Shown here: piece after piece, positions 1 through 64,000 of the stretch
Numbering within the stretch: the stretch's first letter is position 1
Layout: each line of letters opens with the position of its first letter
Assembly (NCBI GenBank): GCA_963794055.1
Contig: CAWCCL010000013.1
Span: forward strand, 3,742-67,741
Direction of reading: 5' to 3'
From: an uncultured Actinomycetes bacterium
GTDB taxonomy: Bacteria > Actinomycetota > Thermoleophilia > Gaiellales > Gaiellaceae
Length of the DNA stretch: 64,000 nucleotides
Notes under the pieces: generated by a model
The model's database searches: none
The model's input: the letters and a program-made list of their open reading frames with translations, nothing else
Told to the model about the DNA's origin: nothing
Translations under genes and position numbers: made by a program

Positions 1-276
1 GACGCGTCCGAAGACGTCAAATGGTTGGTGCTCAACGCCGAGGCGTGGACGTACCTCGACGCCACCGCGATCGACGTCCTGGCACGACTCCAGGTCGAGC
101 TCGAGCAGCGGGGCGTCGCGCTCTGCTTCGCCCGCCTGAAGGGGCGGCAGCGCGAGATCTTCGAGGAGACGGGCCTCACAGCGCAGATCGGGCCCGACCG
201 TCTCTTCCCCACGGTCCGGGCTGCAGTCGCGGCGTTCGAGTCACGGCCCCCCGAAGAATCCACCGAAGGAGACTGA
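1..276 (+). CDS. SulP-family transporter, C-terminal STAS domain (5' end outside the window)
   Basis: The frame is open from nt 1. The translation ...KWLVLNAEAWTYLDATAIDVLARLQVELEQRGVALCFARLKGRQREIFEETG... is a typical STAS tail. Stop TGA at 274-276. Confidence 0.7.
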   Translation, partial: DASEDVKWLVLNAEAWTYLDATAIDVLARLQVELEQRGVALCFARLKGRQREIFEETGLTAQIGPDRLFPTVRAAVAAFESRPPEESTEGD

Positions 277-279
277 GCG

Positions 280-1614
280 TTGGGCGGCTCGGGCCTTGTC
301 GCGATCGCGCTCCTAGTCCTCGCGTACTCGGCGGTCTCGCGACGGCTCTCGGGTTCGGTCATCACCGCTGCGATGGTGTTCGTCGCCGGCGGCATGCTGG
401 CGAGCGGCGACGCCCTCGGCTGGCTCGATCCGACGATCGACAGCGAATCCGTCCGCTGGGTCGCCGAGGCGACGCTGACGGTCGTCCTCTTCTCAGACGC
501 GTCACGCATCGACCTCGGGGCGCTCCGTCGCGAGTACGTCCTGCCGCTTCGCCTGCTCGCGATCGGGCTGCCGCTGACGATCGTGGCCGGTGCCCTCGCT
601 GGCGTCGCGGTGCTCGGAGAGCTCGCGTTCATCGAGGCCATCTTGCTCGCGATCGTGCTTGCCCCGACGGACGCCGCGCTGGGGCAGGCCGTCGTCACTG
701 ATCCCCACGTTCCTTCACGCGTTCGCCAAGGGCTCAACGTCGAGAGCGGGCTGAACGACGGCATCTGTGTACCGCTTCTCTTGATCGCGATCGCGATTGC
801 CGAGGCGGAAGAGGGCGTGATCGGAGACGGCGAGGCGTTCCGCCTCGTGCTCGAGGAGATCGGCTTCGGATGCGTCGGGGGCGTCGTGGCGGGCCTCGCA
901 GCCGCAGTCGTGATCAGGGTGGGTGTCCCGCGCCGCCTCGCCGATTCGACCTGGCTCCAGGTCGTCCCGGTCGCCGGAGCCGCGCTCGCCTACGGGCTGG
1001 CCGTGTGGCTGGGCGGCAGCGGGTTCATCGCTGCTTTCGTCGGAGGCGCCGTCTTCGGAGGGCTCCGCCGCGAGCTCGGAGGCGAGGTGACGCTCTTCCT
1101 CGAAGAGACGGGCGGCGTGCTGGGTGCGGTCACGTTCATCCTCTTCGGCGCCGTCATGCTCGTCCCGGTGCTCGACGATCTCACCGCCGACATCGTCCTG
1201 TACGCGCTCCTCAGCCTGACGGTCGTTCGCATGCTTCCCGTAGGCCTGGCGATGCTCGGATCCGGTGCCCGACCGCCGACGGTGGCCTTCCTCGGCTGGT
1301 TCGGGCCGCGTGGACTGGCGTCGATCGTGTTCGCCGTGATCCTCATCGAGGATGCCCACCTGGCGAACGAGCCAGTGCTACTGAACACGATCTTCCTCAC
1401 GATCGGGCTCTCGGTCCTTCTGCACGGCGTGACCGCAGCGCCGTTCGCGGGGCGCTACGCAGCGTGGTTCGCGGCCCACCCGCGCGATGCCGCGCCTCCG
1501 TTCGAGAGCGCGCCGGCGCCCGAACAGCGCCCGCACCGATGGGCGACCGGGCTACGGGATAAACGCCGGGACGCCGGGAACGCCGCTCATCGTGACGATG
1601 CGAGCAGGGACTAG
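280..1614 (+). CDS. Cation:proton antiporter (Na+/H+ exchanger, CPA1-type)
   Basis: 444-aa polytopic membrane ORF with a TTG start 4 nt after the upstream stop. It has hydrophobic helices throughout and the motif ...LAPTDAALGQAV..NVESGLNDG.... Confidence 0.75.
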   Translation: MGGSGLVAIALLVLAYSAVSRRLSGSVITAAMVFVAGGMLASGDALGWLDPTIDSESVRWVAEATLTVVLFSDASRIDLGALRREYVLPLRLLAIGLPLTIVAGALAGVAVLGELAFIEAILLAIVLAPTDAALGQAVVTDPHVPSRVRQGLNVESGLNDGICVPLLLIAIAIAEAEEGVIGDGEAFRLVLEEIGFGCVGGVVAGLAAAVVIRVGVPRRLADSTWLQVVPVAGAALAYGLAVWLGGSGFIAAFVGGAVFGGLRRELGGEVTLFLEETGGVLGAVTFILFGAVMLVPVLDDLTADIVLYALLSLTVVRMLPVGLAMLGSGARPPTVAFLGWFGPRGLASIVFAVILIEDAHLANEPVLLNTIFLTIGLSVLLHGVTAAPFAGRYAAWFAAHPRDAAPPFESAPAPEQRPHRWATGLRDKRRDAGNAAHRDDASRD

Positions 1615-1656
1615 GGGACGCGACCGAGGAGAGTTGGCTGTGACGGATCACCACCA

Positions 1657-1802
1657 CGGACGCGGCGGGAGTCGAACCCGCGCAAGATTTCAATCGCCCG
1701 TGCTGGGCCGAGCCCGCTGCGGCCCCACGATTCCACGGGGTCGCGCGATTGCCTGGTGCAGGCTCTCTCTGAAGGGCGAGTCCACCGCTAAGGGGCGAGC
1801 GC
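1657..1802 (-). ncRNA. tmRNA (ssrA)-like 3' tRNA-like domain fragment; no 5' partner found
   Basis: The minus strand reads GCGGG-TTCGACT-CCCGC (T-arm, 1665-1681). It is followed by a 7-nt acceptor 3' strand CGCGTCC (1658-1664) with U at the position-70 equivalent. Hairpins such as CCCCGTGGAATCGTGGGG precede it instead of an anticodon arm. A tag-end-like GCG CTC GCC CCT TAG (..FFALAP*) lies at 1788-1802. No CCA is encoded and no GGGG..TTCGAC 5' half is present. Confidence 0.35.
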
Positions 1803-1871
1803 AAAAAAACAGCTGTGGCCGCACGCGGCTCCCTACCCTCGCGGCGTCATCCGATCGGAAAGGAGCACCAG

Positions 1872-2132
1872 ATGGGAAGCAGTGCCCATATGAGTCACAT
1901 GGTGAGCGCACTCGCCGCACACGGAGAGGAACTCCGCGAGGAAACGTGGGAGGACGTCCCAGTGGTCGTAAAGGCGCTCGGCCCGAAGCTCGAGCTCGAG
2001 GCCGAGAGCGATGAGATCTCGCGTTGGCTCGTCTTCGAAGGTCCGGACGGAAAGCCTGAGCACCTAGCGCTCGCGCCGCTGACGATCTACGACCTCGAGC
2101 GCCGCTATCCGGACGAGATCGTTGCCGATTAG
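1872..2132 (+). CDS. Hypothetical small acidic protein (86 aa)
   Basis: ATG at 1872 is preceded by GGAAAGGAG (1858-1866). It is in frame with track ORF 1815..2132. G+C-rich third codon positions but no recognisable family. Confidence 0.5.
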   Translation: MGSSAHMSHMVSALAAHGEELREETWEDVPVVVKALGPKLELEAESDEISRWLVFEGPDGKPEHLALAPLTIYDLERRYPDEIVAD

Positions 2133-2156
2133 CGTGGTCGAAGACCGAGCGGCAGG

Positions 2157-2462
2157 TCAGGCCCGGCGTCGGTCGATGACGACGATGCCGGGTGCTCCGT
2201 GGGCTTGAAGCTCGATGCAGCTCGTGAACCTGTTGTCGAGCCAGACCGTCGGTGCCGCTTCTTCCTCCTCCATACCAAGGGCCGCGTAAATGCCAAGACC
2301 CTCGTGGCCGGCCTGCGCCTGCAGAAGCTCCCTTGCCTGCTCCTCACTGTCCGCGTGCACAACAGCCGCAAACACCTTGTCGTACCACGGCCGCCACGGG
2401 TTCGCGTCTCTATGCAGAATGCCCAGGCGCGGCGTCAGCAGCCAGAGTCGCGTGGCCGTCAT
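2157..2462 (-). CDS. Hypothetical protein (101 aa)
   Basis: Track ORF. Its start overlaps the upstream gene's stop by 4 nt (ATGA), which suggests a two-gene operon. No recognisable family. Confidence 0.5.
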   Translation of the reverse strand: MTATRLWLLTPRLGILHRDANPWRPWYDKVFAAVVHADSEEQARELLQAQAGHEGLGIYAALGMEEEEAAPTVWLDNRFTSCIELQAHGAPGIVVIDRRRA

Positions 2463-2878
2463 CGCTTTTCCTTAGCGACCATGACCCCGTACGGCCGGCG
2501 CCTAGCCGGTCCGTAGGCGAGCCTCCCCGCGAGACGTATGAGGGTCGTTACTTCGCCGCGGGCGAGGTCGAGCTCCTCTGCCCAGGCGAGGAGATCGTCG
2601 AACTCGATCCGCCCGTGCGCATATGCGGTCGCTAGCGCGCTGAGGACAACCTCGCGGGGCTGCGGCTCTACCGCGAGCGGGGAACGACGCTCCGCGCGCC
2701 GCGCGAAGTTGTCTTCCTCGAAGCTGTCGCTGCCGAAGACGTTCACCAGCTCGCGGCGCTCGATGCCGAGATCGGCTGCCCAGAAGGTCATCTCCTCATA
2801 GTCGATATGCCCGCTCCGGTGGGCGTACGCGAGCACGATGACGCAGGGATCGGGTTGGTCAGATGCGCTCATTGTCAT
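2459..2878 (-). CDS. Hypothetical protein with an internal two-fold repeat (139 aa)
   Basis: ATG at 2878 is preceded by GAGGAAGGAG. Two related about 35-aa modules are present: AYAHRSGHIDYEEMTFWAADLGIERRELV and AYAHGRIEFDDLLAWAEELDLARGEVTTL. Confidence 0.55.
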   Translation of the reverse strand: MTMSASDQPDPCVIVLAYAHRSGHIDYEEMTFWAADLGIERRELVNVFGSDSFEEDNFARRAERRSPLAVEPQPREVVLSALATAYAHGRIEFDDLLAWAEELDLARGEVTTLIRLAGRLAYGPARRRPYGVMVAKEKR

Positions 2879-2933
2879 TGCTCCTTCCTCGATCTAGGGT
2901 CGCGCCAGGCCTAGGACCGAGGCGGCCGCAAGC

Positions 2934-3021
2934 GGTCCCTCGTTCGAGGGACCAGCCCCCTTCCAAGGGCGCTCAAACGCGCATCCAGCCAAGGGAAGTC
3001 AAGTTCCCTCGAACGAGGGAC
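2934..3021. repeat. Inverted pair of 20-nt hairpin units
   Basis: GGTCCCTCGTTCGAGGGACC (2934-2953) and GTTCCCTCGAACGAGGGAC (3003-3021). The second is the reverse complement of the first with one mismatch. The hairpin AGGGAAGTCAAGTTCCCT overlaps it as an alternative pairing. Confidence 0.7.
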
Positions 3022-3169
3022 CCAGCCAGCGAAATTCGAAGGAAACGCCTCGCCAGGGGCTGGAAGACGACCGCTTGTGCTTCCCGCCGAAGGCTCAATA
3101 ATCGGGTCGTCGACGTCCGAGACTCTGTCGCAGGCGACAACCGGGCCAGTGCCCACTCGGCGCCTCCAT

Positions 3170-3193
3170 GCACGCACGGTCGCACGCACGGTC
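3170..3193. repeat. Perfect 12-nt tandem duplication
   Basis: GCACGCACGGTC GCACGCACGGTC, read directly from the sequence. Confidence 0.9.
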
Positions 3194-3630
3194 GACGGCG
3201 CGCACAGGTGCCTCTTGATGCTCCCCGAGCGGTCCGCGAGAGCAGCGCCAGCCAGCAAGGAACCGTCATTCCATGCGGGCTAGGCCATTAGGGCAAAACC
3301 CACGAAAGGAGTCCGCCGGTACGCCAACATACCGAGGTTGCAAGTCGTGCGGCGGACAGTTCAGCCGACCTACGAATGGCAACTTCCTGAGCGCCCGAAG
3401 CACCGCTGAGCGTATGCCACCTCGACCCAAGGTGCATGTCCGGAACCACGCTTGCAGCTTCCGTGCGAACGCGATGGCAACGACTTGAGAGGAACGTGCA
3501 AGTTCAGATGGCGAAGTGGCCGGTAGGCCTGGCGAACGTCCCCTCCTTCAGCACCGAACGCGGCCCGAGGGTCATACCCGAGCAAGCGTCCGGTACAAGA
3601 TTGGGACAAACTTTTTCCCGAGCACAATCC

Positions 3631-3666
3631 GCCCGAAAGGAAAAGGCCCCGCTCTGCAGGGCCTTT
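3631..3666 (-). terminator. Rho-independent terminator downstream of tRNA-fMet
   Basis: Stem AAAGGCCC/GGGCCTTT (3642-3649 and 3659-3666) with a 9-nt loop. On the minus strand it is followed by TTTTCCTTT. Confidence 0.6.
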
Positions 3667-3671
3667 CTCAG

Positions 3672-3745
3672 TAGCGGGGGCAGGATTTGAACCTGCGACC
3701 TCCGGGTTATGAGCCCGGCGAGCTACCTGACTGCTCCACCCCGCG
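3672..3745 (-). tRNA. Initiator tRNA-fMet (anticodon CAT)
   Basis: The minus strand reads CGCGGGGTGGAGCAGTCAGGTAGCTCGCCGGGCTCATAACCCGGAGGTCGCAGGTTCAAATCCTGCCCCCGCTA. It has a C1 mismatch at the top of the acceptor stem and three G-C pairs closing the anticodon stem, very like E. coli tRNA-fMet. CCA is not encoded. Confidence 0.93.
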
Positions 3746-3774
3746 GCGCAGGCGCAAGGATAGCATCAGGCCCT

Positions 3775-4095
3775 ATGCCCTGGTGGACCTGGCTCGCCTT
3801 CGGGATCTTCCTGCTTGCGGTGGTCGCGGCGGCGGTCTTCTCCGTCTTCGCCTTCCGCCGGCTGAAGCTACTCGCGGCCGCGGCCGAGGGGATCCAGGCC
3901 CGGCTCGACGACGTCGCACGCTCCGCGGAGGAGATGGAGCGGCGGATGGAGCGCACGCAGAAGCGGATGGAGGAGCTCGAGCGCCACCGAGCCCGGCTCG
4001 ACGCCTCGGTCGCGCGGCTCAAGGTCCTGACCTCCGCCCTCTCCGAGGCCCGCGGCGGCGTTACGCGCCTGCAGAAGCGCTACCTTCGCAAGTGA
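3775..4095 (+). CDS. Membrane-anchored coiled-coil protein
   Basis: ATG at 3775 lies after the tRNA; the longer track start at 3709 would overlap the tRNA. N-terminal TM segment WWTWLAFGIFLLAVVAAAVFSVFAF, then heptad-like charged repeats. Confidence 0.55.
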   Translation: MPWWTWLAFGIFLLAVVAAAVFSVFAFRRLKLLAAAAEGIQARLDDVARSAEEMERRMERTQKRMEELERHRARLDASVARLKVLTSALSEARGGVTRLQKRYLRK

Positions 4096-5024
4096 CCCGC
4101 GTCGGGGTCGTCGATCTGGGGACGAACTCGACGCGCCTGCTCGTCGCGGACGTCGAGGAGGGCGCCGTGCGCGAGGTCGAGCGCCGGCTGACGATCACCC
4201 GGCTCGGTGAGGGCGTCGACGAGCGGCGCATCCTCCTCCCCACCGCGCTCGCCCGCGTCCGCAACGCCCTCGCCGACTACCGGCGCGTGCTCGAGGCAAG
4301 CGGGGCCGAGCGCACGCTCGCGGTCGCGACGAGCGCAGTGCGCGACGCCGAAAACGGCGAGGCCTTCCTCGGCGAGGTCGAGTGGAGCTACGGCTTCGAG
4401 ACGCGGCTCCTTACCGGGGACGAGGAGGCGGTCATGACCCTGCAGGGCGTGGCCGGCGGGCGTGCGCCGGCGCCCGGGACGATGGTCGTCGACGTGGGCG
4501 GCGGCTCCACGGAGCTCGTCCTCGCCGACTGGCACAGGAGCCTCGACCTCGGGTGCGTCCGCCTGACCGAGCGCTTTCTCCACTCGGATCCGCCGTATCC
4601 GGCGGAGCTCGCCGCCTGCCGCGGGCACATCCGGGCGCTGCTGCCCGCGGAGCCGGCGCCGACCCGGGCGATCGGCGTCGCCGGGACCGTGACGACGCTG
4701 GCAGTCCTTTCCCTCGGGCTCGACGAAGAGGACGTTGCGCTCCTGCACGGGCACACGATGAGCCGGGAGTGGATCGAGGCGGAGGTCGCGCGGCTCGCGG
4801 CGCTGCCGGTGGCGGGGCTCCAGGCCCTCCGGGGAATGCACCCCGATCGGGCGCCGGTGATCGTCGCCGGCGGCCTCGTGCTCGTCGAGACGCTCCGCCG
4901 TTACGGCCTCGACGAGCTCGAGGTGAGCGAGCGCGACCTCATGCACGGCGCCGCGCTGGCGGCCGCCGAGCTGCCCGCACGCGCCGAGGGCCCCGCGCCC
5001 CCGGGCGCCTACACCTGCTGCTAG
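4092..5024 (+). CDS. ppx: Ppx/GppA-family phosphatase (exopolyphosphatase-like)
   Basis: GTG at 4092 overlaps the upstream TGA (GTGA). N-terminus VGVVDLGTNSTRLLVADV, plus VDVGGGSTEL motifs of the ASKHA/Ppx-GppA fold. Confidence 0.8.
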   Translation: MTRVGVVDLGTNSTRLLVADVEEGAVREVERRLTITRLGEGVDERRILLPTALARVRNALADYRRVLEASGAERTLAVATSAVRDAENGEAFLGEVEWSYGFETRLLTGDEEAVMTLQGVAGGRAPAPGTMVVDVGGGSTELVLADWHRSLDLGCVRLTERFLHSDPPYPAELAACRGHIRALLPAEPAPTRAIGVAGTVTTLAVLSLGLDEEDVALLHGHTMSREWIEAEVARLAALPVAGLQALRGMHPDRAPVIVAGGLVLVETLRRYGLDELEVSERDLMHGAALAAAELPARAEGPAPPGAYTCC

Positions 5025-5191
5025 GGAGGGCTTGGCGAAACGCAGACTGTGCCGCCGGGCCGCGCTGCTCGCCCGGAGGCTGCGTCACTCAGTCGCGCCC
5101 GTAGCCTCCGGCTACGAGCGCTCCCTGCGTCCTTACCTCGGAACGACCATCGCACCCCGGCGACGAGCGACGTTCCGCCAATCCCTCCTAG
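5021..5191. mobile_element. MITE-like element, copy A (171 bp, CTAG-bounded, about 20-bp terminal inverted repeats)
   Basis: The left end CTAGGGAGGGCTTGGCGAAACG matches the reverse complement of the right end, CTAGGAGGGATTGGCGGAACG. It is near-identical to 12343-12511. Internal hairpins include GTAGCC-TCC-GGCTAC. Its ends overlap the stops of ppx (+) and the CBS gene (-). Confidence 0.8.
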
Positions 5192-5586
5192 TCCTCCTCG
5201 AGCGGCGGCGGCGGCTCGTCCTCGGCCAGCCGGCGCACGACCGGCTCGCGCGGCAGGATGCCGAGCAGGCGGCCGTCCTCGACCACGGCCAGCCGTTCGA
5301 GGCCGGCCTCGCCCATCAGGATGAGCGCCTCGTCCAGCGCGGTCTCCGGCCCGACTGCCGGCACGTCGGGGTCGGCGAGGTCGCCCGCCGTCAGCTCCCT
5401 CAGGTCGCGGCCCTCCGCGACCGCGGCGACGATCGTCTCCTCCGTCACGGAGCCGACCAGCCGGTCCCCGTCGGTGACGAGGACGCTGACCACATGCGGC
5501 TTCGCGAGCACTGCCGCGGCCTCCCGCGCCGGCGCGTCAGTCTGCAGCACGCGCGGGTCGGCGACCAGCGCCTCACGGACGATCAC
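5188..5586 (-). CDS. CBS-domain pair protein
   Basis: GTG at 5586 overlaps the gdh stop (GTGA). The sequence ...VLVTDGDRLVGSVTEETIV...ALILMGEAGLERLAVVEDGRLLGILP is typical of tandem CBS domains. Stop TAG is formed by the MITE end. Confidence 0.7.
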   Translation of the reverse strand: MIVREALVADPRVLQTDAPAREAAAVLAKPHVVSVLVTDGDRLVGSVTEETIVAAVAEGRDLRELTAGDLADPDVPAVGPETALDEALILMGEAGLERLAVVEDGRLLGILPREPVVRRLAEDEPPPPLEED

Positions 5587-6881
5587 GGGTGGATTCCTCG
5601 CGCGCGGAGCGCGGCGGCCACCTCGCGGATGGAGAGCACGAGCGCCGCGCGCCGGAACGACAGTGACTCGCCCTCGGCGAGGCGCCAGACGCGGTCGAGG
5701 GCACCGCGCATGAGGTCGCCGAGGCGCACGCGGATCTCCTCCGCGCTCCAGAAGAGCCGTTGGATGTCCTGCACCCACTCGAAGTACGAGACCGCGACGC
5801 CGCCCGCGTTGGCGAGGATGTCGGGGAGAACGGGGATACCGCGCTCGGCCAGGATCTCGTCGGCCTCGAGCGTCGTCGGCCCGTTCGCCCCCTCCACGAT
5901 CAGCCGCGCCGAGACCCGTGCCGCGTTCTCGCCGGTGACCTGGTTCTCGGCGGCCGCGAGGACGAGGACGTCGCAGGGGAGCCCGAGCAGCTGGGCGTTC
6001 GTGACCTCCTCCGCGTCGGGGAAGCCGGCGAGGCCGCCGTGCTCGCGGCGCCACGCCTCCACCCGGTCGAGGTCGAGCCCGCGCGGGTCGTGGACACCCC
6101 CGGCGAGGTCGGAGATCGCGATCACGCGCGCCCCGCGCGCAGCGAGCTCCCGGGCGGCGACGCCGCCGACCTTTCCGCTCCCCTGCACGACGCACGCGGC
6201 GCCGGAGAGCGACCAGCCGAGCCGGCTCACGGCCTCCTCGACGACCATCACGACGCCGATGCCGGTCGCTTCCGGGCGAAGGGCCGAACCGCCGACGGAG
6301 AGTGGCTTCCCGGTCACGATCTCCGGGACGGCGTGGCCGACCTGCATCGAGTAGGTGTCCATCATCCACGCCATCGTCTGCTCGTCTGTCGCCATGTCGG
6401 GCGCCGGGATGTCGCGCTGCGGGCCGATGATGGGCAGGAGCTCGGCCGTGAAGCGGCGCGTCAGCCGCTCGAGCTCCGCGCGGGAGAGGTCGCGCGGCTC
6501 GCAGCGCACGCCGCCCTTCGCGCCGCCGTAGGGGAGCCGCAGCAGCGCGCACTTCCACGTCATCCACATGGCCAGCGCGGCGCACTCACCCAGCGTGACG
6601 GCGGCGTCGTAGCGGACCCCGCCCTTCGTCGGGCCGAGCACGGACGAATGCTGCACGCGGTAGCCGGGGAAGACTGCAACGGAGCCGTCGTCCCGCTTCA
6701 TGGGGACGGTCACGGCCAGCGAGCGCTCGGGCAGGCGCAGGACGTCGGCGTAGCCCTCCACGGCGCCGGCGCGCTCCGCCACCTGGTCGAACTGGCCGAC
6801 GGCCTGGTGGAAGAGCGGGTCGTCGAGCTCCGGCGGCAGCTCGCCTGCCGGAGCGCCCGCCGAGGTGTCGGCCGTGCTCAC
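5583..6881 (-). CDS. gdh: Glutamate dehydrogenase (Glu/Leu/Phe/Val dehydrogenase family)
   Basis: 432 aa with LPYGGAKGG, a GxGxVG dinucleotide fold (VQGSGKVGG) and EGANGPTT. Confidence 0.9.
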   Translation of the reverse strand: MSTADTSAGAPAGELPPELDDPLFHQAVGQFDQVAERAGAVEGYADVLRLPERSLAVTVPMKRDDGSVAVFPGYRVQHSSVLGPTKGGVRYDAAVTLGECAALAMWMTWKCALLRLPYGGAKGGVRCEPRDLSRAELERLTRRFTAELLPIIGPQRDIPAPDMATDEQTMAWMMDTYSMQVGHAVPEIVTGKPLSVGGSALRPEATGIGVVMVVEEAVSRLGWSLSGAACVVQGSGKVGGVAARELAARGARVIAISDLAGGVHDPRGLDLDRVEAWRREHGGLAGFPDAEEVTNAQLLGLPCDVLVLAAAENQVTGENAARVSARLIVEGANGPTTLEADEILAERGIPVLPDILANAGGVAVSYFEWVQDIQRLFWSAEEIRVRLGDLMRGALDRVWRLAEGESLSFRRAALVLSIREVAAALRARGIHP

Positions 6882-6890
6882 CGCAGGAGT

Positions 6891-7214
6891 CTACGCCGCG
6901 CGCTCGACCACGAGCGTGAGCCCGTCCAGCTCAAGGACGCGCACCTGCTCGTCGACGTCGGCGCCGTCGTCGCACCGTGCGCGCCAGAGCTCCCCCTGCA
7001 GCCGCACCTGCCCCTCGGGCATGCACGGCGTCACGACCAGGCCGACCGCGCCAACCAGCGTCTCGGGGCCCATCTGGACGCGCCTGCGGCGCGAGTACCG
7101 GATCCAGAAGGCCGTCTCAGCCACCTCGATGACCGCCGCGAGGAGCACGACCGGCACCGCCCACTCGGGTGGGAGGACGAAGACGGCGAGGAGAATCGCG
7201 CCGAGAAAGAGCAT
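6891..7214 (-). CDS. NfeD-family membrane protein
   Basis: Two N-terminal TM helices, then a C-terminal OB-like segment GxVRLQGELWRARC..G..VRVLELDGLTLVV. Confidence 0.55.
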   Translation of the reverse strand: MLFLGAILLAVFVLPPEWAVPVVLLAAVIEVAETAFWIRYSRRRRVQMGPETLVGAVGLVVTPCMPEGQVRLQGELWRARCDDGADVDEQVRVLELDGLTLVVERAA

Positions 7215-7244
7215 CGGCGCGATTCTCCCCGTTCGTCGTTCGCG

Positions 7245-9035
7245 TTACCTGATGAGGAGGAAGCCGATCTCCCTGCTGCCCTTGACGACCGAGTCCTGCG
7301 TCACCGACGTCTGGGCGCGCAGGGTCCCCGCATCGCCGAGCCGCAGCCTGGCGACCAGCGCGTCGCCGGCGGGCTGGGCCTTGAAGGCCGCGAGCAGCTG
7401 GTCGAAGGTCTGCTCGGTCTCCTCGAAGCACTCCTCGTCGGAGATAAAGCACGGGATCTCCGGCGAGATCGAGCCGCCGCCGAGGACCTCGATGTAGCCG
7501 CTGCGCCTCGCGCCGGCAGGCACCTTGAGCGTGAAGTCGACGTTCGTCGTCCCCGTCCTGTGCGTCGGCCTGAGCACGGCCCGGAGCCGGATGAGCCGGC
7601 CCGGCCGGCCGGTCGCGAACTCGCGGGCCACATACCGGGAGCCGTTCCAGACGAGGATCCTCGTCACGTCGTACTGCTCGAAGGACTTCTTGACGTCGAC
7701 CTTCGGGACGTCGACGCTGGTGACCTGGATGTCCTCGCCGTCGTAGTCCTGGAGGACCTGCGCCGTGAATCCGAGCTCCGTCACCGAGCCGAACGAGATG
7801 TCGAAGGGCGACGCGTAGCGCGTCGTGCGCTCGAGCTCCCACTGGACGCCGCCGTCGCGTGTGCCGGCGATCGTGTACTCGACCTCGGAGCTCCCGGCCC
7901 CGATCCGGTCGATGGTCACATCGATGTTCTGGAAGACGTGCGAGAACGAGAGGAACGGGAGGAACTCCGGGAAGATGGCCTCGCTGCTCGAGGTCCGCGT
8001 CCGGCCGGTGTCGAGGTCGCTCACCGTTGAGGTGACCGGGGAGCCGACCGGCCCGTCTCCGAGCTCGGCGACGATGCCGGCCAGGCGATCCTGCGAGAGG
8101 ACGCCGACGTTCTCGGCGATGCCGGCAAGCTTGTAGCTCCCGAAGATCGGGTCCTTCACGATCGTGATCGTGTCGGCGGCGCGGACGGCCATGCGAGTGT
8201 CGCCCGTCCAGTTGAACGGATGCCCGAAGGCCAGCGCGCGCCCGTCGCAGACCAGCGTCGTCGTCCCGATGCCCGCGACCGTGACGTCGCCGAGCGACAT
8301 GGCCGCCGCGAACGAGTCGCCCGCGCGGAGGCGGCCTGGCGGAGTCTGGGGGCTGCTCGACGCCGAGGAGCCCATGAACGTGATGAACGGCAGGCCCTGC
8401 CGGTCGATCGCCGCCTGCATCTGACGCAGCCCACGATCGGTCAGCCCCGACGCGGAGAGCGGCGTCTTGAGCCGCGAGAGCGCGCCGGTCTGGGTGATCG
8501 AGAGCCCGGTCTCCGCGGCCATACGGGCGGCCAGGCGCGACGGGACCTTGATGACGGATGCGGCGGGGGGGTCCGCACCGATGTCGAGCAGATCCTCCAT
8601 GTCCTCGGCGGGCGTCAGCCCGGCGAGCGTCGAGCCGCCTCCAGCCAGGCCGTAGGCGATCGCGCCGGCGAGCCGGTCCTTGCCCCCGCTGCGGAAGAAG
8701 ACCGGAGAGCCCGAGGCTCCTGCCCAGAGGCCGCCGGAGGCCGTCACAGCGGGGCCGGACAGGTCGGCGATGATGATGTCGCGCCCGGGGCCGACGGCAT
8801 CGCGCAGGATGCCGAGCACCTCGGCGCTGAAGGTGGTAGGCGTCCGCCCGCGGGTGACCGAGAGCGCGGTGCCCCGCATGCCCGTCGTCACCTGATCGAG
8901 GGGCAGAATCGACGGGCAGTCGTCCGTCAGGCTCCCGGGTGTCGAGCCCGTTGCCGGGGCAACGCCCCAAGCCGCAACTGCGGTCACCAGGGCCACGAGC
9001 CCCAGGAGCGCACGTGGTCCGCGCGTCAGAGTCAT
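7245..9035 (-). CDS. Secreted serine-peptidase-like protein (SpoIVB/S55-like motifs)
   Basis: Start taken at MTLTRGPRALLGLVALVTAVAAWG (signal-like). Motifs GASGSPVF and GIGTTT..DGRALAFGHP are present. The family assignment is tentative. Confidence 0.5.
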   Translation of the reverse strand: MTLTRGPRALLGLVALVTAVAAWGVAPATGSTPGSLTDDCPSILPLDQVTTGMRGTALSVTRGRTPTTFSAEVLGILRDAVGPGRDIIIADLSGPAVTASGGLWAGASGSPVFFRSGGKDRLAGAIAYGLAGGGSTLAGLTPAEDMEDLLDIGADPPAASVIKVPSRLAARMAAETGLSITQTGALSRLKTPLSASGLTDRGLRQMQAAIDRQGLPFITFMGSSASSSPQTPPGRLRAGDSFAAAMSLGDVTVAGIGTTTLVCDGRALAFGHPFNWTGDTRMAVRAADTITIVKDPIFGSYKLAGIAENVGVLSQDRLAGIVAELGDGPVGSPVTSTVSDLDTGRTRTSSSEAIFPEFLPFLSFSHVFQNIDVTIDRIGAGSSEVEYTIAGTRDGGVQWELERTTRYASPFDISFGSVTELGFTAQVLQDYDGEDIQVTSVDVPKVDVKKSFEQYDVTRILVWNGSRYVAREFATGRPGRLIRLRAVLRPTHRTGTTNVDFTLKVPAGARRSGYIEVLGGGSISPEIPCFISDEECFEETEQTFDQLLAAFKAQPAGDALVARLRLGDAGTLRAQTSVTQDSVVKGSREIGFLLIR

Positions 9036-9185
9036 ATCCTCGCTCTCCCTCCGATGTCGCCGGTCCCCACCGGCGAGACTGCTGGAATGCTCAGCATGAG
9101 CGTTCCAGCCCACGATTCCAAGGGCTTTCCGAAATTTCTGAACGAATGGATGGGGTCGGCATGAATGCAGGATGCCGTACGAGAA

Positions 9186-9269
9186 TGCCGGGGGTGAGAT
9201 TCGAACTCACACGCCCTTTCGGGCAGGGGGTTTTAAGCCCCCCGCGTCTACCCGTTCCGCCACCCCGGC
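9186..9269 (-). tRNA. tRNA-Leu (anticodon TAA)
   Basis: The minus strand reads GCCGGGGTGGCGGAACGGGTAGACGCGGGGGGCTTAAAACCCCCTGCCCGAAAGGGCGTGTGAGTTCGAATCTCACCCCCGGCA. It has a long variable arm and a full cloverleaf. Confidence 0.9.
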
Positions 9270-9274
9270 AGGAA

Positions 9275-9967
9275 CTAGTTGCCGCCCTGTAAGAGCTGGT
9301 CGAGCTCGAACTTCTCGGGCGCGTCGCCCTGCGGGCCGCGGTAGTCGGCGATGAAGTCGTCGAGCTGCTCCTCGTCGAACGAGCCGCAGCGCAGCATGTG
9401 CGTCCACGAGGTGGCGACGATCTGGTCCGCGAGCGCCGGGTCCTCCTCCTCGAAGGCGGGGTCCAGCGGCGCGACGATGAGGCCGCGCGTGTCCTGGCCG
9501 TACCAGTCGCCGAGCGCGGCGATGTCGGCCGCCGGGACCTCGCTGCCGTACTGGACGACGACGCCGCCATGCTCAATGTTGTGCACGTAGTTGATCTGCG
9601 GCACGGGCTGGTCATAGAGGTTCCAGATCGCGGTCTGCCCACTGTGGTAGCCGCTCGTGGCCGGCACGGAGTTGTACTCGTAGTCGTCGGGGAGCCCTGG
9701 CGGCTCGAGAGTCTCCACGTGCCTCGCTTCCAGCGCGTCGAACGTCTGGAGCGTGCAGTCCCCGGAGCCGGTCGTCCCCACGGCGGAGGACGAATCGTCG
9801 CCGCTCATGATGAAGCCGATCCCGACCGCGGCGGCCGCGATCACGATCGCTGCTGCGACGATGACGAAGATCAGCTGCGTCCGGCGCGGGCTTCGCTCCT
9901 GGTGGTAGGCCTTGGGCGCCTGGACGGGTCGCTTCGGCGGTGTCGGGACTCGGTCCTTCTTGGCCAC
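9275..9967 (-). CDS. DUF3105-domain membrane-anchored protein
   Basis: GTG at 9967 avoids overlap with dinG. One TM segment (LIFVIVAAAIVIAAAAVGIGFI). The C-terminal region has SGYH...NYVHNIEHGGVVVQYG...SWTH, typical of DUF3105. Confidence 0.65.
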   Translation of the reverse strand: MAKKDRVPTPPKRPVQAPKAYHQERSPRRTQLIFVIVAAAIVIAAAAVGIGFIMSGDDSSSAVGTTGSGDCTLQTFDALEARHVETLEPPGLPDDYEYNSVPATSGYHSGQTAIWNLYDQPVPQINYVHNIEHGGVVVQYGSEVPAADIAALGDWYGQDTRGLIVAPLDPAFEEEDPALADQIVATSWTHMLRCGSFDEEQLDDFIADYRGPQGDAPEKFELDQLLQGGN

Positions 9968-9983
9968 TTGAGGGAAAACGGTA

Positions 9984-11858
9984 TCAGGCTGTCGCGCGCT
10001 GCCTCCCACCAAGGAACGCGGCGACCGCGTCGAGATCGCCGACGAGCGGGGCGGGCGGGAGCGCCTCCAGGAACCGGCGCCCGTACCCCCGCGTGCGCAG
10101 CCGCGGGTCGAGGATCGCGACGACCCCCTGGTCGGCGTGGCCGCGGATCAGCCGGCCAAAGCCCTGGCGAAGCTGGAGGATCGCCGAGGGCAGCGCGTAC
10201 TCCCCGAACCAGTCGCCCCCGCCGCGCGCGATCCGCTCGCAGCGGGCCTCCACGAGCGGGTCGCCCGGCGCGGCGAACGGCAGCTTGTCGATGACCAGGA
10301 GCGAGAGCGACTCGCCCTGCACGTCCACGCCCTGCCAGAACGTCTGCGTGGCGATCAACACCGAGTCGACTTCGTCGCGGAAGCGCTCCAGAAGGCGCTC
10401 GCGGGGCGCGTCTCCCTGGATCAGCACCGGATACGGGATGCGCGGCGCGACCCGCTCGGCGAGCCCGTCCAGCGCGCGGTAGGAGGTCGTGAGCACGAGC
10501 GCTCTCCCCTCCGAGAGCCGGCAGAGCGCAAGCACCTCGTCTGCCAGGCGCTCGTCATACCCGGCCGAGCGCGGCTCCGGGAACGCCCGCGGGACGTAGA
10601 GGAGCGCCTGCTCCCGGTAGTCGTACGGCGAGGGCAGCGACGCCTCGCGGGCCTCGTCGAGCCCGAGCCGGCCGCGCAGGAAGCGCGGCTCGAGCGTCGC
10701 GGAGACGAGCACGGAGACGACCTCGCGCTCCCACAGGATGTCGCGCAGCGTGCCGGAGACGTCGATCGGCGCCCACGCGATCGCACCCTGCTCGGCCCAG
10801 GAGACCGAGTCCTCGTCGTCGACGGCCAGGCACGCCCCCAGGTCGTCCACGGTGGCCAGCGAGCGCCGCGCGAGCAGGTCGAGATCCTCGCCCCCGCCCC
10901 GCAGGGCCTCCGCAAGCTGGACGAGCGCCGCCGCGAGCGCGGCGGCCGGGACCGAGGCGGCCTCGACGTCCGGGGCGGTCAGGCGCCGCCGGCCGCGGCC
11001 AGGGTCGAGCCCGGCCAGGAGCTCCTCGCCGCGGCGGTCGATCGCGTCGAGCGCGCGCGCCGGCAACGCCTTCGAGCCTTCGCGGCAGGCGCGCTCCACG
11101 TCGCGGAGCAGCTGGCGCAGGCTGCCGAGAGACACCCGCCCGCCGAACCAGGCGGCCGCGGTCTCCTCGAGGCGATGCGCCTCGTCGAAGACGACGGCGT
11201 CGTGCTCGGGGAGGACGCCGGCGCCGTCCCCGGTCCTGGCCCGGAGCGCCAGGTCGGCGAAGTAGAGCGCGTGGTTGGCGATCACGAGCTCGGCCTCCTG
11301 CGCCCGGGCGCGGGCCTGCTCGGAGAAGCAGGAGCCGAGGAACGGGCAGCGCTTGCCCGCGCAGCGGTCGGCCCCGACCGCGACCTCGGCCCAGAGCGTC
11401 GGTCGCGGCTCGAAGGTGAGCTCGGCGCGGTCGCCCGTCTCGGTCGTCTCGATCCAGCCCTGGAGGCGCTCGTAGTCCGCCGCATCCTCGGCGGTGCGGA
11501 ACAGCGGCATGGCGAGCATGTGCAGGCTCTTGCGGCAGAGGTAGTTCTGGCGGCCCTTGAGAACTGCGACGTCGACGTCGCGCCCGAGCGCCGCCGAAGC
11601 GGCGGGCACGTCCTTCGTCAGGAGCTGCTCCTGGAGCGCCTTCGTCGCCGTGGCGACGACCACGCGCTGCCCGGAGTCGAGCGCAGGGATCAGGTAAGCG
11701 AGGCTCTTCCCGATACCCGTCCCCGCCTCGGCGAGCAGGTGCTCGCCGCGCTCGAGCGCGTCCGCCACCTCCTGCGCGAGCGCAGCCTGCCCGGCCCGGG
11801 GCTCGAAGCCGGGAAGCGAGGCGGCGAGCCGCCCGCTGTTACCGAAGAACGCGCGCAT
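9984..11858 (-). CDS. dinG: ATP-dependent DNA helicase, DinG/Rad3-like (Fe-S type)
   Basis: Walker A AGTGIGKS, DEAH box VVFDEAHRLEE, and a Cys cluster (C..CAGKRCPFLGSC). Start chosen at MRAFFGN so that the SOS box stays upstream. Confidence 0.85.
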   Translation of the reverse strand: MRAFFGNSGRLAASLPGFEPRAGQAALAQEVADALERGEHLLAEAGTGIGKSLAYLIPALDSGQRVVVATATKALQEQLLTKDVPAASAALGRDVDVAVLKGRQNYLCRKSLHMLAMPLFRTAEDAADYERLQGWIETTETGDRAELTFEPRPTLWAEVAVGADRCAGKRCPFLGSCFSEQARARAQEAELVIANHALYFADLALRARTGDGAGVLPEHDAVVFDEAHRLEETAAAWFGGRVSLGSLRQLLRDVERACREGSKALPARALDAIDRRGEELLAGLDPGRGRRRLTAPDVEAASVPAAALAAALVQLAEALRGGGEDLDLLARRSLATVDDLGACLAVDDEDSVSWAEQGAIAWAPIDVSGTLRDILWEREVVSVLVSATLEPRFLRGRLGLDEAREASLPSPYDYREQALLYVPRAFPEPRSAGYDERLADEVLALCRLSEGRALVLTTSYRALDGLAERVAPRIPYPVLIQGDAPRERLLERFRDEVDSVLIATQTFWQGVDVQGESLSLLVIDKLPFAAPGDPLVEARCERIARGGGDWFGEYALPSAILQLRQGFGRLIRGHADQGVVAILDPRLRTRGYGRRFLEALPPAPLVGDLDAVAAFLGGRQRATA

Positions 11859-11897
11859 GTGGGGACGATGAGGGTAGAACGCCCGCCGGTCAGCATA

Positions 11898-11911
11898 GAA
11901 CATATGTTCGT
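11898..11911. promoter_or_regulatory. LexA (SOS/Cheo) box
   Basis: AGAACATATGTTCG is a perfect GAAC-N4-GTTC palindrome. It lies in the 71-bp divergent region, about 40 nt upstream of dinG and about 20 nt upstream of the VOC gene. Confidence 0.7.
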
Positions 11912-11929
11912 ATGGGGTAGGCTTCCTCG

Positions 11930-12346
11930 ATGGAGCCGCGCCTGAGCCTCGTCACCCTCGGCGTCGCCGATCTCGCCCGCGCCAGGGCGTTCTACGAGGC
12001 GCTCGGCTGGCGCGGCGAGCAACCCTCCGACGACGTCGTCTTCTTCCAGGCAGGCGGGATGGTCGTGGCGCTCTGGGGTCGAGAGCAGCTCGCGGAAGAC
12101 TCCGTCGTCGCCGACCCGGGCGGCTGGGGCGGCGTCACGCTGGCGCACAACGTCCGCTCGCCGGAGGAGGTCGACGCCGTGCTCGCCGAGGCTGAACGTG
12201 CCGGCGCGACGATCCACCGGGCCGGCGCGGCGACGTCCTGGGGAGGCTACTCGGGCGTCTTTCACGACCTCGACGGCCATCCGTGGGAGGTCGCGCACAA
12301 CCCGTTCTGGACGCTCCGCGAGGACGGGTCGATCAGCCTCTCCTAG
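11930..12346 (+). CDS. VOC-family (glyoxalase/bleomycin-resistance fold) protein
   Basis: 138 aa: LVTLGVADLARARAFYEALGW...FHDLDGHPWEVAHNP. Confidence 0.8.
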   Translation: MEPRLSLVTLGVADLARARAFYEALGWRGEQPSDDVVFFQAGGMVVALWGREQLAEDSVVADPGGWGGVTLAHNVRSPEEVDAVLAEAERAGATIHRAGAATSWGGYSGVFHDLDGHPWEVAHNPFWTLREDGSISLS

Positions 12347-12511
12347 GAGGGCTTGACGAAATAACGGCTGTGCCGCCGGGCCGCGCTGCTCGCCCCGAGG
12401 ACTGTGTCCTCAGTCGCGCCCGTAGCCTCCGGCTACGAGCACTCCCTGCGTCCTTGCCTCGGAACGACCATCACACCCCGGCGACGAGCGATATTCCGCC
12501 AATCCCTCTAG
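12343..12511. mobile_element. MITE-like element, copy B (169 bp)
   Basis: Collinear with copy A over its whole length, with scattered substitutions and 1-nt indels. The CTAG ends overlap the stops of the VOC gene (+) and the enoyl-CoA hydratase gene (-). Confidence 0.8.
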
Positions 12512-13254
12512 GCTCCCCGGAACCTCGGCTCGCGCTTCTCGAGGAAGGCGGCGAGCCCCTCGCGCGCGTCGGCCGTCTCGAAGAGCTGCTCGCAGAGCGC
12601 CGCCTCGCGGTCGAGGGCGCGCTCGAGCGCCTCGCGGCCGGCCTCGTCGAGGAGCCGCTTCGAGCCGGCCACCGCGAGCGGCGCCAGGCGGGCGACGCGC
12701 TCCGCGATCCGTCGGGCCTCGGCCTCGATGTCCTCGACGACGACGTCGACCAGGCCGAGCCGAAGCGCCTCCTCTGCGCCGACGAGCTCGCCGGTGAGGA
12801 CGAGCCTGCGGGCCGCGCGCGGCCCCAGCAGGCTGAAGCCGTTCGAGATCGAGAGCCCGATCGCCACCTCGGGGCAGCCGAAGCGCGAGGCCGGGCTCGC
12901 CAAGCGAACGTCGCAGGCCGCGGCCAGCTCACACGCCCCGCCGACGCAGACGCCGTCGACGGCGGCGATCACCGGCTGCGGCGCCGCTACGACCTCCCGC
13001 GTCAGCCGGTTGAACCCCGCGAGCGCCCCCGCCCATTCCTCCGCGGTGAGCGTGGCCGTCTCGCGCAGGTCGTCCCCCGAGGAGAAGGTCCCGCCCTCCC
13101 CGTGAAGGACGATCGCGCGCGCCTCGCTCGCCCCCGCTTCGGACAGCCCCTCGGCGATCCCGTGCACGGTCTCGCGGTCCCAGGCGTTCAGCCGCTCGGG
13201 CCGCGACCAGCGGATCCAGACGGCCGCGCCCTCCCACTCCACGTTGACAGTCAC
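12508..13254 (-). CDS. Enoyl-CoA hydratase/isomerase (crotonase) family
   Basis: GTG at 13254 overlaps the paaK-like stop (GTGA). Motifs ...FSSGDDL...AAVDGVCVGGACELAAACD...GLVD... are present. Confidence 0.8.
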   Translation of the reverse strand: MTVNVEWEGAAVWIRWSRPERLNAWDRETVHGIAEGLSEAGASEARAIVLHGEGGTFSSGDDLRETATLTAEEWAGALAGFNRLTREVVAAPQPVIAAVDGVCVGGACELAAACDVRLASPASRFGCPEVAIGLSISNGFSLLGPRAARRLVLTGELVGAEEALRLGLVDVVVEDIEAEARRIAERVARLAPLAVAGSKRLLDEAGREALERALDREAALCEQLFETADAREGLAAFLEKREPRFRGA

Positions 13255-14549
13255 GGCCGCTCCTCCCCGTCGTAGACCCGGTACACGCGCTTCGTCTTCT
13301 CCTCCGTGCGGGGAAGCGCCGCGCCGCGGACGACGCAGGTGAAGCCGAACTGTGCCTTGACGGCCTTGGCCAGCTCTTCCTCCTTGCCGTCGACGCCCTC
13401 GACCAGGATCTCCACCGGAGGCTCGACCGGGAAGCGGTCGAGCACGATCGCGAAGCGGTCGAGCCCGTGCTCTCGCAGCAGAGCCTCCAGCGAGCTCGGG
13501 AAGACGTTGACGCCGCGCACGCGGAACATGTCGTCGCTCCGCCCGGCCACGAGGAAGCGGAAGCCGGTGCGCCCGCAGGGGCAGTCCACGCCGAGGATCT
13601 CCGCGAGGTCGCGGGAACGGAAGCGGAGCAGCGGCGTCGCCTCGCGCGCGAGGTGGGTGAAGACGAGCTCGCCGGTTGCCCCGGGCTCGATCTCCACGGA
13701 TTCGGCGGACTCCGGGTCGATCAGCTCGACGAGCACGCCGTCCTGGCCGGAGAAGTGGAGGCCGTTGCGCTCCTCGCACTCGGCCGCGAACGTGCCCCAG
13801 ACGTCGGAGAGGCCATAGGTGTCGCTCATGGCCGCGTCCCAGAGCTCCTGCAGGCGACTCCGCGTGCCCGCCAGCTGGCCGCCCGGCTCGCCGGCCACGA
13901 TCAGCTTGCGCAGCCCGAGTGCGCGCGGGTCGAGGCCGCTTTCCCGCGCGGTCTCGGCGAGGTAGAGCGGGTACGTCAGCGTCGAGAAGAGCGCCGTCGG
14001 GCGCAGGTCGTCCCACAGTTCGAGCAGCCGGCGGCTCTGCCCGAGCCCGGCGGGCACCATCGTCGCGCCGGTCTCCTCGAGGGAGTCGTGGTCGACGAGC
14101 CCTCCGGTGTAGAAGCTGTAGTTGAGGCAGTGGAGGAGGACGTCGTCGGGCCGCACGCCCGCCGCCCAGAAGGAGCGGGCGCCGATCCTGGTCGACGTCT
14201 TCAGGTCCTCCACGGTGTAGCCCAGGACGAGCGGCTTGCCGGTCGTTCCGGAGGTGAGGTGGACGCGGACGACGTCGACGGGGTCGACGCAGGCGAAGTC
14301 GCCGAGCGGCGGCTCGGCCTCCTGCGACGCGCGCAGCTCCTCCTTGGTCGTGAACGGGATCCGGCGCAGATCCCCGGCGCCCAAGACCTGCTCGGGCCGC
14401 ACGCCCCCTTCGGCCAGCTTGCGCCGCCAAAACGGCGACCGCTCGTAGCAGCGCGCCACCTGGTCGGCGAGGAGTTCTTCCTCGAGCCTGCGCGTCCAGG
14501 CCGGCGGCATCGTCTCCGTACGCTCGTCGAAGTAGGCCGCCCACTCCAC
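13251..14549 (-). CDS. paaK: Phenylacetate-CoA ligase-like adenylate-forming enzyme
   Basis: 432 aa with the TSGTTGKP AMP-binding motif and PaaK-like length and architecture. Confidence 0.75.
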   Translation of the reverse strand: MEWAAYFDERTETMPPAWTRRLEEELLADQVARCYERSPFWRRKLAEGGVRPEQVLGAGDLRRIPFTTKEELRASQEAEPPLGDFACVDPVDVVRVHLTSGTTGKPLVLGYTVEDLKTSTRIGARSFWAAGVRPDDVLLHCLNYSFYTGGLVDHDSLEETGATMVPAGLGQSRRLLELWDDLRPTALFSTLTYPLYLAETARESGLDPRALGLRKLIVAGEPGGQLAGTRSRLQELWDAAMSDTYGLSDVWGTFAAECEERNGLHFSGQDGVLVELIDPESAESVEIEPGATGELVFTHLAREATPLLRFRSRDLAEILGVDCPCGRTGFRFLVAGRSDDMFRVRGVNVFPSSLEALLREHGLDRFAIVLDRFPVEPPVEILVEGVDGKEEELAKAVKAQFGFTCVVRGAALPRTEEKTKRVYRVYDGEERP

Positions 14550-14564
14550 CCGCGTAGCGTACGG

Positions 14565-15388
14565 CTAGATGTCAGGAGGGACAATGCGGCGGGCGCCCAG
14601 GCTGGCGCCGGCGGAGGCGACGACGACGAGGGCGATGGCGACCGCCTCCACCGCATCCGGCACCTGCGACAGCGCGACCGCCCCGGCGAAGGCGGCGACG
14701 GCCGGCTCCAGGCTCAGGAGGATGCCGAACGTCGCCGCCGACAGCTGGCGGAGGGCGGCCAGCTCCAGCGTGAACGGGAGCACGGACCCCAGCACGGCGA
14801 CGGCCAGCCCGATCGCGAGGACGCGACCGTCGAGCAGGTCGCTTCCCCCGCGGCGACGCCGAACGGGGTCAGAAGGACGGCGGCGACGAGCAGGGTCAGC
14901 GAGAGCCCCGTCCCCACCGACCAGTCACGGAGCATGCGCTTGGCGATCAGGATGTACGCGGCCCAGCCGGCCGCGGCGCCGAAGGCGAAGGCGAGGCCGG
15001 CAGGGTCGAGGTCGACACCGGGGCTCCCGAGCAGTGCGACGCCTGCTCCGGCGAGCCCGATCCAGAGGAAGTCGAGCGCGCGCCGCGAGCCGAGGACGGC
15101 GACGGCGAGCGGCCCCAGGAACTCCACTGTGGTCGCGAGGCCGAGCGGGATGCGGTCGATCGCCTGGTAGAAGCACGCGTTCATGAACGCGACAGAAGCC
15201 CCGGCGGCAATCACCCAGCGGAGCGGCTGCGGGCCCGCGCGCCGGAGGGCGTGGGCGTTCGCGGCGAGGAGCAAGAGCGCCGCCAGGCCGACCCGGATCC
15301 ACACGAACCCGAGCGGGCCGACCTCGTCGAAGGCGCTCGTCGCGAGCGCGGCACCAAACTGGACGGAGAAGGCGGCGCCGACGACCAA
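14565..15388 (-). pseudogene. EamA/DMT-family transporter, one frameshift
   Basis: N-terminal part in ORF 14714..15388 and C-terminal part in ORF 14565..14795. The frames join at the C5 run near 14841-14852 (..TPFGVAAG | SDLLDGRVLAIGLAVAVLGSVLPF..). Confidence 0.7.
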
Positions 15389-15469
15389 CAGCGGCGCCGG
15401 CGCCTCCCGCAGCCGCCGGCCGAGCCCCGCTATGGCTCGAGCCCGATCACGTCCGGACGCGAGCGACGC

Positions 15470-16628
15470 TCACAACAGCGCCTCGAGGGCAGCCAGCGCC
15501 CGCTCGACGTCGGAGGAGTCGTTGAAGTGGTGGAACGAGAAGCGGACGGCGCCGAGCCGCGGCGAGACGATCACGCCGATGTCGGCAAGGGCGCCGGCGA
15601 CATCCACTCCGTCATGCCCGGAGAAGCGCGCGATGACGATGCCGGCGCGGCGGTCGTCCTCGGCGGGTGTCAGCACCTCGGCGCCGAGGCGCTCCAGCCC
15701 CTCGCGGAGCTCGGCCGCAAGCGCGAGGTCGTGCTCGAGGACGTTCTCGATCCCCAGGTCGAGCAGGTAGTCGACCGCCGCGGTCAGCGCCGCGCCGGCG
15801 GCGTAGGCAGGCGTCGAGTACTCCAGGCGGCGGGCGGACTGCGCGAGGGGGATCGTCGTCGCGTCGAAGGCGAACGCGTCCTCGGTCGACTTCCACCCGA
15901 CGAAGGGCGGGTCGAGCCGCTCCCAGAGCTCCGGCCGCAGGTAGCAGATGCCCGCCCCGGGAGCCGAGCAGAGCCACTTGTAGCCGGAGGAGACGAGGAC
16001 GTCCACGTCGAGCGCGGGCGCGTCGAGCGGGACGACGCCCGCGGATTGCGTCGCGTCGAGGACGAGCGTCGCGCCGACCGAGCGCGCGAGCTCCACGAGG
16101 CCGGCCGGGTCCAGCCGGTGGCCGGTCGCGTACTGGACGTGGCTGACGCAGATCGACCGCGGTGCGCTCGTCCACCGCCGCGGCGAGGGCGTCGAGCGAG
16201 AACGAGGCAGGGTCGTGCAAGGCCGGCGCGAGCCGCACCTCGACGCCGGTGTCGCGGGCGATGCGGATCCACGGGTACGTGACACTTGGGAACTCGAGGT
16301 CGGCGGAGACGACGTTCTCCCCCTTGCCCGGCTTGAGCCACCACGCAACCTGGCAGAGCGCCTCGGTCGCATGCGTGACGACGGCGACGTCGTCAGGGGT
16401 CGCGCCGAGGAGCCGCGCCGCCGCCGCCCTCGGGATGTCGCCGACCCGCTTCTCGACCTCGTCGTCGAATCCCACGGTGCCGCGCCCCGCGATCTGACTT
16501 CCGAGCTCCTCGGCAGCGTGCTGCACCGGCAGCGGCTCGAGCCCGATCGAGCCCGTGTTCAGGTAGGCGACCTCCTCGAGCACCGGGAAGTCGCTGCGCG
16601 GCGAGAGTGCGGCGCGGCCGGAGGTCAC
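15470..16628 (-). pseudogene. Class-V aminotransferase / cysteine desulfurase-like, one frameshift
   Basis: N-terminal part in ORF 15612..16628 and C-terminal part in ORF 15470..16372 (..VSHVQYATG..SSGYKWL..). The frame changes near 16148-16165. Confidence 0.7.
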
Positions 16629-17617
16629 GCCTCGGGCGGTGCGTTGACCTCGAGCTTGAGAACGTCCGGCCGGTGGTAGTGGCCGGCCGGGTCGAAGCGC
16701 TGGCGCTCCTCGTGGAGGCGCGCCGGGTCGAGCTCCGCGTAGAGGATGCCCTCCTCGTCGTAGAGCGGCCCGGCGAGGTAGGCCCCGTCGGGCCCGAGGA
16801 TCGCGCTCCCCCCGCGGCCGACGATCTCGACGCCGTCGAGGGCCTCGCGGAGCGGGAAGTCCTCCGGGTAGGCCGCGGCGCGTTGGAAGTGGCAGGGCGC
16901 GAGCACGAACGCACGCGACTCGAGAGCAAGGTGCACGAGGGTCGCCTGCCAGGCATCGGAGTCGTCCGCGGTCGAGGCGACGTAGATCTCGAGTCCGGAC
17001 TCGTACAGGGAGAAGCGGGCGAGCGGCATGTAGTTCTCCCAGCAGATCAGGCCGCCGAGGCGCCCGAACGGCGTCTCGATCGCGCGCAGCCCGCGTCCGT
17101 CGCCCTGGCCCCAGATCAGCCGCTCGTGGTTCGTCGGGACGAGCTTGCGGTGGTGGAGGGCCAGCCGCCCTTCGGCGTCGTGGTAGAGCAGCGTGTTGTA
17201 GAGCGTCCCGGGCCGCTCGGGGTCGATCTCGGTGACGCCGGTGACGAGCCAGACGCCGTGCTCGCGCGCGATCTCCCCCAGCCGGTCTGCTGCCGGCCCG
17301 GGGACCTCGACCGACTGCTCCGCCAGACGCGCGAAGGCGGCCTTGGCGCGGGGGTCGGCCCAGCCCGCGAGATGCTTCGCCCAGAGGGACGACGGGTACG
17401 CGGGCAGGTAGGCCTCCGGGAAGACGACCAGCTCCGCGCCCTTCCCAGCAGCCTCGGCCGTCCGGGCGGCGAGCCGCTCGAGCGATGCTTCCCGGTCGAG
17501 CACGACGGGCTCGACCTGGGCACAGGCGGCGGTGACGGGGCGGTGCACGGATGGGTTGTACCGGAAAAAGGTGCTCTTTGCGGAGAGTTCCGGCACGGAG
17601 TCCTTGACCCGCCGCAA
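16625..17617 (-). CDS. Nitrilase / carbon-nitrogen hydrolase family
   Basis: VVFPEAY, HRKLVPT and the catalytic GGLICWENYMP motif. The stop overlaps the next gene's start by 4 nt. Confidence 0.85.
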   Translation of the reverse strand: MRRVKDSVPELSAKSTFFRYNPSVHRPVTAACAQVEPVVLDREASLERLAARTAEAAGKGAELVVFPEAYLPAYPSSLWAKHLAGWADPRAKAAFARLAEQSVEVPGPAADRLGEIAREHGVWLVTGVTEIDPERPGTLYNTLLYHDAEGRLALHHRKLVPTNHERLIWGQGDGRGLRAIETPFGRLGGLICWENYMPLARFSLYESGLEIYVASTADDSDAWQATLVHLALESRAFVLAPCHFQRAAAYPEDFPLREALDGVEIVGRGGSAILGPDGAYLAGPLYDEEGILYAELDPARLHEERQRFDPAGHYHRPDVLKLEVNAPPEA

Positions 17618-17711
17618 GCGACGCCGTTAGGCTCGCGCATGCCAGATCCGGTAGGCCCTCGGGTCCGCCGGATTTGGCGCTTTAACGAGTCCGTCCGGAG
17701 CCGTCCCTACT

Positions 17712-18821
17712 GTGTGTCGGCCCATGATCGGGATCGTCTTCGTCCTCCTGCTGCTCCTGGCTGCCCTCGCCGTCGGCGCCGTCTGGCTGGTCCGCGTGCT
17801 GCGGGCCGACCTGGCCGGCCTCCACGCGGAGAACGCCCACGAGCTGGCCGGGCGGAACGCGGACATCGACCGGCGCCTGGCCGGGATGACGGAGACGATG
17901 GACCGGCGGTTCGGCGAGCTCGACACCAAGGTCGACCGACGCCTTGGGGAGCTCGACGTCAAGGTCGACCGGCGCCTGGCCGGGATGACGGAGACGTCGG
18001 CGAAGATCGACGAGCGCCTCGGCAAGGTCGACGAGGCGACCGCGCAGATGAGCGAGCGCACGAAGGACTTCCAGCGCTTCGAGCAGCTGCTGCGCCCACC
18101 GAAGGCCCGCGGCGGCGTCGGCGAGATCCTGCTTGCCAACCTTCTCTCGGACATCCTGCCCGCGGCCAGGTTCGATCTCCAGCACGGTTTCCGAAGCGGC
18201 GAGCGCGTCGACGCCGTCATCCGGCTGAACGACGCCCTCATCCCCGTTGACGCGAAGTTCCCGCTCGACAACTTCCAGCGCCTCGTCGAAGCCGACGACG
18301 ACGCCGCGCGCGACCTGCACGCCAGGGCTCTCGCGCGGGACGTGAAGGGCCATGTGGACGCGATCGCGCAGAAGTACATCCGTCCGGACGAGGGCACCTA
18401 CGAGTTTGCGCTCATGTACCTCCCCGCCGAGGCGGTGTACTACGAGCTCGTCTGCAACCGCGTCGGCGGCGACGCGAACCCGCTCGACTACGCGCAAAAG
18501 CACAAGGTGATCCCGGTTTCGCCGTCGACGTTCCATGCGTACCTGCTCGTCCTCGTTCAGGGCCTCAAGGGGCTTCGGATCGAGGAGCACGCGAGCGAGG
18601 TAATGGCGTACGTCGCCGACCTGAACCGGGACTTCACCCGCTTCAAGGCGGACTTCGACCTCGTCGGCAAGCACCTCGGCAACGCGCAGACGAAGTACGC
18701 CGAGTCGGAGCGGCGCCTTTCGCGCTTCGACGCGAAGCTCGAGCAGGCTGTCGAGTCCGAGCTCCCCGAGGGCGAGGCCGTCGAGCTGGCCGAGCTCCCG
18801 CGCGTCATCGACGCGGCTTAA
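17712..18821 (+). CDS. rmuC: DNA recombination protein RmuC
   Basis: N-terminal TM segment, 11-residue coiled-coil repeats, and an RmuC core (..RGGVGEILL..VDAVI..IPVDAKFPL..MYLPAE..). An alternative start is ATG at 17724. Confidence 0.85.
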   Translation: MCRPMIGIVFVLLLLLAALAVGAVWLVRVLRADLAGLHAENAHELAGRNADIDRRLAGMTETMDRRFGELDTKVDRRLGELDVKVDRRLAGMTETSAKIDERLGKVDEATAQMSERTKDFQRFEQLLRPPKARGGVGEILLANLLSDILPAARFDLQHGFRSGERVDAVIRLNDALIPVDAKFPLDNFQRLVEADDDAARDLHARALARDVKGHVDAIAQKYIRPDEGTYEFALMYLPAEAVYYELVCNRVGGDANPLDYAQKHKVIPVSPSTFHAYLLVLVQGLKGLRIEEHASEVMAYVADLNRDFTRFKADFDLVGKHLGNAQTKYAESERRLSRFDAKLEQAVESELPEGEAVELAELPRVIDAA

Positions 18822-18860
18822 TCGGCCTCGAGGTTCCTATACTCGCAGTAAGGACGTTCC

Positions 18861-20759
18861 GTGGAATTCGGCTGGTTCTTCCTGTGGCTCGGCGTCGCGT
18901 TGCTCGGCCTCGGCTTGCTCTTGCTCCGGGCCTGGTGGCGCGAGCGCCGCTTTGCCGGCGCGGCACTGACGCTCTCCGCAGGCCTGCTCCTGGTCGCAGC
19001 GGCCGTCCAGCAGCTCTACATCTTCACGATGGCGGTCACGAACCGGTGGGAAGTCGACTCGACGCCGTTCAACACCCTCTCGATCGTCGCGGCCGGGCTC
19101 GCCACCGCGGTCTGGGTCGCGCTCGCCACCCGCCGCGGCCGCGAGAGCCTTCGGCGCGGCGCCTCTCGCCCGCAGCGGATCCAGGAGCTCGAGGTCCTCG
19201 GCGCGATCGCGCGTCTCAGCTCCCAGCCCGGGCCTGTGGAGCAGGTCGGCGGCGACATCCTCCGGGCCGCGGCCCCCGCCGTGGGCGCCGACGCGGCGGT
19301 ACTCCTCCTCTACGACCCCGATCATCGCCTGCTGACGGCCCAGGCGGCGAGCGGGATCCCCGAGGAGCTCTGGCGCACCTTCGAAATCGAGGTGAGCGAC
19401 GACTTCAACCAACGCCTGCTCGCCGAGGGGAGGCCGCTCGTCGTCAACGACGTCGCCAACGAGCGGCGCCTGAAGATGCAGCTCGCGCGCGCCCTCGGCG
19501 CGCGCAGCGCGCTCGTCGTCCCGATCCGCCACGAGGGCAATCCCGTGGGGACGCTGACGTTCTACGCCGTCACCGCTCCGCGGAGGTTCGACGGCGTCGC
19601 GCTCGCGCTCGCCGACCTGATCGCCAAGGAGGCCGGCGACGTCCTCGAGCGGACGAGGCTCCAGGAGGAGGTCCGTGAGGAGCGGGAGCGCGCGGAGCGC
19701 GTGCTGGCCCACGTCGGCGACGGCGTCTTCTTCGTGGACGGCGACGGCGTCGTCCGCCTCTGGAACCCGGCAGTCGCCGCGATCACCGGCCTGCCTCCGG
19801 ATGACGTCGTCGGCCGCCGCCCACTGGACGTGCTCCCGGGCTGGGCGGCGATCGAGCCCCTCGTACCGGTCGCGAGGGCGCCCGCGTACGCGGCGAAGCA
19901 CGCGGAGACGCTGCCGCTCGACCTGGGAGACCGAGAGCTCTGGATCTCCATCTCGGCGGTCCGGTTCCCCGACGGCACGGTGTACGCGCTGCGCGACTTG
20001 ACCGAGGAGCGGGGTATCGAGAAGCTGAAGAGCGAGTTCGTGGCAACCGTCTCGCACGAGCTGCGGACGCCCCTAGCGGCGGTCTACGGCGCGGCGATGA
20101 CGCTGCGCCGCCAGGACGTGGAGCTCGACGACGACCATCGCGGGCGGCTCCTGGCTGTGATCGCCGGCGAGTCCGACCGGCTGGCTCGGATCATCGAGCA
20201 GGTCCTCGCCGCGAGCTGGCTCGACTCGGGCAGCTTCGACTTCGCGGTCGAGCGCTGCGACCCCGGCCCGCTCGCGCTCGAGGTGGTCGAGGCCGCGCGC
20301 GCCCACTCCCCCGACGGGGTCGTCGTCGAACTTGCGCCCGACCACGACCTTCCGGCCGTCGCGGCCAACTCCGACATGCTGCGCCAGGTGCTCGCGAACC
20401 TCGTCGAGAACGCCGTGAAGTACTCACCCGCCGGAGGCCGCGTGCAGGTGTCGCTCGGCCGCCACGAGGGGCGCGTCCTCTTCGCCGTGCGCGACGAAGG
20501 CCTCGGCATCCCGCTGCGCGAGCAGGAGCGGATCTTCGAGAAGTTCTTCCGGCTCGACCCGAACCTCACGCGCGGCGTCGGCGGAACCGGGCTCGGGCTC
20601 TACATCTGCCGCGAGCTCGTCCGCCGGATGGGCGGCCGCATCTGGGTGGCCTCCCGCGACGGTGAAGGCTCGACGTTCTTCTTCGAGCTTCCTGCGGCCG
20701 GGCCCGAGGAGCAGCTCGGCGACGACATCCACGCAGCCGTCGAGGCCCGCCTGCCATAA
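18861..20759 (+). CDS. Membrane sensor histidine kinase (TM-GAF-PAS-HisKA-HATPase)
   Basis: H-box EFVATVSHELRTPL, N-box LVENAVKYSP and G-boxes DEGLGIP and GGTGLGLYI. GAF-like and PAS-like segments lie upstream. Confidence 0.85.
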   Translation: MEFGWFFLWLGVALLGLGLLLLRAWWRERRFAGAALTLSAGLLLVAAAVQQLYIFTMAVTNRWEVDSTPFNTLSIVAAGLATAVWVALATRRGRESLRRGASRPQRIQELEVLGAIARLSSQPGPVEQVGGDILRAAAPAVGADAAVLLLYDPDHRLLTAQAASGIPEELWRTFEIEVSDDFNQRLLAEGRPLVVNDVANERRLKMQLARALGARSALVVPIRHEGNPVGTLTFYAVTAPRRFDGVALALADLIAKEAGDVLERTRLQEEVREERERAERVLAHVGDGVFFVDGDGVVRLWNPAVAAITGLPPDDVVGRRPLDVLPGWAAIEPLVPVARAPAYAAKHAETLPLDLGDRELWISISAVRFPDGTVYALRDLTEERGIEKLKSEFVATVSHELRTPLAAVYGAAMTLRRQDVELDDDHRGRLLAVIAGESDRLARIIEQVLAASWLDSGSFDFAVERCDPGPLALEVVEAARAHSPDGVVVELAPDHDLPAVAANSDMLRQVLANLVENAVKYSPAGGRVQVSLGRHEGRVLFAVRDEGLGIPLREQERIFEKFFRLDPNLTRGVGGTGLGLYICRELVRRMGGRIWVASRDGEGSTFFFELPAAGPEEQLGDDIHAAVEARLP

Positions 20760-20762
20760 GCG

Positions 20763-21905
20763 TTAGAAACGCAGAAGCGCCCCGATGCCCTCCGCGGGCT
20801 CAAGGTCGTCGCTCTGGCGCACGGCGCAGACGGTGCCCCCGTGGGCGAGCGTCCGGTGGACGGCGAGGTCGAGCCCGTCCGTCGACTCCTCGAGCTGTGT
20901 GCCGTCGAGCGGGCACTTGGAGCCCTCCGCGGACAGGCGGCCGCAGGCGGGGCAGCGCTTCGCAACGCGGTTCGCGCCCTCGCGGAAGAGCAGGAGCTCG
21001 ACGCGGGCGTCGGAAACGGCCTCGAGCGTCGCCGCCCAGCCGGAGGAGGCGCGCCCGTTTCGGCCCAGCTCCTCGCTCCAGCGCTCGACGACCTCCCGCT
21101 CGCGCTCGGCCCGCCGGCGCTCGAGCGCCGGCGTCGCGGCGGCGAGGAGCTCCTTCGGCTGGGCGTGCGCCTCGGCGTGCGCAACGCCGGCGACGACCGC
21201 GCGGGCCTCCTGCGAGAGCAGTCCCTCGAGCTCGCCCCAGGTCTCCTCGTTGGCGATCACGACGACCTGCGGCTTGCGCAGCTCGCGGACGAAGCGGTCG
21301 AGCTCCTCGGCCACGCGCTTCAGGTGCTCGTGAACGTGCTCGTCGACGTGGCGCTGCAGGCGCGCCTGCGCCAGGCCGCCCTGGTCATGCCGCCTCGGCT
21401 GCTCCTCGTAGTAGTCGGCCAGGTCCTCCAGGCGGCCGGCCCGGAGGCGATAGAAGCGCCCCTGCTCCCGGCTCACAACGAGGACGAGCGCGCCCTCGCC
21501 GCGCCCGACGAGCGGGACGAGCGGAGCGAGGTAGAGCAGCTGGTCGACCTTGATCCCGTCGGGGACGACCTCGATCAGGGGCAGCGGGCGCCAGACGTTG
21601 TCGAGACTCGCGCAGAAGACGGCGAGCCCGTGCGCACCGTCACGGTCGAACTCGGCCTCGAAGTAGCGGCGGATGCGGTCGAAGTCCTCGCGAAGCCCGA
21701 GCCGCTGCTGGTGCGTGAGCTCGCCCTTCCTGCCGCCATTCTCCTTTGCGGCGCCGTCGAGCAGCGAGTTGAGCCGCGTGTGCGCGTCGCCCGCCGTCGG
21801 CACCATGCTCGGATCCAGGTCGAGGTAGACGCTGATCGCGAAGCCCTTTTCGGCCTCGATCCCCGCGAGATCGCGAAGGTCCTCCCAGGTGACGGTGCGT
21901 GCCAT
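20763..21905 (-). CDS. Bacterial eRF1-like (baeRF / Vms1-Ankzf1-type) protein with a C-terminal zinc ribbon
   Basis: 380 aa. N-terminus ...FAISVYLDLDPS..., a central ..RHDQGG..Q.R.. segment, and CPACGRLSAEGSKCPLDG near the C-terminus. The overall pattern matches the actinobacterial eRF1-domain proteins I recall. Confidence 0.55.
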   Translation of the reverse strand: MARTVTWEDLRDLAGIEAEKGFAISVYLDLDPSMVPTAGDAHTRLNSLLDGAAKENGGRKGELTHQQRLGLREDFDRIRRYFEAEFDRDGAHGLAVFCASLDNVWRPLPLIEVVPDGIKVDQLLYLAPLVPLVGRGEGALVLVVSREQGRFYRLRAGRLEDLADYYEEQPRRHDQGGLAQARLQRHVDEHVHEHLKRVAEELDRFVRELRKPQVVVIANEETWGELEGLLSQEARAVVAGVAHAEAHAQPKELLAAATPALERRRAEREREVVERWSEELGRNGRASSGWAATLEAVSDARVELLLFREGANRVAKRCPACGRLSAEGSKCPLDGTQLEESTDGLDLAVHRTLAHGGTVCAVRQSDDLEPAEGIGALLRF

Positions 21906-21984
21906 CCGGTTGCCCCTTGTAGGTTTCTCCTGAGGGGCTAGAAGCTACACGCTGGAACACGATCTCGACGGTGATCGTTAACGA

Positions 21985-22989
21985 ATGCAGACAGAGAACC
22001 CGACCGAGGTGAAGGAATTGAACGACACGGATGTGCGCGAAGTCATCGTCATCGGAGGAGCGGCCGCCGGATACACGGCTGCGCTCTACGCCGCGCGGGC
22101 GAACATGAGCCCGCTCGTTATCGAGGGCGTCAACTGGGGCGGTCAGCTCATGATCACGAGCGACGTCGAGAACTACCCTGGCTATTCGGGCGGCGTGCTC
22201 GGGCCGGAGATGATGCAGGACTTCCGCAAGCAGGCCGAGCGCTTCGGCGCGGAGTTCGTCACCGACGACGTGACGAAGGTGGACTTCTCCGAGCGGCCCT
22301 TCCGCGTCTGGGTCGGCGACGACGAGTACCGCGCCGAGAGCGTGATCGTGGCGACGGGAGCGAACGCGCGCCAGCTCGGGCTCCCGTCCGAGCGCGCGCT
22401 TCAGGGCCGCGGCGTCTCCTACTGCGCGGTCTGCGACGCCTCCTTCTTCCGCGACAAGGAGGTCGTGGTCGTCGGCGGCGGCGACTCCGCGATGGAGGAG
22501 GCAACGTTCCTCGCGAAGTTCGCCACGAAGGTGATCGTCGTGCACCGGCGGGACGTCTTCCGCGCCTCGCCGATCATGGTCGACCGCGCCCGCGCCACGG
22601 AGAAGATCGAGTTCGTAGTCGACTCGGTGGTGGAGGAGGTCATCGGCGACGACGTCGTCACCGGGGTCGTCGTCAGCAACGTGAAGACGGGCGAGCGCAC
22701 GGAGATCCCGGCCGACGCCCTCTTCGTCGCGATCGGGCACGATCCCAGCACGGAGCTCTTCAAGGGCCAGCTCGACACGGATCCAGCCTCCGGCTACCTG
22801 ATCACCAGGGGCAAGACCACCGAGACGAATGTCCCGGGTGTCTTCGCCGCCGGGGACGTGCAGGACAACGTGTACCGCCAGGCCGTGACCGCGGCGGGGT
22901 CCGGCTGCATGGCCGCGCTGGACTCGGAGCGGTGGCTGGCGGCGGAGCGCGGGCGGCTGCTCGACGCGCTGGCTGCGCCCCGCACCTAG
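21985..22989 (+). CDS. trxB: Thioredoxin-disulfide reductase
   Basis: GGAAAGYTAALYAAR, the redox CAVCD motif, GGGDSAMEEA and GVFAAGDV. Confidence 0.92.
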   Translation: MQTENPTEVKELNDTDVREVIVIGGAAAGYTAALYAARANMSPLVIEGVNWGGQLMITSDVENYPGYSGGVLGPEMMQDFRKQAERFGAEFVTDDVTKVDFSERPFRVWVGDDEYRAESVIVATGANARQLGLPSERALQGRGVSYCAVCDASFFRDKEVVVVGGGDSAMEEATFLAKFATKVIVVHRRDVFRASPIMVDRARATEKIEFVVDSVVEEVIGDDVVTGVVVSNVKTGERTEIPADALFVAIGHDPSTELFKGQLDTDPASGYLITRGKTTETNVPGVFAAGDVQDNVYRQAVTAAGSGCMAALDSERWLAAERGRLLDALAAPRT

Positions 22990-23011
22990 CGCCTCTCGCT
23001 AGCGTGTCTGG

Positions 23012-23455
23012 GTGCCCTACTTCATCTGCCCGAACTGCCGGAGGCGGTCGATCGACGACGACGGGATCGAGGGCCTCACCGGGCGCCCGGTCTCCTGCGC
23101 CAGCTGCGGCTTCGGCTTCCTCTTCGAGATCATTGACGACTACTACCCGGCTCCCGGAACCGGGTTCGTGGTCTGCAACAAGGAGGGCCGGATCATCGCG
23201 ACCGGTCAGGGGGTCTTCGAGCTGACCGGGTACCGCGAGGCCGACCTGCTCGGCCACGAGGTCATGGAGACGCTCTTCGAGCCGGAGGGCGACGGCCCGA
23301 CGCCGGCAGCGCTCGCCCTCGAGTACGGCGTCCGCCGCTTCGACCAGAAGCTGACCCTCCGCACGCGTGCGGGGGTCAAGAAGGTCGTCCGCGCCGACTT
23401 CTTCCCGGCGTACGACGAGGACGGCGGCCTCCTGGTCGCCCTCGCCCCCCGCTAG
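23012..23455 (+). CDS. Zinc-ribbon plus PAS-domain protein
   Basis: CPNC...CASC at the N-terminus, then a PAS-like core (..NKEGRIIATGQGVFELTGYREADLLGHEVMETL..). Confidence 0.6.
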   Translation: MPYFICPNCRRRSIDDDGIEGLTGRPVSCASCGFGFLFEIIDDYYPAPGTGFVVCNKEGRIIATGQGVFELTGYREADLLGHEVMETLFEPEGDGPTPAALALEYGVRRFDQKLTLRTRAGVKKVVRADFFPAYDEDGGLLVALAPR

Positions 23456-23573
23456 GCGACCGTTCATTCCCAGCGCCAGCGCCAGGCGGTGGTGCGGGCC
23501 TTCGCCGCGTCGAGCGCCCGCCGTAGGCCCGGCGTACGACGAAGACGGCGGCCTCCTCGTCGCCGTCGCCCCC
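23405..23573. repeat. 46-bp direct repeat duplicating the 3' end of the PAS gene
   Basis: 23405-23450 (CCGGCGTACGACGAGGACGGCGGCCTCCTGGTCGCCCTCGCCCCC...) recurs at 23528-23573 with about 3 mismatches. The copies are separated by 77 unrelated bp. Confidence 0.85.
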
Positions 23574-23593
23574 AACGTCCCCTCCAGCCACGT

Positions 23594-23660
23594 CTGGGGG
23601 TCAGGTCTTGCAATCACGCAAGGGACACGTCCGTTGCTGGAATGCAAGACCTGACCCCAG
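23594..23660. repeat. Long imperfect palindrome / extended hairpin between convergent genes
   Basis: CTGGGGGTCAGGTCTTGCA (23594-23612) pairs with TGCAAGACCTGACCCCAG (23643-23660) with one bulge. The 30-nt loop folds again (GCAAGGGA-CACG-TCCGTTGC). Confidence 0.8.
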
Positions 23661-23678
23661 GGCGTGTCTCTCGTGGGA

Positions 23679-24359
23679 CTAGACCCTGCTCGACGGGCAG
23701 AGGTCCGTGAGGACGCAGTGCTCGCAGCGCGGGCGGCGCGCGTCGCAGACTCGGCGGCCGTGCCAGATGAGGAGGTGCGGGAAGCGGGCCCACTCCTCGC
23801 GGGGGACGATGCGCATGAGGTCCCGCTCGACCTTGACCGGATCGTCGTGCTTGGTGAGGCCGAGACGCTGTGAGAGCCGGCGGACGTGCGTGTCCACGAC
23901 GATGCCCTGCGCCGCCCCGCGCTCCGCGGCGACCACGTTCGCGGTCTTTCGGCCGACGCCCGGGAGCCGGACGAGATCCTCGAGCCGCTCCGGTACCTGC
24001 CCGTCGTACTCCTCGATCAGCAGCGCCATCGCGCCCCGCAGGTTCTTAGCCTTCTGCCGGAACGTCCCCGTGGGACGGAGGTCGGCCTCGAGCTCCTCCA
24101 GGGGGACGGCGAGGTAGTCCTCGGGCCTTCGGTACTTCCTGAACAGCTTCTCGGTGACGCGGTTTACGGTCACGTCCGTCGTCTGCGCCGAGAGCATCAC
24201 CGAGATGACGAGCTCGACCGGGTCGCGGAAGCGAAGCGCGATGGTCGCGTCCGGGTGGGCCGCGGCGAGCCGGTCGACGATCTCACGAATCCGCTCGCGC
24301 TTAGGCGCGACGCGCTTCCGGGCCTCGCGGACGTAGCTACGCGGGCCGGCTCTCGCCAT
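23679..24359 (-). CDS. nth: Endonuclease III
   Basis: HhH-GPD motif (LPGVGRKTANVV) and the C-terminal Fe-S cluster CDARRPRCEHCVLTDLC. Confidence 0.92.
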   Translation of the reverse strand: MARAGPRSYVREARKRVAPKRERIREIVDRLAAAHPDATIALRFRDPVELVISVMLSAQTTDVTVNRVTEKLFRKYRRPEDYLAVPLEELEADLRPTGTFRQKAKNLRGAMALLIEEYDGQVPERLEDLVRLPGVGRKTANVVAAERGAAQGIVVDTHVRRLSQRLGLTKHDDPVKVERDLMRIVPREEWARFPHLLIWHGRRVCDARRPRCEHCVLTDLCPSSRV

Positions 24360-24384
24360 CCGGGGCGAGTTGTAGGTTGGCCGC

Positions 24385-24735
24385 GTGGCTCAGGACAAGC
24401 CTCGCAAGGATCCCCTCGAGCGCCGCACAATTTGGGTGTTCGTGCTGACGATCGTCGCGTTCGTGCTGCCGTCGATCGGCTTCTCCTTTGTCGGCGGCCC
24501 CGACTGGTGGAACGTCGCGCTCTGGATCGCGGGCGAGACGGCCGTCCTCTTCGCCATCGGCGCGGCCGGCGTCGCGCTGATGCCCCGCCGCACCATCCTC
24601 CCGGCCGTCGCGCAGCGGGACACTGCCGACCTTCTGTCCGTCGCGATCCTCCTGCTCTGGCTCGGATTCGCCTTCATGCTGATCAATCTCTCGATCGTCT
24701 CGATCGACGCCCTCGGCGATTCCGACTTCTACTAG
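24385..24735 (+). CDS. Small integral membrane protein, hypothetical
   Basis: 116 aa with three or four hydrophobic helices. Stop TAG is formed by the MITE end. Confidence 0.5.
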   Translation: MAQDKPRKDPLERRTIWVFVLTIVAFVLPSIGFSFVGGPDWWNVALWIAGETAVLFAIGAAGVALMPRRTILPAVAQRDTADLLSVAILLLWLGFAFMLINLSIVSIDALGDSDFY

Positions 24736-24790
24736 GAGGGTTTGGCGAAATGACGGCTGTGCCGAGCGACATTCCGCCAATCCCTCCTAG
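24732..24790. mobile_element. MITE-like element, copy C (59-bp internally deleted derivative)
   Basis: CTAGGAGGGTTTGGCGAAATGACGGCTGTGCCG|AGCGACATTCCGCCAATCCCTCCTAG is the two terminal arms of copies A and B joined without the central about 110 bp. It folds into a hairpin of about 20 bp. Confidence 0.8.
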
Positions 24791-27700
24791 ACCTCCGCAT
24801 ACTCGACCGGGATCTGCACGGACAGGAGCCGAGGCCCCGCGCACACTCGGTCGAGCGCCGGGCAGCCGGCGCAGTTGAACTCGCTCGGCGTGGGTCTGAA
24901 GTCGCCTTCGTCGATCCGGGCGATCGCGGCGGCGAGCTCGGCCTCCAGCCCGGAGAGGTCGTCGCGGACGAAGCTCGTAGACACGACCGCATCCGGCCTC
25001 TCGAGGAAGTGGTAGACGACCTCGACCTCGTCCGCCCCCGCCCGGAAGCAGGCGAGCGCGTACACGAGCTGCTGCAACCGGTAGTCCGCCTGGACGATCT
25101 CCTCCGGCGTCCCCTCCGCCAGCGAATTGGTCTTGTAGTCGAGGACGAGCGCGCGGGGGCCGTCGTTCCAGTAGACGTCGAGGCGCCCGTGAAGCAGGAC
25201 GCCGTCGTGCTCGAACGCAAACGGCCGCTCGGGCGCGGCGCCCGCCAGTCCTGCGATGCGGCGCGCCAGCTCGGAGCCGCAGTAGGACTCGACGAACGCC
25301 CGGATCCGCTCGAGCTCCTCGTCGGTGGCCGCCGGATACCAGGCTCGCACGACCTCGACCTCCGGGACCACCGGGGCCGCCAGGTCGACGAGCTCGAGCA
25401 GGCGGTGGACCGCGTCGCCGACCTCGGTCGCCGCGAGCCCGGTCTGGCCCGCGACCGTGCCGTGGGCGTCCTCCGGGCGCATGCCGGCGACGCGCTCGGC
25501 GTAGTAGCGGTAGGAGCAGCGATCGAAGAGCGCAAGCGCGCTGTAGGAGAGCCTGCGCACCCGGTGGATCGGCGGCGCCGGTACGTGCGCGAGCTTCGGC
25601 AGCCGGGGCGCCGGGGGCGGCAGCGGCGCCAGCTCCTCGCCGACGAAGAGCTCCAGCTGGCCCTCTGCGGGGACGGCGGGCTCCGGGACAGACAAGGGCG
25701 TTCCCGCCTCCTCCCGGTAGCGGTCGACCCGCACGAGCAGCCGCGCGCCGTCGCGGACGAGCTCGACCGGGCCGTCTCCGGCGGCGTCGAGCTCCTGCGC
25801 CTCGAGCCGCGCCAGCACCCAGCCGATGGGCGTGGCCTGGTCGGCGTCGCGCGTCGGGTCGATCGCGCCCGAGACGATCAGCCGGTCGACGGCGCGCGTC
25901 ATCGCGACGTAGTAGAGGCGAAGCCGCTCGGCGCGCTCGGCCTCCCGCTCGGCCTCGCGCACCTGCTCGTACTCGAAGGCGGGGCGGCGCGAGCCGGTGG
26001 CCGGGTCGGCGACGCGGAAGCCGAAGCGGCCGTCGGGCAGGCAGAGGATCTCGTCCGGTGAGGGCGCGTTTCGGTCTCGCCCCGCGTCGGCGACGATCAC
26101 TACCTTGAACTCGAGCCCCTTCGCCGAGTGGATGGTGAGCAGCCGCACGGCATCGGCGTCCTCCTCCTCGGCGACGGCCTCGAGCTCGCGTGCGCCTACC
26201 GCTTCCTGCTCGCGGACGAAGCGCACGAAGCCCTCGATATCCCGCCCGCGCAGCTCCTCGTAGGAGCGAGCCAGCCGGGCGAGCTTGCGCATGTTCGCGT
26301 AGCGCCGGCGCCCGTCCCACTGCGTGAGCACGGCGAGGTCGTAGTCGTGGTCGGCGACGATGCGCTCGCAGAGCTGCTCGAGGGAGAGCCCGTTCGCGGC
26401 CGCCGCGAGGCGCTCGAACCGCTGGAGGAAGGCGCGGCAGAAGCGCCGGTCCTCGTCGGAGAGGTCGGCGGGGAGGCCGCGCTCGAAGGGGAGGAAGAGC
26501 GGCCGGCGCGGCGCCGCGCGCCGGATCAGCAGGAGCGCGTCGTTCGAGAGTCCGACGAACGGCGAGGCGAGCACGGTGACGAGTGCCTCGTCGTCGTAGC
26601 GGTTGTGCAGGAGGCGCAGGTAGGCGAGCAGGTCGACGACCTGCTGCTGGCCGAAGTACCCGCGCCCGGTCGAACGGTAGGTCTGCAGGCCGGCCCTGCG
26701 CAGCTCCTCCTCGTAGTGCTCCGCGTCGGTGCCGGCGGCGAAGAGGAGGACGATCTCGCCCGCGCTCGCCTCGCCGGAGTCCACCAGCTGCTGCACGCGC
26801 GCGGCGATGTGGCGCGCCTCGGCGCGGCGCCAGTGCGTCTTCGTCCCGGCGTACGTGGACTTGTCCGTCACGAGCAGCTCGACGGGCGCGCCGAAGACCG
26901 GGTCGGGGAAGCGCCCGGCGGCCTCGAGCGGCTGGAAGTCCTCGCCGAACTCGCTCGAGAAGAGGTGGTTGACGGCGGCGAGCACCTCCGGGCGGGAGCG
27001 GTAGTTCTGCGTGAGCGCGAGCACGCCGCCCGACCGCTCGCGACGCTCGCGGAAGACCTCCACGTCGGCGTGCCGGAAACGGTAGATCGACTGGAACTCG
27101 TCGCCGACGAAGAAGAGCTCCTTCTCCTCCGGGCCCTCCGCGAGCAGGTCGACGATCTCGCACTGGAGGCGGTTCGTATCCTGGAACTCGTCCACCATGA
27201 TCGAGCGGAACCGCCAGCTCTCGCGCTCCCGAACGGCCGGGTCGGCGCGCAGGAGGTCGCGCGCGGCGAGCTGGAGATCCTCGAAGTCGAGAGCGGACTC
27301 TCGGTCCTTCGCGGCCCGGAAGGCGACGCCGAAGCGCTCCAACAGGTCCTGTAGGAGGTCGCGGTCGCGCGCGGCCAGCTCGTCGAGCGCCGCCTGCTCG
27401 ACGCCGCGCCGGGCCTCCTCGTAGCTCGCCGCCCGCTCACCACGGGCCTTCAGCTCGCCGAGGTCGAGCAGGCGCTCCGGCAGCGTCCGCTCGTCCAGGA
27501 CCTCCAGCGCCCGAAGAGCCGTGGCGCGCGCCGAATCCCCCGCATCCTCGTCTGAGGCCAGGCGCGCGCGCGGCCTCGCGGAGCTCCTCGACGCGCGCCG
27601 GCAGGCCGAGGCGCTCGCCGAGCTCGAGGACGAGCGGCCGCCCCGCTGCGCGCAGCGTCTCGTGGACGCCCGTGAGCATGCGGCGTAGCCCCCGGACGCC

Positions 27701-28150
27701 GTAGGTCGAGAGCAGGGCGAGGCGCTCCTCGTCGCCGTCGGCGCAGAACTCCGTCAGCGCCTGCTCGAAGGCCTCGCGCTGGAGGACGCGCGCTTGCGCG
27801 TCGTCGAGGACGCGGAAGCGCGGGTCGATCCCGGCCGCGAACGGATGCGCGCGCAGGAGCCGGTGGCAGAAGCCGTGGATCGTCGAGATCCACGCAGCGT
27901 CCAGCTCGCGCGCGAGCTCGGGGCGGCCGGCCTCGGCGAGGCGGGAGCGGATGCGGTCGCGCAGCTCGCCCGCAGCGCGCTCGGTGTAGGTGATCACAAG
28001 CAGGGAGTCGACGTCGAGCCCGCGCTCGCAGACCGCCTTGACAAAGCGCTCGACGAGCACCGTCGTCTTCCCCGTCCCGGCGCCGGCGCTTACGAAGACG
28101 ACGCCCGGGGCCTCGATGGCCGCGGCCTGCTCGGGGTTCGGGGCGTTCAC
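24787..28150 (-). pseudogene. addA: UvrD/PcrA-type helicase with C-terminal RecB-like nuclease (AddA/AdnB-like), one frameshift
   Basis: GTG at 28150 overlaps the addB-like stop. Motifs AGAGTGKTT, MVDEFQDTN, QNYRS, and the nuclease motif VLDYKT...QLLVYALA are present. The frame changes in the (GC)n run near 27562-27572. Confidence 0.8.
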
Positions 28151-31075
28151 TGGCGCCTCACCCTGCACATCGGGGCGAGGTCGCACCAGGACGGGCAGCC
28201 GGCGTCGCCCAGCGGGTCGTGCTTCACCTCGCCGCCGCGGATGCGGCCGACGAAGCCGCGCGCATGCTCGGTCGCGCGGTCGATCTGAGCCCAGAAGTCG
28301 TCCTCGTCGCGGTAGTCGTTCTTCTGGAAGCCGGGGATTCCGTCGTCCCGCGCTGAGGCCCGAAGGAGCCCGCGCGCCTCGCCCTCCCCGGCGAGCGCGC
28401 GGTAGAGCCCGCCGAGCGGCTCGATCCCGACGAGGTCGCGCAGGACGAGCATGTAGAGCGGGATCTGGAGCCGAAGCTCCGAGTCGATCTTCGCTGCGGA
28501 GAACGCGGTCTTCCCCGACTTGTAGTCCCACACGATCCCGCGCGTGCTGAACGGGTCAACGTCGATGCGGTCGATCTTCCCTGAGAGCGAGAAGCCGCCC
28601 AGGTCGAGCCCGCGCTGCAGCTCGGGCGACGAGCGTTCCGTCCCGAACGAGACCTCGAAGCGGCGCGGGACGAGCGGCGTCTCCGCCTCGGCCTCGTCGC
28701 GGACGAAGTGCTCCAGGTCGCGCCAGAGCTGGCCTTCGAGCTCGCGTCGCTCGAGGTCGGTGAGCTCCTGCCGCACGCCTTCGATCGCCTCCTCGAGGCA
28801 GCGGCGCAGGAAGCGGACGGCATCGTCGACGCGCTCGGCCTCGACCCGCTCGGTGCCCACCTCCTTCGGGAGGCCTGCGAAGAAGTGGTGGAGCGCCGTG
28901 TGCGCGATCGAGCCGCGCAGCTTCGCGTCCACCTCGGCGTCGATCGACCTCGGCGAGATGAGCCGCTCAACGAACCAGATGGAGGAGCAGGACGCGAACG
29001 CCTCGAGCTCCGTGACGTTGAAGCTCGTGCGGGCCTCGAGCTCGGCCAGCACCGCCGGGTTCGTCAGCTCGGTCTTCCGCTGGAACGCGGAGCGCGCCCG
29101 CTGCAGCCGCCGCTCCCATCCGTTGGCCGCCGCGAGCGCCTCGGCCCCGAACGGGTCACCCACCGCCAGCGCCGCGAGCGCCCGGAGCCGCTCGCGCTCG
29201 GTCGGCGCGTCGTCGAGCGGCCAGGTGAGCGCCGAGAGCGGGCGCCTGCGCGTCCAGCGCCCGACGTCCGCCTGATCGAAAAGTGTGCGCGTCTCGTCCC
29301 AGAAGGGGCTCGCCAGACGAGGCGACCCGTCGTCGGTAGCAGCCTCGCGGACGAGGTAGAGCCGGCGCGACGGGCGCGTGCAGGCCGCGTAGAAGAGGTA
29401 GCGCTCGCGCGCGACCGGCTCCGGGCGCACGAGCCGGGAGCGCGTCCGGTCGTCGAGGGCCCGGCGGGCGTCGTCGTCGAGGAACGGCGAGGGCGAGGCC
29501 CGGCGCGGGAGGCTTCCCTCCTCCAGGCCGAGCACGAAGACGACCTCGAAGCGCCGCGTCCTCGCGCGCTGGAGGTCGAGCACGGCGACACGTCCCGGCT
29601 CCGCTCGCGACGCGAGCACGACCGGCAAGCGCTCGAGCGCCGCGAGCACATCCTCGCGCGAGAGCTCGCCGGCGAGCCGCTGCCAGCCCTCCAGCTCCTG
29701 CAGGAGCCGCCCCACGGCCTCGAAGGCGCGCAGGTCGAGGCGGGAGGCCTCGCCGACCGGCGGCGCCTCGAGCCCGTGCGCGCCGCGCAGCATCCCGCGC
29801 CCGAGGACGCGGACGGCCTCGGTAGGAGTGGCGGCCGCGCGGACGTCGCCGAGCACGGGGAGCGGCTGGCCGCGCAGGCCGACGACGCGCTCCTCGACGT
29901 CAGACCGGATCCCGAGGCCGCGGAGGCGGCCTTCGAGATAGTCCGCGGAGGCCCGCGGGAGGCCGGAGTAGGAAGAGCGGAGGAAGCCGAACAGGTCTCG
30001 CCGGCTCTCCGTCAGCCAGAGGAAGCGGAGCGCGGAGAGGAGTGCATGGCCGAACGGTGTCTGCCCGAGGCGGACGCGTCCCTCGACCGCATAGGGGACG
30101 CCGGCCGCCGAGAAAGCCGTCTCGAGCGGTGCGCGCAGCCGGTCGACGGACGGGCAGACGAGCCCGATCGCCTCCGGAGCGGTGCCGTCCCGCAGGAGGT
30201 CGAGAACCTCGTCCGCGACGAGCTCCAGCGAGGCGCGGGCACCGGCGCCCTCCAGAAAGCGGACGGCGCCCTCGAGCGGCGGCGGCTCAGGCCCCGGCCC
30301 GTCGACGAAGAGCGCGCGCTCCAGGTGCGCCAGGGCGGGGTGGGCGATCTCTGCGTACGCAGGCGGCAGCTCCTCCACGCGGCCGCCGGCCAGCCCGGCC
30401 GAGATCTTCGGCGACCCGGCCGAGGGAGGCGAACGCGGGCCGCCCGGGCTCGTAGGGGAGCGAGACGTGGACGTCCGCGCGACCGGCGAGCGCCTGCAGG
30501 AGCGCCCACTGCGCCCCGGTGAGATCCTCGAAGCCGTAGGCGAGGACGGGCCGGCCGTCCCACGCCTCGAGCTCCCCCTCCACCCGCTCCACCGCGTGGC
30601 GGCGCTCGAGGTCGCGGTCCCACAGGCCGAGCCCTGCGAGCTCGTCGCGGTAGCCGGCGTAGAGGCCGGCGAGGTCGCCCTCGACGTTGGCGGGCTCGAC
30701 GAGGCCGGACTCGAGCTCCGAGATGGCGCCGAGCAGCGTGTCGCCGAAGCCGGAGAAGCGTGCCGAGGCGCCCAGCCCGTTCAGGCTCGCGCCCGCGAGG
30801 ACCCGCCGGACGACGAGCGCGCGCTGGGCGTCCGAGGCGACCTCGCGCCGCTCCCCGTCTCCGCGCGCGATCCGCTCGAAGAGGTCGTCGAACGTGCCGA
30901 TGGACCCGCCCAGGAGCGCCGGACGGCGCGCCAGCAGGTCGCGCTCCACGCGATCGACTTCCGCCCGGTTCGGGACCACGAGATACGGCTCGCGGTCGAG
31001 GTTCTCCAGGTAGCGATCGAGGAGCCGCGAGACTTTCCCGGCGTTCGCCGGGCCAACCAGCAACGCCAGCGGCAC
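28147..31075 (-). pseudogene. addB: AddB/AdnA-like helicase-nuclease subunit (PD-(D/E)XK plus C-terminal Cys cluster), one frameshift
   Basis: N-terminus MPLALLVGPANAGKV (degenerate Walker A). C-terminal IVWDYKSGK and CPSWCDLAPMC. The frames join near 30390-30405 (..RVAEDL | AGLAGGRVEELPPAYAEI..). Confidence 0.75.
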
Positions 31076-31086
31076 CGATGTAGTTT

Positions 31087-31128
31087 AGATGCCCGAGCGG
31101 AGACCACAGATGCCCGGCCGGAGACCAC
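31087..31128. repeat. Two tandem 21-bp direct repeats just upstream of the addB-like start (candidate operator)
   Basis: AGATGCCCGAGCGGAGACCAC followed by AGATGCCCGGCCGGAGACCAC (19/21 identical). They end 12 nt from the GTG at 31075. Confidence 0.85.
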
Positions 31129-31179
31129 CGCGCCCACGCTGGGCACCCGGCCGGGCGTCCAGCGCCCTGAGCGAGGCCG

Positions 31180-31374
31180 CTAGGCGGCCGACTTCGGCCG
31201 GCGGCCGCGGCGGGCGGCGGCGTGGCCGGGCATCGTGCCGGCGCAGTCGTCGCAGAGGTCGGCGGCCTTGGCGCCGCGGCGGGCGTCCGTGTAGGTGAGG
31301 CGCAGCGCAGCGCCCTTGCCCTCGCCCACCTCGGCCCCACAGTTGTCGCACACGAGAATTGTCTTTCGAGCCAC
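31180..31374 (-). CDS. Small CxxC...CxxC zinc-ribbon protein with a basic tail
   Basis: 64 aa: MARKTILVCDNCGAEV...ADLCDDCAGT...RRGRRPKSAA. It is co-oriented with and directly upstream of the addB-like gene. Confidence 0.55.
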   Translation of the reverse strand: MARKTILVCDNCGAEVGEGKGAALRLTYTDARRGAKAADLCDDCAGTMPGHAAARRGRRPKSAA

Positions 31375-31419
31375 GCCATTCCTCCTACAGTTGTCGGTTC
31401 TCGGGGAGTTCCCTGAACT

Positions 31420-32602
31420 CTACTCGGAGGAAATGCGTGCCTGCAAAAAGGAGGCCATTGGACGCGCGTTCCCCCGCAACCTGTTGTCAACGACGGTGGC
31501 GTCGGCGCCGTAGTGCGAGACGATGCCGAAACCCATTCGCGTCCGGTCTTCGGATTCGCGGTCGGGAAGCGTCCCGAAGACGGAATTCCCTTCGATCCGG
31601 CACATTGAATAGTCGCCGCAGAAAATCCCCACGCCAAGCGCGTCGTCCACCTCGTTCTCCCGCACGTCCGCCATGGACATCTCCGTGAGCGTGATCCCGC
31701 GAAGACTCGTCCCACTCACGCGGTTTTCCCTTACGAGCACGTGCGCGAAGTGCGTCACGATCCCCTCCATTCCCCCGACCACAGTGCAGCCTTCGATCGT
31801 GGAGGGAGCAAGGTCAAAGCCGAACGAGACGTCGATTCCCTGCGCGTGCGTCCCCACGAGCTCCCGGACGACGCAATCGCGGATCGTCACGGTCGAGCGC
31901 CGCACGTTGATCCCGTCGCGCGTAGCACCGAGCACGGTCACCCGCTCGAGCAGCACCCGCTCGGCGCCGTCGACCTCGATTCCGTGCTCGCCGCCGATCA
32001 CGGTCACGTCGCTGACCGTCACGTCGTTCGCGGTCACGACGATGCCGCCGCGAACGACGGCGCCGGGCTCCGCGAGCAGCCGCTGCGACCGGTCGAGGAT
32101 CAGGGGACCTCGTGGATCCCCGCCTCGAGCCGCACGACCGGCGGCTGCGTCGCCCAGGCGACGCCGGCGGCGGCGGCGACCACGAGCCAGAGCGGTCGCG
32201 GCGACGGCCGCCCCGGCGCGGCCGAGCTCTCCGCCGTCGTCCGCGTACGAGAGCCGGGCGAGCGGGAAGACCGCGTGGCCGAGCGCCTGGGCGAGGAGCC
32301 ACGAGCCTGCGTAGAACGCGAGCGCGGCCACGAGCGGCGCATCGACGTGGAGCAGGCGCGCGAGCCCCATGACCACGCCGAGCTCAAGGAGCCCGAGCGG
32401 CAGCGCGGCCCAGCCGGGCTGGTACGGAAGGAGGCGGTGGTAGAGCGAGGGCTTCGAGCGCGAGCCCGACCGCGAGCATGAGCGCTGCCAGCTCGAACGG
32501 CCACCAAGCCTGGAGAGCCAGCGCGAGAACGCAGGCGGCGAGGAGCGGCGCCAGCGCGGCCGCCAGCCGCGAGTCGAGCCTCCCCCTCAGCGTGTACGCC
32601 AT
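31420..32602 (-). pseudogene. Membrane-anchored right-handed beta-helix repeat protein (NosD/pectin-lyase fold), one frameshift
   Basis: The N-terminal TM region starts at MAYTLRGRLD (32602). The frame changes near 32441-32456 (..LALEA | SLYHRLLPYQPGW..). The C-terminus has repeated ..V.V.D..V.G...GI.V.. beta-helix coils. Confidence 0.6.
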
Positions 32603-33691
32603 GACTGGATCCTCCGCAGGAAACCGCGGGCCGCGTACTTCGCGCCCACGAGGGTGTCGGCGGCCGGGTACGCCCACTGGGCGGGCGCGCCTGCGAGCGC
32701 GAGAGTCCGCACGTCGTCGGTCAGCGCGGGAACGGTTGAGTCGGGAGCGAGGACGATCCAGCCTTCCGCCGTCTCGAGCCCATGCGCGGCCACGAAGCCG
32801 GCCAGGAGCGGATCGTGACCGAAGCCGCGCTTGAACCCGGTAGCGCAGATGACCTGCTCGGCTCCGTTCGGCTCAGCCGCGACGAGGAAACGCCCCTCGC
32901 GCCGGGCGTGCTCGAGCGGCTCGTCCCAGGCGCGTCCGGCCGGGTACGAGGGCGCGGAAAATCGGCGCAGGAGCTCGACCCGCTCGGCCGGCTCGGTCCG
33001 GTGGTAAGCGGCCAGCCCCCGCCGGGTGAAGAGCTCGCGGGGGAGATTGAGCGGCCGCCGCTCGGGCTCGCGCCGGCGCACCGAGACGACGACTCCGCCG
33101 GCGGCCAGCGCGTTCAGCCACTCGGTAGCGGCCGCCATCCCGGCCCCGATGATCTCGACGCTGTCGGCGTAGTCGTGCGGCTCGTAGGCGTGAACGGCGC
33201 GGGGGTCGCCCTCGAGGTCTTCAGGGAAGGCGAGCCCCGGATGGCCGGGCGCGAGCAGGACGTGGCGGAAGACGCCGTGCCCGTCGAGCTCGAACCCTCC
33301 GTCGACCGCGCGCAGCCGCCGAACGCGGGCCGCGGCGGAAGCTCGCGTCCCAGCCGGACGCGGCGCGCAGCTCGGCGACATGCTCCAGGAACTCCCCGAC
33401 GCCGGGGTGGTAGCGGTCGCAGGCGGTCTGGACGAGGGGGACGGCGCTGCGGCGGCGAAGCGCCGCGCGGACGGCCAGGCCCGGGAAAGTCGTCGGCGAG
33501 CAGTGGCCGTCGCTCTCGGAGCGCATGCGCCGCTGTCGGATCGCCGCCGCCCGCATGCGCCAGACGGCCGCCGGGTCCGGGTCCGTTCCGAACACGGCGA
33601 TTTCGGCCGGGGAGAGCCCCCCTTTCCGAAGCGTTGCATGCGCGACGAAGCCGGCGAGGCCCCCGCCGACGATTGCGCACGGTTCCGGCAT
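32587..33691 (-). pseudogene. FAD-dependent oxidoreductase (two dinucleotide-binding motifs), one frameshift
   Basis: N-terminus MPEPCAIVGGGLAGFV and a second motif VEIIGAGMAAATEW. The frames join near 33325-33340 (..WDASFRRG | ARVRRLRAVDGGFELDGHG..). Confidence 0.6.
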
Positions 33692-33701
33692 GGTCTTGAC
33701 G

Positions 33702-34595
33702 CTACTTGACGGAGCCTGCAAGCAGCCCCTGCACGAAGTAGCGCTGGAAGGCGAAGAAGACCACGAGCGGGATGGCTAGCGACACGAACGACGCCGGCGC
33801 GATCAGCTCGATGTTGGCGCCGAACTGGCGGAGCTGGGAGAAGATCGCAACCGTGATCGGCTGCGTCTCCCGGCCGAAGGTGAGCGCGACCAGCAGGTCG
33901 TTCCACGCCCAGAGAAACTGGAAGATGGCGAGCGAGGCGATCGCGGGCAGCCCAAGCGGGAGGATCAGGCGCACGAAGATGCGGATCTCGGAGGCCCCGT
34001 CGATCCGGGCCGCCTCGAGCAGCTCCTTCGGTATCCCGATGAAGAAGTTCCTGAGCAGGAAGATGGCGAACGGGAGCCCGAACGCGGTGTGGAAGAGAAC
34101 GATCCCCAGGATCGTGTCCGAGATCCCGATCGTGTTGTAGAGCGAGAACATCGGAATCAGCGCCATCTGCAGCGGAACGACGAGCAGCGCGATCACGAGG
34201 ATGAAGAGCGAGTCGCGGCCCGGGAAGTCGAGCCACGCGAACGCGTAGCCGGCGAGCGCCGCGATGAAGATCGGGAGCACCGTCCCCCCAATCGCAATCC
34301 AGAGGGTCGTCCAGAGCGACGACGTGATCGTCTCGTTGTTGAAGATGGAGCGGTAGTTGTCGAGCGTGAGCTCGCTCGGCTTCGTCAAGAACGTCCACCA
34401 CCCGTTGGACGCGAGATCGGCCGGGTCGATCAGCGAGATGACGAAGAGACCGATCGTCGGGACAAGCCAGAAGAGGCCGACGACGACCAGGATGATCTGC
34501 ACCGGCGCCTTCGCGAGGACCCGGAGGATCTTCGCCGACATCCGCTCCTCGATGACGGGCGCGGGCCGGGGCTCGGCGGCTGCAGTGGCGGCCAT
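33702..34595 (-). CDS. Carbohydrate ABC transporter permease (MalG-like)
   Basis: Six TM helices and the EAA loop ..LLEAARIDGASEIRIF.. Confidence 0.85.
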   Translation of the reverse strand: MAATAAAEPRPAPVIEERMSAKILRVLAKAPVQIILVVVGLFWLVPTIGLFVISLIDPADLASNGWWTFLTKPSELTLDNYRSIFNNETITSSLWTTLWIAIGGTVLPIFIAALAGYAFAWLDFPGRDSLFILVIALLVVPLQMALIPMFSLYNTIGISDTILGIVLFHTAFGLPFAIFLLRNFFIGIPKELLEAARIDGASEIRIFVRLILPLGLPAIASLAIFQFLWAWNDLLVALTFGRETQPITVAIFSQLRQFGANIELIAPASFVSLAIPLVVFFAFQRYFVQGLLAGSVK

Positions 34596-34601
34596 CGGTG
34601 C

Positions 34602-35957
34602 TTATGCCTCCCTCTTGAAGCGGCGGACGTTGAGCAGCAGGATCGGGATGACGAGCAGGAACAGGAAGACGGCGATCGCCGAGCCGAAGCCGTAGTTCCG
34701 GGCGGCGGTGAAGGACTCCCGCCACATCTCGAGCGCGATCACCGTGGCGTCGTCCTGCACCGAGCCCGGCGCAACGGACAGGACGATGTCGAACACCTTG
34801 AGGACGTTGATCAGCATCGTGATGAAGACGACGGTGAGGACGGGCGCGAGGAGCGGCACCGTTACCCGCCTGAACACCTGCCACTCGCTGGCGCCGTCGG
34901 TGCGGGCCGCCTCGAGCACATCACGCGGGATGGCCGCCAGGCCAGCTGCGATCACGACCATCGAGAAGCCTGCCCAGATCCAGATGTAGGAGATGATCAT
35001 CGAGGTCGTGATCAGCTGGGCGCCGAGCCACGAGATTCCTTCGGAGCGCGCAGCGAACGTGTCGGAGCCGACCGCAACCAGGTACTCGCCCTGCTCGACG
35101 TCCCCGAACGCGAACGTCCCGTCAGCCTCGGTGGTCGCCGACTCGACCGTGCCGCCGCCCGCGTCGCGAAGCTCGACCGTGACGCCGGGCAGCCCGACCT
35201 CCTCCGTCTCGACCTCGCCCGGCGTCCCTCCGCCGGGCTTGAAGTCTCTCCAGACGACACCCGTGATCCCTCCCTGGAGCGGCTCGGGCACCACGGCCTG
35301 GACGGCGTCCGCCGGCACCTCCTCGCCGGGGATGCCGGTGAGACCGAGGAGCGCCGGGTCTCCGCCCGGCGTGAGCGGTTCGTCGAGGACGAGCCCGGCT
35401 TGCGGCGTGCCCGTGATCGTGTCGACCGAGGGCTGGGCATCCGTGAGAACGCCCGAGGGGTTGAACGTGTCCTTGACGCTCACGATCACGGCGTTGATGG
35501 CGCCGACATCGGGATCCTGGGGGTACATGGCCGCGCGCCAGATGACGCCCGCCGCGAAGAGGGAGATGGCCATCGGCATGAAGACGACCGTCTTGAAGGC
35601 GACCGACCAGCTCACGCGCTCGGTCATGACGGCGAAGATGAGTCCGATCGCGGTGACGAGGGCCGGGACGACCCCCACCCAGATCGCGTTGTTCTTGATC
35701 GCGGTGACGGTGTTCGGGTCGTTGAAGAGCTCCCGGTAGTTGTCGAACCAGACGAACCCGTCGAACTGGGCTCCCTTGTCGTCGAAGAAGCTGCGGATGA
35801 ACGTCCGGATCGCCGGGAAGATCACCCACAGCCCGAGGAAGAACGCGGCAGGCGCGAGAAATCCGAGGGCGACGAGGTAGCCTCGCCAGTTCCTCGATCC
35901 GGACTCTGGCGGAGCCCCCGAGACCGGAGGCTCCGCCGTGATGCTCGCGCCGCTCAT
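34602..35957 (-). CDS. Carbohydrate ABC transporter permease (MalF-like) with an inserted SdrD-B/Cna-B-like beta-sandwich in an extracytoplasmic loop
   Basis: EAA loop ..VLEAARTDGASEWQVF... An about 165-aa loop (about nt 35028-35525) contains ITGVVWRDF..GEVETEEVGLPGVTVELRDAGGGTVESATTEADGTFAFGDVEQGEYLVAV. Confidence 0.8.
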   Translation of the reverse strand: MSGASITAEPPVSGAPPESGSRNWRGYLVALGFLAPAAFFLGLWVIFPAIRTFIRSFFDDKGAQFDGFVWFDNYRELFNDPNTVTAIKNNAIWVGVVPALVTAIGLIFAVMTERVSWSVAFKTVVFMPMAISLFAAGVIWRAAMYPQDPDVGAINAVIVSVKDTFNPSGVLTDAQPSVDTITGTPQAGLVLDEPLTPGGDPALLGLTGIPGEEVPADAVQAVVPEPLQGGITGVVWRDFKPGGGTPGEVETEEVGLPGVTVELRDAGGGTVESATTEADGTFAFGDVEQGEYLVAVGSDTFAARSEGISWLGAQLITTSMIISYIWIWAGFSMVVIAAGLAAIPRDVLEAARTDGASEWQVFRRVTVPLLAPVLTVVFITMLINVLKVFDIVLSVAPGSVQDDATVIALEMWRESFTAARNYGFGSAIAVFLFLLVIPILLLNVRRFKREA

Positions 35958-35970
35958 GCTCCGAACCTGG

Positions 35971-37311
35971 TTACTCGCCGTAGGCCTGGGCCGCCGCCTC
36001 TTCCATCTGCGCTGTGATCCCGTCGATGTCCTCCGGGTTGGCCAGGAAGTCCTGGAAGGACTTGAACAGACCCTGGCCGACGGTCCCGCCGAACTCGGCA
36101 GGCTGGAGGTCGGAGAGGTCGAAACGGAAGGCCTCGGCCTCGCCGAGGGCGCCCGCGGTCGTCTGCGTGATCTCGTCCGGATACACGCTCGGGTCGACGT
36201 TCTTGTTCAGCGTCGCGAAGCCGCCCTGCTCGGCCCAGATCTGGGCCGCCTCGGGCGTCGTCAGGTAGTCGACGAACGCCTGCCCCGCGGGGGTGTCCTC
36301 GAACATGACGACCGTGTCGCCGCCGCCGACGACCACGCTGCCCGACTCGCCGATGGCCGGGAACGGGAAGACGTCGAAGTCGGTGCTCGCCGCGGCGTCC
36401 GTCGAGTCGCTGATCACGCCCGCCACGAAGTCGCCCTCCATCACCTGCGCTGCGGCGGGCGGGTCGGCATAGATCTGCGTGACCGAGGTCGGGAAGTCGG
36501 TCTGGAGCGCGCCGTCCGTGCCGCCGGCGATGTTGTCCGAGTCACCGACGACCTCGGCCATGACCCCGAGCGCGTCCTTGACGGACTGGTCCGTCCAGGG
36601 GATCTCGTGCGCTGCGAGCTGGTCGTACAGCTCCGGCCCCGCCGTGCGCAGGTAGATGTTCTCGAAGAGGTCGGTGAGCGTCCACCCGTCGGCGCCGCCG
36701 ATCGAGTAGGCCGGGACGCCCGAGGCCGAGATGGTCCCGCCGTTCTCGATCCACGCATCCCAGTCCTCGGCAGGCTCGACGCCGGCGTCCGAGTAGGCGC
36801 CGACGTTGTACCAGACGAGCGACTTGTTGGCCGCCTTGAAGAGGAAGCCGTAGAGCGTCCCGTCCACGGTGCCGAGCGTGATTACGGACTCGCCGAAGTT
36901 CTCCTCGATGTCGGCCGCGGCGAAGTCGATCGGCTGCAGCGCACCCTGCTCGGCGAAGTCACGCATGAGGCCCGGCTGCGGCAAGACCGCGATGTCGGGC
37001 GGGTTGCCGCCCTCGACCGCCGTCGAGAGCTGGGTCGGGAGCTGGTCGCCTGCCGCGGTGTAGTTGACCTCGACGTCCGGGTTCTCGGCCGTGAATCCGT
37101 CGATCACCGCCTGGAAGGCCTCCTGCTCGGCGCCCGTCCAAACGGCCATCACCGAGATGGAGCCGGACGCTCCGGCGCCGCCGGTGTCGCCGCCGCCGGT
37201 GTCGGTGGCGGCGGCTCCCGTGTCGTCGTCATCGCCCCCGCACCCCGTCGCCACGATGGGGACGAGCACCAGGATCAGGCTCAGAAGCAGTAGCAGGCGA
37301 CGACTCATCAT
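35971..37311 (-). CDS. ABC transporter extracellular solute-binding lipoprotein (family 1, sugar type)
   Basis: Lipobox [11 protein letters not shown], an Asp/Gly/Thr-rich linker, then an SBP fold of typical length. Confidence 0.85.
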
Positions 37312-38531
37312 TCTCCCTTCGTAGTGGCTTCGTCGTAGATCCCGAGCCCTGACTCGGGATCGAAGAAGTGCAGGGCGCTCGTGTCGACGGCCACCTCGGC
37401 CGTCTGGCCCTCCTGGACCCCGGAGCGGGCTCCGAAGCGGCCGACCATGGTGCTCTCGCGCGGAGACTCATCCTGCTGGGCGACTCGCTCGTCGCCGACG
37501 TCCTGCGCGAGCTCGCGCACGTCCTCGGTGAGCGCGGGCGGGGCGTCGACCGTGAAGTGCACCATGATCTCCGAGCCGAGCGCCTCGCGGAGCTGCACCA
37601 TCCCGCGCAGGCGCTGGTCGGGGGGTGTGTCCGGGGCGAGCGCCGCGTCCTCGAGATGCTCGGGCCTGATGCCAAGGACGAGCGGGCGCCCTTCGTATGC
37701 CGAGAGCGCGGGCCGCTTCGACACGAGCTCCTGGCTGAGCGCGAGGCGCTGGTTCCCCAGTTGCGCGGTGTAGCGGCCGTCCGAGCCCTCCAGGGTCGCC
37801 TCGACCATGTTCATGGCAGGGCTGCCGATGAAGCCTCCGACGAAGAGGTTGACCGGGTGGTCGTAGAGCACCTGTGGGGAGTCGACCTGCTGAAGGTTGC
37901 CCTTGCGCATGACCGCGACGCGGTCGCCCATGGTCATGGCCTCGACCTGGTCGTGCGTGACGTAGATCGTCGTCGTCCCGAGGTCGTTCTGGAGGCCGGC
38001 GATCTCGGCCCGCATCTGCACGCGGAGCTTCGCGTCCAGGTTGGAGAGCGGCTCGTCCATGAGGAAGGCCTGCGGCTGGCGGACGATCGCGCGCCCCATG
38101 GCCACGCGCTGGCGCTGGCCGCCGGAGAGCGCACGCGGCTTGCGCTTGAGGAATGGCTCGAGGCCAAGGATCTGGGCCGCCTCCTTGACGCGTTTGTCGA
38201 TCTCGGCCTTCTTCTCGCGCCGGAGCTTGAGACCGAACGCGATGTTGTCGTAGACGGACAGGTGCGGGTACAGCGCGTAGCTCTGGAAGACCATCGCGAT
38301 GTCGCGATCGCGCGGAGGAACGTGGTTCACGACCCGATCGCCGATCTTGACGACGCCCTCGGATATGTCCTCCAGGCCGGCGACCATCCGCAGCGCGGTC
38401 GTCTTCCCGCAGCCCGAGGGGCCCACGAGGACCATGAACTCCCCGTCTCCGATCTCGATCTCCAGATCGGAGACAGCCCTCGTTCCGTCCGGGTAGATCT
38501 TGCTGATTCGGTCAAACGTGACTGCGGCCAG
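37308..38531 (-). CDS. Sugar ABC transporter ATP-binding protein (MalK/UgpC/MsiK-like)
   Basis: [30 protein letters not shown] and a C-terminal TOBE-like domain. The only in-frame start behind GAGGAG is an apparent CTG at 38531, so the start is uncertain. Confidence 0.85.
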
Positions 38532-38624
38532 TGGAAACCCCTTTTCTCCTCTGCACCGTTGGCGGCGCGAGCTTACCACCTGTACCCATTTCCTTGCGAA
38601 CGCGCCTGAGTACACTCCGCCGCG

Positions 38625-39707
38625 ATGGAGACGCGGGCGATCGTCGTGCTGGAGGGGGACGACACCGGCCAGGAGCTGCTCGACGAAGCGTTGCGCGTTC
38701 TCGCCCCGGATGTGATCGGCCTGGAGCTCGAGCTCCCGCGCTACGACCTCTCCCTCGAGTCGAGACGGGCGACGAAGAACGAGGTCGTCCATGAGGCCGC
38801 TAGGGCCGTGCGCGACCACGGGCTGGGACTGAAGGCGGCCACGATCACGCCGGAGGGCGCAGGCGACGTGGGCAGCCCGAACCGGATCCTGCGCGAGGAG
38901 ATCGGCGGGCACGTGATCGTCCGCACGGGCCGGCGCATCCCCGGCGTCGTCCCCATCGGCGGCGCCCACTACCCCATCTCCGTCGTGCGCATGGCCGTGG
39001 GGGACGCCTACGGCGCCGAGGAGTGGCGCGAGGGCGAGGGGGAGGACGAGGTCGCCTTCCGGACCGAGCGGATCGAGCGCCGCATCTGCCGCGCCGTCGC
39101 CGAGTTCTCGTTCCGCCACGCGGAGCGCACGAAGGCCAAGGTCTTCGGCGGGCCGAAGTACACCGTCTCCCCCGTCTACGAGGGGATGCTTAAGGAGGAG
39201 ATGGACGCCGCCGCCGAGCGCCATCCCGAGGTTGCCTACGAGCCGCAGCTCATCGACGCGACCTTTGCCCTGCTGATCAGCTCCGGAGGCGAGTCGCTCG
39301 TCATTCCGGCGCTCAACCGTGACGGGGACATCCTCTCGGACCTCGTGCTGCCGCTCTTCGGCTCGATCGCCGGGTCGGAGTCGCTGCTCGTCGCGTTCAA
39401 CGAGGACTACACGCCGCGCGCCCTGATGGCCGAGGCGGCGCACGGGACGGCGCCCGCGCTGAAGGGCAAGGACGTGGCGAACCCGATGGCGATGATCCTC
39501 GCCGGCGCCGCGCTCCTCTCCCACATCGACGACGACGAGGCGCGCAGTGCCGGCCGCGCGATCCGCGAGGCATGCCTCGAGGCCGTGTCGGCCGGGACTC
39601 GCACCGCCGACCTGGGCGGGCACGCCTCGACGACGGAGTTCACGGACGAGGTCCGCTCGCGCATCCGCTCCAAGCTGGAGGTTTGGGCCACGCTCGGAGA
39701 GGGTTGA
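38625..39707 (+). CDS. Isocitrate/isopropylmalate dehydrogenase-family protein
   Basis: 360 aa: ..LKAATITP...[10 protein letters not shown]...AHGTAP.. There is no SD before the ATG, and TACACT lies 8 nt upstream, so the mRNA may be leaderless. Confidence 0.7.
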
Positions 39708-39895
39708 GGGCCCTCCGGCAGTACCTGAGGAGCCTCGACCCGAGGCTGCCCCGCCCGGTCTGGATCCTGAGCTTCGGCGGGCTCGCGAACGCCGTCGGCA
39801 ACGGCCTCGCATTCCCCTTCGTCGTCATCTACCTCCACAACGTCCTCGGCTTCTCGCTGGGGATGTCCGGGCTCGTGCGGCTGACGGCGGCCTAG
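39704..39895 (+). pseudogene. N-terminal remnant (63 aa) of an MFS transporter
   Basis: [58 protein letters not shown] is a typical MFS TM1-TM2 segment. The ORF then stops in the CTAG shared with the convergent methyltransferase gene. Confidence 0.55.
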
Positions 39896-40974
39896 CGCAA
39901 GCGGTAGAAGCGGAAGATCTCGTGCTCGATCGGGAGCACTTCGACGTCCGCAAAGCCGGCCTCGGACGCGTAGCGGCGCATCGTGTCCGCCCGCATGACG
40001 GTGCCGGTGCCGGCCGACGGAGTGTCCGCAAGCCCGACCGGGAGACAGCAGAGGACGCTGTAGGTGTACATCAGCCGCTCGACCTCGTCCCCGGGGGCCG
40101 TGAAGGTGTCCGCGACGCGCTCGTCCATGACGATGACGGCGCCGTCGTCCGCGACGAGCCCGCGCAGCGCCCGCAGGGCCTCGACCGGCTGGGACATGTC
40201 GTGCAGCGCCTCGAAGACGGTGACCAGCTGGTAGGAGCCGGCGAGCTCGGGATCGCCGGCGTCGCGGACGTGGAAGGTCACGCGGTCGGCGACCTCGGTC
40301 TCCGCGGCGTTCGCACGGGCGAGCTCGATGGAGGCCTCGTCCAGGTCGTACCCGTCCACGTGAACGTTCGGATATGCGCGCGCCATCGCGATGCTGGACC
40401 AGCCGGCCCCACAGGCGACGTCCGCGACGCGCGCGGGCGGGTCAGCGAGGAGCCGCTCGTGGACGTCGGCGATCGCCGGCAGCCACTCGGAGCCGAGCAG
40501 GTTGGCGAAGAGCGGCCGGTTGGCGTCGCCCTGGGCGTCCCGGCCGAGGTGGCCGTAGTCCTCCCAGGACACGCCTCCGCCCCTGCGGAAGGCCTCCTCG
40601 ACGGCCGGAAGCGTCTGCGCGAAGGAAACGCCCAAGCGCGCCAACGGGGTTACGTGCGCGAGCGAGTCGCGGTCGACCAGCACCTCCGCATGCCCGGCGG
40701 GGAGCCGGTAACGCCGCTCGCCCGGGCCCGCACCGGCGTCGTCGACCTCGAGGATCCCCGCGACCGCCTGCTGCTCCAGCCATTCGCAGGCGTAGCGCTC
40801 CTCCGTCCGCGTGGCCTCGGCGAGCTCGCCCGAGGTGGACTCACCCCGCTCGGCCAGCGCCCGGTAGTACCCGAGCCGGTCGCCCAGGTGGACGGTCATC
40901 AGCTCGTAGGCGCCGAGCGCTGCCCCGAAGAGGCGCTCCGCAAAGGCGTCTCGCCGCGCTTCTTCCGTGGGCAT
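39892..40974 (-). CDS. Class I SAM-dependent methyltransferase with an N-terminal winged-helix/dimerisation domain
   Basis: Start taken at MPTEEARR. SAM motif VADVACGAGWSS, then DLDE, then a post-I acidic residue. Confidence 0.75.
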   Translation of the reverse strand: MPTEEARRDAFAERLFGAALGAYELMTVHLGDRLGYYRALAERGESTSGELAEATRTEERYACEWLEQQAVAGILEVDDAGAGPGERRYRLPAGHAEVLVDRDSLAHVTPLARLGVSFAQTLPAVEEAFRRGGGVSWEDYGHLGRDAQGDANRPLFANLLGSEWLPAIADVHERLLADPPARVADVACGAGWSSIAMARAYPNVHVDGYDLDEASIELARANAAETEVADRVTFHVRDAGDPELAGSYQLVTVFEALHDMSQPVEALRALRGLVADDGAVIVMDERVADTFTAPGDEVERLMYTYSVLCCLPVGLADTPSAGTGTVMRADTMRRYASEAGFADVEVLPIEHEIFRFYRLR

Positions 40975-40976
40975 GG

Positions 40977-41288
<312 letters not shown>

Positions 41289-41297
41289 GCAGCCAGT

Positions 41298-41606
41298 CTA
41301 TGCAACGAGTTCGTCGACCAGCAGCGGCGCTCGCTCCGCGAGCGCGGAGCGCGCGACGACACGGTCGAGCCCGGCCGCCTGGCCCGCGCGCAGGCCTGCC
41401 GTGTCGGTGTGATTCGTGAAGCCGAGGATGGGCACGTCCGGGTAGGTGTCGGCCACCTCGTGCGCCTCCACGCGCGCGAGGTCACAGATGACGAGGTCCG
41501 GCGGGTCGATGCTTCCGGTCGTCGTGAGACGGTGACTCGCGCCGAGAAGCGCGTCGAGCTTCCCGCGAAAGAACAGGTCGACCCCGACGAGCAGGATCGT
41601 GGCCAC
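41298..41606 (-). CDS. Stand-alone receiver (CheY-like) domain protein
   Basis: 102 aa: ILLVGVD...PDLVICDL...ILGF..H. The alternating beta/alpha pattern fits the fold, but the assignment is tentative. Confidence 0.45.
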   Translation of the reverse strand: MATILLVGVDLFFRGKLDALLGASHRLTTTGSIDPPDLVICDLARVEAHEVADTYPDVPILGFTNHTDTAGLRAGQAAGLDRVVARSALAERAPLLVDELVA

Positions 41607-41656
41607 GGCCAGGAGCGTACCAGCCCGAACCGGCTCTCTGAAAGGCCGCTGCTAGG

Positions 41657-41977
41657 GTGCCCGCCATGCCGGTCGGCCAGCTCCACACGCTCGCCCGCGT
41701 CGAGGAGCTGCCGCCCGGGAGCGCCCGCGCCGTCCAGGTCGGCGACCGCGAGATCGCCGTCTTCCACTGCGAGGCCGGTTTCTTCGCGACGCAGGGCAAG
41801 TGCCTGCACCTGCAGGGCCCACTCGGCCACGGGCGACTCGACGGCTGCGTGCTCACGTGCCCCTGGCACGGCTGGCAGTACGACGTCAGGACCGGCGAGA
41901 ACGAGTTCGACCACGCGCTCGCGCTCGAGACCTACGAGGTCCTGGTCGAGGACGGCGAGGTGAAGGTCGTCCTCTGA
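41657..41977 (+). CDS. Rieske [2Fe-2S] domain protein (NirD-like small subunit type)
   Basis: CLH..G and CPWHGW metal-ligand boxes. 106 aa. Confidence 0.8.
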   Translation: MPAMPVGQLHTLARVEELPPGSARAVQVGDREIAVFHCEAGFFATQGKCLHLQGPLGHGRLDGCVLTCPWHGWQYDVRTGENEFDHALALETYEVLVEDGEVKVVL

Positions 41978-42308
41978 CGCACGGGACGCCGAGCTCGCGC
42001 GCGGGCTCGAGCTGATCCGCGGCGGTGAGTACTTCGCCGCCCACGAGGTCCTCGAGGACGCCTGGCGCGCCGCGGAGGAGGCGGAGCGCGACTTCTTCCA
42101 GGGCCTCGTCCACGTCGCAGTCGCGTGGTACCAGGCAGAGCGCGCCAACGAGGTCGGCTGCGAGCGCCAGCTCGAGAAGGCGCTCCGGCGGCTCGGCCCG
42201 TACACGCCCAGCCACCGCGCAGTGGACGTGACGGCGCTGCTGGCGTCGGTGGAGGAGGCGCGCGGCCGCTTCCCCGACTTGGCACCGCCGGTCCTCAGAG
42301 CCTCTTGA
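41976..42308 (+). CDS. DUF309-domain protein; start codon unresolved
   Basis: The frame reads ..ELARGLELIRGGEYFAAHEVLEDAWRAAEEAERDFFQGLVHVAVAWYQ..., the DUF309 signature. No ATG, GTG or TTG lies between the in-frame stop at 41961 and this motif, so an indel or an unusual start is likely. Confidence 0.45.
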   Translation, partial: DARDAELARGLELIRGGEYFAAHEVLEDAWRAAEEAERDFFQGLVHVAVAWYQAERANEVGCERQLEKALRRLGPYTPSHRAVDVTALLASVEEARGRFPDLAPPVLRAS

Positions 42309-42723
42309 GGTAGCGTTTCGAGACCTGCTCGAGGCCCAGCGCCACGTAGAAGGCGTGGGCCGCCTCCCGGTCGGGCCGCTCACCAGTTGTTACTTCGAGG
42401 TAGTGGCAACCCGAGGCGCGGGCGCGCTCCTCGAGCGCGGCGACGAGCGTCCGCCCGACGCCGCTCCTCCGCACCCGATCGGCGACCACGAGCGCTGAGA
42501 GCCGGCACCAGCGGCCATCCTCGTGCAGAAGCGGAATGAGCGTCGCCGACGCCAGGCCGACGATCGCGTCCTCGTCCTCAGCGACCAGGATCAGGGAAGG
42601 CGAGTCCCGATCGAACTCTTCGACCCGCGCCGCCACGCGCTCGACGTCGTCCGGGTAGCCGAGCTCGGCGAGGAGCACCGCTAGCGCCGCTGCATCGCCG
42701 GCATGGGCATCACGGATCCTCAC
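42295..42723 (-). CDS. GNAT-family N-acetyltransferase
   Basis: GTG at 42723 overlaps the ccdA stop. The motif ..LVVADRVRRSGVGRTLVAALEERARASG.. is the acetyl-CoA-binding motif A. Confidence 0.8.
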   Translation of the reverse strand: MRIRDAHAGDAAALAVLLAELGYPDDVERVAARVEEFDRDSPSLILVAEDEDAIVGLASATLIPLLHEDGRWCRLSALVVADRVRRSGVGRTLVAALEERARASGCHYLEVTTGERPDREAAHAFYVALGLEQVSKRYLKRL

Positions 42724-43424
42724 ACGCCTATCCCGAAGAACTCGAAAAAGCGGTTCACGCCGACCCGCAGCCACCAGAAGCGGTCGAAGAAGAGCAGCAG
42801 CCCGAGCGCGACGAGCATGGCGCCGGCGACGATCCTCAAGGTGCCGTAGTGGTCGCGCAGCCAGCGGAACGCGCCCAGCGCGCGGTCGAAGCCGACGCCG
42901 ACGGCCAGGAACGGCAGCGCGAGGCCCGCCGAGTAGACGAGGAGGAGCAGCGTCCCCTGCGCGACCGTCTGCCCCTCGCTCGCCAGCGCAAGGATCGACC
43001 CGAGCACGGGGCCGACGCACGGCGCCGCGCACAGCCCGAACGCCGCTCCGAGGAGCGCGGCCGAGCCGGTGCTGCTCGCTCCCTGCACGAGCCCCGGAGC
43101 CACGAGGCGGTCGAGGAAGGGCAGCGGCAGGAGCCCCATCATCGCGAACCCGAGGATCACGACGAAGAGCCCGGCGATCGCGAGCAGCAGGTCCTGGTTC
43201 TCGCCGAAGAGGCTCCCGGCTGCGGCCGCGGCGGCCCCCAGCGCCACGAAGACGGCGGTGAAGCCCGCCACGAACGGCAGGCTGGCGAGCAGGACGCGGC
43301 GGCCGCCCACCCCCACCTCCTGGCCGGAGATCACCGCCAGATAGCCGGGTACGAGCGGCAGGACGCACGGCGTCGCGAACGACAGCAGCCCGGCCGCGAA
43401 CGCCAGCGGGATCTTCGCTTCCAT
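42720..43424 (-). CDS. ccdA: Cytochrome c biogenesis thiol-transfer protein CcdA
   Basis: FATPCVLPLVPGY and a second Cys in ..CAAPCVGP... Six TM helices. Confidence 0.85.
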   Translation of the reverse strand: MEAKIPLAFAAGLLSFATPCVLPLVPGYLAVISGQEVGVGGRRVLLASLPFVAGFTAVFVALGAAAAAAGSLFGENQDLLLAIAGLFVVILGFAMMGLLPLPFLDRLVAPGLVQGASSTGSAALLGAAFGLCAAPCVGPVLGSILALASEGQTVAQGTLLLLVYSAGLALPFLAVGVGFDRALGAFRWLRDHYGTLRIVAGAMLVALGLLLFFDRFWWLRVGVNRFFEFFGIGV

Positions 43425-43599
43425 CAGATGCTCGGCCGGTGGTCGGCGCGCTCATCGGGGACGGCTGCAACCAAGCCGGGCGCCGCAATCGTCCGCGGCG
43501 CGTACTGACTAGTACGTGCAAGGGCGAGCGCGACGATCCGGCGCAGCGTCGCAGCCGCCATCCGTGAGTGTGCTGACCGCCGGTCGAGCATCATGCTCA

Positions 43600-44067
43600 T
43601 CAGCCGTCGAAGCGGCCGAGCTCTTCGTCGACTCTGCGCTCGAGCTCGGGGTCGAGCGCGGGCCCGTTCGCCGACGAGGGCCGGGAAATGTCCGGCTCGG
43701 GCCGCGAGCGGCTCCAGCGGACCAGCGCGACCGCGAGGACGCCGACGGCTATTGCCGCTCCAAGCGGCGGGAGCACCCACGCGAGCAGGTTGAAGCCCTC
43801 CTTCGGCGGCGCCGCGAGCACACCCTCGCCGAAGTTGTCGACGAGCGCCTCCTCGATCTCGCTCGCCGAGTCGCCGGCGGCGATTCGCTCGCGGATGAAG
43901 GCCCGCATGCGGTCCGCGATCGGCGAGTTCGAGAGCTCCAGCGTCGTCTGGCAGCTCGGGCAGATGTAGCGCTTCTCGAGCTCGGCGAGCGTCGGCGTCT
44001 CGTCATCCCCTCCGCACCCGGCCGCGAGTGCGAGGAGGGCGGCGGCGAGGACGAGCGCGCGCCTCAT
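43600..44067 (-). CDS. ccmH: Cytochrome c-type biogenesis protein CcmH/NrfF family
   Basis: Lipoprotein-like signal LALAAGCGG, a CPSCQ motif, and a C-terminal TM anchor. Confidence 0.7.
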   Translation of the reverse strand: MRRALVLAAALLALAAGCGGDDETPTLAELEKRYICPSCQTTLELSNSPIADRMRAFIRERIAAGDSASEIEEALVDNFGEGVLAAPPKEGFNLLAWVLPPLGAAIAVGVLAVALVRWSRSRPEPDISRPSSANGPALDPELERRVDEELGRFDG

Positions 44068-44627
44068 CGGACCTGGGTGTCCAGGGCGGCCCGCACGTTC
44101 TCCTCGAGCTCCTCCTGCGTGAACGGGCCCTTGAAGTGCTCGCCGACGAGCCGGCCGTCGCGGCCCACGAACCACGTCTCCGGGAAGCCGGTGTTGCCGA
44201 AGCGGCCGAGGCTCGTGCCGTTGCCGTCGAAGGCCATCGGGTAGGTCAGGTCGTATCGCTCGACGAACCGCCGCGCGTCGGTGCGGAAGTCCTGCGCGTC
44301 CACCCCGAGCACGACGAGGCCCTCGTCGCGGTAGCGCTGCCACGCCTCCTCGAGCATCGGCGCCTCGTCCTTGCACGGCTCACACCACGACGCCCAGAAG
44401 TTGAGGACGACCGCCTTGCCCCGGTAGTCCGCGAGGCTGATCTCCCCCTCGCCGTCGAGCGTCTCGAAGACGAGCGCGGGCGGAGGGGGACGCTCCCCCC
44501 GCCTGAGGGCGTCGTCGAGGCCGCGTCCTTCCTCCTGCTCGGCCACCCGCCAGCCGAGGAGCACGACCAGCAGAACGACCACGAGGACGGCCGCCGCCTG
44601 CAGAATGAGCTTCCCGCGGCGCGCCAT
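44064..44627 (-). CDS. TlpA/ResA/DsbE-family thiol:disulfide oxidoreductase
   Basis: TM anchor, then the thioredoxin fold with WASWCEPC. Confidence 0.85.
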   Translation of the reverse strand: MARRGKLILQAAAVLVVVLLVVLLGWRVAEQEEGRGLDDALRRGERPPPPALVFETLDGEGEISLADYRGKAVVLNFWASWCEPCKDEAPMLEEAWQRYRDEGLVVLGVDAQDFRTDARRFVERYDLTYPMAFDGNGTSLGRFGNTGFPETWFVGRDGRLVGEHFKGPFTQEELEENVRAALDTQVR

Positions 44628-44642
44628 GAAGCGCAGCCCAGT

Positions 44643-45608
44643 CTACGCGCGGACGATGAAGACCGGCGTCCCGATGCGCACGCGCTCGAAGAGCCACTCG
44701 GCGCTCGAGATCCGCATGCGGATGCAGCCGTGCGAGGCGGAGTAGCCGATCGAGGCAGCGTCGGGTGTCCCGTGGATCCCCACACCGCCGACGCTGAGGC
44801 CCATCCAGCGGGTGCCCAGGGGGTTTCCGGGCCCGGGCGGGATCGGCTGCGCGCCCGCCGCCCAGCCGCGGTTGGGCGGATACCACCAGGGATGCCGCAC
44901 CTTGGTGCGGATGAAGAAGTTGCCGATCGGCGTCGGGTAGGCGGCCATGCCGGTCGCGATCGGGAAGGACGTGACCACGCGCATCGCGCCCGGGCCGACG
45001 CTGCGGTAGAGGATGAGGCGCTTCGAGTCGCGGCGGATGACGACCGCAGGCCCGAACCTGCCCGCCGACAGCGTCGGGCGCAGGACCTTGAAGGGCAGGG
45101 CCACGGTGTCGCGCCGGTGGTTGCGGAGGGCTCCCATCAGCCGGACGCGCGTGCGCAGTCGGAGCAGGACGCGCCCCGGCTTCGCCTCCGACAGGTGCGG
45201 GACGAGCCTGACGAGGCGCGCGCGCGCCGAGACGGCGTCGCGGTCGAAGATCTTCGCCCGTCGCTGGATCCACTTGCGGAGCTTGAGGCCCCCGATCACA
45301 ACCTCGAGGCTGAGCGCGGTGTCCGGAGCCGCAGCCAGCGCCGTCGCGACCGCCACCGCGACCCGGGCGCGCGCGCCGAGGTTGGCCGGCGCGACGGCGA
45401 TCGTGCCATCGTCGAGCCCGAGCGAGAGCGGCTGGTCGAAGAAGGCCTGGATAGCCTCGGTCGCCTCGGCTCCGGTGAGGCCGGCCACGTCGAGCCCCGA
45501 CACGGTCACGCCGGTCGCGATCGTCGGCTCCGGATCCTGCGCGGACGCGGGGGCTGCCACGACCAGCGCGACCACTATCGAAGCCAAGAGAGCTGCTGCC
45601 CGACCCAC
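44643..45608 (-). CDS. L,D-transpeptidase (YkuD) family protein
   Basis: Signal peptide ..VAAPASAQD. Catalytic region GIHGT...SHGCIRM. Confidence 0.85.
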   Translation of the reverse strand: MGRAAALLASIVVALVVAAPASAQDPEPTIATGVTVSGLDVAGLTGAEATEAIQAFFDQPLSLGLDDGTIAVAPANLGARARVAVAVATALAAAPDTALSLEVVIGGLKLRKWIQRRAKIFDRDAVSARARLVRLVPHLSEAKPGRVLLRLRTRVRLMGALRNHRRDTVALPFKVLRPTLSAGRFGPAVVIRRDSKRLILYRSVGPGAMRVVTSFPIATGMAAYPTPIGNFFIRTKVRHPWWYPPNRGWAAGAQPIPPGPGNPLGTRWMGLSVGGVGIHGTPDAASIGYSASHGCIRMRISSAEWLFERVRIGTPVFIVRA

Positions 45609-45615
45609 CGTCGGG

Positions 45616-46056
45616 ATGTTAGACGAAGCTGCGGCTGCAATCCTTCACGCCATGATCGTCTCCCTCCACGCCGCCACCGGCGGGCTCGTCGGCTCCCTCG
45701 CGGGCTCGCGCAAGCGCGCGCTCGTGCTCGGGCTCGCCGCGCACGCGCTCGGCGACGCGGTGCCGCACCAGGACGTCGCGTCCCGCCGCTTCGAGACGCT
45801 GAGCGGCTTCGCAGCGCTCGGCATCCTTGCGGCCGCACGCGGCGCTCTCAACCCGGTCGTCGTCGGCGCGGTCGGGGCCTTGGTGCCCGACCTCGAGCAC
45901 GTCCTCCCCTTCCCACGGCCCGGCGGGCGCAAGCTCTTCCCCAGCCACCGCGTCCGCGGCTGGCACAGGTCGGGCGGGCTCCCCGCCTCGGTTCAACTCC
46001 TCACAGCCGGGGCACTCCTCGGCGCGCTCGCAGCCTACGGGCGCGTCGGGAGGTAG
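45616..46056 (+). CDS. Small membrane protein, possibly a DUF457/YdjM-like metal-dependent hydrolase
   Basis: Hydrophobic, with ..HALGDAVPH.. and ..DLEH.. motifs. Start could be ATG at 45616 or 45652. The 3' end overlaps the convergent gene by 22 nt. Confidence 0.4.
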   Translation: MLDEAAAAILHAMIVSLHAATGGLVGSLAGSRKRALVLGLAAHALGDAVPHQDVASRRFETLSGFAALGILAAARGALNPVVVGAVGALVPDLEHVLPFPRPGGRKLFPSHRVRGWHRSGGLPASVQLLTAGALLGALAAYGRVGR

Positions 46057-47603
46057 TCCTCGTCGAGCTCGCCGCCGCGGGCGACGAAGTCGATGATCAT
46101 CCGGTCGGTCAGCCACTCCACCGGCGCGCGGTCGTCGGTGAGCGGCCGCTCGACGGCCTGCACCGGCAGGAGCCCATCCTGGAAGAGCGGGACGAGCGGG
46201 GCGACCTCGGCGGGCGCCGCCTCGACGCGCTCGACGAGCGCGTCCTCGCCGACCGGCGTGACGAAGCCGAGCATCAGCTCGTTGAACCGGAGCGGCCGCC
46301 AGCGCCAGCCCTCCGGGAACTCGGCGAGCATCGTGCTCCCGATCGCCTCGGAGAGCCGCTCGTCGCCCGGGACGCTCGCGACGTTGAGCGCGACGACGCC
46401 CCCTGGGCGCAGGTGCTCCCGCACCGCCGCGAAGAACTCGCGCGTCGCCAGGTAGAACGGGATGTAGGGCTGGTGATAGGCGTCGACGACGATGAGGTCG
46501 TACGTCTCGTCGGTGAGCTCCAGGAATGGGCGGCCGTCGTCCGTGATCACGTTCAGCCGTGGGTTGTCGTCGAGGCCCAGGTAGCGCCGCGCGGCCTCGC
46601 TCACCTCCGGGTCGATCTCGACGCCGTCGATCTCCACACCCGGGTAGAGCTCGCCGTAGGCCCGCGCCACGGTGCCGCCCGCGTTCCCGATGATGAGCAT
46701 CCTCTCCACCGGGCGGTCGAGGAGCGGCGGCACGAGCAGGAAGGTGTCCCAGACCCCGCCGGTCAGCACCGAGTCCTCGTGCCAGACGGAGTGCACGGCG
46801 ACGCCCTCGTTCAGCTTCAGCGCGCGCGAGCCGTCGGAGCGCTCGACGATCTGGATGTACTGGTATGAGGACTCCGTCTCGAACAGAAGCCCGGAGCTCG
46901 CCTTGATCGTCCCGGCGGGGACGAGGAGGAGCCCGGCGGCAGCCAGCGTCAGCAGCTGCCAGCGCACGCCGAGGAGGAGGGCCGCCGCGAGCACGAGCAG
47001 GACGGCCGAGCCGAGCATCGTCCGCTGCGTTCCCAGGAGCGGGATAGTGACGATGGCGGAGAGGAAGGTCCCGACGATGCTGCCCACCGTGGAGAGCGCG
47101 TACAGGCGCCCGGCCACGGCGCCCGCCTCGTTCACGTCTACGAGCGCGAGCCTGATGGCGAACGGCGCGACGGCCCCGAGCAGGGTGATCGGCACGGCGA
47201 AGAGCGCCAGCGCCGCGAAGAACGAGCCGACGACCGCGCCGACGGAGACCGCGTCGAGCCCCTGCAGGGCGACGTCGAGGATCGGCCGCGCGATGAACGG
47301 CGTGACCGCGATCGCGGCCGCCGCCGCCAGGATGATCCAGCCGAGGAGCCGCGGTTCCGGCCACCGGTCGGCCACCTTCCCGCCGAGCCAGTAGCCGACC
47401 GAGAGGTAGAGCAGGATCAGCCCGATGATGTTCGCCCAGACGATCGTCGAGCTGCCGAAGTAGGGCGCGAGCAGCCGTGAGGCGGCGATCTCGGTGGCGA
47501 GCGTCGCGGTCCCCGCAATGAACACGACGATCCCGAGGCGGGTCCGGCTCACGGACGCGGCAACGGTCACGGGAGACGCGGCGACGTCCGAGGCGGTGCT
47601 CAC
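46035..47603 (-). CDS. Polyamine aminopropyltransferase (spermidine synthase-like) fused to an N-terminal multi-TM domain
   Basis: GTG at 47603. About 7 TM helices, then MLIIGNAGGTVARAY..VEIDPEV..VDAYHQPYIPFYLATREFF. Confidence 0.8.
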   Translation of the reverse strand: MSTASDVAASPVTVAASVSRTRLGIVVFIAGTATLATEIAASRLLAPYFGSSTIVWANIIGLILLYLSVGYWLGGKVADRWPEPRLLGWIILAAAAAIAVTPFIARPILDVALQGLDAVSVGAVVGSFFAALALFAVPITLLGAVAPFAIRLALVDVNEAGAVAGRLYALSTVGSIVGTFLSAIVTIPLLGTQRTMLGSAVLLVLAAALLLGVRWQLLTLAAAGLLLVPAGTIKASSGLLFETESSYQYIQIVERSDGSRALKLNEGVAVHSVWHEDSVLTGGVWDTFLLVPPLLDRPVERMLIIGNAGGTVARAYGELYPGVEIDGVEIDPEVSEAARRYLGLDDNPRLNVITDDGRPFLELTDETYDLIVVDAYHQPYIPFYLATREFFAAVREHLRPGGVVALNVASVPGDERLSEAIGSTMLAEFPEGWRWRPLRFNELMLGFVTPVGEDALVERVEAAPAEVAPLVPLFQDGLLPVQAVERPLTDDRAPVEWLTDRMIIDFVARGGELDEDYLPTRP

Positions 47604-47608
47604 TCCGT

Positions 47609-50368
47609 TCAGCGTGCCAGCTTGAGGCACACGATGGCGCAGTCGTCGGCGAGCTCGCCGCCCGCGAAGGCGCGGCAGGCCGCCAGAATCTCCGCCGCCA
47701 GCTCCTGGGCGGGCAGGCCGCGGCGCTCCGCCAGCAGGCGGTCGAGCCGCTCCTCGCCGTAGAGCTCCTCGTCGTGTCTCGCCTCGACGACGCCGTCCGT
47801 GTAGAGGACGATCACCGAGCCGGCCTCGAGCCGGGCACGCTCCTCCGGATAGTCCTGGTCCGCCTCGATTCCGAGCGCGAGCCCGGTGCCGCCGAGCGGT
47901 GTGACGCGGCCGCGCGGGTCGACGACGCGGGCGGGCGGATGGCCCGCGCTCGCGCACGCGACCTCCCCCGAGCGAGCGTCCACGATCGCGTAGAGGAGCG
48001 TGACGAACTTCCCCTGCTCGATCTCGTCGCACGCAACCGCGTTCGCGCTCCGGAGGAAGGCGGCCGGCTCCGAGTCGCCGCGCGCGAGCACGCGGAAGAT
48101 GTACTTCGCCATCGCCATGTCGGCGGCGGCCGAGACGCCCTTGCCGAGCACGTCCCCGATCACGACGGCCAGGCGGCCGTCCTCGAGGACGACGAAGTCG
48201 TAGAGGTCACCGCCCACGTCCACGCGCGCCGACGACTGGTAGACGTGCCCGACCCCGAGGCCGGGGACGCGCGGGATGTCGCGCGGAAGGAGCGCGCGCT
48301 GCATCGTCTCCGCGAAGTCCTTCTGCTGCTGGTACAGCCGCGCGTTGTCGATCGCGAACGCGGCCTGTGCGGCGACGGCCGCCGCGGCGTCGATTCCGGC
48401 GTCGTCGAGCGGCAGCTCGGGGTCGAAGGAGACCACGGTGAGCGTCCCCAGCACCTCGCCCGGAGTGGCGAGCGGGAGCACCGCGGCGGTGGCGCCCTGG
48501 CGCAGGAACGGCTCGAGGACGTGGTGCGCATCGTCCGGCGCGGCGGTGCCCGGCCGCAGGATGACCGCCCGCTTCGAGCGGACGAGCCGGCGGGCGAGCG
48601 GCGCCGACAGCGGCTGCGGGCGGGCCGCCAGGGCGGCGACGACCTCCTCGACGCGGGGATCGGCGACGTGGACGGCGCGCGCCGTCAGCGCCCCGGTGCG
48701 CGGATCCGGCATGCGGATGACAGCGACGTCGGCGTCGAGCAGCTCCACCATGGCCCGCGCCACCGCCTCGACCAGCGCGTCCAGCGAGAGACTCTCCGTG
48801 AACGACTGCGAGATGGCGTAGAGCCCGCGCAGCTGCCGGGCCGCCCGGCGCTCAGACTCGAGCGTCTGCTCGAGGATCGCGGACAGCTCCTTCGTCCGCT
48901 CGTGCAGGCGGGCGTTCTGGACCGCGACGGCGAGCTGGCCGGAGAGCGCGAGCAGGAGGCTCTCCTCGCCCTCCTCGAACGGCAGCGGGCGCGCCTTGAA
49001 GACGCCGAGCGCCCCGATCGCCTCGTCGTGGACGAGCAGAGGGATGAAGAGCGCGCGGCGGACCCCGCTCTCCTCGACGACGCGCTCGAGCCCTGCGAGG
49101 CGCGGGTCGCCCCGGAGGTCCTCGACGAAGAGGAAGCCGCGGCTCCGAAACGGCCCGAGCGCGAGCTCGAGGAGTCGCTCGGCAAGGTCGGTGTGCGCTC
49201 CGGTGAGGCCGCGCGAGGCGGAGGCGACGAGCCGGCCCTCCTCGCGCAGGTAGACGGCGACGTGCCCGCTCGCGGTGAGCTCCGCGACCCGCTCGACGGC
49301 GGTCTCGAGCGTGTGCGCGAGCGAGAGCTGGGCGATCGCCTGACTGACGACGGCGACGAGGGTCTGCGAGCGCCTCAGCGCGAGCTCGACCTCGCCTGCG
49401 CGGCGGCTGCGCCGGAGCGCCTGGGCGGCGCCCGCCCCGAACGGCGAGAGCCGCTCCAGCTCGGGCTCGGGTGCCTCCTCGGCGTCCCAGGCCAGCCGCA
49501 GCACCGCAACGGCCGGCTCGCCGAGCGGAATCGTGTGGAGAATCCAGGAGCCGACGCGGGCCGGGCCGGGATCCCGCGTCTCGAGCGACTGGCGCACGCT
49601 CTCGCCGGCCTCGATCAGGTCGGGTGCGGCCCCGCCGAAGCCGTGCTGGGCGAGCAGGGAAGGAGGCGCGTCGGCGTCGACCCGCCACAGGGTCGCACCT
49701 GCGGCGCCGGCCGCCTCGGCTGCCACGCGCACGATCTGCTCTGCGGTCTCGCGCTCGTCCGCCCCGGCGGCCAGGGCCTCCCCGAGGAGCTCGAGCTGGC
49801 CTCGGGAAAGCTCGGCGCGCCCGTTCTCACCCTGCCCGACCGCGCGGTCGAGCCGGAGCGCGAGCGCGACGTGCGCCGCGGCGGCACGGGCGAGCGCTGC
49901 CTCCTCCGGGCCGAACGGAAGCCCCGAGCGGTACAGCTCGAGCGCTGCGACGAGCTCGCCGTTCACCGCGACCGGGACGAGGCGCACGATCGGCATGCCC
50001 GCCCGCGCGGCCGCCCGCCGGACGCCGGCCGGTGCGGCCGGGTCGTCGGGCGCGTCCTCGAGCTCGACCTCCCCCAGGAGGACGTCGGCCGCCGCGACGC
50101 GGGTCCCCTGCAGCTCAGCGACAAGCGCGGCGGACTCCGAGTGGACCGCGCGCGCGACGAGCTGGCCGCCTCGATCCGCCAGCCGGGCGACGACGAGCTC
50201 GGCGCCGGTCCCGAGCGCGACTGCGTGGAGGAGCGCGGCGAGCCCGCGCTCGGCGGGGCCGCCCCGGACGAGCTCGAGAGCCGCGGCCGCGAACGCCGAG
50301 AGTGCGCTCCCCGCCGCCTCGGTCGGCGGAGCCTCGCCCGTGCGGGCTGATCCGTGAACCCCCTCCAT
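47609..50368 (-). CDS. Multi-GAF PPM/SpoIIE-type serine phosphatase
   Basis: Start taken at MEGVHGS. Several GAF-like repeats, then the PP2C/SpoIIE motifs VGGDLYDF, GDVLGKG, and DGVVEA... Confidence 0.8.
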   Translation of the reverse strand: MEGVHGSARTGEAPPTEAAGSALSAFAAAALELVRGGPAERGLAALLHAVALGTGAELVVARLADRGGQLVARAVHSESAALVAELQGTRVAAADVLLGEVELEDAPDDPAAPAGVRRAAARAGMPIVRLVPVAVNGELVAALELYRSGLPFGPEEAALARAAAAHVALALRLDRAVGQGENGRAELSRGQLELLGEALAAGADERETAEQIVRVAAEAAGAAGATLWRVDADAPPSLLAQHGFGGAAPDLIEAGESVRQSLETRDPGPARVGSWILHTIPLGEPAVAVLRLAWDAEEAPEPELERLSPFGAGAAQALRRSRRAGEVELALRRSQTLVAVVSQAIAQLSLAHTLETAVERVAELTASGHVAVYLREEGRLVASASRGLTGAHTDLAERLLELALGPFRSRGFLFVEDLRGDPRLAGLERVVEESGVRRALFIPLLVHDEAIGALGVFKARPLPFEEGEESLLLALSGQLAVAVQNARLHERTKELSAILEQTLESERRAARQLRGLYAISQSFTESLSLDALVEAVARAMVELLDADVAVIRMPDPRTGALTARAVHVADPRVEEVVAALAARPQPLSAPLARRLVRSKRAVILRPGTAAPDDAHHVLEPFLRQGATAAVLPLATPGEVLGTLTVVSFDPELPLDDAGIDAAAAVAAQAAFAIDNARLYQQQKDFAETMQRALLPRDIPRVPGLGVGHVYQSSARVDVGGDLYDFVVLEDGRLAVVIGDVLGKGVSAAADMAMAKYIFRVLARGDSEPAAFLRSANAVACDEIEQGKFVTLLYAIVDARSGEVACASAGHPPARVVDPRGRVTPLGGTGLALGIEADQDYPEERARLEAGSVIVLYTDGVVEARHDEELYGEERLDRLLAERRGLPAQELAAEILAACRAFAGGELADDCAIVCLKLAR

Positions 50369-50480
50369 CCATCCATTATCGCCGCGTCCGGAGCGGCTGC
50401 AGCGTCGCCTCCAGTTGCGCGACCCCGCCTGAGCCGCAAGAATCCGCGGCCATGGCAGCACCCGCGCCCAGGCGTGCCCG

Positions 50481-50714
50481 TTGGGAGAAGCTTCCTGGCG
50501 ACGACCTCGCTCCCGAGGACCCTCCCTGGATCCGCACGCCGTCCAGCGCCGCCTCCGCCGTGAGCGCGCGAAGCGCCATGCCCTCCACGAGCACCAGCGG
50601 GAGCGGCGCCTGGCCGGAATCCGCTTCCTCGCCCTCATCGGCGTCCTGATCTTCGTGACGCTCTTCCTCAGCCTTTCGATCTGGGAGACGATCGGCTCAG
50701 TGTTCGGGCTCTAG
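50481..50714 (+). CDS. Possible small tail-anchored membrane protein
   Basis: Basic N-terminus, then one TM segment (FLALIGVLIFVTLFLSLSIW). The start is uncertain and there is no family support. Confidence 0.3.
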   Translation: MGEASWRRPRSRGPSLDPHAVQRRLRRERAKRHALHEHQRERRLAGIRFLALIGVLIFVTLFLSLSIWETIGSVFGL

Positions 50715-50722
50715 GCACGCCG

Positions 50723-51166
50723 TTGACCGCAACCCGTCCGCAGCCCCCTGCCGCCGGCGCCGGCCTCTGGCGCACCGGCGAGCTGCTCGCCTGGCTGGGG
50801 GGCCTCGTCCTCACCCTCGGAGCCTTCATGGGCTGGTACTCGATCTCCGGTGACCCGCGCGGCACCCTCTCGGTGCTCGGCTGGCACACCGGGACAATCG
50901 GCAAGCTCGTCTTCGCCGTCGGTGTGATCGTGCTCGGGCTGCTCGCCCTGCGCGCCTTCGGGGTCCAGCTGCCGCCGAGTGTCCCGGACGGCCTGGTCAT
51001 AGCGGGGCTCGGCCTCGCGGCGACGATCCTCGTCCTCATCCGCCTGATCGACATCCCCGAGACCTTTCAGCCGGCGGTCGGCCGTGGGATCGGGATCTGG
51101 CTCAGCCTCCTGGCCGCGCTGCTGCTGATCGTGGCGGGCCTGCTGAAGTCGGCCGAAGACGCCTGA
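50723..51166 (+). CDS. Integral membrane protein, hypothetical
   Basis: 147 aa with four predicted TM helices and a TTG start. Confidence 0.5.
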   Translation: MTATRPQPPAAGAGLWRTGELLAWLGGLVLTLGAFMGWYSISGDPRGTLSVLGWHTGTIGKLVFAVGVIVLGLLALRAFGVQLPPSVPDGLVIAGLGLAATILVLIRLIDIPETFQPAVGRGIGIWLSLLAALLLIVAGLLKSAEDA

Positions 51167-51665
51167 CCAGCGCGACCGCGACGAGGCCGACGGCCACGCC
51201 GAGCGCCGCGCCAGCGAGGACGTCCAGCGGGTAGTGCACGCCCACGTACACCCGTGAGACGGCGACTGCCGCGGCGAGCAGGCCGAGCCAGAGCCCGGCC
51301 CGGCCGATGAGGTACGCGAGGATCACGGCCCCGGCCGCGCTCGTCGCCGCATGGCCGGAGGGGAAGGACCCGGCAACGTCCCAGCGCAGGAGCGGGTCCG
51401 CCGCCGGGATCACCTCGTAGGGGCGCTGGCGGTCGACGAGCGCCTTCGCGAGCGTTGCGAGGAGATCCGCGGACCAGACCGTCGCGGCCGTGACGAGCGT
51501 CGTGAAGAGTGGCGGCTTCCGCGCCCAGAGCGCGAGGAGTGGCGCGAGCACGATCCAGAGGAGAGCGGCCTGGCCGGCCGCCGAAAGCGCGACGAAGATC
51601 CAGTCGAGCGGCGCGACCCGGTGCTCGACGACCCAGGTGAAGAGATCGCGGTCGAGAGGCGCCAT
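51102..51665 (-). CDS. PAP2-family phosphatase
   Basis: KALVDRQRP, FPSGHA and SRVYVGVHYPLD, the three PAP2 motifs. Confidence 0.85.
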   Translation of the reverse strand: MAPLDRDLFTWVVEHRVAPLDWIFVALSAAGQAALLWIVLAPLLALWARKPPLFTTLVTAATVWSADLLATLAKALVDRQRPYEVIPAADPLLRWDVAGSFPSGHAATSAAGAVILAYLIGRAGLWLGLLAAAVAVSRVYVGVHYPLDVLAGAALGVAVGLVAVALVRRLRPTSAGPPRSAAARPGG

Positions 51666-51677
51666 CGCCTCCCAGTA

Positions 51678-52241
51678 TCAGGGCCGCAGGAGGTGCTTCG
51701 TTGCCTCGACGAGCTTCCGCGGGTCGAACGGCTTCCCGATGAAGGCCTGCGCGCCGCGCTCCTCGGCCTCCCCCGCCTCGTCGAGCTTCCCGCTGTACAT
51801 GACCACCTGGATCGCGTCGACGCCGTGGCGCTCGTGGACGCGGCGGAGCATCTCCCAGCCGTCCATCAGCGGCATCATCACGTCGAGGAGGATCAGGTCG
51901 GGCGCGTGCTCGTCCAGCGCGGCCAGGCCCTCCGCGGCGCTGCCTGCCTCCCGCACTGCGTAGCCGGCCGTCTCGAGGTTGGCGCGGATGAACTCACGGA
52001 GCCCCGCGTCGTCGTCCACGACGAGGACGCTCGCGGCCCCCGGCTTCACCCCAGGGGGCGTGCCCCGAGGCCCGGCGAGGAACGCCTCGAGATCCGTGCG
52101 CTTGAAGCGGCGGTGACCGCCGGGCGTGTAGAAGGTCGGCAGCCTGTCGTCGTCGGCCCACTTGCGCACGGTCGACTGGGCCGCACCGAGAAATGCAGCA
52201 GCCTGGCCGAGAGTGAGCCATTCTCGACCGTCGTCCGCCAT
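51678..52241 (-). CDS. Response regulator: excisionase/MerR-type HTH plus receiver domain
   Basis: Start taken at MADDGREW. HTH WLTLGQAAAFLGAAQSTVRKWADD. Receiver VLVVDDD...DLILLDVMMP...GKP. Confidence 0.75.
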   Translation of the reverse strand: MADDGREWLTLGQAAAFLGAAQSTVRKWADDDRLPTFYTPGGHRRFKRTDLEAFLAGPRGTPPGVKPGAASVLVVDDDAGLREFIRANLETAGYAVREAGSAAEGLAALDEHAPDLILLDVMMPLMDGWEMLRRVHERHGVDAIQVVMYSGKLDEAGEAEERGAQAFIGKPFDPRKLVEATKHLLRP

Positions 52242-52346
52242 CCGACGTGCGCCGGCGGACTCGCGCTGTCGGTCGTCTTGCATGGGCCGCAACAAAAAAA
52301 GCTACCAAATCCTCATGAATCTTTCACTGGCCACGCGACCAGTTCT

Positions 52347-52598
52347 TCACGGCTCGGTCGTGACGGTGACCGTCCGCTCCTGGGGCTCGATCGTCAGCGG
52401 CTCGAGCGTGCGCACGATCGTCTGCGTGCCTCCCGGCGAGGGCGCGTCCTCGAGCGCACGACCGATGGCGAGGCCGGCGACGAAGACGGCCGCCACGATC
52501 GCGAGGCGAATGATCCAGCCCGCGATCCGGCGGCCGCGACGTCGGCGCGGGCGGGCGCGCTCGCGCGTCCGCGGGGGCCCGGGCGGCGCGGAGCTCAC
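52347..52598 (-). CDS. Small single-pass membrane protein, hypothetical
   Basis: GTG at 52598 overlaps the upstream stop (GTGA). Arg-rich N-terminus, then the TM segment IAGWIIRLAIVAAVFVAGLAIG. Confidence 0.45.
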   Translation of the reverse strand: MSSAPPGPPRTRERARPRRRRGRRIAGWIIRLAIVAAVFVAGLAIGRALEDAPSPGGTQTIVRTLEPLTIEPQERTVTVTTEP

Positions 52599-52906
52599 GG
52601 CTGGTAGTCGCTCGCGCCGCGCGCGTAGTGGGCAAAGGCCGCGTCCTGGACGAGCACGACGTCGCGGATCCCGGCGCGGGCCTTGGGCGGCGCGCTCACG
52701 AGAACGACCTCGCGGATCCAGTCTTCGGAGCCGTCGTAGACGCCCGCCAGCTCGGCGAGCGTGAACGTCTGGCCGACGCGACGGCGGAGCTCGCCCAGGA
52801 CTGCCTCGACGAGCAGCCAGAGATGGCGGCCCCGCGCCGTCTCGGCGCCCACGCCGTCGAGCCGGCGCTTCCCCTCGTCCCACTGCTGCTGCGCGCTCTC
52901 CAACAT
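52595..52906 (-). CDS. Hypothetical protein (103 aa)
   Basis: The ATG overlaps the DUF501 stop (TGATG). It is in operon context with no recognisable family. Confidence 0.5.
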   Translation of the reverse strand: MLESAQQQWDEGKRRLDGVGAETARGRHLWLLVEAVLGELRRRVGQTFTLAELAGVYDGSEDWIREVVLVSAPPKARAGIRDVVLVQDAAFAHYARGASDYQP

Positions 52907-53385
52907 CACGCGGTCGCCCCTTCGTCCAGCGCCCGGGCGCAGCGTGCGTCCGGGCACCAGCGCTCGCCGGCCTCGGCGAGGACCCGCTCGCCGAGCTCGT
53001 AGCCGGGCCGGGCGAGTGCGAAGGCCGCGTGTGCGTGCAGGCACTTCAGAGCCTCCGGAGACCGCGTCCCGCCGATCCCGACGTCGAGCTCCGGGCGCAG
53101 CTCGCGCTGCTCCCGGTCGGCGCGCGCCAGGCTCTCCCCCAGCTCAGGGTCGTCGATCGCCGCGCGCGACCAGCGCTCGACGCCCCCCGCGGCCTCGAGG
53201 CGCGCGATCGCCGCCACGAGCCAGGGGCAGGTCAGGTAGTAGGTGGTGGGGAAGGGCCTGCCGCCGGCGTCGAAGGGCGCCTGCTCCGTAACCGCGGGAT
53301 AGCCGAACGGACAGCGGAGCGCAACCCGCCGAAACGTTCGAGCGGGCCGCCCAAGCTGCCAGGAGACCACCGTCCGGTCGTCCAC
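52906..53385 (-). CDS. DUF501-domain protein
   Basis: ..RCPFGYPAV...GRPFPTTYYLTCP... It occupies the position after ftsB that is seen in actinobacterial eno-ftsB-DUF501 clusters. Confidence 0.7.
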   Translation of the reverse strand: MDDRTVVSWQLGRPARTFRRVALRCPFGYPAVTEQAPFDAGGRPFPTTYYLTCPWLVAAIARLEAAGGVERWSRAAIDDPELGESLARADREQRELRPELDVGIGGTRSPEALKCLHAHAAFALARPGYELGERVLAEAGERWCPDARCARALDEGATA

Positions 53386-53389
53386 CAGA

Positions 53390-53770
53390 TCATCGTAACC
53401 GCGCCTTCGCGCGCGCCCGCCGCTCGTGCTTCCATTCGTCGATTCCCGTGACGATGAAGAGACGCTCGCCCGGCTTCACGAGCCCGAGCTTGCGCGCCTC
53501 GCGCTCGACGAACTCGGGAGTCCCCGCCTCTTCGATGCGCTCCTCCAGCTCCGCGTTGGCACGCTGGATGCGCTCGACCTCGGCCTGGCGCGCCGCGACG
53601 TTCCCGGTGGCGTCCCGGTAGGCCCGGAGCGGCTGGACGTACCCGACCGCGACCGCCAGGAGCACGACGAGCCCGATCCAGCGAAGCGCGCGAGCCGGCT
53701 TGGAGAGACGGCGTGCTTTCTTCGGGGAGCGAGAGGTTGGTTGACGGCGTGCCCGGGCGGCCATGGGCAT
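53390..53770 (-). CDS. ftsB: Septum formation initiator (FtsB/DivIC family)
   Basis: Basic N-terminus, one TM segment, a coiled coil, and ..EREARKLGLVKPGERLFIV. Confidence 0.75.
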   Translation of the reverse strand: MPMAARARRQPTSRSPKKARRLSKPARALRWIGLVVLLAVAVGYVQPLRAYRDATGNVAARQAEVERIQRANAELEERIEEAGTPEFVEREARKLGLVKPGERLFIVTGIDEWKHERRARAKARLR

Positions 53771-53858
53771 GCCAACTTCGACCGCAGGACACACCCTCCT
53801 CCTCCGGGCCCGAACGAGGCTACCGACCCCGTCGGACGGACCTGGAAGTGTAGAAGAC

Positions 53859-55287
53859 CTAAGCCGTCTCGACCTTGATGACGTTCGTCGTGCCCGGGAC
53901 GTTCACCGCAGTGCCGGCCGTGATGACGATGCGGTCTCCCGGGCCCACGAGCCCGGTCTCGCGCGCGGCCGCGAGCGCACGCGACCAGAGGTCGTCCACG
54001 TTCTTCGCCTCCTCGATCTCGGAGGCGATCGACGCCCCATTCGAGCGCGAGCTGCTGCACCGCATAGCGCTTGTGGGTGACGGCGATGATCGGCCGGCGC
54101 GGCCGGTGCCGCGCGACCGCGGACGCGGTCCTGCCGCTGTAGGTCGGGACGAGGATCGCGGCGGCGCCGAGAACCTCGGCGATGTCGCAGGCGGCGTTCG
54201 ACATGGCCTCCCCCACCGTCGGGAACGGATGGTCGGCCGCCTGGGCTAGCTCGTGCCGGTAGGCGAGGCTGGGCTCGACAGCGCGCGCGATCGTGTCCAT
54301 GAAGGCGGCGCTCTCGATTGGGTACTGGCCGACGGCGGTCTCGCCCGAGAGCATGACCGCGGACGTCCCGTCGAGGATCGCGTTGGCGACGTCGCTCGCC
54401 TCGGCCCGCGTCGGCTCGGGCTTCGTGATCATCGACTCGAGCATCTGCGTGGCGGTGATCGCCGGCTTCCCGTGCTCGAGCGCGCAGAGGATGATCCGCT
54501 TCTGGACGAGCGGCACGGCCGCGGGGCCGATCTCGACGCCGAGGTCGCCGCGCGCCACCATGACCGCGTCGGACGCGCTCACGATCGCGTCGAGATCCTC
54601 GACCGCCTCGGCCTTCTCGATCTTGGCGATCACCAGCGCCTTCGCGTCCGCAGCGTTCAGGAGCTCGCGGATCCCGCGGCAGTCGGCGGCCGAGCGGACG
54701 AACGAGAGCGCGACGTAGTCGATCCCGATGGAGAGCGCAAACTCGAGGTCGCTCAGGTCCTTCTCCGTCACGGACGGCACCGGGATCGAGACGCCCGGGA
54801 CGTTCACCCCCTTGTGCGCCCCGACCGCGCCGCCGACGACGACGGTTGTGCGGACGCGCTCGCCGTCGGTCTCCTCGACGCGCAGGCGGACGCGGCCGTC
54901 GTCGATCAGTACCTCGTGGCCGGGCTGGAGCACCTCGGTCAGGACCGCCGGCATCACGAGGAGGTCGCCGGGCGCGCCCGCCCCCTCGCCCGCGATGTGC
55001 ACCTCGTCGCCCATGACCAGGATCCGCGGGACGTCGAGGTCGTCGATCCGCACCTTCGGCCCCTGGAGGTCGGCGATCAGCGCCAGCGGCCGGCCGGCGC
55101 GCTCCTGCGCCTCGCGGATGAGGCGCGCCCGTTCGCCGTGCTCCTCGTGGGTGCCGTGGGAGAAGTTGAGCCGGGCCGCATCCATCCCCGCTGTGACCAG
55201 CCGGTCGAGCATCGCGGGGGACGAGGTTGCCGGGCCGATCGTGCAGACGATCTTCGTGCGGCGGAGCCCGTTGTTCACACCGCGCAC
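53859..55287 (-). pseudogene. pyk: Pyruvate kinase, one frameshift near the C-terminus
   Basis: [12 protein letters not shown], the NFSHG region, [10 protein letters not shown] and ..[11 protein letters not shown]... The C-terminal about 60 aa are in ORF 53859..54065. The frames join near 54025-54045. Confidence 0.85.
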
Positions 55288-55320
55288 GTTAGCGCGCCCG
55301 GTGGCTCCCGCCGGAGGTGG

Positions 55321-57416
<2,096 letters not shown>

Positions 57417-58479
57417 CTACTGGTGGTCTCGGTCGGTCTCGGCCGGCCCGGTGTCGCCCTCGCCGGTGCCCGTCTCGGCTTCCGGCGGAGGCTCGAAGCC
57501 CGGTGCGTAGGCGACCGGATCCGCGAAGCGGTCCTGCAGCTCCTGGACCCATTCGTTGATGCGGGTGTTCTTCTTCTCCTCGAGGAGCGTCGTGGAGATC
57601 TGCTCCTCGACGGCGGAGAGCTCCTGGGTCGAGGCGTCCTCGATGTCGCCGACGGCCTCGATGATGTGCCAGCCGAACTGCGTCTTCACAGGCTCGGAGA
57701 GCTCGCCGGTCTTCGAGCCCGAACGCCACCTTGTCGAACGGGGCGACGGTCGCGCCCTTCTGCGCGGTGAACTTGCCGCCCTCGTTCTTGGAGGCCGGGT
57801 CCTGCGAGAACTGCTTCGCGAGCTTGGCGAAGTTGCCGCCGTTCTCGAGCTGCGCGTGGATCTCGTCGGCCTTGGCCTTTTTCTTGACGAGGATGTGCCG
57901 CACCTCGCGCGAGGAGGGCGTCTCGAACTGCGCCTCGTTCTCGTCGTAGTACGCCTGGATCTCCGCGTCCGTGACCTCGACCTCGCTCGTGATCTTCTCG
58001 AAGATCTTCTCCGGAGAGCATCCGCGTCCGCAGGTCCTCGAGCACCTGCTCCTCGGTGAGGCCCTGCTTCTCGAGCTCCTCCTGGTACTTCGCGTCGTCG
58101 CCCTCGAAGAACTGGTCCTTGAGCTCCGTCGAGCCGCGTGTCGAGCTCCTCCTCGGTGACCGTCGATGTCGAGCTCCTCGGCAGCGATCTCGAACTGGGC
58201 TTTCTCCACGAGGCTGCGGACGAGCGCGTTGCGAAGCTGGGCGAACTCGGGCGTCCCGGCCGCGGGGAAGTCCTGCTCGCGCGCCTCGTAGGTCGCCTGG
58301 GCCTGGGTCAGCAGCCGGTCGTACTCGGCCTTCGGAATCTCGCGCTCACCGACGACTGCGATCGCGGACGCGGGGACTTCGGGCGCGTCGGCCTCGTCGT
58401 CGCCCCCGCCGCAACCTGCGGCTGCGACGCTGAGGGCGAGCGCAGCAAGAACGGCGATGAGACGAGTCCAAAGAGGCAT
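57417..58479 (-). pseudogene. Parvulin-type peptidyl-prolyl isomerase lipoprotein (PrsA/SurA-like), at least four frame changes
   Basis: Lipobox LALSVAAAGCGG at the N-terminus. The PPIase core ..REVRHILVKKK...FAKLAKQFSQDP.. and ..KTQFGWHII.. lies in different frames. Confidence 0.75.
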
Positions 58480-58490
58480 GCGCGAACGGG

Positions 58491-61400
58491 CTAGGGCGAA
58501 AGCCGTAGATCGAGGATAGCATCGACAAGCGCGACCGCTCCGGAGAACCGCTCGCCCCTCTGGGTGAGCTCGCGCTTCGCGCTCGAGTAGACGGCGATCG
58601 GCGCCGAGGAGCGAAGCTCCCGGAGCTCGACCGAGCCGAGAACGAGCGGGCCGACCACCGCGCGGCCGCCCCGGAAGACGAGATAGTCCGCGCCGATCCG
58701 CGCCAGCTTCAGCTTGACCTCCTGGATGGCGAAGAGGTTCTCGACCGGCTCCGGGATCGGGCCGAACCGGTCCTCCGTCGCCGCGCGGAGCTCGCGCAGC
58801 TCGTCCTCCGACTCGGCGAGCGCGAGCCGGCGGTGGAGGTCGATCTTCTGCGCCTCGGCCGGCATGAAGTCGGCCGGGCACGTAGGCATCGACCTGCGCG
58901 TCCACGCGCACCGGCCGCGCGACCGCCCGGCGAGTGCCGCTCAGCTCGGCGACGGCCTCCCCGAGCAGCTCGACGTACAGCTCGAAGCCGATGGCCGCCA
59001 CGTGGCCTGATTGCTCCGCTCCGAGCAGGTCGCCTGCGCCGCGGATCTCGAGGTCGCGCATGGCGATCGCGAAGCCGCTCCCAAGCTCGGTGTGGTCGGC
59101 GAGCGTCGCCAGGCGCGCCCGCGCCTCCGGCGACAGCTCGTGTCCGTCGGGATAGAAGAGGAAGGCGTGGGCGACGACGTCGCTTCGGCCCACGCGCCCG
59201 CGGATCTGGTAGAGCTGGGCGAGTCCGAGCGCGTCGGCACGCTCGACGATCAGCGTGTTGGCGTGGGGGATGTCGAGCCCGGACTCGATGATCGTCGTCG
59301 AGACGAGCACGTCCGCGTCGCCGGCGAGGAACGTGAGCATGTGGCTCTCGAGCTCCCGCTCGGGCATCTGCCCGTGTGCGACGAGGAAGCGGAGCTCGGG
59401 GCAGAGCTGGCGCAGGTGCTCGACCGCCTCCTCGATGGACTCGACCCGGTTGTGCAGGACGAAGGACTGGCCTCCGCGCTCGTGCTCGCGCAGGAGCGCC
59501 TCGCGGACGAGCTCCTCGTCGTACTCGCCCACGTGCGTGCGGATCGGCCGGCGGCCACGAGGCGGTGTCTCGATGACGCTGATGTCGCGCAGTCCGGCGA
59601 GGGACATGTGCAGCGTGCGCGGGATCGGCGTGGCCGAGAGCGCGAGCACGTCCACCTCGAGCCGGAGCTGGCGAAGCAGCTCCTTCTGGGCGACGCCGAA
59701 GCGCTGCTCCTCGTCCACGATCACGAGGCCGAGGTTCTTGGAGGCGACGTCCCTCGAGAGGACGCGATGCGTGCCGATCAGGACGTCCACCTTGCCCTCC
59801 GAGTAGTCGGCGAGGACGCGCTTCACCTCGGCCGGCTTGCGGAAGCGGCTCACCATCTCGACGGTCACGGGCAGGTCGCGGTAGCGCTCCCGAAATGTGT
59901 TCAGGTGCTGCTGCGCGAGGATCGTGGTCGGGGCGAGCAGCAGCGCCTGCGCGCCGTTCGCGACCGCGATGAAGGCGGCGCGGACGGCGACTTCGGTCTT
60001 GCCGAAGCCGACGTCCCCGCAGACGAGCCGGTCCATCGGCCGCGCCGCCTCGAGGTCCTCCTTGACGACCTCGATCGCCTGGCGCTGGTCGGGCGTCTCC
60101 TCGTACGCGAAGCTCGCCTCGAGCCGCTCGACGAGCTCGGTGTCGGCCTCGAACGAGATGCCCTCGGCCCGCTGGCGCCGCGCGTAGAGGGCGAGCAGCT
60201 CGCCGGCCAGCTCGTGCGCGCCCGCGCGTGCCCGGTTCTTGATCGTCTGCCACGCCTTGCCGCCGAGCTTCGACAACGCGGGCGCGTGACCGTTGGCCCC
60301 CACGTAGCGCGAAACCTTGGCAATCTGCTCGTGCGGGACGTAGAGGCGATCGTCGCCCCTGAAGGCGAGGAAGAGGTAGTCGCGGGTGACGCCGGCGACC
60401 GTCTTCGTCTCGAAGCCGAGCAGCTTCCCTACCCCGTGGTCCTCGTGCACGACGTGGTCTCCCGTCCGCAGGTCCGCGAAGCTCTGGAGCGCCCGCCCGA
60501 CGCGGACGTCGGAGCGCGGGGGCCGCTTCCGGAAGACCTGCGTGTCCGGGAGCAGGATCAGGTCGAGGTCCCGGAGGACGAAGCCGCGGCGCGCCGGCGA
60601 GACCGCGAAGACGAGGCCGGCCTCGTCCGGCAGGTCGTCCCCGGCGCCGAGCACTACCGCGTCCAGGCGGCGCAGCATTCCCTTCGTCCGCTGCGCCTCG
60701 CCGTGGTGGGCGAAGGTGACAACGACGCGGCTCCCGCTCTTCACGTACGCGAGGAGGTCGCGCTCGGCCTCGGCCAGGCCGCGTGCGGCGACCGCGGGGC
60801 GCTGCGCCTCGAAGGCATGGCGCTGGCCCGCCGGGAGCTGGGTCAGGCGGATCGCGCCGCGGAGGTCGAGCTTGCTCCCGAGCGCCTCGCTGACGGCCTC
60901 CTCCGCCTCGTCGGCCTGCCAGACGAGGTCGGGCACCGGGAGCGGCGGGACGAGATCCACGGGGATCGGCGGCGCCTCGCCCTCGTCCGTCAGCGCCGGC
61001 TCGAGCAGGTCGAGGCGGCGCTCGGCGGCGGGGTAGACGACGGCCTCCTCGAGCCCGTGCAGTGTGCGCTGGGTGAAGGGCGAGAACGCGCGCAGCGACT
61101 CGATCTCGTCGCCGAAGAGCTCCATCCGCACCGGCTCGCGGCCCGTCGACGGGAAGATGTCCACGATCCCGCCGCGAACGGCGAACTGCCCTCGCTCCTC
61201 GGCCTGCGGGACGCGCTCGTAGCCGGCGAGGGCGAGGCGCTCCGCCAGGGTCTCGGCCCCGGGCTCGTCTCCGATCCGGAGGACGACCGGCTCCGGCCTC
61301 GCCTCCTCGGGCGGGATTCCCTCCGCGATCCCGACAGCCGACGCGCAGACGAGGCCGCCCTCGGACAGAACCTCGAGGGCACGGGCTCGCTCGCCGACCA

Positions 61401-61708
61401 GGTGCGGAGGCGGCTCAGGCCGCTGCCCCAGCGGACGCCCCGGGACGCGAAGAGGCCGACGCGCTCCTCGCCCAGGAACCAGCCGGCCGCCTCTGCGGCG
61501 TCGCGCGCCTGCTCGTCGTCCGGCAGGACGCACGACGAGCGGCCCGCCGCGGGCCCGGTGGAGCGCCGGCCAGAAAGAGCGGTAGAAGCGGCTCCGACAC
61601 GCGCGCCTCCGCCGGATCGGCCAGGAACTCGCGCAGGCGCTCGCCTTCCGCGAACTCGCGGGCGACGGGAGCGAGGGCCGGTTCGTGGGCGCGGGTGGGG
61701 CGGTCCAT
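58491..61708 (-). pseudogene. mfd: Transcription-repair coupling factor Mfd, at least three frame changes
   Basis: The core is in the 1495-aa track ORF (..HGVGKLLGFETK.., GDVGFGKTEVA, DEEQRFGV, ..LSATPIPRTL.., QLYQIRGRVGRS). The N-terminus MDRPTRAHEP is in ORF 61415..61744 and the C-terminus is in ORF 58491..58889. Breaks lie near 61555, 61420 and 58885. Confidence 0.85.
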
Positions 61709-61778
61709 GACGACTGACGGAACCCGGAGTTCCGCGGGGGTCATCGTAGCCGCCTCCCGAAACCCTACGATTGGGGCC

Positions 61779-62006
61779 GTGGCCGGCGAGCTTCAACCCA
61801 TCGGGACGCGACCGCAGCTCGTCGCGACCTTCGATCCGCCGGGCGCCGACGAGGCGTTCCGCGCTTGGCGCGACGAGCATGCCGAGGCGCTCGCGGCCGT
61901 CCCTCCGGAGGCGCTGCGCGTCGAGTACGGCCGCGCTGCGGGGGGAGGGCTCTTCGTGCGCGTGCGAATCGACGAAGCACACGTCCCCGCCGGCCTCCCG
62001 AGCTAG
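61779..62006 (+). CDS. Possible small hypothetical protein
   Basis: High GC3 ORF (..QLVATFDPPGADEAFRAWRDEHAEALAAV..). The earlier in-frame starts at 61695 and 61707 would overlap the mfd start, so GTG at 61779 is preferred. No family support. Confidence 0.3.
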   Translation: MAGELQPIGTRPQLVATFDPPGADEAFRAWRDEHAEALAAVPPEALRVEYGRAAGGGLFVRVRIDEAHVPAGLPS

Positions 62007-62235
62007 CTCTCGGCCCGTCCGGAGAGGCGGCGGCAGCGGGTGCCCCGGTCGGGGCGAAACCCTAAGGTCGGGCTACCGATCTGCCGAAGGAAGGGATGAG
62101 CACCGGCGTCGGGCCGCTACGACGCAGGAGCATCTGCGGCGGGTCGTCCTCCAGCGGGACGGCCCGCCTTCTTATCGACCAGGCACGACCCCTTGGGGGG
62201 ACGGCAATCCCCCTGGATTCACGCTATCGAGGAAA

Positions 62236-62258
62236 CTCGCGCGCGTGGCGCGCGCGAG
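62236..62258 (-). terminator. GC-rich perfect hairpin downstream of pth (candidate terminator)
   Basis: CTCGCGCGCG-TGG-CGCGCGCGAG is a 10-bp stem. On the minus strand it is followed only by TTTCCTC, so the U-tract is weak. Confidence 0.35.
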
Positions 62259-62343
62259 TGTGCCGATTTCCTCAGTGGCCGCGGGCGAGCAGGAGCAGCC
62301 GGGCGATCGCTCACACCAGGGCCGAGGCAAGAGCGCGGTCTAC

Positions 62344-62946
62344 TCACGAACGCTCGTTGAAGCGCCGCTGGGCCTCGTCGAGCCCGTCGCGCACGACCGT
62401 CTCGACGGCGTCGGCCGCACGCCCCACGAGCGCTTCGACGTCGACCTCGTCGGGAAACGGCGTAAGCACCCAGTCCGCCACGGGCCGGGGGTCGCCGCGC
62501 TCCGGGCGCCCGACCCCCACCCGCAGCCGCATGAACTCCGGCGTCCCAAGATGGCTCGCGACGGAGCGAAGCCCGTTGTGCCCCGCGAGGCCGCCGCCCA
62601 TCCGCACCTGGAGCCGGCCCAGGTCGAGGTCGACCTCGTCGTGGACGACCAGCAGCTGCTCCGGCGGAAGCTTGAAGAAGCGCACGGCGGCGCCGACCGA
62701 ACGCCCAGACTCGTTCATGTACGTCTGCGGCTTCAGGAGCGCGACGCGGAACCCCTCGACCCGCAGCTCGTCCAGGTCGCCGGAGAACTTCGAGCGGTAC
62801 GACGCCCCGTGGCGCCGCACGACCTCGTCGCATGCCATGTGGCCGACGTTGTGGCGCGTGCGGGCGTACTCGCGGCCGGGGTTGCCGAGCCCGGCGACCA
62901 GCGCGTCGAGCGTCGAGGCCGGCTCGCCCCGACGGAAGAGCCGCAC
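62344..62946 (-). CDS. pth: Peptidyl-tRNA hydrolase
   Basis: LVAGLGNPG..Y..TRHNVG, ..KPQTYMNESG.. and ..HDEVDL..G..R...GGG.GHNGL. Confidence 0.92.
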   Translation of the reverse strand: MRLFRRGEPASTLDALVAGLGNPGREYARTRHNVGHMACDEVVRRHGASYRSKFSGDLDELRVEGFRVALLKPQTYMNESGRSVGAAVRFFKLPPEQLLVVHDEVDLDLGRLQVRMGGGLAGHNGLRSVASHLGTPEFMRLRVGVGRPERGDPRPVADWVLTPFPDEVDVEALVGRAADAVETVVRDGLDEAQRRFNERS

Positions 62947-62955
62947 AGAGGAGTC

Positions 62956-63642
62956 CTAGGCCTCGGCGGTCTCTTCGCCGCCGCTCTCGCCCTCGCCCTC
63001 CGGAGCCGCCTCGCCCTCGCCCTCGACGCCCTCCTCGCCCTCGACCTCCTCCTCGGCCTCCTCGGGCTCCTCCACCCGGGTCGGCGGCGTGACGGTGGCG
63101 ACGACCGACTCGGGGTCGTCGAGGAGCTTCACGCTCTCGGGGACGGCGAGATCGGAGATCCGCAGGCTGTCGCCGATGGTCATGCTCGAGATGTCGAGCT
63201 CGAGCCGGTCGGGCACCTCCATGGGGAGCGCCTCGACGTTGACCTCGCGGAGGACGATCGTCAGCACGCCGCCCTCCTTCACCCCAGGGGACTCGCCGAC
63301 GGTGTCGACGGCGACCTGGCTCTGGATGACCTGGTCGAGGCGCACCTCGTGCAGGTCGATGTGCAGCAGCCGCGGACGCACCGGGTCGAGCTGAAAGTCC
63401 TTGAGCACCGCATGGTGCGCCGTCTTCTGCCCGTCGAAAACGACGTCGAGAATCGCGTGATGCCCGTGCTGGCCCGTGAGCGCGCGGCGGAGCTCGCGCT
63501 CCTCGACCGCGAACGGGTGGGCCTTCTTGCCGTCGCCGTAGAGCACGCCCGGGATCAACCCGCCGGTGCGCAGGCGCCGCGAGACGGCGCTTCCCGCCTC
63601 CTCGCGCGGCTTGACGTCCAGCTTCATCCGCTCACCGGCCAT
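62956..63642 (-). CDS. rplY: 50S ribosomal protein L25 / general stress protein Ctc, with an acidic C-terminal tail
   Basis: ..RRLRTGGLIPGVLYG..., two beta-barrel domains, and a Glu/Gly-rich tail. Located directly upstream of pth. Confidence 0.88.
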   Translation of the reverse strand: MAGERMKLDVKPREEAGSAVSRRLRTGGLIPGVLYGDGKKAHPFAVEERELRRALTGQHGHHAILDVVFDGQKTAHHAVLKDFQLDPVRPRLLHIDLHEVRLDQVIQSQVAVDTVGESPGVKEGGVLTIVLREVNVEALPMEVPDRLELDISSMTIGDSLRISDLAVPESVKLLDDPESVVATVTPPTRVEEPEEAEEEVEGEEGVEGEGEAAPEGEGESGGEETAEA

Positions 63643-63680
63643 ACCGGCCGGAGAGTGTAGCCAACCGGCGCTCGGCGCCG

Positions 63681-64000
63681 TTATCCGGCCGCCAGGTGCG
63701 ACTCGATGCTGCCCTGGATCTGCGAGACGTAGAGCCCGAGCTCGCGCTGGCGCTCGGCGAGGCGCTCCTCCCGGAGACCCAGGAGATCCTCGCGCCGCTC
63801 CACCTCTTCCTCGCGCAGCTCGAGGTCGGCTTCGAGCACCGCCTTCCGCGCCTCCAGGTCGTTCTCGAGCTGGTCGAGATCGCGCGCCCGCTCGCGGAGC
63901 CGGCGCTCCAGCTCGCTCGTCCGCTGCTCGCGCCGGTCGAGGCTCTCGCGCGACTCGACGAGCGCGGCCTCGGGGCCGATCCTGTCCTCGAGCTCCTCCA
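63681..64000 (-). CDS. C-terminal part of a coiled-coil protein (5' end outside the window)
   Basis: I translated the minus strand by hand. The frame is open from the window edge to TAA (63681-63683): ..LDQLENDLEARKAVLEADLELREEEVERREDLLGLREERLAERQRELGLYVSQIQGSIESHLAAG*. Confidence 0.5.
   Translation of the reverse strand, partial: EELEDRIGPEAALVESRESLDRREQRTSELERRLRERARDLDQLENDLEARKAVLEADLELREEEVERREDLLGLREERLAERQRELGLYVSQIQGSIESHLAAG

What the first reader, a model, noticed from the sequence alone, without database searches (positions are those of the whole stretch)
2879..3630. About 750 bp with no ORF, reduced G+C and dense secondary-structure signals between an orphan operon and tRNA-fMet
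In a genome where genes are otherwise packed (many 4-nt overlaps), this is by far the longest non-coding stretch. It contains the following:
- An inverted pair of 20-nt hairpin units (2934-2953 and 3003-3021) with a competing hairpin (AGGGAA..TTCCCT) between them, which looks like an attenuator or switch.
- A perfect 12-nt tandem duplication (3170-3193).
- Several longer-range complementarities (for example GTCCGCC...GGCGGAC at about 3311-3357).
- A segment superficially like a group II intron domain V (3409-3447).

It lies upstream of, and on the same strand orientation as, the 2459-2878 gene. It could therefore be a very long structured 5' leader, an independent large ncRNA, or the eroded remains of an element integrated next to tRNA-fMet.
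Basis: seen in the sequence. Interest (0 to 1): 0.6.

Follow-up and report, generated by a model that had tools for sequence, protein, structure and literature searches.

The report
Relic mobile-element control region
The long gene-free stretch beside the initiator tRNA gene is mostly the leftover promoter and operator DNA of a small integrating mobile element that has lost its integrase, plus about 300 bases of orphan filler, so it is an ordinary genomic scar and not a new structured RNA.

Summary
Window 2879-3670 has no credible gene and 63% G+C against 72% for the window. It holds a perfect 18-nt inverted repeat and a perfect 12-nt tandem duplication, both far beyond chance. It is a mosaic, not one feature.

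- **3636-3670:** the tRNA-fMet terminator, conserved in relatives.
- **3335-3640:** 306 nt with no homologue found.
- **About 2873-3334:** the control region of a rare two-gene operon (139-aa and 101-aa orphan proteins).

In two metagenome relatives (L012, L044) this control region lies between the operon and a divergent HTH_17-tyrosine integrase gene. L044 sits within about 330 nt of the tmRNA gene. Here homology stops at 3334, about 110 nt before the integrase would start.

The two "hairpin units" are copies of the palindrome TCCCTCG-NN-CGAGGGA. It is kept upstream of the operon in seven of the eight related loci aligned. In the host genome it is enriched between genes, upstream of c-di-GMP, pilT and regulator genes. 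I read them as operators, not an attenuator.

Against an RNA reading: no Rfam match, no covariation, no unusual folding across 3050-3550, and no group II intron signal. tRNA-fMet is an integration hotspot in this genus. Verdict: an eroded island junction of modest interest.

The parts
3671..3745 (-). tRNA-Met (CAT) with initiator features; its 3' end faces the gap
   Evidence: ARAGORN. Rfam tRNA, 65.2 bits. The 1:72 mismatch and GGG:CCC anticodon stem are read from the alignment.
3636..3670 (-). Intrinsic terminator of the tRNA (hairpin 3642-3666 followed by a U-rich tract). This is the last core-genome sequence before the variable region, and in G001 it is part of the att repeat.
   Evidence: Inverted repeat I6. 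Homology to syntenic relatives G001 and G031 starts at 3636-3641. A 79-nt repeat of the terminator plus the tRNA 3' part lies 12.7 kb away in G001.
3335..3640 (.). Orphan 306-nt spacer. It has no homologue, no coding signal and no unusual fold, and its origin is unknown.
   Evidence: No match in the relatives searched, plasmids or phages. No similarity to L012, L044, L010 or L011, and no integrase remnant by tblastn. z-scores are near 0. Near-identical short contigs exist in soil runs X1 and X2; the X1 contig 3286-3537 bridges position 3334.
3257..3334 (.). 78-nt block shared with the integrase-linked relatives. It contains the palindrome CGGTACGCCAACATACCG (3317-3334). In the relatives this block lies about 110 nt upstream of the integrase start. 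Homology ends at 3334.
   Evidence: 90% identity to L012:1138-1215. The same palindrome occurs in L012 and L044.
3067..3256 (.). Segment shared with L014 and L044 but missing in L012. It contains the tandem repeat 3170-3193 (two CCGTGCG-containing 12-mers on the minus strand).
   Evidence: CCGTGCG-N5-CCGTGCG is kept in L014 and L044 with an inverted third copy 11 nt upstream. The tandem is unique in the own genome.
2934..3022 (.). Two copies of the 20-bp palindrome GGTCCCTCG-NN-CGAGGGACC (2934-2953 and 3003-3022). I read them as operators of the operon promoter.
   Evidence: The proximal copy is 20/20 in L013, and copies occur upstream of the operon in L012, L014, L044, L110 and L112. In the host genome the motif is enriched between genes. 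It is conserved upstream of an HD-GYP gene in 9 genomes of the genus.
2905..2930 (-). Promoter-proximal box conserved across the family: GCGGCCG, then N4-6, then GGTCCTA(G/C)GC. It includes a TAnnnT-like hexamer about 30 nt upstream of the start codon.
   Evidence: GGTCCT is invariant in all 8 aligned loci and the GCGGCCG box nearly so. It sits 45-65 nt from the ATG in every locus.
2459..2878 (-). First gene of the orphan operon: 139 aa as listed, probably 137 aa from the ATG at 2872. The protein is two three-helix repeats of unknown function.
   Evidence: Homologues (18 cluster representatives among 1.84 billion). AlphaFold model, pLDDT 77, with no fold match. No Pfam, PHROG or NCBIfam family above threshold.
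2157..2462 (-). Second gene of the operon (101 aa), overlapping the first by 4 nt. It is co-conserved in L012, L014, L044 and L110.
1658..1734 (-). tRNA-like T-arm and acceptor fragment at the far end of the islet. It may be a decayed att repeat of a tmRNA-targeting element.
   Evidence: 20/21 to the own ssrA T-arm and 92% over 25 nt to the L044 tmRNA 3' end. Own tRNA-Asp and tRNA-Ala T-arms match almost as well. Weak tRNA-Sec hit of 16.8 bits. Homology to G003 ends at 1615, so the islet is 1616-3635.

Best explanation
The gap is DNA-level control sequence and debris, not a structured RNA. It lies inside a 2-kb strain-specific islet (window 1616-3635), wedged between a conserved Na+/H+ antiporter gene and the terminator of tRNA-fMet.

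**Origin.** The islet is the surviving half of a small integrative element. In two metagenome relatives (L012, L044) the same two-gene operon (139 aa and 101 aa) is transcribed divergently from an HTH_17-tyrosine integrase gene, across a 370-615-nt intergenic control region. Here that region is cut at 3334, about 110 nt before the integrase would begin. The integrase side is replaced by 306 nt of orphan sequence that runs into the tRNA terminator.

**Shown.**
- The homology blocks and the breakpoint.
- The absence of coding, Rfam and covariation signals.
- The conservation of the motifs.
- The hypervariability of this tRNA flank.

**Inferred.**
- The two 20-bp palindromes are operators for a dimeric regulator. 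Together with the invariant GCGGCCG...GGTCCTA box about 30-55 nt upstream of the start codon, they control the operon promoter.
- The regulator is probably host-encoded, because the same core palindrome sits upstream of host signalling genes.
- The CCGTGCG repeats and the GGTAYGTTGSCGTACC palindrome belong to the control side of the lost integrase.
For: **No gene and no known RNA**
- No coding periodicity and no family hit in six frames.
- No Rfam hit in the window or in the intact relative's spacer.
- Only the inverted repeat and the terminator fold better than shuffles.

**Strain-specific islet at a hotspot**
- The sixty relatives searched share only 3636-3670.
- G003 shares 1-1615 at 94% and nothing beyond.
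- The 139-aa gene was found in none of the other 400 family genomes searched beyond two marginal hits (E > 1e-4).
- At least 10 unrelated tRNA-fMet flanks occur among 17 genus genomes.
- G001 has a 12.7-kb integrase and TrwC element bounded by a 79-nt repeat at this tRNA.

**Homology to integrase-linked elements**
- L012 aligns to window 3066-1839 and 3334-3257, then diverges.
- Its divergent upstream gene is an integrase. The full-length relative P0007 carries PF12728 and PF00589, with weak excisionase and integrase hits.
- L044 shows integrase, a 615-nt spacer, then the operon homologues, with tmRNA nearby.

**Conserved motifs**
- The tandem CCGTGCG repeat and the GGTAYG palindrome are conserved in L014, L044 and L012.
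- The palindromes and the GGTCCTA box are conserved across 8 loci.
- Of host-genome matches to the palindrome, 16 of 28 are non-coding, against 22% for 40 control palindromes.
- These sites lie upstream of HD-GYP, GGDEF, pilT, LuxR-type and ECF sigma genes.
- They are kept across 9 genus genomes without hairpin-preserving changes.
Against: - No integrase or recombinase remnant is detectable in the window.
- No repeat of the tRNA-fMet 3' end occurs within the 7.4 kb to the contig end.
- The far-end T-arm fragment matches ssrA only slightly better than tRNA-Asp or tRNA-Ala.
- How a tmRNA-linked element type came to lie beside tRNA-fMet is unexplained.
- The link of the element family to ssrA rests on one organism's contigs.
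- In L110 a gene is called only 100 nt upstream of the operon, so a long spacer is not universal.
- The regulator that would bind the palindromes is unknown.
- There are no transcription data.
- The join between 3613 and the tRNA is not confirmed by any contig outside the MAG.
Confidence: 0.7

Rival explanations
1. The stretch is a long structured 5' leader (attenuator or riboswitch-like switch) of the 139-aa operon. The two hairpin units and a competing hairpin would decide read-through.
For: The inverted-repeat region folds much better than shuffles (z -2.8 to -4.4). It lies upstream of the gene and on its strand. The proximal 150-190 nt are conserved with the gene in all relatives.
Against: - No U-tract follows the hairpin (direct reading).
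- RNAalifold gives a positive (penalising) covariation term and does not recover the long hairpin.
- The competing hairpin is not kept in L014.
- Palindrome spacing is 66-69 nt in three loci, about 17 nt in L044 and 32 nt in L112.
- The same palindrome occurs at host promoters, where half-sites vary without keeping pairing.
- A TAnnnT-like hexamer lies only about 30 nt from the start codon, which would put the palindromes upstream of the transcript.
- No Rfam family matches.
Confidence: 0.08
2. An independent non-coding RNA gene lies in the unique 3335-3640 segment or in the 3067-3334 segment.
For: There is no gene and the composition is distinct. The segment recurs almost unchanged in short contigs of two soil studies. 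Blocks of 3067-3334 are conserved with L012, L014 and L044.
Against: - Folding z-scores are near zero on both strands.
- No promoter-like or terminator-like site was found inside.
- No homologue of 3335-3640 was found in the relatives searched, plasmids, phages or earlier scan notes.
- The conserved blocks are short repeats and palindromes, and their order differs between loci.
- No Rfam match.
Confidence: 0.07
3. The stretch is the decayed remains of a protein gene, for example the integrase or an excisionase.
For: In the relatives an integrase gene would start about 110 nt beyond 3334 and point towards the tRNA.
Against: No codon periodicity. No Pfam hit at E up to 1 in the long open frames. 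tblastn of the L044 integrase against 3300-3700 gives only noise (best E 0.015, 20 bits).
Confidence: 0.05
4. The junction is an assembly artefact. The left 7.4 kb of the contig would have been joined to the tRNA-fMet region from another genome or locus.
For: This is a MAG of 65% completeness. The left part has lower G+C. The SulP and NhaP genes are 94% identical to G003, while the core Ppx region is 82% identical. No contig of the runs laid covers 3613-3671.
Against: The break in homology lies at 3636-3641, outside the tRNA. An assembler has no shared repeat there to join on. An X1 contig bridges 3334 exactly. Variable flanks at this tRNA are the rule in the genus, including complete assemblies.
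Confidence: 0.05

Closest known systems
Genomic islands and integrative elements that target tRNA or tmRNA genes, and their decayed remnants (for example the ssrA islands of Dehalococcoides, PMC3146451)
   Same: It lies next to the 3' end of a tRNA gene. It has lower G+C and is absent from close relatives. The flank is hypervariable in the genus. A tRNA/tmRNA-like T-arm fragment sits at the far boundary. Relatives of the cargo operon are linked to a tyrosine integrase. In this genus ssrA carries 2-4 direct repeats of its 3' end, which is the tandem-island pattern that paper describes.
   Different: No recombinase is left here. No repeat of the adjacent tRNA's 3' end was found. The Dehalococcoides islands use a serine recombinase, whereas the relatives here carry an HTH_17-tyrosine integrase. 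The remnant lies at tRNA-fMet, while the one intact relative lies near ssrA.
Divergent regulatory regions between the integrase and a regulatory or cargo operon in temperate phages and integrative elements (general knowledge, not tested against a specific family)
   Same: A long spacer lies between divergent genes. It is packed with short direct repeats and palindromes that are conserved while the sequence between them drifts.
   Different: No repressor, Cro-like or excisionase gene is recognisable in the operon. Its two proteins are orphans with no fold match.
7-2-7 type palindromic operators of dimeric helix-turn-helix regulators, such as NarL/FixJ-family sites (recalled from memory, a lead only)
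   Same: Two 7-nt inverted half-sites are separated by 2 nt. They occur singly or in pairs upstream of genes. One host site lies upstream of a LuxR-type response-regulator gene.
   Different: The half-site sequence TCCCTCG matches no operator I can name. No binding protein has been identified.
Transcription attenuators and riboswitch leaders; group II intron domain V
   Same: Hairpins lie upstream of a gene on the coding strand. One 39-nt segment has a superficial resemblance to domain V.
   Different: There is no terminator U-tract, no covariation, no Rfam match including RF00029 at E up to 10, and no intron-encoded protein.

Membership tests
tRNA/tmRNA-targeting integrative element (genomic island) | Site-specific recombinase (integrase) gene within the element | tested here: not met
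   No integrase in window 1616-3635 by Pfam or tblastn. An integrase is present only in the related loci L012 and L044.
tRNA/tmRNA-targeting integrative element (genomic island) | Lies directly downstream of the 3' end of a tRNA or tmRNA gene | tested here: met
   The variable DNA starts 30-35 nt after the tRNA-fMet 3' end, just past its terminator.
tRNA/tmRNA-targeting integrative element (genomic island) | Direct repeat of the target gene's 3' part at the distal boundary | tested here: inconclusive
   No 12-mer or longer of 3631-3760 recurs in the 7.4 kb to the contig end. A T-arm fragment at 1658-1734 matches ssrA 20/21 but matches tRNA-Asp and tRNA-Ala nearly as well.
tRNA/tmRNA-targeting integrative element (genomic island) | Absent from close relatives, with deviant composition | tested here: met
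   Window 1616-3635 was found in none of the relatives searched. G+C is 0.647 against 0.707 for the genome.
Described structured RNA families (Rfam 15), including group II intron domain V-VI | Covariance-model match at or near the gathering score | tested here: not met
   Only the tRNA passes. All other hits are at or below 20 bits with E of 0.4 or more. Nothing matches in the intact relative's spacer.
Transcription attenuator or RNA switch | Alternative hairpins, one of them a terminator with a U-tract, with pairing kept by covariation | tested here: not met
   No U-tract. The covariation term is +2.68 and the long hairpin is not in the consensus fold. Spacing and the competing hairpin are not conserved.
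Palindromic transcription-factor operator | Dyad-symmetric sequence conserved at orthologous promoters while the flanks drift | tested here: met
   20/20 in L013, which shares 62% protein identity. Present upstream of the operon in seven of the eight related loci aligned. Host sites are kept across 9 genus genomes.
Palindromic transcription-factor operator | Enrichment in intergenic DNA genome-wide | tested here: met
   16 of 28 matches with up to 2 mismatches are non-coding, against 443 of 2041 (22%) for 40 composition-matched control palindromes, using a crude gene call.
Palindromic transcription-factor operator | A protein that binds it | not testable with these tools
   No candidate was identified. 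The 139-aa protein has no recognisable DNA-binding fold.

The most novel reading that the evidence does not exclude
The palindrome TCCCTCG-NN-CGAGGGA and the invariant GCGGCCG...GGTCCTA box may mark an undescribed regulon of soil Actinomycetota. It would couple c-di-GMP turnover, pilT and regulator genes to a rare mobile two-gene operon of orphan proteins. In addition, the long integrase-operon spacer, with its CCGTGCG repeat triplet, may be a dedicated switch that decides between element maintenance and excision. Less likely, part of the spacer encodes a regulatory RNA.
Probability: 0.2. Interest if true: 0.45.

Novelty: new member of a known kind. Interest (0 to 1): 0.27.

Why it matters
This mainly corrects the annotation. 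A conspicuous 'structured' non-coding stretch turns out to be the scar of a degraded integrative element at a tRNA hotspot, so it should not be carried forward as a candidate large ncRNA or intron.

Three by-products may be useful:
- a small family of integrase-linked elements with a long, motif-rich control region;
- evidence that both tRNA-fMet and ssrA are busy integration sites in this genus;
- a candidate operator motif shared by host signalling genes and the mobile operon, which gives a testable entry to regulation in an uncultured soil lineage.

Tried and rejected
- **blastn against plasmids and phages.** Searching 2879-3640 gave no match.
- **Palindrome scans of public collections.** The 20-bp palindrome gave 25 single hits in genome contigs, about what chance gives for G+C-rich DNA. 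None lay near a homologue of the operon. It gave no hit in viral contigs.
- **Locus searches with the 139-aa family.** Genome contigs and viral contigs gave nothing. Metagenome contigs gave one locus, L014.
- **Reads.** Only short, low-depth contigs of soil runs lay on the stretch. Window 2958-3281 and 3613-3670 were not covered. No RNA run was laid, so nothing can be said about expression.
- **Integrase remnant.** Searched for in 3300-3700 and found negative.
- **Own-genome palindrome at C5:66958.** tblastx similarity of L012's flank to that region was noise from an Ala/Leu-rich membrane domain. The palindrome there is a host promoter site, not a second element.
- **Orphan proteins.** The Atlas feature search gave nothing usable for the 139-aa and 101-aa proteins. 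The AlphaFold model of the 139-aa protein had no PDB match at E below 0.9.
- **CCGTGCG tandem in IMG/VR.** The pattern hit long arrays of a 12-nt unit whose constant part is different. This is a chance overlap, not a relative.
- **G003's ssrA islands.** They hold no relative of the integrase or the operon.
- **Alternative hairpin.** I considered GGGACC...GGTCCT competing with the proximal palindrome. The pairing is lost in L044, L111 and L112 while GGTCCT stays invariant, so I rejected it.

Full report
**What is there.** Window 2879-3670 lies between the start of a minus-strand gene (2459-2878) and the 3' end of a minus-strand tRNA-Met(CAT) gene (3671-3745). The tRNA has a mismatched 1:72 pair and three G-C pairs in the anticodon stem (alignment).

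The stretch has mechanical ORFs of up to 142 codons. None shows the strong third-position G+C bias seen in the flanking genes, and none of ten long open frames hits Pfam at E up to 1. G+C is 0.634, against 0.716 for the window and 0.707 for the genome.

- The 18-nt inverted repeat (2934-2951 / 3005-3022) and the 12-nt tandem duplication (3170-3193) are exact and far beyond chance.
- The 7-nt GTCCGCC/GGCGGAC pairing is at chance level.
- Rfam 15 finds only the tRNA, even at E up to 10, and nothing for group II introns.
- Sliding-window folding shows that only 2900-3049 and the tRNA terminator beat shuffled controls. Window 3050-3550 does not.

**It is strain-specific DNA at a hotspot.** The window comes from contig C13 of a 2.7-Mb MAG that is 65% complete. 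I did not verify that.

- In the 60 relatives searched, only 3636-3670, the terminator hairpin, is shared.
- On the other side, G003 shares window 1-1615 at 94% and nothing beyond the stop codon of the Na+/H+ antiporter gene.
- The variable islet is therefore 1616-3635, with G+C of 0.647.
- Among 17 genus genomes with enough flank, the DNA next to this tRNA falls into at least 10 unrelated types.
- In G001 a 79-nt repeat (terminator plus the last 49 nt of the tRNA) lies 12.7 kb away. It bounds a tyrosine integrase and a TrwC relaxase.

tRNA-fMet is thus a real integration site in this genus.

**Where the gap's sequence comes from.** The 139-aa protein is rare. It has four metagenome relatives in the 90%-identity clusters and 18 cluster representatives among 1.84 billion. 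Beyond two marginal hits (E > 1e-4), it was found in no other of the 400 family genomes searched.

- **L012 (90% protein identity).** It aligns to window 3066-1839 at 79% and to 3334-3257 at 90%. It lacks 3067-3256 and shows no similarity beyond 3334.
- **L014 (60%).** It aligns up to its contig end (about window 3233). It keeps both palindromes and the tandem repeat.
- **L013 (62%).** It keeps the proximal palindrome 20/20.

Upstream of the shared block, L012 carries a divergent gene, frameshifted in that contig. Its full-length relative P0007 (548 aa) has HTH_17 and Phage_integrase domains.

P0007's contig L044 gives the intact layout, in this order:
- tmRNA gene
- a 104-aa gene
- two further genes
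- a second integrase
- the HTH-integrase
- a 615-nt spacer
- homologues of the 139-aa and 101-aa genes

The window's tandem repeat matches that spacer. The 78-nt block (3257-3334), with its palindrome GGTAYGTTGSCGTACC, lies about 110 nt upstream of the integrase start in both L012 and L044. In the window, homology ends exactly there. The next 306 nt match nothing, including the integrase protein. An X1 soil contig bridges 3334 without a mismatch, so the breakpoint is real in at least one read set. X1 may be the source sample.

**How the surviving part most likely works.** Alignment of eight loci (window, L012, L013, L014, L044, L110, L111, L112) was made from proteins down to about 30% identity and from different neighbourhoods. 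It shows an invariant GGTCCT and a nearly invariant GCGGCCG box 45-65 nt upstream of the start codon. In seven of the eight loci, one or two copies of a TCCCTCG-NN-CGAGGGA-type palindrome lie just upstream of these boxes.

- The hexamer after GGTCC reads TAnnnT in most loci. It is about 30 nt from the ATG, which fits a -10 element with a short leader. This is inference.
- Palindrome spacing is 66-69 nt in three close loci, about 17 nt in L044 and 32 nt in L112.
- RNAalifold finds no covariation and does not recover the long hairpin.
- In the host genome, 16 of 28 matches to the core palindrome are non-coding, against 22% for 40 control palindromes.
- Those matches sit 50-160 nt upstream of HD-GYP, GGDEF, pilT, LuxR-type and ECF sigma genes.
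- Upstream of the HD-GYP gene, two sites persist in 9 genus genomes while the flanks drift. Their half-sites vary without restoring pairing.

This is the behaviour of a protein-binding operator, not of an RNA hairpin. The genus genomes sampled in the family search lack the operon, so the binding protein is probably host-encoded. An element-encoded autoregulator cannot be excluded.

The CCGTGCG triplet (one inverted copy and two direct copies with 12-nt period in L014 and L044; two direct copies here) is unique in the own genome. It is conserved only in the integrase-linked subfamily. I assign it by inference to control of the lost integrase.

**What remains unexplained.**
- The far end of the islet carries a tRNA-like fragment (1658-1734). 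Its T-arm matches the own ssrA 20/21 and the L044 tmRNA end. That would fit a decayed att repeat of a tmRNA-targeting element. In this genus ssrA is followed by 2-4 perfect repeats of its last 37-46 nt, as described for Dehalococcoides ssrA islands (PMC3146451).
- However, tRNA-Asp and tRNA-Ala T-arms match almost as well. The remnant also sits at tRNA-fMet, not at ssrA.
- No repeat of the tRNA-fMet end exists in the 7.4 kb to the contig end.
- The origin of 3335-3640 is unknown.
- The join to the tRNA is not confirmed outside the MAG.
- The two operon proteins have no family and no fold match.

**Verdict.** The RNA options are not supported. The feature is a new example of a known kind, namely an island remnant with its promoter and operator region. 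Interest is modest.

Noticed in passing
window 1658-1734 (minus strand): A tRNA-like fragment sits right after the Na+/H+ antiporter gene. Its T-arm matches the own ssrA 20/21 but matches tRNA-Asp and tRNA-Ala nearly as well. The closest relative, G003, has a tRNA-Thr-like 5' half at the same place instead (L046 about 3229-3292).
   Followed up: partly
own genome C5:66958 and 66989, C5:99943, C6:148070, C12:155925, C14:142487, C21:28782, C16:119990: A palindrome ATCCCTCG-NN-CGAGGGAT lies upstream of HD-GYP, pilT, LuxR-type regulator, ECF sigma and GGDEF genes. It is a candidate regulon motif, conserved upstream of the HD-GYP gene in 9 genus genomes.
   Followed up: partly
genus relatives, for example G003:C8 (L090 437, 3957, 12285): The last 37-46 nt of ssrA recur as 2-4 perfect direct repeats within about 20 kb downstream of ssrA in many genomes of the genus. 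This indicates tandem islands at the tmRNA gene.
   Followed up: partly
G001:C93:11748-24556 (L010 covers part): A 12.7-kb element with a tyrosine integrase, a TrwC relaxase and an ECF-type sigma factor is bounded by a 79-nt repeat of the tRNA-fMet 3' part plus its terminator.
   Followed up: partly
window 1-1615: The SulP end and the Na+/H+ antiporter gene are 94% identical to G003:C9, while the core Ppx region is only 82% identical to G003. G003 also has a second copy at 86%. This suggests recent transfer of that block.
   Followed up: no
own genome C17:928-1615 (L065): The own ssrA is followed by a homologue of the 104-aa gene that follows ssrA in L044 (81% DNA identity). The contig ends 927 nt further on, so a related element may sit at the own ssrA but is not assembled.
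   Followed up: partly
L092, L095, L101, L103, L104, L106-L108 (IMG/VR contigs): Long tandem arrays of a 12-nt unit (constant TGCGGCGGAC plus three variable bases) occur, often at contig ends. They appear unrelated to the window.
   Followed up: no
window 2872-2878: The 139-aa gene probably starts at the ATG at 2872 (137 aa). Most homologues start MS..., and the GGAG of the ribosome-binding site (2881-2884, minus strand) is only 2-3 nt from the ATG at 2878.
   Followed up: partly
L012:344-1031 (minus strand): The HTH-integrase gene of this metagenome contig is split over three frames. This is either a pseudogene or low-coverage assembly error.
   Followed up: no

Follow-up and report, generated by a model that had tools for sequence, protein, structure and literature searches.

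Miniature elements of the Gaiellaceae that duplicate TA and regenerate stop codons, with a candidate transposase of IS5/IS1182 type

Three short sequences in the window, by which we mean the whole 64,000-nucleotide stretch of DNA analysed here, are members of an undescribed MITE family of the Gaiellaceae (class Thermoleophilia). We consider it probable that the full reading holds, namely that this Gaiellaceae MITE inserts into TA and duplicates it, regenerates stop codons in doing so, is mobilised in trans by a transposase of IS5/IS1182 type and carries a hairpin that acts in single-stranded form. A literature search returned neither a MITE of Gaiellaceae nor a stop-regenerating arrangement of this kind, and the family is, candidate transposase included, the first mobile-element family described for these abundant and almost uncultured soil bacteria.

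The three copies lie at 5021-5191, 12343-12511 and 24732-24790, all in minus-strand orientation, and inspection at these coordinates upheld the original prediction of CTAG-bounded copies set at the stops of convergent genes. The terminal repeat GGAGGGNTTGGCGRAA, allowing 0-1 mismatch, matches the window six times, at the six ends of the three copies, and a profile built from 46 family members found only these copies (E = 1e-47, 7e-49 and 7e-5). Each copy has CTAG at both ends, and these CTAGs provide the stops of real genes that face inward: six ORFs terminate exactly in these CTAGs, five of the six carry Pfam domains, and GC3 beside the junctions is 0.90-0.99. The terminal inverted repeats of about 20 bp proposed earlier are present at all six ends; the symmetry itself spans the element from end to end and makes it a single long, imperfect hairpin. 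No transposase lies within the window and, as foreseen, its copies are non-autonomous.

Copy 1 (5021-5191), a long form with a 164-nt core, is flanked by duplicated TAs at 5022-5023 and 5189-5190, and its better-folding 'A-first' strand is the minus strand. Its 'C-end' repeat (GGAGGGCTTGGCGAAA; 5025-5040, plus strand) is preceded by one extra G and is identical at 18/18 positions to the ends of two transposase-bearing elements (L084 and L099); the 'A-end' repeat (GGAGGGATTGGCGGAA) is at 5173-5188 on the minus strand. To its left, a plus-strand Ppx/GppA phosphatase gene (4092-5024, within ORF 3687-5024; P0001, 310 aa, 100% identical) ends in a TAG at 5022-5024 that is made of the duplicated TA and the first G of the element. 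To its right, a minus-strand CBS-domain gene (5188-5586, within ORF 5188-6585, the upper coordinate estimated from 132-aa orthologs) has its stop as CTA at 5188-5190; both genes are assigned by Pfam. Copy 2 (12343-12511), also a long form and 95% identical to copy 1 over 100 nt, has its TAs at 12344-12345 and 12509-12510 and its terminal repeats at 12346-12361 and 12494-12509, the right terminus being short of one C; a 1-nt indel affects a single terminus in both copy 1 and copy 2. Its left junction TAG is the stop of a plus-strand glyoxalase/VOC-family gene (11930-12346, Pfam) and its right junction that of a minus-strand enoyl-CoA hydratase gene (12508-13250, start approximate, within ORF 12508-14544), whose Pfam domain extends to residue 677 of 678, the last but one. 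Copy 3 (24732-24790) is a short form with a 53-nt core and TAs at 24733-24734 and 24788-24789, in which both ends are kept and the distal part of the hairpin is absent; it terminates a plus-strand ORF of 116 aa (24385-24735, GC3 0.93, no Pfam match) at its left junction TAG and a minus-strand UvrD-type helicase/PD-(D/E)XK nuclease gene (24787-27342, Pfam) at its right junction. Exact database look-up placed neither the glyoxalase nor the P0001 protein on record.

Beyond the window, the end pattern was found at 67 genome loci, nearly all in MAGs of Gaiellaceae or other Actinomycetota, and a scan of metagenomes for element ends gave at least 120 matches. From the 67 genome loci and the window we recovered 65 paired copies, each with GGAGGGNTTGGCGRAA as inverted repeats on both ends, so the further copies by which the original prediction could be checked do exist and the element is a multi-copy inverted-repeat element. 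Its hosts are about 25 species-level MAGs, mostly Gaiellaceae, together with soil metagenomes, and the copies are dispersed: one exact 19-base pattern occurs at as many as 10 loci in a single MAG. The element proper, GGAGGG...CCCTCC, lies between the duplicated TAs; cores are 48-182 bp, the long forms measuring 160-182 bp and the short ones 48-80 bp; they have no coding capacity and fold over their whole length as one hairpin. End matches in other phyla (L004, L042, L057 and L062) were set aside as due to chance; L063 is a short copy and L047 a truncated one. Rfam 15 recognised two tRNAs in the window and nothing on the element at gathering score (best E = 0.69), and plasmids in PLSDB held no DNA match to the MITE.

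Insertion occurs into a TA dinucleotide, which is duplicated, and TA inside CTAG is preferred. TA is present at the left flank in 43 of the 65 copies, at the right flank in 43 and at both in 29, and the targets inferred from these 29 are CTAG in 11 cases, GTAG in 5, CTAC in 3, and CTAA, TTAA, CTAT and GTAA in 2 each; CTAG thus makes up 11/29 of the targets versus 6.5% of all TA sites, in line with the predicted TA duplication within a CTAG target. Four copies (L044, L019, L034 and L050) have flanks compatible only with a 2-bp duplication, and duplications of 4 bp (CTAG) or 3 bp were rejected for the MITE on account of several copies with unequal 3- or 4-mers and equal TA. Because the first letter of the element is G and the last is C, its left junction always reads TA/G and its right junction C/TA, an outward TAG on each strand. 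A TAG or TAA stop that is hit in its TA is restored, and where a CTAG is common to two convergent genes the insertion restores both stops and leaves both proteins unaltered, just as had been proposed.

The flanking genes follow this pattern across the family. Of the 122 sides that could be scored, 79 bear an inward-facing gene. In 41 of these 79 the gene stops at the junction TAG, in 75 the stop falls within -12 to +2 nt, and only 4 genes read into the element. Sharing of the site by two convergent stops, seen in all three copies in the window, is no rule for the family: both junction TAGs serve as stops in 7 of the 65 copies, approximately the frequency of these sites among CTAGs in general and thus about what chance would give. 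What holds across the family is that at least one stop codon contributes the TA into which the element inserts. Insertions inside genes may be purged by selection, which would leave the surviving copies to accumulate at gene ends.

CTAG is indeed scarce in the window (GC 72%), where it occurs 35 times whereas base composition predicts 165 occurrences and a Markov estimate 59, and about half of all CTAGs there are stop codons. With each occupied site counted once, there are 32 CTAG sites, comprising 4 shared convergent stops, 12 single-gene stops and 16 that are neither. Three of the 4 shared-stop CTAGs are occupied by an element versus none of the 28 others, an outcome with a chance of 4/4960 if any CTAG were equally likely. 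The element supplies 6 of the 17 TAG stops called in the window, in which TGA (23) exceeds TAG (17) and TAA (6). In the combined loci, a sample chosen for the element, the corresponding counts are TAG 208, TGA 167 and TAA 40; we dropped the notion of TAG as the commonest stop, given that selection and the counts from the window alone.

Presence and absence at orthologous sites bear out the insertion history. At the junction of the Ppx and CBS genes, three related loci (L070, L071 and L073) read TGCTGCTAGTCG versus TGCTGCTAG[G..C]CTAGTCC in the window. These empty orthologous junctions support, for copy 1, the predicted ancestral state, a single CTAG providing the overlapping stops of the two genes. 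Conversely, sites empty in the window are occupied elsewhere: the free CTAG at 39892-39895, the common stop of two convergent genes, has an element copy at the orthologous gene end in L005; the free CTAG at 23452-23455, where a plus-strand gene stops, corresponds by orthology to the site that a short copy occupies in L040; and a third such site, at about 46034, is occupied in L033. Empty sites have a single TA, and 4-nt YTAR overlaps, of which 11 further empty cases were found, are the commonest arrangement of those convergent pairs in these genomes that are free of the element. The Ppx/CBS junction has itself seen turnover, with a long copy in opposite orientations in the window and in L068, a short copy in L074, a CTAG-9 nt-CTAG arrangement in L072 and a second, unrelated hairpin element in L075 and L076. 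The opposite orientation at L068 may reflect either a flip or a second insertion, as several family members resemble that copy about equally.

A candidate source of mobility comes from larger elements that end in the same way. The inverted ends lie 1.1-3.5 kb from each other in at least ten of them (L082, L084, L093, L096, L099, L143, L144, L146, L189 and L194), and their flanks, among the matches listed, are all cTA/..../TAg, that is CTAG throughout, which makes a 2-bp and a 4-bp duplication indistinguishable for these elements. The termini shared with the MITE are 17-18 nt long, the end sequence being GGAGGGNTTGGCGRAAC; past the terminal 17-19 nt there is no similarity between the two. Inside lies an ORF of 375-386 aa with domains PF05598 (DUF772) and PF01609 (DDE_Tnp_1), the latter at E = 5e-24 to 2e-21 and the former at 5e-8 to 1e-6 in L084, L093 and L143, with homologous transposases in L144, L103, L099, L194, L197 and L198. 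This transposase is the only gene common to the larger elements; no second conserved gene was found. At least 7 full-length and at least about 16 partial copies of it adjoin such ends. NCBIfam ranks it closest to IS1182 and then to IS5, below the cut-offs of both (138-148 bits versus 270 for IS1182; 57-73 versus 140 for IS5 models). The larger elements also sit on stops, on both sides in L096 and likewise in L082, L084 and L093, and in L197 the element is flanked by database-called genes with ends at 9615 and 13061.

Since elements with the same termini and TA/CTAG flanks encode this transposase, we infer that a DDE enzyme of IS5/IS1182 type (PF05598 + PF01609) is the candidate for mobilisation of the MITE in trans. 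The two were met apart: no contig or named genome examined carries both the transposase and a Gaiellaceae-type MITE arm, the 21-kb loci around the transposase on two long contigs (L197 and L198) contain no small copy, and the organism names in the transposase clusters are Conexibacter, Thermoleophilaceae and Solirubrobacterales, with no Gaiellaceae. Examination of solo and distant end matches at the 67 genome loci yielded no autonomous copy; one end pair 2.4 kb apart (L035) was rejected as such, being a chance match plus a truncated end around ORFs that do not resemble transposases. In PLSDB the transposase matched only in part, to an Iamia plasmid, and PDB held no sequence relative.

The hairpin itself is very stable. 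Its two strands fold at -85 and -113 kcal/mol, with stability z-scores of -4 and -8; 97.4% of hairpin cells are paired versus 40-50% in slid controls, and compensatory changes occur in 15 pairs versus 7.8 +/- 1.5 in shuffles. G·U occupies 349 cells versus 15 for A·C, which indicates that conservation acts on the hairpin of a single strand; the same strand folds better in 60 of 60 copies, and switches between CG and UA go via U·G and not C·A. Given this one-strand conservation, the long hairpin may act single-stranded, the likeliest form being an RNA within the 3' end of a flanking transcript, where it could serve as a stabiliser, a processing site or a terminator. There is no T-tract after the hairpin on either strand and it is thus not a canonical intrinsic terminator, and the better-folding strand shows no bias relative to the orientation of the adjacent gene (8 versus 14, p = 0.29). 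Plain double-strand cut-and-paste leaves the one-strand conservation unexplained.

That the hairpin is more than inert cargo, selected in its single-stranded form, is a possibility we put forward tentatively from these alignments. A first version suggested by them would be an RNA module seeded at stops by an IS5/IS1182-like transposase and retained by the host to stabilise 3' ends, to provide a processing site or to insulate convergent transcripts from each other; a second would be a DDE-mobilised MITE that spreads via a strand-specific hairpin intermediate. Either version, if true, would be something new for a textbook MITE. Termini with G first and C last would in that case be an adaptation by which the element can land safely on stop codons.

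A rival reading holds that placement is mainly host-driven. The hairpin would be an RNA module selected after stops, where it would terminate transcription in both directions, stabilise 3' ends, offer an RNase III site or insulate convergent transcripts from each other, with transposition as no more than its means of delivery. The great stability of the hairpin, its strand-specific conservation and compensatory changes, the occupancy of shared-stop CTAGs in the window and the presence of an unrelated hairpin element at the same Ppx/CBS junction are all in its favour. We nonetheless think it rather unlikely. The 1.1-3.5-kb elements with the same ends have no such hairpin and yet the same placement on stop codons, so that placement follows from target choice and tolerance; moreover, the element is absent from the same junction in close relatives, its orientation is unbiased relative to the neighbouring gene, it has no T-tract, and family-wide the share of copies at shared stops is near the base rate.

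Target choice that produces this placement was at first attributed to IS630/Tc1-mariner, from which the MITE would be derived and by whose transposase it would be moved, with duplication of the TA of CTAG. The target does agree: TA duplication and CTAG preference are given for IS630 and ISY100 in a passage of PMC2170065 that cites Tenzen and Ohtsubo 1991, and the 2-bp TA duplication favouring CTAG seen here is of that type. The partner is not. Every transposase-bearing, TA-flanked element with the same ends, among the matches listed, encodes PF05598 + PF01609; NCBIfam IS630 models gave no match to this transposase at E <= 0.001; and the suggested search for an IS630 transposase between the same ends found no IS630-like gene beside any end in 198 loci. 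An IS630 origin is accordingly very improbable, and the resemblance is one of target and not of descent. Least likely of all is movement as single-stranded DNA in the manner of REP/RAYT or IS200/IS605, in which the element would insert its own terminal TA 3' of a TA target and duplicate nothing, since the one-strand hairpin with tolerated G·T (as in hairpins recognised in single-stranded DNA) and the equivalence, by sequence alone, of a duplicated TA and a carried TA placed after TA stand against true inverted-repeat ends identical to those of DDE-transposase elements, the absence of any Y1/HUH transposase or Y1 gene from the loci examined, a length of 48-182 nt with GGAGGG/CCCTCC ends that have no GTAG or CGTC tag, and copies in both orientations within 3 kb (L041).

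The preferred reading, a TA-duplicating MITE moved by an enzyme of IS5/IS1182 type, reduces to a simple and general rule: a TA-duplicating element that starts with G and ends with C rebuilds TAG on both sides. As CTAG in GC-rich genomes survives mostly at stops, such an element is steered to gene ends, and overlapping convergent genes can be separated by it without a change to either protein. For annotation, this means that many TAG stops and convergent 'intergenic' regions in these genomes are made by the element.

Among known systems, IS5 and IS1182 are those to which the larger elements are linked by their PF05598 + PF01609 transposase. IS5 ends start with GGAAGG, similar to the GGAGGG that opens the ends here. 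The palindromic CTAG target is likewise reminiscent of IS5, for which CTAG is reported as the direct repeat (PMC10379815), and a tandem copy of the end motif at one end is reminiscent of IS1272 of the IS1182 family, in which one end is reported to be tandemly duplicated (PMC5678879). In contrast to both families, the transposase falls under their curated cut-offs, and the elements that bear it are 2.3-3.5 kb long with variable extra DNA (PIN, HTH and DUF6731 ORFs), whereas typical IS5/IS1182 elements are ~1.2-1.9 kb; the MITE copies point to a 2-bp duplication of TA, unlike the 4-bp YTAR duplication of the IS5 group. Inverted repeats are the reported target of IS1272, which, unlike the elements here, duplicates nothing on insertion according to the same report.

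With IS630, ISY100, Tc1-mariner and Stowaway-type MITEs the family has in common a TA target, a 2-bp duplication and small hairpin-folding derivatives (and, with IS630, the CTAG preference); unlike IS630/Tc1-mariner, its partner transposase is of another family. Correia (nemis), ERIC/RU-1 and YPAL/RU-2 elements are 100-170 bp long, with TA duplications and a long stem-loop, and are transcribed together with adjacent genes; experiments have shown functions for them at the level of RNA, of which RNase III processing is one. The Gaiellaceae elements resemble these sequences of Neisseria and enterobacteria (compared here after PMC2759123) in being TA-flanked, with inverted ends and one long stem-loop. 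REPs measure 20-40 nt, bear a GTAG or CGTC tag and are associated with RAYT tyrosine transposases (PMC3733652); in the comparison with REP/BIME and the pneumococcal SPRITE, REPs are without TA duplication and have no ends in common with a DDE element. From the Correia, ERIC and YPAL elements the present family differs in phylum and in its unrelated sequence, in the existence of a candidate autonomous partner, and in a junction that, in most copies, supplies the stop codon of the flanking gene.

The 16-nt terminal repeat GGAGGGNTTGGCGRAA occurs in the window with at most one mismatch at six places, which are the six ends of three elements (5021-5191, 12343-12511 and 24732-24790); the remaining matches all carry 3 mismatches, and a profile made from 46 members of the family recovers the same three copies only. 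All three are bounded by CTAG on either side, and the six ORFs that adjoin them have their stops exactly within the bounding CTAGs, which confirms the original observation of three CTAG-bounded copies at the stops of convergent genes. Five of these six ORFs contain Pfam domains (Ppx/GppA, CBS, glyoxalase, enoyl-CoA hydratase, UvrD/PD-(D/E)XK), and the hydratase domain reaches residue 677 of 678, so the stop at that junction is the native gene end. The copies can be aligned in one shared orientation, in which the third (24732-24790) matches the other two except for an internal deletion, and a hairpin spans the whole element length. CTAG had been expected to be rare in a GC-rich genome, and in the window (71.6% G+C) it is, with 35 occurrences against 165 expected from base composition.

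Two tRNA genes are also present (3672-3745 and 9186-9269, minus strand). The first overlaps the start of the mechanically called ORF 3687..5024, placing the real Ppx start near 4092, and the second has, at a distance of 6 nt, a CTAG (9275) in which a minus-strand gene stops. A near-perfect palindrome at 23586-23669 (41-nt arms, 80% complementary, 2-nt loop, -67 kcal/mol) is located between the CTAGs at 23452 and 23679; it shows no relation to the MITE, and none of the fetched loci has a further copy.

When a single genome of each species was scanned with a 19-base pattern taken from one element end, 67 loci matched, up to ten per MAG and nearly all from Gaiellaceae or unclassified Actinomycetota soil MAGs. 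With the window these provide 65 copies in which both ends are present; 49 are long (157-182 bp), and the other 16 are short (48-80 bp) with varying deletion end-points. This supports a multi-copy transposon family. One MAG contig holds three long copies inside 2.8 kb, in both orientations (L041:4837-7626). The conserved element extends from GGAGGG to CCCTCC. TA stands immediately outside it on the left in 43/65 copies, on the right in 43/65 and on both sides in 29/65, a count that is strict by position and lowered by terminal indels such as those of the first two window copies. The bases flanking the duplicated TA differ between copies, and some copies, such as that of locus L044 (TTA/G...C/TAA, slashes marking element boundaries), are compatible with a 2-bp duplication only; the G and C of the window "CTAG" therefore belong to the element, and TA is the duplicated part. 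The inferred target was CTAG in 11 copies, GTAG in 5, CTAC in 3, CTAA, TTAA, CTAT and GTAA in 2 each, and TTAG and ATAG in 1 each. CTAG makes up 38% of inferred targets and 6.5% of all TA sites, in line with the predicted TA duplication at a CTAG target, while GTAC accounts for 19% of TA sites yet received no insertion. Because the element starts with G and ends with C, each insertion generates TA/G on the left and C/TA on the right, that is, a TAG toward the outside gene on each side. In all copies the terminal TAGGAGGG (window 5022-5030, for example), found at both ends, includes an exact Shine-Dalgarno core, AGGAGG, that overlaps the stop codon, and the opposite end, CCCUCCUA, resembles the anti-SD sequence, so the hairpin base would be an SD/anti-SD-like duplex.

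To compare occupied and empty states of the first window site (5021-5191), which lies between a plus-strand Ppx/GppA gene and a minus-strand CBS-domain gene, Ppx orthologs were traced to their contigs. The junction is empty in loci L070 and L071 (Ppx 83% amino acid identity) and L073 (81%), where one CTAG forms a 4-nt overlap of the two genes (...TGCTGCTAGTCG... in L070 and L071); in L070 and L071 both proteins end on the same residues as the window proteins. For this copy, then, orthologous empty sites bear out an ancestral state in which convergent stops shared one CTAG. L068 (96%) has a long copy at the same CTAG (L068:2497-2621) in the orientation opposite to the window, which may reflect an in-place flip or a second independent insertion, indistinguishable here because several family members resemble the copy to about the same degree. 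L074 (79%) has a short copy, and in L069 (81%), which has no element, TGA replaces TAG. L072 (80%) contains CTAG-CTGCCTGAG-CTAG (L072:2428-2450), two CTAGs 9 nt apart, each the stop of one gene, a pattern that an excision may have left as a scar or that may remain from a copy since deleted. In L075 and L076 (75%) an unrelated 145-nt hairpin element with ends AGCGCCTCTYCAGGYAATG... directly follows the Ppx TAG (L075:2461-2605, identical in L076), and further copies (L005:1992-2131, L119:1200-1272) indicate that the lineage has another, distinct MITE-like family. Elsewhere, insertions in L005, L040 and L033 match unoccupied TA-containing stops at window 39892, 23452 and ~46034, respectively, and among element-free convergent gene pairs a 4-nt YTAR overlap is the commonest spacing (11 cases).

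Calling the coding frame beside each element end from its GC3/GC1/GC2 pattern, we found a gene pointing at the element on 79 of 122 scorable sides. The stop of this inward gene is the junction TAG in 41/79; in 75/79 it falls between -12 and +2 nt, and only 4/79 read into the element. At least one junction TAG serves as a stop in 43/65 copies, and 21/65 have convergent neighbours whose ends are both no more than 12 nt away. Both junction TAGs serve as stops in just 7/65, the three window copies plus those in L036, L038, L044 and L065, so the predicted tie to shared convergent stops holds for every copy in the window but not for the family at large. The window contains 32 CTAG sites when each occupied site is counted once: 4 shared stops (the three occupied and 39892, unoccupied), 12 single stops and 16 neither. 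If any CTAG would do, three-for-three at shared stops has a chance of 4/4960. The family-wide share, however, is close to the share of such sites among window CTAGs (7/65 and 4/32), and shared convergent stops are thus a favoured safe site, not a family rule. On 12 of the 79 inward-gene sides the gene's own TAG or TAA directly precedes the junction TAG in frame (TAG-TA/G or TAA-TA/G; e.g. L008:6561-6569, L020, L050, L056, L060 and the right side of L005), so that the element occupies a TA adjoining the 3' end of the stop codon far more often than random TA would allow.

A metagenome scan for the end motif with G forbidden at position 21, which removes most MITE ends because nearly all carry that G, found at least 120 loci. 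Among the matches listed, ten loci have pairs of inverted ends at a spacing of 1.1-3.5 kb, each with cTA/.../TAg flanks, and one end of these larger elements has a tandem motif copy, TTGGCGAAAC-NN-TTGGCGAAAC. They enclose an ORF of 375-386 aa with PF05598 (DUF772) and PF01609 (DDE_Tnp_1), whose top NCBIfam match, IS1182, scores 138-148 bits and falls short of the cut-off of 270; IS5 models come next, and no IS630 model in NCBIfam matched. Judged by this ORF between the same ends, the partner transposase would be IS5/IS1182-like, in place of the IS630/Tc1-mariner enzyme first proposed. Among the matches listed, the gene adjoins such ends in at least seven full-length and about sixteen partial copies. 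It has more than 4000 homologs, the named ones being transposases or IS5-family transposases of Conexibacter, Thermoleophilaceae and Solirubrobacterales, all in the class that also contains Gaiellales. Similarity between the MITE and the larger elements is confined to the terminal 17-19 nt, with one match of 18/18. In the loci examined, transposase and Gaiellaceae MITE share no single contig and no single named genome; the MITE would be mobilised in trans by the transposase of the larger elements.

Comparison of the fetched larger elements revealed no second conserved gene, and their extra DNA is variable (PIN, HTH and DUF6731 ORFs). Beside the transposase, L144:123-3591 has a PIN domain and a 654-aa ORF without Pfam match, L197:9615-13061 has DUF6731-like and HTH_3/HTH_31 ORFs, and L198:9799-12441 has an HTH ORF; at 2.3-3.5 kb, elements of this type are large for IS5/IS1182 relatives. 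The L096 element has stops at both of its ends, and those of L082, L084 and L093 have one at a single end. In L197, which belongs to a 2.83-Mb contig, the 3447-bp element lies exactly between an M28 peptidase gene and a poly(A) polymerase/CCA enzyme gene, with database-called ends at 9615 and 13061. Because these elements, which lack the hairpin, are also found on stops, stop-codon placement results from target choice plus tolerance, not from the MITE hairpin.

One feature falls outside a plain MITE model: the hairpin is conserved on one strand. In an alignment of 46 long copies (54 pairs), 97.4% of pair cells hold standard pairs, and 15/54 pairs changed on both sides compared with 7.8 ± 1.5 in shuffles, none of 500 reaching 15; sliding the partners as a control lowers pairing to 40-50%. 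When the GGAGGGATTGGCGGAA end is set as the 5' end, each of the 46 long and 14 orientable short copies folds better than its complement, on average by -25 and -8.7 kcal/mol, respectively, and the consensus folds at -78.5 kcal/mol with 54 pairs versus -14.9 kcal/mol with 21 for the complement. Within pairs, G·U cells number 349 and A·C cells 15, one G·U pair is present in 46/46 copies, and intermediates of switches between CG and UA are U·G, not C·A. Since the structure was predicted on the GGAGGGATTGGCGGAA-5' strand, we also inspected 1x1 loops; only one shows appreciable A·C (5/46 copies, columns 37/168). A fixed chromosomal orientation fails as the cause, as L041 holds both orientations. Orientation relative to the adjacent gene was likewise rejected, with no bias among the copies (8 vs 14). 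One-strand conservation of this kind points to selection on a single-stranded form, RNA or ssDNA. The hairpin, at first proposed as a potential bidirectional terminator, has no T-tract, and the MITE no Rfam match.

The element forms a new family within a known kind, with stop-preserving geometry and a strand-specific hairpin, and its reading as a transposon with a TA/CTAG target and a shared-stop ancestral state is supported. In the open-access literature we found no description of this Gaiellaceae family, nor of any MITE that provides both adjacent genes with their stops at its junctions. It works like TA-duplicating MITEs. Its target is the one reported for IS630, TA in CTAG (PMC2170065), although the partner enzyme here would be of the IS5/IS1182 kind instead. 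The CTAG target agrees with that kind as well, CTAG having been reported as an IS5 direct repeat (PMC10379815), and the tandem TTGGCGAAAC end of the larger elements is like the duplicated end motif reported for IS1272 (PMC5678879). Correia, ERIC and YPAL elements are similar in their size, their TA flanks, a hairpin that spans the whole length and their position in transcripts (PMC2759123), and REP and SPRITE elements in their place between convergent genes.
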